From contig CM119372.1 of NCBI GenBank assembly GCA_051294905.1, positions 32,428,001-32,492,000 of the forward strand: a DNA stretch of 64,000 bases. Direction: 5' to 3'. Source of the stretch: Botryllus schlosseri. Taxonomy: Eukaryota. Shown here piece after piece: positions 1 to 64,000 of this stretch. Under the pieces are notes generated by a model. The model searched no databases, had not been told where the DNA came from, and saw only the letters and a program-made list of their open reading frames with translations. Both the position numbers and the translations under genes were made by a program. Every line of letters starts with the position of its first letter. Position 1 is the stretch's first letter.

Positions 1-745
1 GAAACCTTGGAACAAACATGAGCATTTATTCTCACTTTCTATTCAGTCATTTTGATATATTTTCTGATAATACTGTTGATTAGAGGGAATAGAAAGGAGG
101 GGAAAGATTCCCTCAATACATCAAAACAACAAAATAAAGATATCAGTGCAGATGCGACGAACATATTATGGTAGACTATTGTTAGAACCTTCCGAAAAAC
201 TGCACTAAACTGCTTACAGCCGAAAATAGTAGTAAAAGAACCAATTTTGCTTCAGGATAAGTTATTAATATTATATTCCAACTGATTATTTTGAATTTGA
301 AATAGGTGGTTGACCTAAAACTGATTTAATTAATGCAACGTTATTTGAGTATTTAGGTAAATACTTATATACATGATTGTAGTTTATTTGTGTACGTGAT
401 ATCCGTCAAAGTCTCCAATTATGATAAATCTAATACCCGGAAATATAACTTTGTGTATGTATTTTCATTTAAAACAGTCTTCAGCGAGTCAAAATAACAA
501 GTAGATTAAGTTTCTGAACTTTATAGTACGACTGAGCCGATTTTTTATCCAGCCCATACAGTGAAAATATGAGATTTTACTCAAAATCGATCCATGGATT
601 ATCTTCAAAAATAGAGCCAATTTGAAAAAAAAAATAAAGGTCATATTTGGAATCAGTGCCCTTCAGAACCCCCAAAATCACTCTTACTTTGTTTACCTAA
701 AAATATGTATTGACCAGTGTTATCTACTAGTGTAGCTGATGATTA

Positions 746-1509
746 GGGGAGATGTGGTACCGATGGATCACTGGGACCGAAAATACTTTGAAACTTCTCT
801 ATGATAATTCCATGATCACACTCCGTGAACTTGTCTACAATTGCATTCTGGCAAAATCTTTCCTTACATACAAAAAAATTCGACGTGCGCGAGCTATGGG
901 GTCTCTCACAGATGTTTTTTGTTTTGGGGGGTGTAAAGTAAATTTAGATCGACATATGCATTTTTCTTTGTAACCTTCAACACGAAAAAACCAGCAATCA
1001 TTTTTATTGTGAAGTGTAGGGCTTGTATCAGGCTATTTAATGACACCTATTATGTTTTTCAGTACTTTCCTTGAGTGGAATTTTTTTCGATTCATGTATA
1101 AAATTCGTAGGGTGGGGACCGATGATACAATAGCCAAATCAAGCAAAAAATCAAGCATACTAATCATGAAATAAATGAAACTTGCCTACGTACAGAAAAT
1201 CTTTATGTAATAACTGCATATGATGTTTAATCGCTAAAACGAGGTATTTGGAAGTCACACTGTCGATTTACGGGCAATATGTATGTACCCTCAAATTTAT
1301 AAGTCCGAGCCTAAATCGAAACGTGATTTTATGACAACATTTGAGTTAATACTTATTCTATCTTTGGACGGTTGCGATCAAACATTCTTCTTTGGCTTGC
1401 TGTAGCTTAGATTATAATACTGAGCTAGAAAAGTTGTCACACCTGAGTTTTTTGGGTATATGTGTCATAGGTCCCCGGGTCGTGTGCCATTGGACCCACC
1501 GGGTGGGGA
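746..1509 (+). mobile_element. Truncated copy of the GGGGAG-TIR element at 10263-11232
   Basis: Starts TA|GGGGAGATGTGGTACCGATGGATCA and is colinear with 10263-11040; right end absent. Confidence 0.8.
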
Positions 1510-2323
1510 AGAAGAGTGCGCAGAAGCAAGATCATCACTAGCACGCGCATAAAAAAACTTCTCTCTGAGTGTTACGCATTAAATGGATGACATTAACGTT
1601 ATTTTGCCACCCATTATAATTAACGTGGCTCGACGAGCCGTCAGTTGTCTTCAGACAAGTTTCATTGCGGTTCTAAACTCTGGAATGTAAAGCAAGACTG
1701 GTCTTGGAGACCTGCTGGTTTTTCTTTCTTTTTAACAGTAGTCAGTTTCTTGCTAACTCATTTGGGGATAAGTTTTTTGATAACGTTCCATTTCCCCCAT
1801 GCGTTTCATGTTCATCCATCGTTTTTTTTAAGTTCATTAGTATTTATGGATTATAAATATTATTTGACTAAAAATGTGTTTTTAGTCCATTGCACCCCAT
1901 CTTCCGCTAATGTGTAATGTGCAGTGACAGTGCGAAGTCATGCACTAGGGATTCGTAACCTCTGCTCTAAACACACTATGTTGCGAGCTCAGATAGAGCG
2001 ATATCACTTTTCTTCACTATTCTGTGACACTTCCTTTTCCGTCATGTGAGCTCAAGACCGGAGCTCCTTATCACGGAGACCGCCTATGTGCCAGCGTCTT
2101 TAAAGGTCGAAATGGAGAGAGAGTCTCTCTGTGAAATAAGTGTAAGAGACCTGAAGATGGACGCGCGATAGTAACAGAGAACGAAGATAAGGAATGCGCG
2201 TGAAAGAGAAGTCTTCCATGAACGATTACCAACGCAAAGACTATGGATGTTATCAAATGCAGTGTCGTGGCGCACAAGTCCTAAACATGCGATGCGCGCA
2301 TGCTATTGACGTATGATATTCAT

Positions 2324-5300
2324 TAGGGTTGTCCAAAATTTGAAAAATTTCGAAAATGCTGCGTTGTAATGTCTTATTCTATAGATTATTGATTAAAAAC
2401 ATCAACAAGCCTGAAAGAAGCTCTCAGGAACGTCGTTAAGATTTCTTACAAAGCGTTTGAAAGTAGCCGTCTGCATGTGGGCGGGGAATCGATGAAGTGG
2501 GCGGGCAATCACGAACCTAGAATTTTGATTGGTTGGAACCTGTAATAATAAGCTACTGATTGGCTGAAATACTGATTTTGTGATCATTGCTGGTCACGAT
2601 TTCGTTCTACTCTGTTGTGTTGGTTTGCAGCCATTTCTGTTCGTGGCATTGGCGATATGGTAAATTGACGTTGTTAATGCTGCCATCGACAACAGCATAA
2701 CGATCCAGTAATATATTTTCTACCTGAACACTGTGTATAACAGTTTTGTTACTTCTTGCACAGGAGCTTGGCCAATTAAGATAAGAATGAACTAGATGCA
2801 TGCATCGTGCTACCTTCGAGCCTTCTAAAACATACCAGTTGACAACGACTGTAACTCATAAATTGCAAACCAGTAGTCAATTTCTCCTTATGGCTTGTTA
2901 TGGTAAGTCGACGTCTCTCTCTAAAACGAACGCATATTACACTTTTTATTCAAGATTTAACAAAGGCAAAAATGCTATTTACAAAAGGCATCATTAAAAA
3001 GTATATCGCAGGGTCAGTGTTGCAGATCACTGGCCTTTGATAAGAGTAGACTTCCTGCTGTCTCCAAAAATCTTCCTATGCTGTTCCACAGCTTGAAGCA
3101 AACTGTCTCTTTGCTGTTCATTGTCAGTCAAGATTGCAGCATAGTCTGTGCTTAGCTTGACACCTCTTTCTGCGGCATCATTAACGACTTTGACAGAACT
3201 AACGTAGCAATTCATTTTATTGAATGAATCTGAAAAGTGCCAATCATCAACCGGTTGACGCAGCCAATCCCCAGAGCATTCAAAAACTTCAAATATGTAC
3301 CACGACTGGGGCCCAATAAGGTCAGACAACGTACTGTCCTTGTTGATCTGTATAGTTGCATTCAATGAGGGTGGGCCCCTTCTGAAACTGGAAGTTCGCT
3401 CTACTTGCAGGAGCGCCTTTGCCATATTTTCCCGGGTTTCCTTGCTTTCCGTCGGTGAAAACAAGGCGTATACAGCGGTTTCCTCAACAATATACCAGTC
3501 GTGCTTCAAAAGCTTTCGTGAAGCAGCTGTGGAAACTTGCTCATCATATTCCTTATAACTCAACATGTGCTGAACGAATCTCAAGTCATTACCAGCTGCA
3601 TCACGACCAATGCTTGAATCCACCCACGCAGGGATATAAAAGAGAACCAAAAATAAATTGAAGCGGCGCAGCAGTTCAACTTCTTCAGATTTGTAATCTA
3701 ATTGGTCGGCCCACATGAACATCTTTTGAGCATACAGAATTGTACCCATCCATCTCGCATGGTGTGCTGCACCAGGTTTGTGATGACGTATATCTTCATC
3801 TGCACCGAGAAGAGCAAGAGCATTAGTCACACATTGCTTGTAGTCATCCCGTGTGAAAAAATCTTTTCTGTTCAACAGTAGCTTGAACTTATCAACTATC
3901 ATTGCAGCTCGTTCAGCAAAACATAGAGGAATAGTCAGAGTCTTGAATTGCTGTTCCCTGTCAAGACTGCTCCAGTTCCTTTTAAGGTGGGCAAACCATG
4001 CATTCTCTGGTCCAGTTGTGGCCTTTCCAAATAAAGATTTCCAAACGTCTTTCACTACCAGCTCATACACATGGTGCCGACATGCATGGTAGAACACCTT
4101 CCTTCCTAGAAGGTCTTCAAGAATCTTTGCCGCACCCTTCTTCCAGCCGCTGTTGCTTGCTGTAGTGTCAAAAACCAAAGCTGTTACAGCATCTTTTATA
4201 TTCCAACTTTCAATTATGTTGAAAGTGGTTTCTGCTTGCGTCTGACCTGCAGCATTTTGCATCTTTTGAATGCCAAGTAGTTTTCCTTCTGAGTATTGAG
4301 GATGACAAGATAGGACAATTGACAGAGCCTCATACCGATTTCCTAATCTATCCTCTGTGAGCTTTCCATCCCAATGAATAGCAACATGTTGAGGTTAATT
4401 TTTCTGCAAATTTTTCTGAAATATCCTTGGAAATTTCAAGACGATTTGTTTCCCTGGCTCTCTTTGTCGAAGATCTTGACAGAGAGAACATTGCTATGTC
4501 ACCGCCACAAGCCGTAATAAATGCTCCGATCAGCATTGTTGCCTTGTTGTCTGTTATTTGCAATCGATCCAGAGCTTGGGACACATGGGTATTATTCATA
4601 ATATTTTTAGGTGCCATCAGCTTAATGGCTGTCGAGGTGCCAAGACCAACATCAGCATCATAATCAGAACTTGAACTCAAACTATCACCCTCTTTTGAAG
4701 ATGAAGAAGATGCTAAAACAACATAGTCATCACTTGAGTCATGTTGAATGTTTTTAACAGTTCTATCCGCCATGGTTGCTGTTTTCTTTTCGATGTCTTT
4801 AGCGAGAATCTTGTCTCTTCCCAACATTATGCATTTGCGAGATTGCTGTTGATCTTCATAGAATGCAATGTCTTCGAGCTTTCTATCATGTGATAGATAA
4901 ATGTCATTTTGTATTATTGCTATCGCATCTGTACTTCCAATATCCCACAACGTGTCCAAATCTTCCGTGAATTTTTTCCTCTTACCCTTGGGATCACTTT
5001 CCCGTTTCATGGTCGCCTTCAGAAAAATATATTTTTTGTTCAGTTTTTCAAGTAATTTCACCGCATTTCCTTTAAGTATTGTGGCAATTCTCGCCATTTG
5101 CCACACTGTCATAACATCATGAACCACCACATTACATAGCTCACGAGTAGGGGTTGACTGAGGGCAATGGTCTTTCAGATGCAGAAAGTAACTCATTACT
5201 TCTCGCAAGGTTGGTAATCTCGAGCCACAGATGTAATCGCAAGCATATCCGACCAAGTAATGCTCAGATCGAGATCTTGTTCTTCTCTGTGGCAAGTGCA

Positions 5301-6028
5301 CAGTCTTCCGCCGTTTTGCCTCTGCCATGACAGTAATATTTTTGCCTTCTATCATAAATTACAGCTACGCCTAAAACATTTAAGTAACAAGTGTTACATT
5401 ACGACTATTAACTCACCAACCCACAATGCCCTTGTACATAACCACAACCACTACTAACAAAATCGACCTCATCAGAACAGAAAATGCTGCTGCAACTAAA
5501 ACATTGAGCAAGGAACAAGTGTTGCATTACAACTATCGATGCATCAACCCACAATGCGCTTTACAAATTCCCGTCTCTACTAACAGACTCGACCTCCGCA
5601 AAACAGAAACTACTGCTACAACTGATACATTCGAAGAACCACTGTTACATTACTACTATTGACTCATCAAACCACAACACGCTTTTACAGTATTACAGCC
5701 GTCACCAACAGACTCAGCAGCAGCAAAACCTACTTCTTCTGTCAAACACGGTGAAGCACCCAAATCAGAGCTGACAGCCGCCGTCATCATTGAAGCATAA
5801 CCGATTACCCAATCAAGAATCGTGGTTTCGTCATTGCCCGCCTAGTTGCAATTTCGCCGTCGGTGGCCCGCCCACTCTTTGGCAGCTACTTTCAAACGCT
5901 TTGTAAGAAATCTTAACGACGTTCCTGAGAGCTTCTTTCAGGCTTGTTGATGTTTTTAATCAATAATCTATAGAATAAGACATTACAACGCAGCATTTTC
6001 GAAATTTTTCAAATTTTGGACAACCCTA
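2324..6028 (-). mobile_element. hAT-superfamily (hATm-like) DNA transposon, 3,705 bp
   Basis: 144-bp TIRs (2324-2467 and 5885-6028) starting TAGGGTTGTCC; exact 8-bp TSD ATATTCAT (2316-2323, 6029-6036); internal transposase. Confidence 0.93.
3027..5355 (-). pseudogene. hATm-type DDE transposase, split by a single +1 frameshift near 4395
   Basis: ORFs 4348-5355 and 3027-4262 join into 775 aa if one base is removed at ...AAATTAACCTCAA. Restored frame reads PQHVAIHWDGK...FDTTASNSG...CRHH...VVNDAAERGV, i.e. DDE triad plus CxxH motif of hAT transposases. Confidence 0.88.
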
Positions 6029-6458
6029 ATATTCATAATATTATTACGAGATAGTTTGACGGTTCTCAAGCGAGTGGCGACGAACTCATTATTCACGATT
6101 TCATGACTCTTATTCGTAGTTTGCGGAGTGGAAGTTACGATATCCATTATATAGCGCTGCAGCGATCAAATATGCTTAGTTTCTATATATCAAAATATTA
6201 ATCATATGTATTATTTTCCCGCGTATGCGTGTTTCTAAACGTTATTTGCTTTAATAATATCCCCACCATGGTGGGTGAGTCTAGGAGATGGAAATTAAGA
6301 TTTGAACAATGATCTATCAGAGAACGACTGTCTGATATACACCATAGAATTGACAAATCCGAAGTAGGATCTTTGTAGTGGTTCTGGCAAAACAGCCAAA
6401 GTACGTATGTATGAAAACAAGTCATCATGTCATACCTGGAAATCTCCATACCATATAT

Positions 6459-7934
6459 CAGTGGTCGGGAACCTTTTTGTCCGAAGAGCCATATTGACCC
6501 CATATTTTCCATCTTAACTTCAAAAGAGCCATACGTTTTAATCAACTAATACGTTACAATTGAAAGATCGTGACGTCATGGTAGCGCAAATTCGTCGACT
6601 TTCGTCAGTTATGCGAGATCAGGTTCGTCTTGACGATATTCTTAAATGCGAGGACTCATGGGGACATAAGTAGGCGGAACCAAACATGATAGTCAATACG
6701 CAGCAGCATGCATACCCACTGTAATGTGTGATGCGTCAGTGACGTGGTTTCAGGGGAGGCACGTGCGACAGTGCCTTATCTGTCTACTAGATTTTGAACA
6801 TTTTTACTACGAAAAACACGCAACTTGCATATTTATTGTTCGATAATATAGCGTGAAAGGGGAGGTAAGGCATGGATGAGGCACGGCCGGGATTAGCATA
6901 GCGCAATTAATCGTAAATATCATAGAATTTATAATAACTGATAACACTGGTCAACACATATTTTAGGCATACAAAGTAAGAGTTTTGGTGGTTCTGAACG
7001 GCGCTGATTCCGAAAATTACCTTAGTTTTTTTCAAATTGGATCTTGTTTTGGAGATAACCCATGGCCATGGGTATGACATGAGGGTTCTTCATAGTCAAT
7101 TATTATCTACTGAAGTGCAGTAAAAATTACCAAAAACTACGATTTTTTTTAAGCCAAGTGAAATATTCAATGGTAAATACAGTAATTTTGGACTTTTTAG
7201 GGGTACAAGAGCCAATCTCTAATGACTAATGTGATATTCGTAATCAGCAACCTCGAAAACCCCAGAAACGGCTCTTAGATGTTCTGCCCAATTTTTTTAC
7301 GTTCTGTTGGCCAGTGTAATTGATAAATAATTGATAAATTGATAATTGATAAAGTAATAATTGAATGTAATTGCTGCACCAATTCCGATTCGATTTCTCA
7401 ATTTTCAAAGTATTCGGCGGTAAGACAACGTTGTGCCACACGCCTACTTTTGAACAGCAACTACAAAGCTACGTTCTCAATCAAGAACGTGGATCCCTAT
7501 GGCGTTGTTTGTAATTTGAATTTGTAATCGCTGAGAATGTCACTTCCACGGAGTTCATTTCTCGCCGTAGATCAGGAAGACAATGTGTATTTGAAAACTG
7601 CATTGTCATACAGGCGTCGCCTTGTCTGCTCTTCTCATTGAGCAATCAAAGCATCGTGCAATCCGAGACTTCGTGGCGCAGGCGAGACAGCAACTTGATT
7701 TGAGGATTTTGAAACGGGGTCCGAGCCCCTAACCCTGAATACGCCACTGTATTCACCTCTCAAAGACATGTTTATACCGCCACAAGAATAATTATACTGG
7801 TCATGCTGAAGATTTAATAACAAGTTGTTGCAATATTGATAAATTATGCACAAAATTAGAATTTTCGCGAAGAGCCATACTTTATGCCCAAAAGAGCCAT
7901 ATATGGCTCGCGAGCCATACGTTCCCGACCACTG
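6459..7934. mobile_element. Non-autonomous hAT (Buster/Charlie-type)
   Basis: TIR CAGTGGTCGGGAAC / GTTCCCGACCACTG; exact TSD CCATATAT. Confidence 0.9.
6941..7320. mobile_element. Small TIR element nested in 6459-7934; related inverted fragment at about 570-723
   Basis: Ends ATAACACTGGTCAA / TTGGCCAGTGTAAT; first ~130 bp resemble the reverse complement of 590-723. Confidence 0.6.
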
Positions 7935-7992
7935 CCATATATCATACTTGCATATTTCCATATTCCATTACATCTCGTTATATGGTCTATAC

Positions 7993-9240
7993 CAGGGGTC
8001 ACCAACCTTTTTGCAACCAAGAGCTACTTCTTGGTTACCTATTGAAGCAACGGTCTACCATTTACTCCCGCCGTTTATCCGTACAATACTGAATTTCCGC
8101 TTTGACATTCATAGCACAGGGCAGGAATCACATTGCGGTAAGACTTCTGAGAGAGTCAAAAGATCTCATTTCATCTAGCTAGCCACTAAGATTTTTTTAA
8201 AGAAATCATTAATTAATTCGCACCATATTTGTATAAATTATACAACAACAGTCAACTCAAATTTGAAAATAATCATGTCACACTTTAGATTGGACATGAT
8301 GTTATCTGTTTCTTTATCACTCAGTGGGAAGCCTGGCATTATATGCTATCAACTAGTGCGCTGTACTGGGGAATGTAACTTGACGTTGCAACTGTGAGCG
8401 AGTGTTCCAGATGTACAGTAGTGAGGCGTGTTCTGTGTTTGTTTTTGATGAAGTTCATGTCCGAAAAGGCTAATTCACAAAACCAAACACGCTCGCAACC
8501 TTCATAGCTGCTCCGGGTACACCACTGTACTCTTTCATATCAACATAGCATCAAAAGTTTGCTGGTTTTCTGCAGCCTGATGGTCTTTGAGGTGAAGGTC
8601 ATTTCGCAGTGCTACAATTTCGATATCCAACTGTTCAGCATCCGGACATGACAGATTTCATTATACCGGACAGCAGCAACGATTACACAGCACGGTACTA
8701 AACTGCGTTGAGTTTAAGAGAAACAAGCTGTGTCAAAAGATGCATTACGTGACGGGAATACAGATATTGAAACTGTGCTAGTACTTCATGGCTATCTGCT
8801 ACCGAATAGTAATGTTGTGGACTATACTTTGGCATTGTCCTTGACGTCGAGCTACCGTAACGGAACCCCCCGCCATTTCAAGAAGACCGTGGAAGGTATT
8901 CCGTTATGTTGCCAATATTGACAGTGCGCCGTATCCTACGTCTTCGATATCTTGTGATTCTATTACATGTTGGTAAATTACTAATTGCAATTGAGGATAT
9001 TTGATATCGTCATTTTAGGTGTTTATATATAAGTGTTGTTATTGGTACGTTACATGTTAGAGTGATTTAAACAAGAAAAGCTAACTTATTCAATCTATAT
9101 ATTTAAAAGCTCACTGGTAATAATCTGACAAATATTGGTGAATTCTGCTATTCGATCTGTTTAAAGAACAGGCTCACGGGCTACGCATCTAGACCTCGCT
9201 GGCTACCTGAGACCCGCGGGCACCGCGTTGGTAGCCCCTG
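7993..9240 (-). mobile_element. Internally deleted hAT (Buster/SPIN-type) with transposase C-terminal relic
   Basis: TIR CAGGGGTCACCAAC / GTTGGTAGCCCCTG; exact TSD GTCTATAC; minus strand ~8320-8480 reads CELAFSDMNFIKNKHRTRLT...CQASH* (hAT C-terminal domain). Confidence 0.9.
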
Positions 9241-9497
9241 GTCTATACCATACCATAATGCTCTGGCGAAAGGATATTTCTAGTGTAATACGCATGCAGA
9301 AAAGGTGTCAACTGGAGTGATCGGTTTGAGCTCAAGCTGAAATAGTGTAATATAATGAATAAAAATAGGCAAATCACAAACCTATGGATATGCTTACCTT
9401 GCGCATGAATATTTTTGCTCAAATATTTTCAATAACCTGAATATATATTCGCGCTACTACTTCAAGTCTAGCAAATGCTTGCAGTCACTGTTATTAC

Positions 9498-11409
9498 TAG
9501 GGCAAGTTTTTGTTGCACTGAAATTTTGAGATAGTTGCACTTAATTTCAACAAAAGTTGCAGTAAAAAGTTGCATTTATAATTCTTCAGAAATAATAGGG
9601 TATGAGATACTCGAAAGGTTCCGTTGTATAACCCAACACGCCAACAGTCTAAGATTTAAAGGATATCTGCTTGTTTCGTTTCTTTCTTCGCTATTCAATT
9701 GATCATGCATACACTTTATGCTCTTTAGGTTTCAAATCTACATGGCAGCATTTCGCTTTCAAATTCGGTAATTCCCCATTTAATGGACGGCCTGGCGAGA
9801 CCGACGAAAATTACATTTTTCCTGTATGCAACTAGAAAATACCGCAATGCGGAAATATTCTAGTTAGTCCATAACAAAGTCAAACACCATAATCCAAACA
9901 CCCTAGGTCTGCAAATCTGAACGAAGGCGTTGCAGAAATACTCAGTAATGGCTACTTTAACAAAATCAATAGCCTGAAAAGGTGACCCAGTGAAAATGTA
10001 ATTTTCGGCGGTCTCTCCTGGGCGTCCGTGAAATAGGATAAAACTGCAAATTTAAACAACAGTGATTTAATCGAATTATTGAGTTACATATAGTTCATGC
10101 ACTGTCGTACTTGACTCGGGTTGTTGAACTTCTCGCATAGATAACATTGTGATGCCGCTAATCCACCACATACTTCTTTTTAAAGCAAATCAAAAGGAGA
10201 ACTATGCTAGAAATAGTTTTGTAGCATGTTTTTTAAATCACTCCGTTACATTTTGTGCAATAGGGGAGATGTGGTACCGAGACCGAAAATACTTGAAAAA
10301 TTCTCCATGATAATTCCATGATTACACTCCGTGAATTTGTCTACAATTACATGCTGACAGAATCTTCCCTCACATGCAAAAACATTTCGACCTGCGTGAG
10401 TTATGGGGTCTGTGAAAAATGATTTCCGTTTTAGGGGTGTAAAGTAAATTTGGATCGACATTTGCATTTCTCTATATCACCTTTCAGACTAACAAACCCG
10501 CCATAATTTTTGATGTGAAATATTGAGCTGGTATCAGGGTATATAATGGCACATATTTTTCGAATCAATACCATCCTCGAGTGGACTATTTTCAAGTCGA
10601 TTACAATATTTATGGGGTGGGGGACCTATGGTACCATAGCCAAATCAAGCAAAATAGATGGACCAACTAATTAGTTATAATCATTATAATCACTTAACAA
10701 CAAAATCTCGCCTACATATATATAGGCTGTAAATCATAGTTACCTGTGGTGTTTTATCGCTATTACGAGGTATTTGAAAGTCAAATTGTCGATTTGCTGG
10801 TAATATGTATGTGTCATTAATTTTGTAAGTTTAGGCGTAAATCAAAACATGATTTTATGCCAACATTTTACTTGATATATTCTATTTTATTGTTGAAGGT
10901 CGCGACGAAACATTCTTCATTGGCTTGCTGTAGCTTAGCTTATAGTACACAACAAAACAAGTTAACAAATTTGAGATTTTGAGCGTATGTCTCATAGGTC
11001 CCATGATCGTGTGCCTTTGGACCCACCGGGTGGGGACCGATGACACGTTCGAGCAACAAATTTTAAACGTTTATAAATATTTTTTGAAAAGGCGGATATT
11101 CATGTAAATGTCTGCGATAGGTAGAGCTTGTATCGAAGTGTTGAGACAACAAAAGATCTGCTATTCTCGGCTGAAGATTTGAGGGCCAGAGATCATTTTG
11201 CAATTTTTGATCCATCGGTACCACATCTCCCCTACTTGATAAAAGTTGCACTAAAAAGTTTCATGAAAAAATTAAATAAAAGTTGCAAAAAGTTTCAATA
11301 TAAGATTCCTTCAAACAGTGAAAAACATCATGCTACATATATTCTGAGTATTTAGGAAGCTCCTGGAAGCTGTAAAAAAAAGTTGCAAAAGTTGCAAAAA
11401 CTTGCCCTA
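9498..11409. mobile_element. Non-autonomous hAT with TAGGGCAAG TIRs and AAGTTGCA subterminal repeats, carrying a nested insertion
   Basis: TAGGGCAAGTTTT / AAAACTTGCCCTA; exact TSD GTTATTAC. Confidence 0.9.
10263..11232. mobile_element. Non-autonomous DNA transposon with TA TSD, nested in 9498-11409
   Basis: TIR GGGGAGATGTGGTACCGA / TCGGTACCACATCTCCCC flanked by TA; empty site visible in the paralogous host copy near 17080. Confidence 0.88.
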
Positions 11410-12212
11410 GTTATTACTTGGTATTCATTGCATTTCCACGTCCATGTTCATTATGAAATGTAAAACCGCGCCGATACCCCTAAAAATTATATTTTTAAAT
11501 CACGTTTAGAAATTAGTAGTTGGCTGCCGACGTATAGCATGACCAATTGACCATCTGCGTTCAGGGCTTTGGTAAATCACAGCTAACGCGCACGGTAAAG
11601 CAACGAGGGCCCAAATAAGACCAGATAACGGATATTTGAGATTTATTTAGGCACCAATTTCGACGGAGATCCCGATATCCAGTATCGCTGTTGTTGTTGA
11701 TGTTGTTATTATTAAAAATTGATTGTGTTTTAATCTCTAAGGTAATTTTACATCGAGCCGATATTTCTATTAATTATTAATAATGAGCTATCGATTTATA
11801 GCACGGTCAATCGGTTACTTTCTTTCGTGACTGCAGCACAACACCGCTAATGCTGTGGATCCGATAACGATGAGGTAGCGATTGCGATGTTTTATTTGTA
11901 TTCTTATATCTTGAATTATTATATATAATCATATGTGCAAGTGGCAATTCTCTGTGTGCATATGTGCAAAATTCGTTTTCATCATCCGGATTTCGTAACC
12001 AGTTTCTATTGCGGCAACTTGCGGCAAATACTAGCTAGACTGTACAATGGAGAGAGAGCCGATTGCTTAAGTCGACAGCAGCGAGAGCGAATGTGAAAAA
12101 TAATGAAAAGAGGGAATACGCGGGAACGAGAAGTCTTCCGTGATGTCGCACCATCGCAAATACACTGCATAGACGCTATCAAATCTACTGACGTGGCGCA
12201 TATGTCCTAGAT

Positions 12213-14129
12213 CAAGGGTCGGCAACCTACGGCCCGCGGGCCGGATCCGGCCCGCCAAGCGAAATCGTCCGGCCCGCGACGAAATGATTCGTTACCACAA
12301 GAATACGGCCCGCCGTTTCGTAATGAGTTCCAATCTGCAGTGCAGCACTGCTTCGAAAAATGTCAAAATTTATAATGTTTTCTTCCACTTACGGATTATG
12401 ATTCCGGAACATGTAATTCACGCACCTACGGGGCTAGTTCACTTTCGGACCAAACTCAGTACAGCGTTACGGAGAAAAAGGGTTTTTGGTCCGAAAGTGA
12501 ACGAGCCCCGTACTGGTCCGGGTTCGTCATATTCCGATTTTAGAATCAGGCTGCTGCGTGAGTCGCAGAATACCACTTTTTAAATGTTAATCACCTTAAT
12601 AGCTCTCAGAGAAACGCAGAGATACCTCAAATATTACTGGCGGCACTGAACTTGAATATTGCTCTCAGAACCACATTCACCACAGCAGAATCCATCACCT
12701 CAAAGATCCCCCGCGTGCCCCCATCAAAAAGTTAACGGCACAATAACAAGCACAAAGAGTAGGCCTATCTATGCAATCCTAAAATATTAAATAAAATACC
12801 GCTAATTGTCTGTGTTTTGTATGGTTTGATTTTCTCTTGTCACTTTGTTATGACTACCGGAGTACCGGTACAGCTGTTAGCGATCCTTTTTAATATTGCC
12901 TTGTTACGTCATATTTTGCCAATTTGGTTTTCGTATGTCTATATTTCAGTAAGCTCTTCTTGTGTCGCTAACTCCTGACAAGGCGCACGCGAAAAGCCTT
13001 TGAGTCAATATGTTCCACTGTAATGAATGCAGACCAAAAGCAATAGTAAAGATAGGCCTACCCTAATAAGCATTGCTTTGTCACGTATATTTCAAACACA
13101 AGAACAACGAAACATATAGCACTTCAACTACAAGAAGCTGTTCGGCATTCCAAGCAATATGCGTTCTTCTGAAGTTTTCTGTGTCTTGGGCAAACCCGTC
13201 GGTTGCAAGTGTCACTGGCAAAACGGGTACATGCTTTGTTACGTCGAGATGCTTGCACGAGTGTATGAACTGAGAAATGAAATAGCAACGTTCCTTGAAA
13301 ATACAAACATCGCCGACTCATAATCTTGTCATCGAAAATTGGTATCTAATCTTGCTTTCGTAGAACATTTAACGTCACATCTAAACAAATTGAATTTGCA
13401 ACTTCAGGGGGAAACAACTAAATAAGCTCACTTTCCTATACTGGAGGAGAGTAAACCTAGTACCAGCACTATACATTTGTAACTGTGATTTACCAAATTT
13501 AATTAATGAATTTCCATCCGCTTTTCCGACATTCGTTCTGTACAAAATAAATTCTGACTACCCAGTACTCCGGTTAATGTGGGCGCCAATACCATTGCCA
13601 GAAAATTTCAAATGGGCCCATTTGAAATGCCATGCAGTTGAATTGAATGACAAATTTCATACAAAGAGCATATCGCTGATTGACTTTGACAAAGAGTACG
13701 TTCTTGAAATGGGTCTTCATCCCAGCTTGACCAACAATGCAAAAGAAGTAGCATCGACTTTTGGGGTAGCACGGGCGCATGTGAACAATAGTTTTCAACA
13801 ATGAAATTCACGAAGAGCAAGCTAAGATCACGTATCCCAACGCACATTCTGAATATGGCCTGATTCTAGCTTCATCTGACTTGTTGCCAGAAGTTGAAAA
13901 CCTATCACAAAGCAAGCTGCGCCAAGTGTCACATTTATCCTGCGTTGTTGAAGTGTAAATACATGTGTGTTGCTCTTTTTGTGATTTGTATGATTGAGAT
14001 TGCAGCATTGTAGGGTAATATACCGACGTGACTGTTAACTATAGTATTAAGAAAAATTCCGGTCCGGCCCGCCAAAATGTTGTGCACCTGAAATTTGGCC
14101 CGCGACTAGCAAAAGGTTGCCGACCCCTG
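12213..14129 (+). mobile_element. Decayed hAT (Buster/SPIN-type) with transposase relics
   Basis: TIR CAAGGGTCGGCAACC / GGTTGCCGACCCCTG; exact TSD TCCTAGAT; fragments LTSHLNKLNLQLQG (~13370-13410) and ASTFG / CEQ*FSTMKFTKSKLRSR (~13750-13835). Confidence 0.9.
12429..12510. mobile_element. 82-bp hairpin MITE flanked by TA, nested in 12213-14129
   Basis: CGGGGCTAGTTCACTTTCGGACCAAA ... TTTGGTCCGAAAGTGAACGAGCCCCG (26-bp TIR, one mismatch). Confidence 0.8.
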
Positions 14130-14807
14130 TCCTAGATAGTCGATACGGGCGACCGTCATTGTGGTGAATATTATTCACAATAATGCTAACACGCTGCCTT
14201 TCGACGGTTCCTAGAGTCGGAATAATTCACGAGTGGGATTATCCTAACCAGGCCATCGGAGATGAGCATGCATTTGGATTTGCAATGAGGTGATTTTAGC
14301 GGGATTATAATTTGAGAATGCTATTTATTCGGATCGCATTTGTATTTGGATATGCGGATTTTCATGAATATTTATATAATGAGCTTTATCGTCGACATGT
14401 TTTTTTCCGGTATCAATGTGCTGTTAATTGAACAGAGTGGCGTCATACGTAGGTCAGTTATCTCGCGGTCTAGCTACAGGCCGACGCGTCGTTCAAACGG
14501 GAAGAATTCCTTGGAGTTAATTTGTGTTCTCGTGTAACAGCTTTTGGGTGGGAAGACACACTCTTTTCGTTGAGATTGTGCCACAAGTCTTCAGATCACA
14601 AAGGATAATATGGAATATCGACCTGGTGTAATTGAGCATATATAGTTGAAACACTATCAATACAAAAAACACAACAACAATCCCGGATTCTTCTACACCA
14701 GTGGTTGTTGGACCTTTTTCCTCCAGCGCCCCTTCTCAAAAATTGCCTAGCTCTGGCGCCCCCATATTTTAAAGACTGTGGTAAAAACAATGGATAAGAG
14801 GCAGACA

Positions 14808-15811
14808 TGATGTGAACCTCTGAAAGGTTCAGGCTCGTGTGAACGCGAACCTTTTTGAAAGTTTCTGTGTGAACGCCAACGTGAACCTCATGACCACACG
14901 TGACGTCATATTGCTAATTACAAACATACATATCAGTGAAGTGATAGCCTATATTAAAGTACAATTGTACATGTACACGATACCTATCGACGACTCGGGC
15001 TTCATAATGCCACAATGCTGAAGTACATATTGTCGTTTTAAATGTCACCAAATATATTTGCCGGGGCAATCAAATGATATAATAATCCCATCAAATCGAT
15101 ATCTTCCGTCGCTATGCCTACAATTTCGACAAGGACTTGGAAGGGAATACAATGTTTTGCCTGAACGGTCTAGGCCAGAACGGACAATGTATTCGGCTTC
15201 TGAGTATTGCGAGGTTGATACTGAGCAGAGTGTAAATCGGGTTTCTATACTTGCTACCGATATTATCACGTTAACAAGTTATGCAGCAGTAGCGAACACT
15301 CCAATCGCACGGATTTTGTGTTTATGATACAATTAACATATGATGTCAAGATTGACCACGTAAGCCTGCTAGATTTTTTACATCCGACAACGATATCAAT
15401 TCCATTGATTGGTTGAATAAGCATCATTCGCTGACCACATGTAGTGTATTTCGCTCTCGATGTTGTGTCAACTGTGGGTCAAGCTCACAGCAAAGAGTCA
15501 CGAAATATTCACAATCAAAAAGCTGCATATTTCGGGCAAACTTTCGTAACAATGCAGGTAAAATTATTGAGATTGTCAAGGTACACGCTCGTTTAGTATT
15601 GATTTTTTATGTTGCCAGTGTCATGCATAGAGTGGCCCGCAGTTGAAATGCAATAAATTTCAACCAAAGATGTTATAATGAAGTGAAAATTGTAATATAT
15701 GAAAAAGGTTCACAGTGCAGAACCTACCAAAGTTCGTTTGTGAACGTCAACCTCTATATTTCCAAGGCTCACACACAGAACGCGAACGGGAATCTCACGT
15801 TCACACCATCC
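14808..15811. repeat. Probable old TIR element with GTGAAC subterminal repeats
   Basis: GTGAAC / GAACGCGAAC motifs cluster at both ends, terminal GTGAAC...GTTCAC; no TSD found. Confidence 0.45.
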
Positions 15812-16761
15812 AAATAATTATACAACCTTTGAAAAAATAATTTAAATGGTATTTTTAAAACATTGTTTAACAAACTGAGAGGACAACAATCGCATTGCTG
15901 TTTGCCAAGCATAACATAGAAAAATATAAGTTCGGCCTTCAACTGCCTATTGGAACTCCAATCATCACGTACCTCATAAAAATCACTTGAATATGAAGGA
16001 TGAATGATCTTGCAAGCCGTAAATCCGGAGTCATATCAGGGCTGACATATACTCTATAATAGACAGTCAACCATTCTTACAATATCGAGCGAGAAAGCGA
16101 CGAAAGCAACACTAAATTGTGCGTATAGCTGAGTTTATTACGGGATGAACCATACATCTGCGGGACCCTTGGAAAAGATACGTGCAATTAGGTGCATATA
16201 AATCAAATAACTCGCTGTCATCGAAAGTAGACCAGCATACTTCCTACAATATACGATCTTATTCACATAAAATATACGCTCGCAGGTACGTCCTATGCTC
16301 GAATACCCAGAGGTGGTGAGTAAGGTATTAATCCTTCATTTAGCAGCAACTCAAGTGGTTGTCGTCTGATTCCACTACTTGGTCGCGCGGTTATGATGCA
16401 AAATTAATTCCACTGCTTTTTCTGCGGATTTTACAGGTAAACCTCTAACTTGGAGTTTGTCACGTAAAACGCACGATATAGATGGATTCTCATCATTTTC
16501 ATGAGCGAGACTGGCACAATTGAGCGATGCAAACGATGTCATTTAGAGTAATAACAAAGATACATCTAGAAATTTCGAAAAGTGTCACTGCTGATGGTAA
16601 AAATTAGCAATGTCTCGTCTCAATCTATTTCTTTCAACTGCTATGTTAATTACATTCGAGAAATTTCGTTTCACCCTTCACTTGGAATGGTTTGGACCTG
16701 CTTTAAACTGTGCTTTTTCTACTTGTGCTGGGGTATAGAGATTCGTAGTCATCTTGTAGAT

Positions 16762-17835
16762 CAATGGTTCTCAAACTGGGGGGCACATCCCTCTTGGGGA
16801 GCGTCAAAATTTGAAGGTGGGCTCGATTTACCTCCATTTTTTAAATCCTGCTCCGTGTTTAGTCCCAATTTCATATCTTAGAATTCTCTCATCAACAGTC
16901 ATAACTAGGGCAAGTTTTTGCGCAACTTTAGCCACTTTTTTTTACAGCTTCCGACAGCTTCGCAGATACTCAGTATCTATGTACTATGTTGTTTTAAGCT
17001 GTTTGTAGATATTTTATAGTGCAACATTTTGCAATTTTTCTCTATTTTTCATAGTCAATTTTTACTGCAACTTTTATCAAATATTGCGTGGAAATGTAAA
17101 GGAGTGATTTAAAAACATGCTATAAACGATTTCTAGTATGGTTCTACTCTCTTCGATTTGCATAACAAAGACACTGTTATCTATGACACAATGGAGAGAA
17201 TTTCATCTCCCCTGCCAAGCACGACGGTGCCCGATCAATATGTAAATAGATCGCTTCAATAATTCTGTCGTTTAAATTTGAAATAGTTTCCCATTTCACG
17301 AACGCCCAGACGAGACCGCCGAAAATTACATTTTAACTTGGTCCCCTTCTTCAGGCTATTAGTTTTGTTAAAGTCGTCAAGAGTGAGTTTTCTGTGATGC
17401 CTTGGGTCAAGTTCACGGACCTAGGCGGTTTGGGGTGTAATATTCTACTTGTTTTAGGGGGAGGGGTTATCGCTATGCTGTTTGGAATTTTTGGGGAAAA
17501 TTATTCCCGTATTGCGTAATTTTCTTGCAAAAACATAGTTGACAGCTCTGCAGGAACTAGGTTATACAACGAAGCCTTTCGAGTTTCTCATACCCTAATA
17601 ATTCGAAAAAATTATCAATGCAACTTTTTACTGCAACTTTTGTTAAAATAAAATGCAACTTTCTCGCGATTTTAGTGCAACGAAAACTTGCCCTTGTCAT
17701 AACCTTCCATGTCATCAAACTATCCGTTGGTATTGCTAGCATTCTGGTTGCATTTTTGTGATATGACGATAGGGGGCGCGGAATTTTGCACTATCATAAA
17801 GGGGGTCGTGTCTAAAACAAGTTTGAGAACCACTG
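16762..17835. mobile_element. hAT MITE (Charlie-type) carrying a nested insertion
   Basis: CAATGGTTCTCAAAC / GTTTGAGAACCACTG; TSD TTGTAGAT vs TCGTAGAT (7/8). Confidence 0.82.
16906..17695. mobile_element. Second, inverted copy of the TAGGGCAAG-TIR hAT element
   Basis: TAGGGCAAGTTTT / AAAACTTGCCCTT; exact TSD GTCATAAC; reverse-complement similarity to 9498-11409 minus its insert. Confidence 0.88.
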
Positions 17836-17864
17836 TCGTAGATGATTCTCAACTCTGAATACTT

Positions 17865-18060
17865 CAGAATTCCGATATCTAAGTGTTGGAGGTTTACCTA
17901 GGCTCCTCCTCGCCACCTCATCCGCGTAAGCGGTGTCTTACGGAAGCCTAGAGGTGGACCGTGCTATAAGTCGGCGGTTACTGAAAATAATGACGAATAT
18001 CGGCCTGGTGTAAATGACCATAGTAGTCGACAAACACCATGAATACCACACAAAACAAAC
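17865..18060 (-). repeat. Dispersed repeat just downstream of the GPCR stop codon; second copy at about 20870-21065
   Basis: Shared core CTAGGCTCCTCCTCGCCACCTCATCCG and GTAAATGAC...GACAAACAC...ATGAATACCACA in both copies. Confidence 0.8.
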
Positions 18061-18120
18061 ATACAAACTCTGCATACCCGGACCACTTCTGACAAACAGC
18101 TAACTAGAATGGATCGTGCA

Positions 18121-18503
18121 TTATCTCGCGGACGATGCATACTTCGATTTGTGCGATGAGTTGTTCGAATTCTTATTACTGAACGACTTTTTAATGCTCA
18201 TAACGAGACTAGAGTCTGTCGCTCGGCGTTCGGCCTTCGATGAAGATTGGTCCGAAACGTTGTTATCCACGCTGGATGGTGCTCGATTGAATTTCGACAT
18301 TGCGGTTTGGTAAAGAAAATCCGGTAAGGCGGAATATAGGATTGGATTGAGCGCGCTGTTTATCGGAAGCAGTACGATGGCAGCGATAACATATGCAGTT
18401 TCGGTAATGTGAGCTCCGGCAAGCTTGGCGAACGCCATGATGCAAATGGGAATCCAGCAGAAAAAGTCCGTTATGATAAGACGGAGAATTTTCTTCTGTA
18501 AAT
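18121..18503 (-). CDS. GPCR terminal coding exon, TM6-TM7 and Ser-rich tail
   Basis: Acceptor ttacag; [17 protein letters not shown]...[14 protein letters not shown]; stop codon ends at 18121. Confidence 0.93.
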
Positions 18504-21500
18504 CTGTAATTCGGGCAACATCAAGGTTAAAATCAGCATCGTGTCGACATGTAGCAATATATACAAAGAAACGTTCAGAGCCTATATCGTCGCAGTGGAA
18601 TCAAAGTGACTTATGTCCTGTTTACAAATTTTGAAGGTCCATTTTTAAAACTTGACGAAAATCAAGTTTTTGAAAATATTTCAATTATTTTCGGACATAT
18701 ATTGGCCATGGTTATATCTGTTTCGTTAATTCAAAGTTAATCAGGGCCAATATGTTACTGAAAGATGATGAAAACTTTACCTAAAGTCAATTTTCTCAAA
18801 ATGTGTAAAATGGACATAAGTCACTTTGATTCCACTGCGACGATATCTGCTATCTACCTCAGAAAATTGACATGGGTGATATTGCACCATATTATCAGAT
18901 AATGCGCTATATTGTCGGAAATGCGAGAGGTGGGATAACGCTACAGAATGAAAATACAAGCACATTGCCAGGTGTGATCCGGGAGTGAATGTCATTTATT
19001 ATGCTGAATATTTCTTCACGAGTCAAACATCGATTGGCAAGGGTATGAAGACAGTAGTTTTCAGAATGTATCACCATCGCAACATCTTGCGGCAGTGTGA
19101 ATAGGCGGATATTGATTTCTGAGAATCCGAATCCGTGCGACAGTCCGGGTACCTGAGGACCTATCCGTCCCAATCCGAACAATCGGGATCAAAAATCTAC
19201 TCGAGTCCGAATAATGCCGTCCAGAATCCGACAAATCCGAATCGAATAACTTTTTTGAAGAATCGTAATTCTACATCTCAGAATAGTATGGTCTTTACAA
19301 AGGCTAAGGCTAGGGTTAGATGATTTATATTTGCTTGGACCTTCAGCAAAACAACTTTAGAGTGCCACCGGTTCTATATCAAAACGTGGTAACTGTTCAT
19401 GTTTGGTTGTCGAGCGGACGATTTTTTTCTTTTAACTTGAAATCCAAAGTCGCGTCTGGTCAGAACTATCCGAAAATTTCCGAAACGAAATTCGTGATAG
19501 AATCCGAATCCGATCCGACTGTCTCAAAATTGTTTAAAATCCGGTCCGAGCCCTATTCGAATCCGTCGGATGCCCATCACTGGCACTCATCAATTTTGAT
19601 ATTCACATTAATGCAATGGTTTTACTCTTCTATACTGTCCAATAAACGAAGGAAGAATTGACATGTAAACCACTGTACCAGTAACTCCCTTATCACTTTT
19701 TCGTGTTACGGTTCGAACTTTCGCTCTTTTCCTAGACTGATGATAAATCGCCGCGTACGCAGTGGCAACGAACACGAAAGAGCAAAAATTGAAGAGGTTC
19801 ACGAAGAAAGAGAATCCCCAAGAGCGGTCGGAAGACTTCACGAAAAACTTCGGAATGCACACGCTGTTTATGCTGTAATATCTGAAAAGAAATGGAATAT
19901 ATGGCTGGTTGTGATCCGAACTCCGAAGGAAAATTTACAGCACACGATTATCCTAAGTAGGGCTGACATAGCGATATGAATAGGCCTGTAGCCAAATGCG
20001 ACTCGACTATGGAATGACCTGATAACAAGTCGGGTCACGAAACCTGGTTTTTGATGTATAGAAACTAAAGACATCCAATGATTACAGAACACAACCGACT
20101 TTCTTTCTCTCTTATTCGTCTTCCCAAACGCATACGACATCACAAAGAAAATGGGCTAGGAGCAGGAGGGCAAAAATCTTTCGAAACATTTTGTAAATTG
20201 ACATAAGGTGGAGTATTTTCTTCGCCTGATGTTTAGAATTGAATATAACTTTATTCGTATGAGGTGTCTGTGGTTGCGGAATTATTAGGCACCATCTTTC
20301 GGCCCCAAAAAAGATATTCCAATGCAGATGATAAGGTCTTAGCCAGCACGAAGTGCGATCCCAGAAAGATCGCCGGCGATAGAACCGTGGCCGAAGATCA
20401 CGTCGGATGGCCCTGTCCTGGCACTCTGAGTCCCGCGGCACAAATGCGACCAGGAGAGTGAAATATTGCGCAGTGCGCAGTGTGAATATATTCACACTGA
20501 TTTTCTCTAATAATAATAATATAACATAACACTGTGATTTTGGGTGAAATATATGTATAAGAATTACCCCCGGGAGTTGGGTTCATCACAAAATAAGGCC
20601 AAAAAACATCGTTTTTTACTGTATTCTTCTACAGTCATAGATTTATGGGAAGGGACCTCTCAAATTTTTTAGCCCCCCCCCAAAAAAAAATGCTACTCTA
20701 GCTTTTCTTTATGTCTTGTGTTTTTATACAAACTAATTAACTAAAGTAGAGATCATCTTCGTGACCTCTAAATCTGCAACGAGGTTGAGAACGTAATTTA
20801 TTTTCTGTCTACGGTAGCTCTAATAAAGCATCCAATGGGTTGCGGGTTCTCGTCCGACCAAGGTCAACCCCAGAATTCCTATTTACGTGTTGGATGTTTA
20901 TCTAGGCTCCTCCTCGCCACCTCATCCGTGTGAGCGCGTGTCTTTTAAAAGCCTAAAAGTTGGCCTTGCTACAAGTCAGCCGCAGCTTCGGAATAAAATT
21001 AGAGAAAATTGGTCTGGGTAAATGACTATAGGAGTTGACAAACACGATGAATACCACAAACAACAACAATAAAGCAGCCTTGGCTGGAGCTACTAAAATT
21101 ACAGGGTTCGCATGCGCAGAACGGCCTTTTTGGAGATAAAATATTCTACTAAGCAAACTCATTATAATTGCCGAAGTCATTCAGTCGACGGAAGGCCAAT
21201 TCAAACAAACGTAACTGCTATTTACAGATGTCTTGGTGGTGTTTGTAGAAAAGATAAACATCCCTAATAGAGGCGCGTAGCCAGCCGAAAGAGAGGAAGT
21301 TTAAATACGCATAATTAATAATCAATTGAATACGCATTGCGTGTAACGCAACCTTGGCGACGATTATCGCAAATCGAACTGACCAGGTCTGTTGCGAAAT
21401 CTGCTCTGTGATGGTATCGATTTCGGGTGATTCAGATCTTTCTCATCTTTGAGAACTCGAGTCACTATATAGGAAAGCTAGCCTAAATATCCAAAATATA

Positions 21501-24500
21501 CCACACTACACATCAAACTAGAACATCAAATACAATATTATAGATTGCACGTGCACAAAATCAACTGTGCATCAACGGAGTGTTAAAATAATAAATAAAA
21601 CATGAAAATATAATATTCACGTAAAATGAAAACATTCTAATGAATATTTATCACAAATCAGACTTAAGTGAATCGAGTGACTTGATTTGACTTGAGTCCC
21701 CTTCAAAAATCGAGTGACTTGGCTGACTCGTGTCAAAATGTCGAATGACTTGTGACTCGAAGGTAGTGACTTGATCCCAACACTGTCGCACTCACGGCAA
21801 AAGACATTTAGTTTACCACGAGTTTGATAGTTTGAAAACAAGAGAATCTCGGATGCGGACCTAAAGGTCCAGCTATTTGAGATGATGTGTCTCACCCGAA
21901 AGATCTACTGACTTCGAAATGATCGTGTACAAAGATTTTACTTGACCAGCTCCTCATCTCATGCCAAGATAGCTCCTCGACGTTCAGATTCCCTGTCGAC
22001 ATAACGGAAATTGATCACCGACTGGGATTGAAATGTCACTTTTTGATAGTCATCGTTATTGGGCAAAGCAAGTTAGTAACGTAATACTTCCACTTTTCTG
22101 GATTACGAAAATATTTAATTTTATATTTCTATTAGTCTACTCAAGTGATTCCGTTTCTACAATCTTTCACGACTTATTTAATAGCCCTTTCCCCCCTAAT
22201 TCCGTTAAATGCTGGAGTCATCTTTGGTATTCCTGATTAATTGCTACTAACTGTTTCTTAGTAAATAATTATGTTCGTGGAACAACTCTATCGTCCATGA
22301 CTCCATCTTCTTTCAAGGCTGAGAAGTTGAATGGAGTTAACGTAAGCGTCATGTGCTGACAATGAAAAGCTTGACTGCGCGGGTGTAGTTGGTCCTCAGG
22401 ACTTACAATGATATCGGGAGAACGATAAAAATATATTACGTATAAAATAATCACCCAAAACCTTTGGAAATATATAAAGAGAGAAACAAAAGACACTGAA
22501 ACTAGATACATATAAAATTTGTTATCTCACAGCATCAGCCTCGGAATATGAGTGAGTGAATAAAATGAAATAATACTAACCAGGTATCGTCACATTAGGC
22601 TGCATGTCATACGTCAGGAGACTTGAAAATAACTCTCTGGCTTTAGTAATTTTCGTCCGGGGGCTGGCGAAGAAAATGTCTTCCTTGAATTGAACGTGTG
22701 AGACGAAGATTGTCGCCAGCCCGGGCAGCAATGGGACCAGAGCCAAGCAGAGAGATACGCACCAAGATGCAACGATCATCAGCGCCACCGTGCGTTTACG
22801 AGGATGACAAGCTGATTGGAACGGCTTTTTGAAAAACGGAGTTGATTAATTTCTCTGTCTCCGGTAGGTAACTATGTAAATTTAATTTTCTCACTATTCC
22901 ACTGGGTTTAGGTTTTTTCAAATATTTACTCAAATTTTACACCATACTTCCACTTCTACATCAACAGTTTCCGTAGTCAAACTGTGATTGCTTTTCACCT
23001 TTCAGATTTGTCCAAATAGAAATTAGTTTTTATTTTTCAACAATGTCAACATTTTAACTGCCACAGCAGTTCGACAATGTAGAAACTGTAACATAATATT
23101 CAAAAATGTTGCTGGTGACTGATAAGAAACTTCTGTCACGCCTCTTTGATACTTAGTCTTTACTACTTGGTTATTTGTCAGTCTGCTTACACTTGTAACG
23201 GAATATGTTCATCTCATAGAATCCCTACATACTTGTAATGGAGTGGACATGCGGGTATTACATTCTACTTGTAGCGCAGTTATGTACCAACAATGACTAG
23301 TTTTACAACATATATGAGTCTGTTATATACTGAAATAAAACCCTCCAGTAAACACACCTTCAACACAGCGTACAGTCTGCAGCTTGTGAGCATAATCATC
23401 GTGATTACGGATGTTTCACTGGATAGCACTGACAACACTCCCAAGACTACGCAGGATGTGCTGGATCGCCATAATAGCTTCTGCGAGCAGTAGTTCCCCT
23501 GCAACGGGACAACAAAAGTTTGTCGTGGCACATGTCAAATAAAGTGTTTGCAATGTTATGTCATTTTATGTTGATGGGTATAGAGTGTAGCCGATATTAG
23601 TTATATATAACTACCGACAAATCCCTCCAAAATTTTGAATTCACCCTGATCTCGTCATCGGTGTTCACTTAATCACAATCTGAGGGGGTCAGTAGTCCGC
23701 GTTGGTACTCAAGTATAGAAGCAGACGTAGCTCCGTAAATTTCTATACTCAAATAGCCTACAAGTAGAATTATAGCAATGTACAAGATGTGTCAAACTAC
23801 TTGATATGAACGTACAAAATGAGGGTTAAAAGTCGCACATCAGAAAATAGTTTTTCTTAGCACAAAACCTTTAAACAGTGTGTCGGCATACCTGCATCAG
23901 CAACCCTGAAATGCCGAGCGACAGGAGATAGATCCCCATGAGGATATCAGATGCAGCGAGGTTTAACACGAGAAGTCGGTTTGCCGAAGCAATCGGAGTC
24001 AAGTTGTGGTTTTCTCTTAGTTTCTTCGATTCAAGATGAAGAACCGTCTGCCCCATATGCCATAAATGAAGTATGAAGATTATTCGTTGAAAATATTGTA
24101 CTAAATATGCAGCTTCACTTTCTTACACTGTCACCGAAAGTGCACCCGAACCGCGTATATAGTTCTAGGGCTTGCAAGCAATGATTTGTTGGAGAAGGCA
24201 TGCCGACGTCAAAAGGAATCCGTCGCCGATCAAGATAGCGTAATGGTTAAGCGTCCGGCTTCTTGATCGGTAGGTCGTGGGTTCGATTCCCGGCCGGGTC
24301 AGACCAAAGACCTGATTAGTAACACTGGTATCCATGGCTTCCCTGCTTGGCGCTCATGCATTACAGGGATAGCATGGAGGGGTGGTGCATGACTTAGAAA
24401 GTCGTAAAGGCTATATCTGCACTGCCTTGTCCAGCGGCATATGCACATCATGCACTCATGGTATGCATATGCGCAGATCGTGTGTATGTATATCATGAGT

Positions 24501-27500
24501 CGGTGTATATGCCGCAAAAACATCAAGGACAAAAATAAACTACGTCCTTTCCTTTCCTTTCCTTTTCCATATAATGCCCGACCCGCAAACTTTTAAGTGA
24601 TAATCAGGGCGATTGCAAAAATTGTTTACAAAGTCAAAATTATTTTGCAACCTTCATATCGCGTGCATCGTAGATGTTTGCACTGTCGGTTAACCTATCA
24701 TTTGACATTTTACAGCTTGTAGCCTACTTTATAGGCCTACCGATCAAAAGGTCAAATGAAACAAGGTTGACATGGTGTTACTGGCAATGACAACAAAAAA
24801 AGCGAATTTCAAACTTTTAGTCGTCTCGTAAAGCTATGCGCAACACGCTACGTAACGAAGTTAGCTACTATAAAGAGCTCACAGAGTTGCCGCACAGCGA
24901 CAAAATTCCCATGATCCACACGAGTGCCCGTAGGATAGGATTTGCAATCAGCTCGGACCGTGACGAAAACATGTCAGTAGTACCAGCGTCGCTGGTTGGA
25001 CACTCATCGCTCCAGTCCGAACAATCAGCGCGTCTGTTGAACATCTGTAACGGAAATTGTATTTAGTGCCCAAAAGAACATTTCAAATATTGGTACTATA
25101 GATTTAGCAATAAAGTTAATCTGTAGTTGCTCAACTTTATGGGCACGTGTAAGGATTTACATTCGGCTTGGACCGAAAATTGTTTTAATTGTTAAACAGA
25201 ATTTCTGTTAACGATTGGTACTAAGGTGGGATTGGATATCGCATTTTTGCAACATTGAACTTGCAACTTTGCCCTTGAATTCGAGATGACCAACTTATTA
25301 TTTCCGGCGATTGCAGAGTTTGTCATTCCTGGTCAATGATATATATTGGCCCCGTAATGCTGAATTGTTCCTGGGCTTAGATTTCCTGAGGATCTCTGAA
25401 ATACTGCAGGGTGCGAACGAAGGGTATTTTGCAGCCCACCACAAAGCTTTAATCTCGCCAACAAGTTGTAATAAGATCATCATAGCACAATTCACTCTAC
25501 TCATATCGTAATCAGTAACATCTTTCGAATGGCAACAATCGTAAAAGAACAATCAATACTACTCCGGCAATATCTAGACGGGGCCGCTAACAGGATAGCA
25601 AAAGTGTTTTAATCCCATTTTGACGTTACATGACGTCAGATGATAATTTCACGGCAGTGTGTCTTCTGAGCAGACATGGGGTGATTACTTCATGAATGTA
25701 ATCGATTGCGATTACGATTACTTCCGAATGACGCGATTACGATTACGATTACGATTACAGCAAAATCCGGAAGTAGTCGATTACGATTACGATTACATTG
25801 GAAAAGTAATCACGATTACTCACGATTACATTTATTTTGCATCTTAGAAGTTATATTGGAAGACAATATATGGATTGCGCTGAAAAGGCCTAATGAGATA
25901 ACACACTTCATTTAAAAAGGATGCGTTATTTGCTTGTTGCGTCATAATCGAGCTTACCTATTGCCCATTTTTACATAGGACGATCTATCGTACCCAGCGA
26001 TTTGCATTCTGGCCAGGTCCTTGACTGCCGCACCCCAAATTTCTCAATAGGGTGAGGAGCGAGATCGAACATGACTTAAAGTATTTCGTAGACCAACATA
26101 AATTATTGAGTATTTTCGAGAGATTAAATTGACTTGAAAATTCTCTCTAGATAAGCTTGATTTTGAAATACATACGTCTTCCCCTCAACAAAAAAAAGCA
26201 TAGCCTACATTATTTATTGTAGGAATGCATTTAAAACAAATGGTTGTTTAAAACACTTTGTTTAAAGAAATGTGTTTTTTTAGGTTGTTAAATTATGCCA
26301 TAATTGTGTAAATACTTTTCAAAAACATGTTGAATGAGTCTATATGGACAGTAACCACCCGATTTAGCCGACGTACGTCGATATGGGATGGTTTATACCC
26401 TCAAAATAGTCGGTTCAACAGTTATACGACAGATATTTCGTCAAAGGAGCTATATTTACCCTATATTTTTTAATGTCAATGTCAATACAAATTCGTGACG
26501 TCATGGCTCAAAAAACATGATTCAAACATGGTTACTTTAAATTGATTTTTGTTTTAAATGCAACCTTAGTTTATAGTAATAGGAATTTAGATTCCAGTCA
26601 ATACCGTGCCATGAGCCCACGACACGCCAAAAGACATATGCAGTTTCGACCACAAGACGCGACTTCACGAAGTGTGCTACTAAAGAAAGACCTTGGCCGT
26701 AACTTAGGGTATGTGTACATTGCCAATAGCCGCGCTGGGTGGGCGTGACTAGTAGTCCACGGTCCTTCCAATCTGAGCCCACAAAGAAAATGCCACCCGG
26801 GCACCCACAGAGCATTAAAGATATGACAATTTATGTCTACGTCTCACGAAAGTTTTTCTTTTAGTCTGCTACGTTTGAGATACAACAATATCTTTTGAAT
26901 ATATCACAGACCGGAGGTCACGAATTAACAACATACACTAAAGTAAAACAGGATACCAGACGTTGTAATTATATCGGGGCAGAGAGAGGATTAAAAATTA
27001 ATAATAATCAAATGCGATTACCAATATTATTGACGAAACTCAGACTTCGACTTGAAAATATCACCCTATGAGGGCCAAAGACCAACGTTTGGACTGGGGG
27101 ACGAGTTGCTGTTTTGGCGCTAATTCTAGCTACAACCCACGCTAACATGATATATAAGCCCATGGCTATGACGGCAGGTTCCAATGTTGAGTAAAGAATT
27201 GTGAAATGAGGATTGGCGCCCGTTTCAAGTAGAGTCATATGAGAATAAGATTCTCATTCATAAAATTCTGCATTCAACTTAATACAGATAATGTACTGCA
27301 AGCTGCCGTTACGAGAAACGGCGAAAACGGCTCGGTAATGATGCAGCTGTTGATTTTCAATGCTTCGTTGTAGAAACCGTAATGTTTTATTAGACGAGTA
27401 CAAAATTTCAAATCTTTGTCCGGTGTACGTACGTACTACATAGGCCTACTGCTCGCAAAGCAGCATCGGTCAAACTGCGTTTAACTATAAGCATAACCAA

Positions 27501-30500
27501 ACATCAATACACATTACACAAGTTACTATTTTAACTTAGGCAGAGTGGTGATTAAGTATCCTGTTGCGAGGTACTGGCGTGTGAAACGTTTTGATAACCT
27601 GATATACAGCACGGTAGGTGTTCTTACGATCAGACTAATGTACGTACATCGAATATATCTATTTGCTGTGGATACTTGTTACGCAATGACTAGCAAAGCT
27701 AATATGGTACTTCTGACGTGATAATGAGCAATGGCATTTGAAAATCAGACGTTTGTGTTATCACGAGCGTGGTATAATATCTCTTCATTGTTCGAGAATG
27801 TTCAGTTTATGTCATAGTCCTTGTACAAATAAAAAGTAATCGTTCTTTCACAAAGAAATCGATTAGATATGGTAAGTAGTCGATTACGATTACGATTACT
27901 TCGGAATTTTTTCGAATGTAATCGATTGCGATTACGATTACTTCAAAATGCTGTAATCGTCGTAATCGATTACGATTACTAATCGCGATTACCCCATGTC
28001 TGCTTCTGAGTCGGGGTCAAATTACCTTACCCAGATAAACGGGCCTGGATAATCTTTCGCGTCAAAGGCCATTGATTAACCGACTACGTCAACTCGAAAT
28101 ATCTTCTTCTTTTCGACAATGTCGCGAGAAGCGTTTTTAGTCCTGTTACCTTGCTCATTTCCAACTGACCGAACTACGAAAACAATACAGTGCCAAAGAA
28201 AACATCTGGTAACAACGACACTCGGTCATCCAAAAAATGATTGAATGGGAAACGAATGATTGTGTAAACTGCGCAGTTTAGGGAGTGAGCTGGGAGTTGT
28301 CACGCGCCTATCTTCACCTGTGACAGTTTGAATCCCAAGTCGAAGCGAACATGGTGGCAGGCTCAATGTTACCTCACAATGCTACAGGAACTGACGAAGT
28401 TCAGAGTCTGTTTAACATTTGATGTTTCATTTATTTTATTGATGGGCCATTACAGCTGGCATTTTTCAAGTAGGGTATACCATTTTAATCTATCTTGCGT
28501 ATCGGCAGAAAAGTGGCCGTGGACCGGCGGTGAAGAACCACTGGCATAGATCATGATGGCCAAACTCAACTAGTCTTTGGACACTGAAGACGTATGACAA
28601 CTCGTACCCCGTAAATTGCCCATTTGTTCGATTCCATAGCCACGAAGGAAGACTTTCGGCGATTTTGATCTAGAATTAGGATTTTAGCGAATATGTGCTA
28701 TACCAATTTCGCCCAAATGTACCAACGTCATTATAATGTATAAAATGTAACATTTCACACTTCAGAAACTCCCAGAAATCTACAACCTCCAATTACCTTC
28801 CTTTGGTGCACGAAAAGCGGCTCCCCATTTTCACAGTAAAATCGTCCGTCCGAACAATATTTCTCGTCAGAGGCATCGTCGCAAGTAATGTGGAAATCGC
28901 ATACAAGGGCGCTGTCTATATTCACCTACGTTCGATGATAACGAAATACAAACAGTCAAGCATAGCACTACACTCAAAATCAGGAGCTCCCTAACTGTGG
29001 ACCTTTCTCAGGGGGTCCATGAAAAAATTCATTAACACTTATAATATGTACGACTACTTCACCATAACAAAAATCGATTGAATTTGAAGCTGCAAAAATA
29101 AACGATGACCCGATTGAGCTCTGGGAGAGATAGTCTGACCATATTTTGGCAGAATTAAGGAAAACCTACACTAACCTTAAGGAAATTGTCATGCTAATCA
29201 TTGTTGTTACTTCCTAGATACAAAGCAGCGCAGTGTCGTGGATATTCAATATGACACGCTGCTTGCTCTATCCACCACTAAAACCGCAATTAAGACATTG
29301 TCAGTGAAAACAAAATACAATCCCACCCATTGCAGCAACTGAATATGAAATAAGTGTTACAGGTTCATCTACTGCAATCCACGAAAATAAATCTTTAAAC
29401 ACAACTACTCGTACCTTCTCGCCACCTAGAGCCGAACATTGAAATCGTGAGTCTCCGCAAAGCTCCTCGCTTTCGTCGGTGCCGTTACGACAGTCCAGGT
29501 GTCCGTCACATGTCTGTAACAGAGATGAGGAATAAGCATGTTTTGTATCTGGATTTAAAGGTTTCGAGTAGATTTGGATTCAGAAGTATGTTTAGGTTAA
29601 ACGTAGAGTAAGATTTGGACTGTGATGTTGAACTTATAATAATCAGCTATTTTATTTTCCTTATTTGATCAAAGCACGCAATGTACAATACATACGACAC
29701 ACTTCGATGTAATGACCAGATATGACGACGCAATGTTGGGATGACGGCAGTCATGTTCCTGGGCTGACTTCACGACTGGTAACAGTATAGGAGAAATGTT
29801 GGGATAGGAGAAGTGACGAGTGGTGAGGTTCATGGTTGGTGAGGAATCGACCCCTTTACAGTCATATTTACTAATATATATAGCCTACCCAAAATGGAAG
29901 CTGATTCAGTTGGCGACTTGTTTGCCGTCATATTAGCACTGTTCACACGCAGAGTGCGTAAGAAGCGACTATATATATTTATATATAACAACTACATCAG
30001 TGAGGGAATTTATTTTCTCTGCGACTACATGTTAGCCGTCACAAATACACGATTCATGCAGATACATCCCTGTTTCATCTACAGTAGTGGTTCTTAACCT
30101 TCTTTCCTCCAGTGCCCCCTTTCAAAAATTATCGGGCCCCCTATATTGTATGGACTGCAATAAAGACAAGGGGTAAGAGGGAGGGCCGTAACAGCACTTC
30201 ATCAGCCCCCCTAAAAAACGATTGTTTAGCGCACGCATAGCGTGATAAACCAGACTTGTGGGGAGTGGTTTCGATGGTCAGCAAAGTATGTGTGGCCTGG
30301 TCGCCCTAGGCGCAAAATTTTTCGATAATGCATGAATGAATACGTGGTAATTGCATATACATGTCGCTATAAACTTTTTATCCTCTCAGTCCACGTAATC
30401 AGATTTACCAATAGCGCCGAGTGAGGTGTTGTCTTGGAAGATGAAGGCCACGTAAATAATGATTAAACATATTCGGGCGTATACCCGTTGGTACAATTAT

Positions 30501-33500
30501 TCCGTTACCAGAGGTGGTCAGTAACGAAGTACTTTTACTTTTCGAAGTACTAAAGTAGTTTCCCTCTACTTCTGGTACTTACTCAAGTAGATCTGATTTT
30601 CGCTACTTCTACTTCTACTTCGTAATATTTTGTGATCTACTTACTTACGTTTCGCTATTTTCAGTTTGTCAAGTAGAAGTAGTTCAATCTCCCAATCAGG
30701 AAGATAGCCTGAGGAATTTCGGGGCTGTTTTCACGGAGTATCAACATTTAATTTTCATAAAAGTTTAGTAAAGCCCAGAATTTTCGTCGCGCTTCGCGCG
30801 CAGTAGATCCGGAGTGACCAGTATGATTTCACGGAAGTATCGGTGAATATAATTTAGCTAAAGGGTTGGCGTGGTTCCGTTCACACCACATTGTCGCCCT
30901 TCGCCCATATCAAATAATTCATCACAGTATATATGGCTCATCATAACGTTTGAAACTGATGTTTCGTAATCTAGCATTTACTTGTCATATCGTAATCTAG
31001 CATGTCCATGGCGTGTCCAAATCTGGAAAAGTGGACTCCGACTTTTTTTTTAGTTTTAGAGCTGTTTTAGCATACCACCTTTGAAACTTTCTGGACTAAT
31101 AACATGTAATGAATATTCTGCTTTTAGAAGTAGTATTTATATTTCACTTTCAATTCTCAGCATCATATACTTTGAGTTATAATTAATATCAGTTCTTTTG
31201 TCTGGATAACATACATGTTGAAGTATAAAAGCAAGTGTAGTAATCCCTTTAATTTCTGGAAATAAAGCTACGCAATATGGCATTTTAAGGTCCACCATAT
31301 TTTTTATTAACGTTTACTAATCGTTTACACCGTATCCTATACAACTTCTCCGTATTGCTCTACGACTAAACTATACTGGCCTTATAATATGGGTAATGGC
31401 GCCATATCATGCTATTTTCTAAAACGTGCTGTTCGAGAAAACAGAGGACTAGCATCGCATTTCCATATCAATACTATCATTTTCATCCCATGTTGTGGAC
31501 GAATACTTATGCTATCGAGAATTGGATACCTGCAGGTATGCATCAATATGAATCAAGCTCGTCACCTATCGCATAGCTCAACTTGCACCTTTTTACAATC
31601 CTTGTGAACGAATTAGGATCGTTTTCATAACTACTTACATACTTGAGTACTTTTAAAGTCAGTCATTTATATTTCTACTTCAAGTAGGCCTAGCTTTAGG
31701 TTGCTTATGGAAGAAGTACTTCTACTCGTACTTGAGTCGATTTTTTTCGTCGCTACTTCTACTTCTACTTGAGTAGATTTCTTGACTACTTTGAACACCT
31801 CTGTTCGTTACATGTTGCTATTTTATTACCTCTTGTCCACTATATAGTCAAAAGGTATTGAAACGCATAAACGTATTAAACTGAAGTAAGCATACGATTC
31901 AAAATTGGTATTTCTTCACTGGCTGATAATTTTTTTCTGATGGATGATATTTGTTCTGTGGGGTGCAGACTGCTACGGCATGATAATTCGACACGAGTGA
32001 TTCAAGCACCTATTAGGGACAATTAGACTTATATACATCGAAGTGTACGGTCATCATAAGGGCAATCCTCTTCGGTTAAGGTTGTCGCGCTGGCGATCTT
32101 TTGGCACACGTCTCGGAGTCCCATATTGGCCGGAACTTCATATGTCTTCGTACATCGTAGCGTGGTAATGGCCGACGCCGAAACGCCTATTTCTATGTTC
32201 TATAATTATGCGTATTTTTCGTGGGGGAGTCGTCATAACATTATGTGTAATTTATGTTCATTCATCGAAATAGTGTAGGGCATCTAACTTACATAAATAT
32301 CCCGTGACTTATATGGTGTTGAAAATTTTGAAATGACATGCTACCACATTTAAAATTACTGACACGCCGTATGTATAAATACACCCGTATCCGAACGGTA
32401 ACCCGAACAACTTACATTAGATGACTTGGAATTGACTTTAATTTTATTAAATCCAGATCACGTTTCATATTGCGCTTCAAATCCATGTCCAAATCCGTGT
32501 CTCAAATTCATTTAAAAGTCGGATGAAATTTGAAACATGTTTACACTCAATGCCGATACCCAAACGACAGCAGTCGTATCATTGTAAATGCAAAACCGTA
32601 GGTAATTTTATAATCCATTCACAGTCTTTACTATTGCTCTTTTCCAATCCAAAGCTAAATCCTCCTTCCACTCTTCGGAGGTCATACGTCAGGGGCCGGC
32701 AACCTTTTGTGTGGAGCGTGCCAAAATGTCAAAAATGTCCATTTTTTATCAGCTTGCTTGCCAAACATTCAATTTATTAACATTCAACGTTTCAAGCAAG
32801 GAATACCACCAACCGTTTTTCTGCAGCGGGCAACGGCATATCCGTCACGCCAGTGATTCTTGATTGGTCGCGAAGGGAATAAATGTTGGTCGCTACCGCA
32901 CCCGACCTGTCGTTTACATGTCGTGATGTTTACATAATTTATTTTCAGTCGCGCAATAGGGCAATGATCGATCTTCTGTGGTTGATTTGGTCGTTTCCAA
33001 GCCCAGGGTGTTCGGTACCAGATCCGATAAGTGACAGGCCAATCAGTGTCGTTACCATGTTATCGTATGATGATGATGAAAATGTGCCCAACCCTGTATC
33101 ATTCAAGTCGGTTTGTTGTCATATTAAGGTCGGTCTGACACTGATAGCGATAGATTTGTCTGCAAAAGTCGCGGTAATGAGGTAAAGATTGTCGTTGCTG
33201 CAGATATAATGGAATCGCTTGCACACTAGACGAAACTTGAATAATATCTCCTTCCGAAAGGCGACCACGATTCCAAATTCGCATTTCGAAACGGGGCTCA
33301 TTATTCTCCCCGAAGGTCACATTTGAGACGTGCGGCTGAAGCTGCGGGCGCTGGACTATTCGGCGCTGGTCACTTCGGCGACTTGGCAGCGAACATATCA
33401 ATGTTGAACGTTTTGGCCAGCATGCGGCGGTTATTATGTTTCAAGGTTTTATCGCCGCTAATCATTTTGGCAACGCATACACCGCATGGGAGTCGCATGG

Positions 33501-36500
33501 TCGCATGTTGTCCGAAACTTTATGTCTAGGCCGCGTCTTCTATAGCTTGAAAATGCCCAGCGCCGGAATGCCGATTCTTAAGTTGCGCTCGTGTAGGCTT
33601 CACACTGAATAACACTCCTAGACTAAAGCATCCAAACCAGGGCTTTGGAGCCGGATCCGCAGCAAGGAGCCGGTTTTATGAAGAGTAGCTCGGGCTCCGA
33701 TGTATTGCATATGAGGCTATGCTTTTACTGATGACTGAATTTACATAATTTTCCGATAATCGTTCAAAAAATTAGGAATTGTTGCCTCGTTGGCACCTCC
33801 TTTTCTAATTAACCAGTAACCAAGTTTAATTGTTCAATGCTTATACACATGCGCCAAACCTGGCTAGGCTGGATTTGTCGCGCTTGCCCCGTCATTACTG
33901 CATTATAGGAATACCCTCAAATTCGTAATCAGCACAACATCGACGGCCAATTGTGTGGTTCGAAAAATAATGAGAACCATGCAAGTTACAAAACGGGATT
34001 GATGCTTTTGTGAGATAAGCTATATGCCTAATTAGTATTGAGACGAATATAAAAGCGACGCCATAGGATATAACCGTGGCATTATTGCACAGGGCACTTG
34101 TTGATTTATAGGCGCGCATGCCGCACGCCGAGAAACATTGTCTCCACTCTTCTTTCTGAATTGGACGAGCAAATGCACGCTCTTCGTTGATAGTTTGTTA
34201 ATCGCTTCGCAGCGCCAAATTAGATAGTGTGTTTTCATTTTCGCCTGTGAATTGAAATCCATTCAAGCGCACGATCGTTTACTCCAGTAACGATTTGCGA
34301 ACGTCAATAAGGAAATGCATCGAAGCCGCCCAGATCTCTATTGTAGTCTGCCTGCATAGCCCAGGCCTGGGCAAAGTGCGGCTCGCGGAGCTATTCTGTT
34401 CGGCCCGCGAAAGGTTGCTTGAAATTGAAAATATAAAACCTACTTTTTAATGTTGCTGCATGGACTAAAACCATAGGATGTATAAACTGAACCTGAAATT
34501 TACCATCAAGCCTGTTCATTAACATGCCGTAATTACGCAGCCTACATACGTGCCCCACATGCCTAATCCAGATTCAAAGTAAAGTCAATGTAGCAAATTA
34601 TGTCATTACAATTAAAGTCACAAGAAGTCACCAAACCTGCTTTGTTGCCATTGCTACATTACGCATTACACGGTCTGTGTTTCAAATTGTTACGTGATGC
34701 GTTTCCAAATCCCTAATTCGTAATACAAGTCAAACAGTGTCCGTGATTTCTATGAGTATATCACCACCCATAAAGGATGTCAAAAAGAAATCCGAAAGCT
34801 TAAATTCAAAGATGGTTCGGAGGACTAAATATTTGTTTACTACCCGTCTTTTTAGGAGTTAGTGCCGAGAAAGTCGCCGTATTTAAGGAGTATAATTTAG
34901 GTCGGTTCTATGACAAAATCACGAAGACATACACTCGATTAAGACACGGCGAATTTCGGAATAACTGTAAGCTTGGCTCAATAACAAGGCCATTTCGGTA
35001 AGCTGCAGACTTCTCGAAAACCAGCTATCAAGACAATAAGCTTTATAGTATCCCAAGGACCGAAACTGGCGCATCCCAAACCCCCAATTGCGAGGCGAGC
35101 TCGACGGGCGCCCAAAATTATTTCGTGAATAAACATGAATTATAGAGTATTTTTTGGAAATTTATTCAACTTCTTTCAAATACGCGCGATTTAGAGATCA
35201 ATGGTTTATAGAATTGGCCATTTCGGCGTCAGCCATTGCCGCGCCACGACTCACCAAAATATATGAAGTTTAGGCCAACACGGGATAACGAGAATGCACT
35301 TCAATTGCAACTGCTGATCAAATTCACTGAGTAAAGGCGAAAAAGCTCGACAGCGAGAAAACCTTGGCCGAAAAGAACTGCCCTTATGTCTTTTGGTTTA
35401 GTACGCTTTGACGATTTCAATATCTTTTCACATAGCAGACATGAGGTCACGAAATAACAGCATGCAACGAAGTATTTATGCGAACGAACGGACACTCTCG
35501 AATATTTCCAAGACAGCGCCTCACTCAGCTCTAGCCGTAAAACAGAGTACGTGGGCTGAGAGAGGTTAACAAAATATAGCAATATATATGCAATTATCAA
35601 TATTATTGACCGATTGAATCACGAATCATTGTAAAATTCCGCGCTTCGCGCGATTAGGGCATAAGACATGGCCAATCATAGTGTATACAAGAAATCTCGC
35701 TCAGAAGTAGTGTTAAAAACGTGCATCCCGATGGGGTCTGGTCTAGGGGCGAAGCCCCAGGAGTTTGATTTATACCTCTATGGGGGGCCCAAGACCAAAG
35801 TCTGGGGGCTGACAAGGGGCTGTTTCTGCCATCCAAAACACTTTAAAATGCATTGATAGAAAAACGCGGATAGGGGTTTAAAGAAGGATCGAAATGTATC
35901 ATGTTTAACATTGTTTCAAAATATGACGGCAAATAAATACTTTTTTTGTTTGTAATCAACTGTAACTTTCTCATTCCCCAATATCAACACATCCACTGAG
36001 CACGATTTAGTCAAATTCACTGCTTTCCGTTGGGGAAGCGAGTGGCGCAGTTGGTTAAACGCTGTAGTCACGACATCGATGGTTGATGGTTCGAGTCTCG
36101 GCTCTGCCATCTTTCTATGTGTCGGGGGTTTATCTGGGCTCCTCATCGCCGATCCCGCTGTAATACAGCGCATTGAAAAGCCCAGACAAAGAGAGAGCCG
36201 AACTCGTGAAAGGAGGCACAGCAAATGAGCCGAAAAAAAGACTGAAGTTCATGAAGACATGCCATTATGCGATTATGAAATTTACTGTGTGGGCGCAAAT
36301 AACCACGAGTTGCAAGCGCCAATTATATGAGTTAATAAAAACAACAATTTAGAAATAAAAGCAATACGCTGGAGAATAGAGCTAAAATTTCTGACTCGGC
36401 CCGCCAACATATTTTATGATTCGCATTTGGCCCACGGAGAAAAATAATTGCCCACCCCTAGATAGCCTATACAATTGCCGCGATGCAAGCTAGTACGAAC

Positions 36501-39500
36501 TGGTAACGAGCGCAGCAACATCGAATTTGAAGCCATTGGGCTTATTTGTTAAAAAGTTGATTTCTGCTGATAAGGTCGCAACATGCGCTCATTTCTGTAG
36601 TTACATCTGTACAAATCGCACCATTTCCAAAATATCCGAGAGTGCATGGCTCGATGTTAACGAGCGCAGTACCGGTATTAAAATCATCACGTCACTGTTT
36701 CAATGACGTATCATGTGTACAATGTCCAATTTGAGGAAATAGTGTTCTCGAGCAGATATGACGTCATCGACAGATGACACGAAATAATTATAAAGTCACA
36801 GGACTGGGCATACCCCCACAAAATGTTGGTTCTTTGCGACGGCTACAACCGAACCATAGTTGCCGGAGCAGTTGTATCAATGAGCTTCGGAGCTTGGAGC
36901 CGGAGCTAATTCATCATAGAAGAGAGCTCCGGAGCCGGAGCTGGAGCAGTTTAAAATTTACGACTGCTTCAAAGCCCTGATCCGAACGGTTTCATACGAT
37001 ATTCGGTTGACGTTCTTTCATAACTGCTAATACGATTGACTCATTTCTGTTCATAATGCATAGTTTTTAAAAACATTTTCTATATACATATATCTTTATT
37101 TATTGGGCGTTCCGACATTAAAATCAAGACATCAGGTTCCAAGAAATTGCGAGAAGCTCGGATAAGTAAAATCTGCTCCAAAAGACTCTATTTCATGTTG
37201 ATTTACGAAATAATTTTGGATCGCCTACGAGCTTTGTACATTTTGGAAACTTCTGTTTCACTTTCTGCAAAAACATGGTCCTAATATGTCGTTTGCGTGA
37301 AATCATTTGGCGTGCCAAAAAAATCATCTCGCGTGCCACAAATGGGACGCGTGCCGGGGTTTGCCAACCCCTGTCCTACGTTTACCTTATTCAGATCAAT
37401 GCTAATAATTATCCCATTGATGACGTCACATCGAAAGCGATTCGGGCAGTTCTCTTCGTCATCTCCCTTCGCACAGTCCTGAACTCCGTCGCACTTGTGC
37501 GATTCGTTGTACGCCGTTAGGAAATTTGAAACTCCGACCTAAAATTGCAGTAAAACATTTTGTGAATTGGACTGCAAAATATGCAGCGTGTTTATAACGC
37601 ATAGCGTACGTTGTCCAAGTGATATAACCTACATTGCGTGCAGGAAGATTTTACTCCAACCATGCTATATGGCATTATTTCACGTACCACATGTAAACAA
37701 TTTTCTTTGGAATTTAGGTCGTAAAAACCATAAATAAAATTTCTAGTATCATCCAAATTTCGCGCGAATTTTGAATTTATTTTTTAATCCAAAAAGCATT
37801 GTTGATTGTAAAATGAATTTCCTGTCATCAAATTTTAGGAGATTAGGGTTACAGCAACAGGAACACCGATGGAAATAAGACTTGATCAATCTCTCCAAGG
37901 TTGGACTTACCGAGGTTAATGAGTCCGTCGCCACAGGTTTACAAGGAATTGTTTGTGTAATTGTGAGAGAAAATCCACGCATCAGATTCGCGCATTGGTA
38001 ATTCCACCTCGGGACCTCGTCGCAAAACGCATCACATTCGTCCTCCGGGCGACCATTTGTGTCCATGTCTCCGGGAAAAGCTAACGAACAGTATCACTGA
38101 CCCTGTCTAGGATTGCACTATGCATACACGGCTAGTGATGTTATTACTACAATATCTGTTCCATTTTATAACTCTTTCGACCATATATCCTCATGGTGCG
38201 CAAACCTGTCGTTAGCAGGCTACAGGTTAACTATGTGCAACTGTGGACCGCAAGTAGGATGTCTAGGAGTTACAATGCACACCGTCTTATTCATCAATAA
38301 AGTTCGGTTTCGCGCTACACATAACAATAGTCAAGGCCAAACCATTTTCAGGCCAAACTACTTCGTAAGGACAAATAGTTCCAACCAAAAATGAAGATAA
38401 GTATAGTACAATTCTAACATTATGTCGGGAAATACTTAATTTGCATACGTTAGGTTAAAATTGGGTCAAAATTAATTTTTTAAGGTCGCAAAATGTCACA
38501 ATTTTGATTATTTAGGTGAAAATCTCCCGTTTTTAGGTATAAACATCGCCCCAGTCGACACAAATCAAATGTATATGAGTTCTGTGTGTCTTGACCTCCT
38601 GTGGAACCCCCAACATCGTCTGATAGAACCCCTGCTGTTCCGTGGAACACTGATTAAGAACCATTGCACTACAATGCTGTGGAGTTGCCTATACGAAATA
38701 GCCTACGCAATTTATCCCTGTCTCATGTATAGGTGATCACTAAACAGTGACCATACTTGTTCTAAATATTACGGCAGGCCCATATATGCTGTTCTGTGCC
38801 GCGCCTAAAACTCTTGAGAGGTTGTCAATACCATATACGGCAGTTCCGTCGCTGCATGCTACATGCTAACGGGTGGCAGTTCGAGTCACACTGAAAAGCA
38901 TGCTTGTATGGATGATTTCGCATCATCTGACTTCGGTATATCCGCCCAGGTTAACATGCGGGTAAAGTGGGCCTATTTATAAAATAACAAGTAATAGTGC
39001 TTGGAAGCTATATGAAACGACCCAGTCAGCACCCCAGGATTCGAAAAAACATATAATCTATGGTTATCAATGACTTGTCTGTCTCTGCCCCAAGTCAGAG
39101 TATATTGGAAACCTATTCAGCCTCCCCTTCCACAGGCTTAGTAGGCCAAGACATCATCCCACCGTGGACCCAGATCTCGGAATATATTCACCCTGATACA
39201 CTTACCACTTGGGCAATCCGCCTTTCCGTCGCATGCAATTCCATACAAATTTTCGCACCGATTCCTACTGACGTGACACCTGATAAAAAGTTGAGGTGAA
39301 AATCATCACGTGAAGAAAACAGGGGTCTGTGCCACAAGCAGGCGTACCGACATCTTTCTTTTTTCCCGGCATCGCGACAGCTGATAGTCCCTTGACAGTA
39401 ATGGAATCTAGAAAGGTTGAAAATGTTACAATTTAATGAAAAGCCTTTTGTAAATTGCTTACATCTGAAACTTGACTCGATAAATATCTGTGAATAGGAT

Positions 39501-42500
39501 ACAAATGTTAGTCATAAACCTTTTCACTGGACACACACAGACACACTCCCATGATTATTGCTTAAATAACAGGTTTGACTCTCACTTTTCGTCGAGGTCA
39601 CAGTCAGGTATTCCATCACACACAGAGCGTCGTGTTATGCACTTCCCACTGCCACATTTTACGTGGCCGATTGGACATGTTGCGGCAATCTCGAGTCCCG
39701 ACCTCTTGCTTTCGGTATTGTTTGACGTTGCTGTCTGTGACAGATGTACAATTTACATGCTGCCGTGATAGCATTGGTTCTAGGCCTGACTGGAGGCGCA
39801 TCAAGTTTATATAATATTTCAAAAGGGGGCTGGCGGTATAAAATTTGAGTATTGCTTTAGGGACTACATTTATGGCGATATAATTTATTCAACTACAAGA
39901 CGTTTCGTGTGTGTCTTAGCAAGATTTAACGGCACAATAACAGGCATATGAACAGAGATTAAAATGAAAACCAATTCCGTGAAGCATGACGCATGAAGAT
40001 AATTTTTAAAATAACGCTAGACAGAGTGACAGAAAACATGGAAAACACGTGAGATTCAGTTTATAAATATTATACGGGAAATGTGTGTCATGTATTACAA
40101 GATTAAATTCATTTCGTTTGTTTTCAGGCCTACAATTAAGGACTTATAAACAAGTTCTTATTTAAATGTATATAAGGCAACTCTTTAATTTTTATTGCGA
40201 AGTTTTTTCTATGTTTGAGACAGCCTACACTCTACAGCAACTTTCGAAATTTACTTAACTTTCATCATGTTGCAAGGAATGTTTTTCAATGGGTTAAATT
40301 GATAATAATGAAATTAGCACCATGTACCTTGTCAACATAATCCACGACTTTATCGCATATTTTCGGCCTTCTCCTCACTCTTCCACAGAGGCATTCATCG
40401 GAAAGATCAGGACAGTCGATCACTCCGTCACAAACACTGGACGAAGGGATGATCATGTTGTTGTCCAAACATTGGAAACACTTGTCACGTAATATATTAC
40501 TAGCCGGCTGTCTTTCGTTCCTGAAACAATATTTCGATATTTCGTTGGATACTGCCATGATATTGCCATAAAAACTGGGGGATTGAGGGACAGTATAGAG
40601 CAGAGATCTCAAACACGCGGCCCGCGAGACCATTTTGTGCGGCCCACGACAGCATTTTGGATTTCGAAGTATTCGATATTTAACCGCCAAATAACTTTTT
40701 TCAATTTGAGAACTGGAAATTCGCTCTTAAACTACTCCAGTAGCTTGAAACTACTCATCAAACTTCACTATTACATCACTCTCAAAAGTTACCACGCCGT
40801 GGAAGATCAACTATTGCGTCACATTACTTGTTCATGATGGCAAAACATGACCCGTTGATGATTCGGAACTGAAAATTACTCGAATTCGGACTGGCTGGGT
40901 GATAAAATAGAAATGACTCGAGTTGAGTAGCGTTATTATCGCCAAGTAAATGTGGCGAGTATAACCTAGTCGTCGCCTACGCTTCACAGCTATAACACCT
41001 ATGGATTCTTCGGCGATTGAATATTTCTATTGCTACGGCACATTAATCAGTGTATTCAAGTTGTTATAGATCTGTTCCAACATTCGGAGGTAAATCTAAC
41101 CCTGATTTACTTTAACTTTGGTAATGACATGATCAATAGCCTATTCGTTATCAGGGGTACGCTCGAAACCTGGATTAGGCTGTATACCACTCCAATGCTC
41201 TGATATCAGATTAATCTTTGCAAAATTCTAAAATATTTTACCTATGATTGTGACACGTAAAATGTCCGCTACCTTGGAAATTATAACGCGATAGCTTTTA
41301 CGATGTCCTGAGGCATTTGTACTCTCGCATTGTGTCTACAACTAAATATACAGCCACTATGGCAAGTACAGTAACAATTTTATTCTAATATTTTAAAATG
41401 TGATTTTTTTTTACGTGCTAGGAGTGAATTCACAATAGTTAATCACATTTTCACGATGCGTGTGGAATGTCAGTCTGCTAGGTGCCGTCAAATAAGGCCT
41501 ACTTGGAAATACATTGAATTACCCTATTATTGGTGCTGCGGGCCGCGGCGCCATCAAAAAGTAGGAAATTGCCGCGGAAGATCATTTGAATTTGAGAATC
41601 TCGGTGGTATAGAGGTATAAGATTATACCTTCGATAAATACAGGTATTTTCATCGACTTGGTAAATGGTCGCTAGTCGTGAAGATGCATATGAAAATTTA
41701 AAAATTGTCACCGCCGACAGGCTAGCATAATACTGCCACTTGGGCGGCATTTAAAACAAAAATCAATTTAACGAAACATGTTTAAAAAAAAGGCCCTTGT
41801 TTAGAGCATTTTTTTTTATGGTTGTTGATTTTGGGCAATGACGACATGAATATTTAATTGTGACATCATAGTGGATTGACATTGTCAATTAAAAATATAG
41901 GGTAAATATAGCTCCTTTGACTAAATAGGCTTCCAACCCTCTGTCATAAACGGACCAAAAATATTTTCAACCAAGACTACATCGTCATGCATCATTTTTA
42001 CGGTCGGCGGTCATAATCATCAGCACATTCATTCCGTATCAAGGATCTATATCTACGTACTATAACTGTTGAACCGACTATTTTGCTGGTTCCAACATCT
42101 CGTATCGTATACGTCGGCTTTATCGGGTGGTAATCGTCCGTAGCATCATGCAACATGTTTTTTGGAAAGTTTTTACACAGTTGTGGCATAATTATACAAC
42201 TTGAAAAAACACAATTTTTTAGTTTCTAAAAAAAGGACCTTGTTTGATACAGAAAGTATTTTAAACAGCCATTTGTTTTAAATGTAATCTTATCTGCAAC
42301 ACGTCGACTAGATCTAATTTCTCGAACTGTTTACCTCATTACTTGTCGGACTTTCCGTTTGCTACATCCATTTGAGGTGGTTTTCACATGACTTGAAAAT
42401 ATCTATTTCTACTTTAAAATGAGTAGAAGTTCGCGCTATCATTTATAGCCTACCTGTAAATAGGCTGCTTGATCACCAAAATTGACTAATTTAATCAACT

Positions 42501-45500
42501 ATGGATTGAGGCATTTTGCGTGTTACACTTGCAGCTAAGAGCATGTGCAATTGTGCATTATGGTGGCTTCGAAGTTCCGGTTAGAAATGGTCGAAATGCT
42601 TCAACAGTTTGGTAGTTTGGAAATAAGTTGGTAAAGGATATGTATGAATAGTAAGGTCATCGTTAACTCTGCAAATGTACTTATTAAACAGATCGTTTGC
42701 GGTACGGATTACCATAGCATTGAATTTCACATTCCAAATGAATGAATTCCGCCTGGAATTTTGTTTCGCCAGATACGCGTGCATCAAATCCTCAGTACTT
42801 AAAACCAATTTAGTATATCAATACGGCATGGCATTTGTTGCGTTTGTTTATAACCTACGATATCAACGATGCCTAGAGTCTGAAAATTCGAGAGACAAGA
42901 AACAAGCATCGGTTTGGATTGGATCCGCTGATTTTGCGCAGACTTGGACTTTCGATTCTTTACTGGATTCGTATTTGGACCTAATTGCAAATCATGATCG
43001 TCTTCGAATTTAAACTTGAATTTGAAACTCAAGTCCAGAACAGGGGTGAGATTTCTAATTTAGTATATCTGCTATTTCTGTACAAACCACCTCTGTAAAT
43101 ATCAACGTTGGATAATATCAGAGATGGTAATTATCGAAGAACTTCTTCTTTTGAAACAATACTTACTCGAGTACATATCTGATCTTAATTTTGGACCCGT
43201 TTTGACATGCCATGTAAGTCGCTACTTTTACTTCTAATTGAAAGGTCTCGACTCCTCATCGCTAACCACGATGCGATTGCAGTGCATGAAAAAGCCCAGA
43301 GAAGGAGAGCCGAGCCGAAAGTAGGCAGCAAACACTCAGGATGCGGACATGCGAAAAACGAGAGTGAGCGATGGTGGGAGAGAGCCAGCATGGAAGTCGT
43401 CCGTAATACGAGAAAAAGACCGCCAAAGAAACTGATGTTAATGAAATTACCGTGTTTGGCGCAAATTACCTTATAGGCGATAAGCGCCAATGTTGTGAAT
43501 AAAACAAACAAACAATTGTAAGGAAATTTACGGCGTTCCTTAACTTTTACTTGAGTACCGACAATGACTGCTTTGACCCTTTCTGGATAATCTATATGTT
43601 AACTTTAAACTAAATTACCATTCCTCCGCTTGCACAAGTCATATACAAAACACTGGTCCCGGTACCTTGAAGTTTCATCGACGCCACTGAAGCAAATATC
43701 TATTCCGCCGTCGCAGTCTGAAATGTCATCGTACAGAAGCTGTTGCGGTAGCACGCATTCCATTCCGTTTCGTCTGCATTTAAATCCGTGGCCGTTTTTC
43801 CAGCCGTGATCTTCTTCGCATCCATCGCACGAGTCATGGTTACAAATCGTAGAACGGGGCGCGCAATCATTCCATTCCTGGAAAATCATTCCGAAAAGGC
43901 AGCAGATTAGCCAGGAAAAAAGAAGGATGTGTATTTTTAAAATTCTTGACTGTTATAGGCTACATTTCACAATTATATGACTCATAATAGGATATAACGT
44001 GACACACTGAAACCAATGACGTCACCATGTTGTAGTCGAAATTCATAAGTTTGAACTGTCGATAATTTTTTATTGAAGAATAAAGTTCACGACGACTTAA
44101 TGATGACTCCCTGTTGCGGACAATAGAGGGAAAGTGACGTCTCACGCTAGATAGCTGTGTCCATTCGTCATACTTACATTGTATCATTGGCACCAACCAA
44201 TTCATACACTCTTTGTTTTTGAATAATTTAAATTAAGTGATGTCTAATATTGCTATAAGCCAGGGGTTGGCCGGCCCTGCTATAATCTATATCTACAGCA
44301 GTAACCCGGCGACTGATAATATGTTATATATGCGACCATGCACCAGGGTTGTAATGACTCGAGTCATGACTCGACTCGAGTCACGATTTTTTTGTGACTC
44401 GACTTGACTCGAGTCAATATTTGGATTGACTCGACTTGTACTCGAGGCATTACGCATGACTCGACCCAAGTCATTGACTCGGCTTATTTTATATGACTTG
44501 AAGATGAAGAAATTTGCGAATCGTAATGGCTAGATCAACGCATCTGTCGAATTCTGCCGACATCGTTATTTGTCGCCACTGCTTTCGTTGCACTCGACTG
44601 ATACCAGATATGCCGCCGTAAAAACAGCAGATAATGGTACATATATAGTAGCAATGCATTGTACAATATCATCCTGTGATGAAGAGGTAATATATCCTCC
44701 GCAATCAAAGTACTCAAGACATTTCAATTATACAAGCAAACAATCGCAGCAACGTTCAATTAGAGCCGACGAAATGACTCAGATGGTCAAGTAGCCTACT
44801 TGTAAGAGACTGATAAGCTCATGAGTTGATTTGAAGGCGATGATTCTATGCATTTTTGGGCGACTAGAAATAATGAGTCCAATGATCTTCAATGTGGTTC
44901 AAAAATGCTTGTCAATTCCTGTATCTAGTGCACCTTACGTGTATTCAGTAGATGTGGATTTATTCTAAGGCCATGCCGCTATAACATATATGAGGATCTC
45001 CTTTCTACTTTAGTATTTTTGAAGTGTAACTCATTGATTTGATCTGCTGTCTATGAAAACACACAATACCCTCCGCCATTTGGCGTTTTGTTAGGTATGT
45101 GCATTGTGCACGTGAGTGTTAATGAATGGCTAATGTTGTGTGATGTTTGTACAATAGGGCTGTTCAAAAATAACTTCTTTTTTATTTTACTGGGTGGCTA
45201 CTTGATAAAATTGTTATGTTGCATAAAAAGAACACTCAATCTGGCTTAATTTTACAAAGTAGAATCAATGATATGAGAGGAGAAAATTTTATATTTGAAA
45301 ATAAATGGAGTGTTTTTAGTGAGAAATTCTTGCACATAATATAATTACATAGGCTACTAGTAGTAAGCCAACTATTTTTTCGTGTCCAAAATATTCCACT
45401 CTAATAAATTCGCTTTTGCTAGTTGGAATTGAGCCCAATTTGCTATGAATCATATTTGACACAATATAACAATTTCATGTAGCCGGTCAAATTCGAAAAT

Positions 45501-46878
45501 CTCTATTTGTAATTAATCCAAAATTTTCTATGATAGTAGTAACGCTCCGGCGGCTATTTCGGGAGCTGAGCAGGAAAGCTGACCTTTTTTTAGTCATCCA
45601 CCTGATAATCTGAAATAAAAACTGTACCTCTACATAAACATGCACCTGTTGATTCTCTATCAGCTGGTATCTAGACGTGAATTCGTTGGTTCTGTATCAG
45701 CTATAAGCTAATTCAGGATTGAATACATAAGTTGAACATGACTTCAATGCTGAGACTTGGACTCGGACTCGAGTCATAACACTATGACTCGGACTTGACC
45801 CTTTAAACGGTGACTTGGACTCGGACTCGACTCGGTGATGAATTGAAAATGACTCGACTTGACTCGAGTCAATACCACTAAAGTAAAATTGACTCGTGAC
45901 TCAGAACCGTGTGACTTGGTTACAACCCTGCCATGCTCCAAGGAAAGTAGGCCTACGTCCGGACAGTAGAGGCCTATTTACAATAGAAAAGCCGAAGGAT
46001 TATCCTACTACCAAATGATCCTAATCCTAAGAGTAGGCTTGATGACTTCTTAGTCCAAGGACGTTATCAACTCTTAGAAAGTTCCACCAACCTGGCACTT
46101 ATAATGTGAAGCGCATTTCAAGTCGCACGGCGTCAGATCAATGCATTTTACTTCATCATCACATACGAGCTGCCGCTGTACGAGACACGAACCATTGAAT
46201 AGGTTGTATGGATTGAGGCAGCTGAAACGGTAGTAATCGAGGCTAATTCATTGCGCAGCAGTTCATTCTCTGTTTGGTACCACAACCTGGCGATCCTAAG
46301 CACATCATATTTAGTATAAGTTCACTCTTATCTCGAAAAGTTCAAAAGGCCAATTTTATGATTTAATGTCGATTTACATGTGTTGATATTCTTCTGCAGG
46401 CAAGGGACTTAGCATGACCAATTATAAAAACGCGTACATTTCTAATATAGTCTCAAATGCGATACGCAGCAAAGAGTATTCTTTCTGGCTCCGAAGGAAT
46501 AGCGGGATTCAAAATATGATGCCAGCTGCTGCGGTAGCGGCGGTTCCAAAATTGAACATGGCAAGACCTTGCTCGGGGCGCCGCAAAGACAAATGTAAAT
46601 TGCATATGTCACGGATCCCCACTTTGGCAAATTGGGAATGCAAGTGAAGTTGTTTCACCGAATGGCGAACCAATGTAAGACTACCTTCAAATTTACGAGG
46701 GAAGCGGAATACAGAAATATGAAGTGGAATATGGGCATATACCTCTGCCATTCCGCGAACTGGTCGAATAAGGTAGAGTGAGACTTCTCATCGCTGCCGT
46801 CACCGCAGTCGTCCGTCCCGTCGCAGAATAGATCAATTTGAATGGCTCGGCCGTTTCGACATTTGAATCTTTGTAAAC
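18121..46878 (-). CDS. Multi-exon LDLa-repeat class A GPCR (RXFP/GRL101-like 7TM, no LRRs); 17 exons traced, 5' end incomplete
   Basis: Exons all have GT-AG boundaries and compatible phases, totalling 2,852 nt. About 10 LDLa modules (CDGxxDCxDxSDE-like), then 7TM motifs [26 protein letters not shown] typical of LGR/RXFP receptors. Confidence 0.9.
18584..18846. mobile_element. MITE with 35-bp perfect TIRs in the last GPCR intron
   Basis: ATATCGTCGCAGTGGAATCAAAGTGACTTATGTCC and its reverse complement. Confidence 0.85.
19093..19582. mobile_element. Degenerate hAT-like MITE with ATCCG subterminal repeats
   Basis: Many AATCCG/ATCCGA units at both ends; right end GCCCATCACTG; left end and TSD not clear. 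Confidence 0.55.
19679..19881 (-). CDS. GPCR exon, ECL2 Cys plus TM5 ([13 protein letters not shown]...[16 protein letters not shown])
   Basis: Acceptor ttttcag, donor gtacag; phase 2 to 1. Confidence 0.9.
21896..21992 (-). CDS. GPCR exon, extended ECL2 ([32 protein letters not shown])
   Basis: Acceptor cgacag, donor gtgaga; phase 1 to 2 is required to join the flanking exons. Confidence 0.8.
22581..22824 (-). CDS. GPCR exon, TM4 and start of ECL2 (PFQS...[17 protein letters not shown]...)
   Basis: Acceptor aaaaag (weaker AAG), donor gttagt; phase 0 to 1; restores the K-PF motif after TM3. Confidence 0.85.
23358..23498 (-). CDS. GPCR exon, ECL1-TM3 (GNYC...[22 protein letters not shown]...[10 protein letters not shown])
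   Basis: Acceptor ttgcag, donor gtgtgt; phase 0 to 0. Confidence 0.92.
23892..24047 (-). CDS. GPCR exon, ICL1-TM2 ([18 protein letters not shown])
   Basis: Acceptor gggcag, donor gtatgc; phase 0 to 0; TM2 motif. Confidence 0.88.
24225..24568 (+). mobile_element. tRNA-derived SINE (MetaSINE-like central domain), antisense in a GPCR intron
   Basis: A box TAGCGTAATGG, B box GGTTCGATTCC, then GGTCAGACCAAAGAC...TGGTA...CCCTGCTTGGCGCTCA and a (CCTTT)n tail. Confidence 0.8.
24883..25044 (-). CDS. GPCR exon, last LDLa half plus TM1 ([15 protein letters not shown]...[23 protein letters not shown])
   Basis: Acceptor ttacag, donor gtgagc; phase 0 to 0. Confidence 0.92.
25671..28002. mobile_element. 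Non-autonomous hAT with (GATTAC)n subterminal arrays
   Basis: CAGACATGGGGT / ACCCCATGTCTG; exact TSD CTTCTGAG. Confidence 0.92.
28797..28925 (-). CDS. GPCR exon, LDLa halves ([43 protein letters not shown])
   Basis: Acceptor acgtag, donor gtaatt; phase 0 to 0. Confidence 0.9.
29415..29513 (-). CDS. GPCR exon, LDLa halves ([33 protein letters not shown])
   Basis: Acceptor ttacag, donor gtacga; phase 0 to 0. Confidence 0.9.
30509..31803. mobile_element. Non-autonomous hAT with Tol2-like ends
   Basis: CAGAGGTG / CACCTCTG termini, dense AAGTA/TACTT subterminal repeats; TSD TCCGTTAC vs TTCGTTAC (7/8). Confidence 0.88.
34362..36460. mobile_element. Non-autonomous hAT (Charlie-type), third layer
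   Basis: CAGGCCTGGGCAA / TTGCCCACCCCTA with GGCCC subterminal motifs; partial TSD, ATAGCC on both sides. Confidence 0.7.
36032..36240 (+). mobile_element. tRNA-derived SINE, innermost layer
   Basis: A box TGGCGCAGTTGG, B box GGTTCGAGTC, non-tRNA body and short A tail. Confidence 0.7.
37386..37538 (-). CDS. GPCR exon, LDLa halves ([24 protein letters not shown]...)
   Basis: Acceptor ttttag, donor gtaaac; phase 0 to 0. Confidence 0.9.
37911..38080 (-). CDS. GPCR exon ([32 protein letters not shown]...)
   Basis: Acceptor cgttag, donor gtaagt; phase 1 to 0; completes the preceding LDLa (DEC). Confidence 0.8.
39206..39279 (-). CDS. GPCR exon, partial LDLa ([24 protein letters not shown])
   Basis: Acceptor tttatcag, donor gtaagt; phase 2 to 1. 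Confidence 0.85.
39586..39734 (-). CDS. GPCR exon, LDLa ([31 protein letters not shown])
   Basis: Acceptor tcacag, donor gtgaga; phase 0 to 2. Confidence 0.9.
40328..40520 (-). CDS. GPCR exon, LDLa ([30 protein letters not shown])
   Basis: Acceptor tttcag, donor gtacat; phase 2 to 0. Confidence 0.9.
40601..41606. mobile_element. Old non-autonomous hAT (Charlie-type)
   Basis: Left end CAGAGATCTCAAACACGCGGCCCGCG; degenerate right end TTTGAGAATCTCGGTG; exact TSD GTATAGAG. Confidence 0.7.
41760..42290 (-). repeat. Dispersed AT-rich repeat; inverted copy at about 26220-26540, fragment near 61115
   Basis: AAAGGAGCTATATTTACCCTATATTTTT and ATTTAAAACAAATGG shared in reverse complement. Confidence 0.7.
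43666..43877 (-). CDS. GPCR exon, Cys-rich linker plus LDLa (EWNDCAPR...[31 protein letters not shown])
   Basis: Acceptor ttccag, donor gtaccg; phase 0 to 2. Confidence 0.85.
44344..45930 (+). mobile_element. Internally deleted hAT (Ac/ZBED-type) with GACTC subterminal repeats and transposase relic
   Basis: CAGGGTTGTAA / TTACAACCCTG; TSD CCATGCAC vs CCATGCTC (7/8); ~44905-45030 reads [10 protein letters not shown] / [13 protein letters not shown] / LVFLKCN (hAT C-terminal domain). Confidence 0.9.
46092..46242 (-). CDS. GPCR exon, divergent LDLa ([33 protein letters not shown]...)
   Basis: Acceptor aattag, donor gttggt; phase 2 to 0 bridges neighbouring exons; Cys-rich; absent from ORF track. 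Confidence 0.78.
46743..46878 (-). CDS. GPCR exon, LDLa ([30 protein letters not shown]...)
   Basis: Acceptor tttcag, donor gtatat; phase 1 to 2. Confidence 0.88.
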
Positions 46879-47060
46879 CTGAAACCACGTGCTGATTTTA
46901 ATCGAATTGATAGCGAGGGAATACAAGGAACTTAGTAAATCTATATGACGTAAGTTCATATACATGCATCGTAGCGTACTGTAGAGCAGATATGTGAACC
47001 TGTGACTGCGGCAGTAGTAGGTATGATCGGTCGCGATTCGTAATGGGCTCTTATGGGTGC

Positions 47061-47540
47061 ACCCGACCGGTGCCGCGAAAACTCGTCCTGAACCGGTGAC
47101 CCTTTCAGACCCCCCTTCCACCCGACCGGTGCCTGGGTTGGTATAGGCATCTCTCGACCGGTAACCCTTTTCGGTATAGGGATCTCTCGACCGGTGCCTC
47201 GAAACTCGTCTTGAACCGGTGACCCTTTTCGGTATAGGGATCACTCAACCGGTGCTAGTATAGCCATCTCTCGACCGGTAACCCTTTTCGGTATAGGGAT
47301 CTCTCGACCGGTGCCTCGAAACTCGTCTTGAACCGGTGACCCTTTTCGGTATAGGGATCACTCAACCGGTGCTAGTATAGCCATCTCTCGACCGGTAACC
47401 CTTTTCAGCATAGGGATCGGTCGCACGCGGCTTCGTTGTTGGCATATCGTACTTTTGGGTATAGACATCTCTCGTGTGGTGGCTTATGGTTGTGTTGACA
47501 TGTCGTACTTTTGGGTATAGGTATCTCTCGACCGGTGTTG
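47061..47540. repeat. Subterminal ACCGGT-rich tandem array (117-bp higher-order unit); mirrored at 59742-60221
   Basis: Unit CTCTCGACCGGTAACCCTTTTC... restarts at 47151, 47268 and 47385; built of short subunits each containing ACCGGT. Confidence 0.9.
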
Positions 47541-47729
47541 AATATGTATCAAGTAAATAGTCACGTGATTGGTTCTTAGTTAATGTGTATATCCCAAATT
47601 ATTTTATATGACCGATTCGAGTTGAGCCCAACGTTTACGGTGAATGCGACTTTAATATATCGTTATTCTTATGGCCGCGGTTGCATGTCGTACTCTCAGG
47701 TATAGACTGCGTTGACATGTCGTAATTTC

Positions 47730-48425
47730 AGTAAAAAGGTGTGAAATAGTTGGATAAATCTAGGAATCAGCCGCATGATAATGTTTTGGTAATTAGTTTG
47801 CGATAGAGCCGGCGTAGACGGCGATTCGAATACCAACAATATCCGCGTTCACAAACTGACGACGATTCGAATACCAACAATAACCGCGTTCACAAACTAA
47901 CACTCCAAAAAGGTGCGAAATATTGGTAAAATCCCGCGATCGCTCACAAGATAATACCTAAGACATAACCATCGCTCGCGACTCGCTGTTACATACATGC
48001 CGATCGTTGACAATGTAATATTTTGGTAATAAGTTTGTCATATAACCGGCGTAGACGGTGACACCAACAATAGCCGCGTTCGCAAACTAACACTTCAAAA
48101 AGGTGTGAAATAGGTTGCAAATCCCACGATCGCTCACGAGATAACACCTAAGACATAGCCATCCCTCGCAACTTGTTGTTACATACATTCCAATCACCAC
48201 AATGTAATATTTTGATAATCAGTATGTCACAGAACTGGATTTCACTGGTAAAATTTAATAAGTAACGAATAACAGAACCGTCGCAGACGGTGATTCGAAT
48301 ACCGACAAATTCTCACTTATTTCTGATCCAACCCTAATCCTCTGTGAAGTTGAGGCTTATTCAAAAAAGGTGTGAAATAATTGTAAAATCCTACGTCGCT
48401 GACACGATAACGCATCAGACATAGC
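47730..48425. repeat. Degenerate ~180-270 bp tandem units in the arm; mirrored at about 58857-59552
   Basis: AAAAAGGTGYGAAATA recurs near 47733, 47907, 48097 and 48364 with shared downstream motifs (GTAGACGG, ACCAACAAT, CGCGTTC). Confidence 0.8.
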
Positions 48426-51400
48426 GATCTAGTTTTAGTACGGTGTCGGAATCCATTCGGGTTCTATATAGGCAAATCCAAATAATCCAAAATGAAATAT
48501 TTGGACTTTGACATAGTCTGAATTGAAATAGATTGACAAACATGACTACCAACTTTCCCGCAGTCCCATTTCGATATTATATGCACATTGATTTGAAACA
48601 AGTAATGAAACATTACAACTCTATTCGCGATCCCGCTTTCCGTTTGTCAAAGAGATATTTTAACATCTTACCATACTCAAAAGAATTCTTCACAACATTA
48701 ACAATTGTTAAAAATCTAGTTTTCACTTACTTGATTATATCACTACAACTCACAAACTTGAATTAATTCATCCTGGCTGTATTCGTATGATCGGTCTTTT
48801 TTATTCGATTGTAAAGGTCGTTACTATTCTGAAGACAAAGTATTTACTAATCGGTACATATACGATTTGACTTGGACATATTATATTTTGAGTATACGAG
48901 ATTTGAATGTCCGAACAATAACTGAGAATTAATTTATCACAATTAAATCCGTATATTACAGCGTAAAAGATATTGGGGGGTCAGCAACTCTGTACGATCG
49001 TAGTTACAACCACATTAACTAATCTACTCAGGTAACTCGTCATGATCATTCCTGAAATCAACACAAACACGACCACTGACTTGAGTTAACCGCGAAACAG
49101 CATCAAGTTTTAAATCCGCTTGCAGCTGACGGATTATTCGAATGCATCGATGGAGAATATTATTGAACTCGTCGGTATTGTTACTTCAACAAATTACATG
49201 ACAAAAAAAAACATTACCGAGATTTTATAAACTAGTCATATTACTCTACACATCTATCAATATCAAAATGCGAGTCATCCAATTTTTCTACTAAAGTAAC
49301 ATTGCACTTTCGGATTCGGTATAGTCATACAAATTGTATTAAATCCAACATCAAAACAAAAGGATTTTTTTTTAGTTTATTGAAATCAAATCATTCGTCT
49401 TCGACTTGTGCTTTTCTAGATTGCAAGCAATAATTCGTTACGAACGAGCTGTAACCAAAGTTAAGAATTCTTTGTGTCCACAGATATAGAAGATGAATAT
49501 AGCTAACACAATCGCGAATCGATGTTTCAGAGTATTTCACGGATGTAATAAACTTGTTAGTGTCGCCTATCTAAAAGTATGCATGCGTTCGATTTCCATA
49601 CCGACTGTTGCGATGTTTAGGATTCGTTTACAATGACCAAGAGTGAGGATTTAACATCAATGTCGTTACTGGAGGTATTCACAACAGAGAATCGAAACAT
49701 TACACAGTGTGAAAATATATCTTTGATATCAAAGCACTATCCCAAGTACACGATTAATACTCAACTCCGTTCACACTTTCTATAGAACGTGCTAAATGTA
49801 AAATATCACGAGGTTGCACTCTAAGACTTTGATCATTACAAAAGTAAATTGAATATGTTTGCTCGACGCATTCAATTCAACTAGAAATGTCTAGTGCACA
49901 ACAATCGTAATATTAAGGAAGTACTTGCTACACTGTAATTCACTAAACGTGTTTTGCATTGTTGTTCATTTGTAGCATTGATTGAAATTGAACCCTCAAA
50001 TAATAATTCCCGACACGAAACCAAACCGCTGAAAGTCGTTACCAACACAAAGAAACACTTTGTACGATGTTTGCCAAATGTATCCTATGGCTAGGTGTAC
50101 TAGAATTATTTGTGTAACACATACACCGACAATGTAATCGAAAATTTTTCCGTTGTCATTCGCTAAAGTAAATGTCATCACAATACTCTGTCACTAAAGA
50201 TCTTACTTGTATCTGATTGAATCACCGATAATTAACTCGCTAAATCAAACCATAAGGAAATTTCACTCACTCATCAGATATGAAACAGCGTCGCTTAATC
50301 GGTGTAGATCGTTTTTCTAAATGCAAATCATACCTGACCAACAGAAAACAATTTTCACTCACCTTGTAATGAAACCAAGTGGCGGACCTTCGTTCAATAT
50401 TTTGTTTGTGTCAAATACTTTGCAATAAACACAGTGGAGTGGTCGAGCTTTACATCAGCAGACTGTAATCTGTAAATCAAGCTTACATCCGACTTGTAAC
50501 TGTATCGTTTACCTAACCGAGTTGTATGCACAGTTTAATATTTTTTGTTATTTGGTAATTGCTGAATATACAACTTCGAAATACTCCCTTGAACGTAATT
50601 TCCATCATCGTAATAATCAAAGTACATTTGTGTCGAATTCGTAACAGCCGACTATGACATGATAAATTTTTGACAAGTTATGCTTGGAAGATTGGTTGTA
50701 TATCACGAAAATAATTACCGCTCATATTGATACTGTTATCCATTGTTCGGTATTTTCAAACGAGTAAAATTTATTACTTGAGTAACTCCGCTTAATGCAA
50801 ATGTAAACACAACCGTCTTTCAACATCACAAAGACATCGATACAAAGTATACAATCAAACGCAACAAGTTTTACTTTTGTAGGTTGTGTATGGTTATCCT
50901 GCATAACTCATTTCTTACCAAAGTCATATGAAATATATTCATGTTACACGAAAATATTCACTCATGCTACAAACCTGTACAATGATTGGTGGTGCTTTCA
51001 AACTGTTTCGATACCTCAAGAACTTTATTGTCTGAATGGTTGTTCATGTATCGTAATAATCAAGTAGTTCAACACAGAACTAGTATTAACAGAAACACCA
51101 GAGTTGTTTACACAAAAGTTTGTATGTGTACAGTATACGAATACCATGTGTAAGTCCAGCACAATTGTGGTATCCATACGAGTTTAGTTAACACAATTTA
51201 CGACACCGAGGTCGCGTCATCTTTCGTAAGACAACAAACCAAGGCTTCAGGATATGTCCATGTCATAGCAATGAATCGGCTACTCCAACAACAGAGTGCA
51301 TATGTTTTCTAGTTACGGTGCTTACATCTTACACACAAATCAATCTACTTTGCTAACGAAAAGTGGTGAGTCATCATATGGTTATCCTCACTAGTAAAAC

Positions 51401-52009
51401 ATACTATCATACAAAATGGTCGTTATAGTTTGCACACCAACGGTACATCGTACAAGTAACAAGTCTCGAGAATCCAGTTATTCAAAAAACGTGAAAGTAT
51501 TTCTACACCAAGTCGTTATGTTGACGAAAGCGTATATTGTAATATCATGATCGATTTGCATTCGTTGGTCACAAACTGTCACTACTCTAAATAATTCTTT
51601 TTCACTCAAACGCATACTTGTCACCATTCGTTTTCATCAAGTACGAGTTCAAGAAACTTACTACGACATGAATTTTTATTTTTATGTTGTGTAAATAGGT
51701 AATAATTAATTCAAGTAACACTATATCAACATCATCGAGTTGTGCTAATAGATTTACATGTGGTCTTGTTCATCGGGACATACAGCACGAACTAACTGTA
51801 GACTCCTCTCTGTTGTACAGCTACTCGGTAATCGAAATGCATTAACATGTAAACAACGATCTTGTTTCGTCACACCAAAAATATGTTCACTATCGCGATA
51901 CTCCGCACAAGACGTGCATAGCCTTTTCACAATCGTAATAGTATACCAACGTCAAGCGATAACGTTTAACAAGACCAACGACACTGAACCCACGACGTTT
52001 ACCTATGTA

Positions 52010-52470
52010 AAATTACCACTTTCACTTGCCAGTCCATCGTTTACCTGACTAAACATATTATTTTCCTTTGGAGATCTGATGTTTACCCAGAGTAAGAAAC
52101 CTTTTTCACTTGGAAATCTATTTTTTCCTTGGCTAACAAACCTTTTTTCACTTGGAAATCTATTTTTTCTCTGGTTAACAAACCTTTTTCCCGGGTAACA
52201 AACCTTTTTCCCTGAGCAACAAGCCATTTTCACTTGGTGGTCCGTCGTTTACCTGAGTAAAAATATCATTTTCCTTTGGGGATCTGGCGTTTACCCGGTG
52301 TAACAATACATTTTCGCTTGGAAAAATACTTTTACCTAGAGTAACTAATCATTTTCTCCTGGGTAACAATCCCTTTTCGTCTGGAAACTATCATTTAACT
52401 GAGTACCAATACCGTTTTCACTTGGAAATACATTTTTTTCCTGGGTAACAATACTATTTTCGTTTTGAAA
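52010..52470. repeat. Degenerate ~40-bp minisatellite in the arm; mirrored at about 54812-55272
   Basis: Recurrent GTAACAAACCTTTTT / CACTTGGAAA / TTTACC motifs. Confidence 0.8.
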
Positions 52471-54097
52471 ACTGACAACCACACCGGTCAATTTGATATT
52501 TTTGTATATTGTTACAACGAACAGTGACGGAAATATACACAGACTACCGGTTTCAGAGTACACCCCATCGGTCGTATCACGTCAATATCATCGGTTAACC
52601 ACATACAATATACTCTTGTACACCGAAATGCACGCTTTGGAAAATTGGACAATAGGCTGCGATAGTTCTGTGATGTCCGGGTTCGTGCTTTAGATTTTCC
52701 AGAGTCAAAATGTCTGAATAAAACACCTCCTCGACGACGGTTGGTATGTGGATAACGGTGTTCGGAAAACGGTTGGATTTATGTCGCCCATTGCGATAAC
52801 AATTCCTGGTCGAGTTTTCCTCCGGCATGTTTGCTATATTGTGTCTTTATTGGTCAATGTATGTCTCGACATTCAGTTTGAAATCGGGTATGATAAAGTA
52901 TGTAACCGGATCCGGATATCAACTCTGAATCGATAAACCAATGAACAATATTCAAAGTAAACATGTCACACCCTGTGTTTCCACGAAAAAATACCATCCA
53001 GACATACGTCGCGCTTGTTTGCCCACATCAGTATACGCGCAAATGGAGGTGTGTGACATTGCATGCAATGTGTTGGTATACAAACATCGATCCACAGACA
53101 TTATCATAGCCGGTAGTTTTGATGTAGATCGAATGTCACCCGATAACAATACCAATAAGCCACATTGCAATGACTCTGAGTCCGTCTGAGCATGACATAC
53201 AGACACACAAACATAGAAACCGTAACATGGGTATTCGCACGACGGTGAAAGTGAACTATACAGCATATACCAGTAGAGTGTTCACAGTCAAATATGCGAA
53301 CCGTGCACAATCATATACCCAGGTTTTTGCTGGATATGTACGAAACCAATAAATCGATACATTTCTTTTCTCTGGACATCAATATTACAATCGCCATTCA
53401 AATGCATCGCTCGAATGTGAGGTTCGTCGGGTGTAAAATCCATGTCAAATAACACCAAAGTGTGTCTTCCGTGTTTTAATATTTCCACCGACGCTTCTTG
53501 CCTGTGTCGTAACACTATGGTGCAGGGACTCGAAAAACGATGGATTGCGAAACTGATTGACATGTTCCTCGATATGACCAGCAGAATTGATGTCAATACC
53601 CTTGTGATGATGTCGTTTCAAAATGTTACCGATCTCTTGTGGCGATGACCGTTTCGAAATGTCACCGGATGAACTGGACCCTTACAAAAGTGTGTTTTTT
53701 GATTGCGTGTGAAATCACGAGGTAGTGTTCTATTGTGGTGTAGGATTGCAGATTCCACAGAAACACACACCTTATTGGATCACAGTATCAGTCCGAGATT
53801 TTCAGAATCACTGTTCACGATATTTACCTGGAGTCGTTATGTGGGAGTAGCGACATCCCGTGATTTAGTGAAAGACTGATCGCAATCATTTCGAGCACCG
53901 TACTTCGATAGTTCACATTGGTCAAACGCTGTACAACAGAAAATTTCGGTGTCGACAACACGACGGATATTGACGATGTATCCAATTGGTCTGGGTGATC
54001 TGTCGGGAGATAGGGTCATGACTATCTTGCAATGTAACAACACGATAACACCATCGAGTAAATCAGCGAACGGTGTCGAAATATCGATGTAATAGCG

Positions 54098-57000
54098 CGG
54101 ACTCAGAGTCATTGCAATGTGGCTTATTGGTATTGTTATCGGGTGACATTCGATCTACATCAAAACTAACGGCTATGATAATGTCTGTGGATCGATGTTT
54201 GTATACCAACACATTGCATGCAATGTCACACACCTCCATTTGCGCGTATACTGATGTGGGCAAACAAGCGCGACGTATGTCTGGATGGTATTTTTTCGTG
54301 GAAACACAGGGTGTGACATGTTTACTTTGAATATTGTTCATTGGTTTATCGATTCAGAGTTGATATCCGGATCCGGTTACATACTTTATCATACCCGATT
54401 TCAAACTGAATGTCGAGACATACATTGACCAATAAAGACACAATATAGCAAACATGCCGGAGGAAAACTCGACCAGGAATTGTTATCGCAATGGGCGACA
54501 TAAATCCAACCGTTTTCCGAACACCGTTATCCACATACCAACCGTCGTCGAGGAGGTGTTTTATTCAGACATTTTGACTCTGGAAAATCTAAAGCACGAA
54601 CCCGGACATCACAGAACTATCGCAGCCTATTGTCCAATTTTCCAAAGCGTGCATTTCGGTGTACAAGAGTATATTGTATGTGGTTAACCGATGATATTGA
54701 CGTGATACGACCGATGGGGTGTACTCTGAAACCGGTAGTCTGTGTATATTTCCGTCACTGTTCGTTGTAACAATATACAAAAATATCAAATTGACCGGTG
54801 TGGTTGTCAGTTTTCAAAACGAAAATAGTATTGTTACCCAGGAAAAAAATGTATTTCCAAGTGAAAACGGTATTGGTACTCAGTTAAATGATAGTTTCCA
54901 GACGAAAAGGGATTGTTACCCAGGAGAAAATGATTAGTTACTCTAGGTAAAAGTATTTTTCCAAGCGAAAATGTATTGTTACACCGGGTAAACGCCAGAT
55001 CCCCAAAGGAAAATGATATTTTTACTCAGGTAAACGACGGACCACCAAGTGAAAATGGCTTGTTGCTCAGGGAAAAAGGTTTGTTACCCGGGAAAAAGGT
55101 TTGTTAACCAGAGAAAAAATAGATTTCCAAGTGAAAAAAGGTTTGTTAGCCAAGGAAAAAATAGATTTCCAAGTGAAAAAGGTTTCTTACTCTGGGTAAA
55201 CATCAGATCTCCAAAGGAAAATAATATGTTTAGTCAGGTAAACGATGGACTGGCAAGTGAAAGTGGTAATTTTACATAGGTAAACGTCGTGGGTTCAGTG
55301 TCGTTGGTCTTGTTAAACGTTATCGCTTGACGTTGGTATACTATTACGATTGTGAAAAGGCTATGCACGTCTTGTGCGGAGTATCGCGATAGTGAACATA
55401 TTTTTGGTGTGACGAAACAAGATCGTTGTTTACATGTTAATGCATTTCGATTACCGAGTAGCTGTACAACAGAGAGGAGTCTACAGTTAGTTCGTGCTGT
55501 ATGTCCCGATGAACAAGACCACATGTAAATCTATTAGCACAACTCGATGATGTTGATATAGTGTTACTTGAATTAATTATTACCTATTTACACAACATAA
55601 AAATAAAAATTCATGTCGTAGTAAGTTTCTTGAACTCGTACTTGATGAAAACGAATGGTGACAAGTATGCGTTTGAGTGAAAAAGAATTATTTAGAGTAG
55701 TGACAGTTTGTGACCAACGAATGCAAATCGATCATGATATTACAATATACGCTTTCGTCAACATAACGACTTGGTGTAGAAATACTTTCACGTTTTTTGA
55801 ATAACTGGATTCTCGAGACTTGTTACTTGTACGATGTACCGTTGGTGTGCAAACTATAACGACCATTTTGTATGATAGTATGTTTTACTAGTGAGGATAA
55901 CCATATGATGACTCACCACTTTTCGTTAGCAAAGTAGATTGATTTGTGTGTAAGATGTAAGCACCGTAACTAGAAAACATATGCACTCTGTTGTTGGAGT
56001 AGCCGATTCATTGCTATGACATGGACATATCCTGAAGCCTTGGTTTGTTGTCTTACGAAAGATGACGCGACCTCGGTGTCGTAAATTGTGTTAACTAAAC
56101 TCGTATGGATACCACAATTGTGCTGGACTTACACATGGTATTCGTATACTGTACACATACAAACTTTTGTGTAAACAACTCTGGTGTTTCTGTTAATACT
56201 AGTTCTGTGTTGAACTACTTGATTATTACGATACATGAACAACCATTCAGACAATAAAGTTCTTGAGGTATCGAAACAGTTTGAAAGCACCACCAATCAT
56301 TGTACAGGTTTGTAGCATGAGTGAATATTTTCGTGTAACATGAATATATTTCATATGACTTTGGTAAGAAATGAGTTATGCAGGATAACCATACACAACC
56401 TACAAAAGTAAAACTTGTTGCGTTTGATTGTATACTTTGTATCGATGTCTTTGTGATGTTGAAAGACGGTTGTGTTTACATTTGCATTAAGCGGAGTTAC
56501 TCAAGTAATAAATTTTACTCGTTTGAAAATACCGAACAATGGATAACAGTATCAATATGAGCGGTAATTATTTTCGTGATATACAACCAATCTTCCAAGC
56601 ATAACTTGTCAAAAATTTATCATGTCATAGTCGGCTGTTACGAATTCGACACAAATGTACTTTGATTATTACGATGATGGAAATTACGTTCAAGGGAGTA
56701 TTTCGAAGTTGTATATTCAGCAATTACCAAATAACAAAAAATATTAAACTGTGCATACAACTCGGTTAGGTAAACGATACAGTTACAAGTCGGATGTAAG
56801 CTTGATTTACAGATTACAGTCTGCTGATGTAAAGCTCGACCACTCCACTGTGTTTATTGCAAAGTATTTGACACAAACAAAATATTGAACGAAGGTCCGC
56901 CACTTGGTTTCATTACAAGGTGAGTGAAAATTGTTTTCTGTTGGTCAGGTATGATTTGCATTTAGAAAAACGATCTACACCGATTAAGCGACGCTGTTTC

Positions 57001-60000
57001 ATATCTGATGAGTGAGTGAAATTTCCTTATGGTTTGATTTAGCGAGTTAATTATCGGTGATTCAATCAGATACAAGTAAGATCTTTAGTGACAGAGTATT
57101 GTGATGACATTTACTTTAGCGAATGACAACGGAAAAATTTTCGATTACATTGTCGGTGTATGTGTTACACAAATAATTCTAGTACACCTAGCCATAGGAT
57201 ACATTTGGCAAACATCGTACAAAGTGTTTCTTTGTGTTGGTAACGACTTTCAGCGGTTTGGTTTCGTGTCGGGAATTATTATTTGAGGGTTCAATTTCAA
57301 TCAATGCTACAAATGAACAACAATGCAAAACACGTTTAGTGAATTACAGTGTAGCAAGTACTTCCTTAATATTACGATTGTTGTGCACTAGACATTTCTA
57401 GTTGAATTGAATGCGTCGAGCAAACATATTCAATTTACTTTTGTAATGATCAAAGTCTTAGAGTGCAACCTCGTGATATTTTACATTTAGCACGTTCTAT
57501 AGAAAGTGTGAACGGAGTTGAGTATTAATCGTGTACTTGGGATAGTGCTTTGATATCAAAGATATATTTTCACACTGTGTAATGTTTCGATTCTCTGTTG
57601 TGAATACCTCCAGTAACGACATTGATGTTAAATCCTCACTCTTGGTCATTGTAAACGAATCCTAAACATCGCAACAGTCGGTATGGAAATCGAACGCATG
57701 CATACTTTTAGATAGGCGACACTAACAAGTTTATTACATCCGTGAAATACTCTGAAACATCGATTCGCGATTGTGTTAGCTATATTCATCTTCTATATCT
57801 GTGGACACAAAGAATTCTTAACTTTGGTTACAGCTCGTTCGTAACGAATTATTGCTTGCAATCTAGAAAAGCACAAGTCGAAGACGAATGATTTGATTTC
57901 AATAAACTAAAAAAAAATCCTTTTGTTTTGATGTTGGATTTAATACAATTTGTATGACTATACCGAATCCGAAAGTGCAATGTTACTTTAGTAGAAAAAT
58001 TGGATGACTCGCATTTTGATATTGATAGATGTGTAGAGTAATATGACTAGTTTATAAAATCTCGGTAATGTTTTTTTTTGTCATGTAATTTGTTGAAGTA
58101 ACAATACCGACGAGTTCAATAATATTCTCCATCGATGCATTCGAATAATCCGTCAGCTGCAAGCGGATTTAAAACTTGATGCTGTTTCGCGGTTAACTCA
58201 AGTCAGTGGTCGTGTTTGTGTTGATTTCAGGAATGATCATGACGAGTTACCTGAGTAGATTAGTTAATGTGGTTGTAACTACGATCGTACAGAGTTGCTG
58301 ACCCCCCAATATCTTTTACGCTGTAATATACGGATTTAATTGTGATAAATTAATTCTCAGTTATTGTTCGGACATTCAAATCTCGTATACTCAAAATATA
58401 ATATGTCCAAGTCAAATCGTATATGTACCGATTAGTAAATACTTTGTCTTCAGAATAGTAACGACCTTTACAATCGAATAAAAAAGACCGATCATACGAA
58501 TACAGCCAGGATGAATTAATTCAAGTTTGTGAGTTGTAGTGATATAATCAAGTAAGTGAAAACTAGATTTTTAACAATTGTTAATGTTGTGAAGAATTCT
58601 TTTGAGTATGGTAAGATGTTAAAATATCTCTTTGACAAACGGAAAGCGGGATCGCGAATAGAGTTGTAATGTTTCATTACTTGTTTCAAATCAATGTGCA
58701 TATAATATCGAAATGGGACTGCGGGAAAGTTGGTAGTCATGTTTGTCAATCTATTTCAATTCAGACTATGTCAAAGTCCAAATATTTCATTTTGGATTAT
58801 TTGGATTTACCTATATAGAACCCGAATGGATTCCGACACCGTACTAAAACTAGATCGCTATGTCTGATGCGTTATCGTGTCAGCGACGTAGGATTTTACA
58901 ATTATTTCACACCTTTTTTGAATAAGCCTCAACTTCACAGAGGATTAGGGTTGGATCAGAAATAAGTGAGAATTTGTCGGTATTCGAATCACCGTCTGCG
59001 ACGGTTCTGTTATTCGTTACTTATTAAATTTTACCAGTGAAATCCAGTTCTGTGACATACTGATTATCAAAATATTACATTGTGGTGATTGGAATGTATG
59101 TAACAACAAGTTGCGAGGGATGGCTATGTCTTAGGTGTTATCTCGTGAGCGATCGTGGGATTTGCAACCTATTTCACACCTTTTTGAAGTGTTAGTTTGC
59201 GAACGCGGCTATTGTTGGTGTCACCGTCTACGCCGGTTATATGACAAACTTATTACCAAAATATTACATTGTCAACGATCGGCATGTATGTAACAGCGAG
59301 TCGCGAGCGATGGTTATGTCTTAGGTATTATCTTGTGAGCGATCGCGGGATTTTACCAATATTTCGCACCTTTTTGGAGTGTTAGTTTGTGAACGCGGTT
59401 ATTGTTGGTATTCGAATCGTCGTCAGTTTGTGAACGCGGATATTGTTGGTATTCGAATCGCCGTCTACGCCGGCTCTATCGCAAACTAATTACCAAAACA
59501 TTATCATGCGGCTGATTCCTAGATTTATCCAACTATTTCACACCTTTTTACTGAAATTACGACATGTCAACGCAGTCTATACCTGAGAGTACGACATGCA
59601 ACCGCGGCCATAAGAATAACGATATATTAAAGTCGCATTCACCGTAAACGTTGGGCTCAACTCGAATCGGTCATATAAAATAATTTGGGATATACACATT
59701 AACTAAGAACCAATCACGTGACTATTTACTTGATACATATTCAACACCGGTCGAGAGATACCTATACCCAAAAGTACGACATGTCAACACAACCATAAGC
59801 CACCACACGAGAGATGTCTATACCCAAAAGTACGATATGCCAACAACGAAGCCGCGTGCGACCGATCCCTATGCTGAAAAGGGTTACCGGTCGAGAGATG
59901 GCTATACTAGCACCGGTTGAGTGATCCCTATACCGAAAAGGGTCACCGGTTCAAGACGAGTTTCGAGGCACCGGTCGAGAGATCCCTATACCGAAAAGGG

Positions 60001-60269
60001 TTACCGGTCGAGAGATGGCTATACTAGCACCGGTTGAGTGATCCCTATACCGAAAAGGGTCACCGGTTCAAGACGAGTTTCGAGGCACCGGTCGAGAGAT
60101 CCCTATACCGAAAAGGGTTACCGGTCGAGAGATGCCTATACCAACCCAGGCACCGGTCGGGTGGAAGGGGGGTCTGAAAGGGTCACCGGTTCAGGACGAG
60201 TTTTCGCGGCACCGGTCGGGTGCACCCATAAGAGCCCATTACGAATCGCGACCGATCATACCTACTACT
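54098..60269 (-). repeat. Right arm of giant inverted repeat
   Basis: Reverse complement of 47013-53184; substitutions noticed at 48473/58809 and 53113/54169. Confidence 0.97.
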
Positions 60270-62239
60270 TGCGGCTCTTTAATGATTGCACAGCACATGC
60301 ATTTCGCTATTTTGCTAGACATGTTTAACCTGATTAGACTGATGCATTCTATCACGTAGGAACAATATACGTATTGTTTTCGTGTTGTTTCTTTCCTTAT
60401 GGTTACGTACAATGTTCCCTCTATTTTTTCAGGAGTCTGCGCGCACTCACCAACTCATTGCGCGGTCCCTTGGACAACAGCGCGTAACGACAAAAAAAGT
60501 AATCACTTCGCGTTATCTGTCAACGGCACAGATTTTTCTGTGCGCGGTGACTCTGTCAGCAATGCGCGGCCGCGCCAGCGCGCAGCTTAGTGGGAACATA
60601 CGTAGGCCTATGCACTTGTTAAATTTAGGGGAAGGTGCACTATAGAGTTAGAACTATATAATTGAACACTCGAAGGGAGTTCACATAAATGTTTGCCCGT
60701 AACAATGGTACATGTTAATCATTCAAGGATAAATCATTGTGTTAAATGATAAACTTTATAATTAATCGCGTCAGCGAAGGTCATGATTATTCCCGGGATC
60801 GCAACGATGAATACGGATCTTCCATTTGTATTGTAAAGGCTAGCAGTAACTTCAGAGTTTAACCAATAAATTGTCGTTGACCGATAATTGCGGGGAAGAT
60901 ACGACATCGAGGTGGTACGCGTTAATAAAAAAGTTGAGAACCTGCACCATGAATTATTAGGAACCGTCACTTTCGTAAGATAACCAAATGAGAATGCCAA
61001 TAGAGAAAGAAAACGCCGATGATAATGATCGAATTGATGCTGGCAATTCTCCGTAACTACTGTACTAAGGTTGTATTGCTCAGGATATACATCTCATTCG
61101 TGCTATTATTAGAGTTGCATTTAAAAAATATGGTGTTTTAAAACACTTTGTTGAAAGTATGCTTTAAACACTGTTTTAAAAATTGCCATTAAAAAACATT
61201 GCGTTTTTTTTAAAGTTGAATATGTATGTCAGATTTGTGTAAATCAGTGGTTCTTAGCCATGTCGCCAGCGCCACCTGGGGACAATTAGATTTCAAAGTT
61301 AGTGGAAACACTCAGGGGCGATATCGGCGGTACTATGGCGTTATGGAGGTGCCGAACAGTACAGATGGTGTAGTAGTTCCCGTAGGGTCACAAAATACTA
61401 TGTTTCTATAAATCCTTGAGTTCTAAATTTACCAATCATCCGCGCTTTGCACGAAATATACCGAGTACCGATGATGTAGTTATGTTTCCACGAATGCAGT
61501 GGTTATACCATATTCCCTCTAAAATGTGCTTTTTATGCTCCATGCGTGTACTTTTAGATAGCTAATTATCCCTCAACGCAGTTCAATCACACTATATAGG
61601 GGTTTTGCCGACAAAATGTTTTGAGCTGGGTGTTATATACTGCAGCACACTGCATCTCGAAATCTGGAAGCGTGATTTTATATACCACTTTTGAGGGCGA
61701 CAGCCATTGGTACAGTACACATGATTAGAAGCTTTCTGAAAAGAATGATAAACTAAATATCCAGGTTTTCGAGAGCTACAAAATTCAACGTCACTAAATT
61801 TGGGTGTGTACATTGGGCTCTCACCTGATAGGCATGCGCCCGTACCCAACAGTTGTTATAAGAACATTGGTTTAATCCCGAAAATAGTACATACAATTGT
61901 CAGATCGGTAATTAGGCGAGTGGTCATCTCGTGCGATTCAAGCGTGAAATATTTCCAATAGTCGCATCCAAACTCGAGAACATCGACCGGACTTTGGACC
62001 TCTACCACATCGTCTTCAGTGCAAACGTTAAAATATGGGGGGGGGGGGGGGCAAACCATGAAAACTTCCGAAATGAAGCGCTGGGAGAATAAAGTATATG
62101 TACCACCGGAGTAAATACTTTCCAAGAACCATGTAGTACGAGCATACGGACGATGGCACCCGCTTTCGTCGACGTTTACGAAATGGAATGGCTGGAACCC
62201 TTAAAATCGTCGTTGGTTCAACAGTTATAGCATGTATAG

Positions 62240-62500
62240 TAGTGGTGTTCATAATTTGGAAAATCTTACAAATCCTCCGTTGTAATGTCTTATTCGATAG
62301 ATTATTGTTAAAAAAAAAACGACACTGAGCCTGAAAGAAGCTCACAGTAAGGCCGTTAAGATTGCGTGCAAAGCGTTTGAAAGTAGCTGACGAAGAATGG
62401 GCGTGCAACCGACCATAGAACGGCGAGAAGACCAGTAATCACGAAACCACGGCTCTTGATTGGCTAATCGGCTATGCTTCAATGACCATGACAGTAGCAG
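62240..62500 (+). mobile_element. Diverged terminal fragment of the hATm-like family at 2324-6028
   Basis: Matches the TIR (TTGTAATGTCTTATTC...GCCTGAAAGAAGCTC...AAAGCGTTTGAAAGTAGC) and the subterminal sequence of 5790-5885 in reverse complement. Confidence 0.8.
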
Positions 62501-62640
62501 CTTGCTGAGTAGGTGATCAAGTACTGCGTTTCCATGCACGGCCGATGGGCCCATTTTCAAGAGACTCGGCCGACGAACGAGAGAAATTTGTTGCGCAAGC
62601 ACACCCACGTCGGCCATCGAGTGAATACTTCGACTTAGCC

Positions 62641-62978
62641 CAGTGGTTCCCAACCTTTTTCGACTCATCGCCCCCTTTTCAAGCTCAACGCCGATCATCG
62701 CCCCCCAGATTTTGTGAACCGAAAAATCGGTATACAATCCGTAGTCATCGGCGGCTTGACTAAAAAAAAGGTCAACTTTTCGTATCGTTGTCGAATTTTA
62801 CACTTTTCCAACCAAATTTCCGTGGGTTGACCGAAAAAAAAGGTAGCTGTTTTAACAAGTTATCGCCCCCCTATCGCCCCCTTCGCTATTTTCGCCCCCT
62901 TTGTCCATTTTCGCCCCCATATCGCCCCCTTCGTCATTTTCGCCCCCCCTAGGCCGCCAAATCGCCCCCTTGGGGGCT
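62641..62978. mobile_element. hAT MITE fragment with TCGCCCCC repeats
   Basis: Starts CAGTGGTTCCCAACCTTTTT; tandem TCGCCCCC units; right TIR missing. Confidence 0.7.
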
Positions 62979-63399
62979 GAAACTGAAAGATCACACGATT
63001 TCAGATTGGTATTTCTTCACTGACATATAGTTTTCTTTCCTGCGGCATGGTATTTGTCTTGTGAGGTTTAGATTGCCAAGACAAGAACATTCGGCGCCAG
63101 TCATTTAGGCGCCTATATGGACAATTAAACCTATATGTATTTTGTATATATAACGAAGTTTTTGGTATTTCGAAGTTTTTGGTCAGCATTAAAGCAGTTC
63201 TTTACGGCCAAGGCTTTCTCTCAGCCGATCGTTCTGACACACTTCTTGGAGTCACATGTTACATGGCCTAAAACTTTATATGTTGGTGCGTTGTGGTGCG
63301 GTCATGGCCAACGCTGATAAGCCCATTTCTATAAATCTTGCGTATTTTTTCTTGGAGAAGAGTACCCGATATTCAAGATATAGTGGCGAATTGAAATCG

Positions 63400-63547
63400 C
63401 TCCTAGCGCGAAAATTTTTTGAAAAAGTTGCATAAATTTTCAAAAAACACTCTATAATTTATGCTAATTCACGAAATAATTTTGGGCCCCCATCGAGCTC
63501 GGCCCCCCTCAACTAGGGGGTTTGGGGTGCTGCAGTTACGGCAATGA
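63400..63547. repeat. Dispersed repeat end; inverted copy at about 35053-35200
   Basis: CTCTATAATT...TTCACGAAATAATTTTGGGC...CGAGCTCG shared in reverse complement. Confidence 0.7.
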
Positions 63548-63644
63548 ATATAGGACTACCAATTATGCTGCTTTTAGTCGGCTAAAGCAGTATGCATCTC
63601 GGCGTATTCAACCGTGAGTCACGGGCTGTACATCTAGTTTATCA

Positions 63645-64000
63645 TAGGGTTACCATTCGTCCTCTTTTAAGATGATTTGTCCTCTTTTTTGATTTTTTTT
63701 AAAGTGTCCTCGGAGGACGCCCAAATGTCTTCTTTTTTTAGATTTTGTCTTCTTTTTTGAGGATTTTGGTTAGATATAGGGCCAAATTAGACTAATATAC
63801 ATTAAGTCAGCACTGTAGGAAGGCTACGGCGGCTATTTCGGGAGCTGGACCGGAAAATTGACATTTTTTTTCAGTCAACAACCTGTTAATGTGAAAGAAA
63901 AACTGTATTTTCCTGGAGTTGAGCCTCTTTTTTTAGTCCAGCGACCACGAAGTGGGAAAAATTATCAATACCTATTTATATCTATAGCTACTGCTCGTTC
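63645..64000. mobile_element. Probable hAT-like element start, right end not seen
   Basis: TAGGGTTACCA followed by GTCCTC/GTCTTC repeats; shares CGGCGGCTATTTCGGGAGCTG with 45548-45570. Confidence 0.5.

Follow-up and report, generated by a model that had tools for sequence, protein, structure and literature searches.

A high-copy palindromic, non-autonomous Polinton family in Botryllus schlosseri with helper-like ends and a conserved loop gene

Polintons, also called Mavericks, carry (AGT)2//(ACT)2 ends and 6-bp TSDs. According to excerpts of the vertebrate survey by Barreat and Katzourakis (2021, PMC8097293), intact copies measure 12,723-24,620 bp, their TIRs span 46-1,447 bp and the median copy number is 8. 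According to excerpts on the adintoviruses (Starrett et al. 2021, PMC8502044), the accessory genes of animal Polintons include homologues of Bcl2 as well as conserved proteins of unknown kind. Large non-autonomous Polintons are also already known: the partial text of PMC9341512 names the zebrafish families Polinton-1N1_DR (15,469 bp), Polinton-2N1_DR (11,092 bp) and Polinton-4N1_DR (10,436 bp), so that the remark in the original prediction that no described family with this architecture was known to it was too strong in view of these 10-15 kb elements. The likeness to the zebrafish families is one of name and length, the two properties compared. In the literature searched, no description was found for them of a conserved loop gene, of an arm-homogenisation pattern or of gene sharing across families. 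Polinton-2N1_DR, reportedly described by Kapitonov and Jurka in 2006, is said to consist almost entirely of ~5-kb TIRs. Palindromic Polinton satellites were not found described in the papers searched.

The window analysed here is a stretch of 64,000 nucleotides of Botryllus schlosseri DNA (contig CM119372.1 of assembly GCA_051294905.1). Alignment of its arms upheld the predicted anatomy: an element of 13,257 bp with AGTAGT...ACTACT termini, i.e. the (AGT)2//(ACT)2 motif, is flanked by the TSD TGCGGC and consists of two arms of 6,172 bp around a loop of 913 bp, so that 93.1% of it is inverted repeat (Table 1). The arms are 99.968% identical, with two mismatches and no gaps; these mismatches (window 48473 and 54169) lie one in each arm and are both private to the studied copy. 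End motif, TSD length and total length thus agree with those of autonomous Polintons/Mavericks, whereas the TIRs are far longer than the published ones, core genes are lacking and copies number in the hundreds (compare excerpts of PMC8097293). That published screen required an integrase and pPolB and was therefore blind to such elements (PMC8097293, in part). The longest stop-to-stop frame fully within the element is 109 aa, and an Rfam search of 46900-54200 gave no match. In the case of the repeats, the two ~180-bp units had no significant match among the gene-bearing copies tested. The 41-42-bp array is alignable in 35-36 of 38 copies and its motif was not found in two gene-bearing copies tested; the array is a candidate cis element.

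Table 1. Features of the element and its flank in window coordinates
Feature	Position	Strand	Remark
Host LDLa exon	46780..46878	-	splice acceptor about 130 bp from element
Left TSD TGCGGC, 6 bp	47007..47012	+	pyrimidine-purine at positions 3-4, the prevailing step in family and helper TSDs
Left arm, 6,172 bp, AGTAGT start	47013..53184	+	
Helper-like terminal region	47013..47611	+	mirror copy 59671-60269
Sub-terminal 58/117-bp tandem array, within helper-like region	47141..47418	+	
Pair of ~180-bp direct repeats (84% identity, spacing 190 bp)	47873..48238	+	
41-42-bp repeat array	52016..52465	+	mirror copy 54817-55266
Unique loop, 913 bp	53185..54097	.	between arms
Loop ORF P0080, intact, 91 aa	53288..53563	-	purifying selection, from codon comparison; predicted small all-beta sandwich
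Right arm, reverse complement of left	54098..60269	-	
Right TSD TGCGGC	60270..60275	+	

The element belongs to a palindromic family of several hundred copies in this genome. Its end motif matched 860 times in forward and 850 times in reverse orientation, against none in either orientation for a reversed-pattern control. As the original prediction had anticipated, dozens of further palindromic copies with different 6-bp TSDs were found. Among 20 sampled C1 end pairs, 18 had their own identical 6-bp TSD, 16 showed arm pairing over at least 5.4 kb, none held an open frame of more than 214 aa, and all had at least 2 kb in common with the studied element at 75-90% identity. A pyrimidine-purine step occupies TSD positions 3-4 in 16 of these 18 palindrome TSDs (background 25%) and in five of six gene-bearing copies. 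The sizes of intact palindromic copies cluster at 13-15 kb, shorter TSD-flanked copies of 7.9 and 9.6 kb occur, and sister palindrome families measure 15.4-16.6 kb. Lineages 75% apart have the identical palindrome architecture, and at least seven diverged copies have identical arm/loop junctions. At about 750 copies of 13.5 kb, we estimate that the family makes up ~10 Mb, or ~2% of the genome.

The first ~600 bp of the element and the target preference are common to gene-bearing Polintons of the same genome, which confirmed the expectation that Polintons with matching termini would be present. Against the copy at G000:C13:23253663-23269681, identity was 91.5% over bases 1-406 and 85% over bases 496-599; against a gene-bearing copy on C14 it was 82-84% over bases 1-462. 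Copies with such ends measure 15.7-17.7 kb and encode pPolB (PF03175, E 3.4e-7), an rve+chromo integrase (E 1.8e-16) and an ATPase, as well as a capsid-like ORF, which gave 103 matches when 102 of 298 candidates were scored. They were located via the end search and not via Pfam families, as genome searches with PF03175 (no match) and PF04665 (one match) missed them. Helper ends are diverse, and the palindrome end motif was matched by only four of eight family-1 gene-bearing copies. What marks non-autonomous Polintons is found here: ends common to a co-resident gene-bearing Polinton, and copies scattered over the genome that lack transposition enzymes and each have a 6-bp TSD of their own. The gene-bearing Polintons with matching ends are a candidate helper lineage, and the shared ends and target preference indirectly suggest that the element is mobilised by helper proteins in trans.

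The original prediction regarded the element as geneless, and this claim fails on a conserved 91-codon ORF in the loop. It was found in 24 of 37 elements and has stops in all five other frames. Its dN/dS is joint-lowest among 33 ORF clusters. Between three lineages the ratio is 0.24, 0.21 and 0.13 (pS 0.59-0.72), and within the lineage of the studied element it signals weaker constraint, at 0.45; pairs pooled for such values are not independent. These substitution patterns indicate that the gene is under purifying selection. Palindrome families whose sequences are otherwise unrelated retain this small gene too, and some of them have a Bcl-2 gene per arm; unlike in the adintoviruses, comparable cargo is carried here by enzyme-less palindromes (compare PMC8502044, in part). 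The loop gene was found neither in 12 gene-bearing copies nor near the Polinton core genes at six further loci. Because copies with a deleted loop exist, its product is likely an accessory acting in trans. The 91-aa protein had no match in Pfam, PHROGs, PDB sequences or Atlas and no relatives in the metagenome or viral contigs searched. Five homologues, at 56-82%, lie on short contigs; two further matches were discarded as tandem-repeat proteins. Of two fold models, the first reached a pLDDT of 42 and the second 74; the predicted fold is a small all-beta sandwich without known family. The second model gave weak matches to small heat-shock/alpha-crystallin proteins (best Z 5.7, rmsd 3.5, 66 aligned; Foldseek E 0.02 or worse). 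That the protein is a small protein-binding beta-sandwich targeting helper or host proteins is a weakly held and rather doubtful idea.

Altogether, we read the element as a young member of an old, high-copy palindromic family of non-autonomous Polintons, with helper ends and a selected loop gene, that is likely copied and inserted by a helper (probability about 0.8). The protein-primed polymerase of the helper would copy it and the helper integrase would insert it. A further proposal, compatible with this reading and extending it, is that the elements are true polintovirus satellites: the helper would both replicate them and package them in its capsids, and the loop protein would aid the hijack. 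Like a satellite, the family is a separate lineage that carries a conserved gene of its own and is mostly unrelated to the helper. The intact copies and the sister families come near the size of gene-bearing copies, and their size lies near the constrained Maverick range even though the greater part of the sequence is non-coding; the retention of one small gene by families otherwise unrelated in sequence, some with Bcl-2, points in the same direction. Against this, shorter copies with TSDs exist, size could stem from descent, and neither particles nor extrachromosomal DNA nor expression were seen. In RNA run X23, of which about 6% was read at a likeness of 95%, depth was zero across 53338-54004 and close to zero along much of the element. 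We therefore hold packaging and hijack tentatively, with the odds somewhat against them. At the same tentative level, the palindromes may form a distinct class of Polinton satellites: hairpin genomes that a resident polintovirus copies, inserts and packages and that outnumber it several-fold, with the 91-aa beta-sandwich protein as hallmark across otherwise unrelated lineages, some with Bcl-2, and a loop-proximal mismatch gradient as the footprint of the long-proposed panhandle.

The arms were compared both between and within copies. In all 15 relatives, differences from the studied copy were mostly the same in both arms (mirrored versus one-arm differences were, for example, 472 vs 2, 247 vs 2 and 251 vs 5, and in the weakest case 538 vs 168), and variants and mosaic blocks were mirrored alike. 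Counting over 19 clean palindromes gave 148 isolated mismatches between arms, none of them common to two copies. The loop-proximal tenth of the arms held 38 mismatches against 14.8 expected (chi-square p about 1e-8), and 14 of the 19 had mismatches less than 700 bp from the loop. Clean copies range continuously in arm divergence, from about 0.2 to 2.7 substitutions per kb. The absence of mismatches common to copies, together with this continuum, is what one would expect of arms that begin identical and then decay. Mirrored variants and clustering beside the loop fit a panhandle replication intermediate. Polinton replication has been modelled via such a racket or panhandle without direct evidence (excerpts of PMC4196379 and PMC11886824), and excerpts of the latter state that panhandles lack it even for PRD1 and adenovirus (PMC11886824). 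In the mechanism that we propose, the displaced single strand would fold back on itself, forming a stem of 6.2 kb and a loop of 0.9 kb, and the folded form would re-create a duplex origin; since a panhandle by itself does not homogenise arms, a repair step must be assumed, and repair or re-synthesis along the stem would let one arm template the other each round, less fully beside the loop.

Alternatively, gene conversion in place after insertion, as in sex-chromosome palindromes, could keep the arms identical while transposition proceeds without arm-to-arm templating. Long perfect inverted repeats are natural substrates for intrachromosomal conversion, and weaker correction beside the loop is likewise expected from it. 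However, several copies still have insertions and deletions confined to one arm, and both the divergence continuum and the 148 unshared mismatches speak against conversion. In addition, short helper TIRs display the same divergence pattern as the palindrome arms. We consider this explanation improbable.

A recent, geneless origin by polymerase template switching from a present helper is more improbable still. Copy-back (snap-back) defective viral genomes are self-complementary, helper-dependent and generated anew from helper sequence. Self-complementarity, helper-type ends and helper dependence are shared with the element, and the perfect palindrome with helper ends speaks for such an origin. 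The description as a non-autonomous foldback Polinton derivative held for the non-autonomous palindrome with ends and 6-bp TSD matching gene-bearing Polintons, but the close copy-back analogy did not hold. Past about 600-720 bp, the studied copy has no significant match to the comparison set of 12 gene-bearing copies from two Polinton families, so that ~90% of the arm is unmatched there and, judged against that set, the element is not derived wholly from the helper. No pPolB was detected (frames of at most 109 aa, no tblastx match and no significant helper-ORF tblastn among the matches listed), nor an rve integrase (frames, tblastx, and tblastn among the matches listed). Profiles built from ATPase homologues (25) and capsid-like homologues (54) scored no higher than reversed controls; on this ground we rejected weak tblastn signals (E 0.06-0.9) that had hinted at remnants of an ATPase in the loop and of a capsid gene in the arm. 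The weak ATPase-like loop signal was traced to the 91-aa gene. Several relatives keep 170-290 bp, 67-73% identical to the 3' end of the helper protease-like gene, and these relics speak both for copy-back and for our preferred reading; in the studied copy such a relic is undetectable, scores lying within the shuffle range. Unlike genomes made afresh, the element is a stable, old and mosaic chromosomal lineage with a selected gene of its own and one architecture in lineages 75% apart. A recent copy-back origin is thus largely refuted. Under our preferred reading of an old helper-dependent family, the palindrome would have arisen when the protease-bearing end of an ancestral Polinton folded back, and the lineage would then have evolved independently for a long time and swapped modules. 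Foldback (FB) elements and MITEs are similarly non-autonomous, with long or dominant inverted repeats and internal tandem repeats. They differ from these palindromes in TSD length, ends and cut-and-paste transposases, and MITEs are far smaller.

Regarding the host locus, several LDLa exons and a 7TM exon lie on the minus strand and suggest that the insertion is likely intronic; no upstream host exon was located. Neither an empty allele nor a record spanning the whole unit occurs among the joints listed. An assembly or long-read fold-back artefact, a known class for giant near-perfect palindromes and one to which the lack of a spanning read would be suited, is extremely improbable given the exact TSD in unique flanks, the dozens of copies with different TSDs, the two private arm mismatches and the recovery of interior pieces, at 95% or more, from runs of other samples and studies. 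Pieces of the family occur in a related species as well.

Hundreds of elements with 93% stems offer a natural, countable read-out of arm-to-arm templating, namely of which variants get mirrored and how correction declines towards the loop. The family also defines the cis sequence required by a Polinton, and screens demanding an integrase and pPolB miss such elements. Finally, it may parasitise a virus-like element with a conserved protein of its own.

Self-comparison of the window showed a single dominant inverted repeat of 6,172 bp with 2 mismatches and 0 gaps, whose arms enclose a loop of 913 bp. The unit begins with AGTAGT, finishes with ACTACT and is adjoined at both ends by TGCGGC, so that the arms, loop, target-site duplication (TSD) and termini measured in the original prediction were all reproduced. 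Two arrays lie within the arms, one with 58/117-bp repeats in a sub-terminal position and one with 41-42-bp repeats close to the loop.

Positions of the features, in window coordinates unless a contig (C) of the 496-Mb B. schlosseri genome (G000) or a locus (L) is named
Feature	Position	Strand	Remarks
Window	G000:C2:32428001-32492000		
Element arms	47013-53184 paired with 60269-54098		
91-aa ORF of the loop	53288-53563	minus	
Host gene	18124-46878	minus	at least 5 LDLa-type exons, rhodopsin-family 7TM exon
Right-flank repeat	60410-60600		short, dispersed; also beside several unrelated loci
Two long adjoining ORFs	3030-5358	minus	455 + 336 aa; DNA-transposase-like by eye; no significant Pfam match
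Gene-bearing Polinton (putative helper)	G000:C13:23253663-23269681		
Three nested end pairs	G000:C1:16768420-16810257		from the end-motif listing
15.4-16.6 kb palindromes	L155/L156 (G000:C4:14690770-14707349), L157/L158, L167/L168, L165/L166		different AGTAGT-type ends; each arm with the 91-aa gene and, in L155-L158 and L167/L168, also with a 172-aa Bcl-2-type gene
Palindromes with tandem array	L161-L164 (G000:C2:27.21 Mb; C11:0.33 Mb)		274-bp array in arms, 184-aa Bcl-2 gene, 91-aa gene near centre
~53-aa ORF	L035:6761-6919	minus	second-lineage loop region, with relatives

When the first 400 bp of the element were searched against the genome, 573 candidates were obtained (40 scored), chiefly inverted pairs spaced 8-18 kb; the loop gave 966 (40 scored, identity 87-100%). 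A degenerate end motif matched 860 times forward and 850 times in reverse, against 0 and 0 for its reversed control. Among 15 pairs from the end search, 13 had exact 6-bp TSDs, one differed by one base and one had a damaged end. A sample of 20 end pairs, successive along contig C1, was drawn from the first 100 end-motif matches, leaving out an ambiguous first cluster and pairs spaced more than about 19 kb. TSDs were identical in 18/20, arms paired over at least 5.4 kb in 16/20, and each of the 20 had at least 2 kb in common with the element (mean identity 75-90%); no open frame above 214 aa was found in any. Other palindromic copies, as anticipated, thus exist. The end pairs number about 855 and the gene-bearing copies, of which only a part carries the motif, about 100; from these figures we estimate about 750 palindromes or more. 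Nested end pairs indicate that family members insert into one another.

Interior pieces of the element were found at 95% identity or more in sequencing runs of different samples and from different studies, one of them labelled as another species; no record spanning the whole element was seen among these matches. Because family copies have their own TSDs and interior pieces occur in other samples, an assembly artefact is very unlikely to be the source of the element.

One pair from the 400-bp end search, on contig C13, is non-palindromic and gene-bearing. It encodes a 1,295-aa PolB (PF03175, E 3.4e-7), an integrase with rve and chromo domains (E 1.8e-16) and a P-loop ATPase, with PF04665 present in its homologues. 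Homologues of its 409-aa ORF are named F54H12.2-like, and we take this ORF to be the major capsid protein. In the case of a 167-aa ORF, the motif order His-Asp-Gln-Cys appears protease-like by eye; its top PDB match, a viral cysteine protease, is not significant (E 0.23). Of 298 candidates for the capsid-like ORF in the genome, 102 were scored and yielded 103 matches; identity was 96-100% in most of them and 78-79% in about 12. A second gene-bearing family (loci L083-L090), with a capsid-like ORF 78-79% identical, has AGTAGT ends and no similarity to the element.

Identity between the element and the C13 copy is 91.5% over bases 1-406 and 85% over 496-599; a gene-bearing Polinton with ends of this kind is thus present in the genome. 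TSD positions 3-4 are pyrimidine-purine in 16/18 palindromes (background 25%) and in 5/6 gene-bearing copies, and this common preference points to insertion of both by one kind of integrase.

The original prediction likened the element to a copy-back or snap-back genome. However, beyond about 720 bp nothing significant came from its nucleotide comparison with the Polinton part of 12 gene-bearing copies, which represent two families; matches in the extracts L071 and L090 fall in adjoining palindrome ends, outside that part. Translated comparison with two gene-bearing copies gave no match beyond the ends, and ATPase and capsid profiles scored no higher on the element than on reversed sequence. 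A fresh copy-back of a helper from these two families is thus very unlikely. In several relatives, 170-290 bp are still 67-73% identical to the 3' end of the protease-like gene of the helper, and in one, 184 bp are 87.5% identical to the stretch that precedes the helper's PolB; in the window's copy the protease-gene relic is not detectable. A remote fold-back of the helper's protease end, followed by swapping of segments, would fit as origin of the family.

Compared with 15 relatives, the element showed differences mostly alike in both arms, e.g. 472 mirrored vs 2 one-arm (weakest case, 538 vs 168). Arm identity shifts blockwise from about 65% to 100%, and since these changes occur in both arms, recombinant mosaics are mirrored too. 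The two arm mismatches of the window's copy are private, one per arm, which indicates that this copy is young. None of 148 isolated mismatches in 19 clean palindromes recurs in another copy; 38 lie in the loop-adjacent tenth of the arm (14.8 expected), the loop-proximal ones spread across 14/19 palindromes. Both alleles are present in other elements for 3/40 inner vs 1/107 outer mismatches (p 0.06), and one-arm insertions persist in some copies. Most simply, the arms would be made equal at every mobilisation round and decay thereafter; gene conversion in place, which could also keep them alike, we consider improbable. A racket-shaped single-stranded intermediate copied by protein-primed PolB (pPolB) is proposed for Polintons (PMC4196379), and panhandles have been put forward, on no direct evidence, to explain how homology is restored in adenovirus and PRD1 (PMC11886824). 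Such an intermediate of the element would have a 6.2-kb stem, on which a repair step would equalise the arms.

The element had been described as gene-less. A coding-signal test on the loop, comparing 38 copies, instead showed codon-periodic substitutions in the frame of a 91-aa ORF; the remaining five frames all contain stops. This ORF cluster occurs in 24/37 elements, with dN/dS of 0.32, joint-lowest among 33 clusters. Two loop lineages have 57% amino-acid identity in an ungapped alignment. A third group (~50%) lies in both arms of the 15.4-16.6 kb palindromes, which resemble the element in nothing but their AGTAGT-type ends and this gene; in several, each arm also has a Bcl-2 gene (PF00452, E ~1e-21). 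For pooled, non-independent pairs, dN/dS was 0.24, 0.21 and 0.13 between the three groups and 0.45, 0.16 and 0.28 within them. A genome search gave 1,182 candidates; among the best 150, a sample biased accordingly, 143 were without stop.

No match to the gene was obtained in family copies with loops shortened to 332-350 bp; since such copies exist, it is likely dispensable in cis. It was not found in gene-bearing Polintons (12 copies and 6 further core-gene loci), and no expression was seen in the roughly 6% of one RNA run that was sampled. The protein gave no match in Pfam, PHROGs, Atlas or PDB sequences. Its predicted model (pLDDT 74) is all-beta, and a weak likeness to alpha-crystallin/CS domains (Z 5.7, rmsd 3.5, 66 aligned) is a lead and no more. 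The ~53-aa ORF of the second lineage (pooled dN/dS 0.32, 8 elements) is absent from the window's copy.

The zebrafish Polinton-2N1_DR reportedly consists almost entirely of inverted repeat. The original prediction knew of no described family of this architecture, yet non-autonomous Polintons of 10-15 kb are already catalogued in zebrafish (PMC9341512). Because of both, there is probably precedent for the palindromic build. In a screen that required integrase and pPolB (PMC8097293), intact vertebrate Mavericks agreed with the element in termini and TSD, measured 12.7-24.6 kb and had terminal inverted repeats of 46-1,447 bp. Our literature search found no description of the following combination: young palindromes, several hundred in number, that outnumber their helpers; an orphan gene under selection that unrelated families of palindromes have in common; sister families with Bcl-2 cargo; and a loopward mismatch gradient.

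Regarding the host, the minus strand to the left of the element carries exons of LDLa type and a 7TM exon. The splice acceptor of the nearest LDLa exon is about 130 bp from the element, and no upstream exon of this gene was located. The element probably sits within an intron, where its transcription, if it occurs, would produce a 6-kb RNA duplex.
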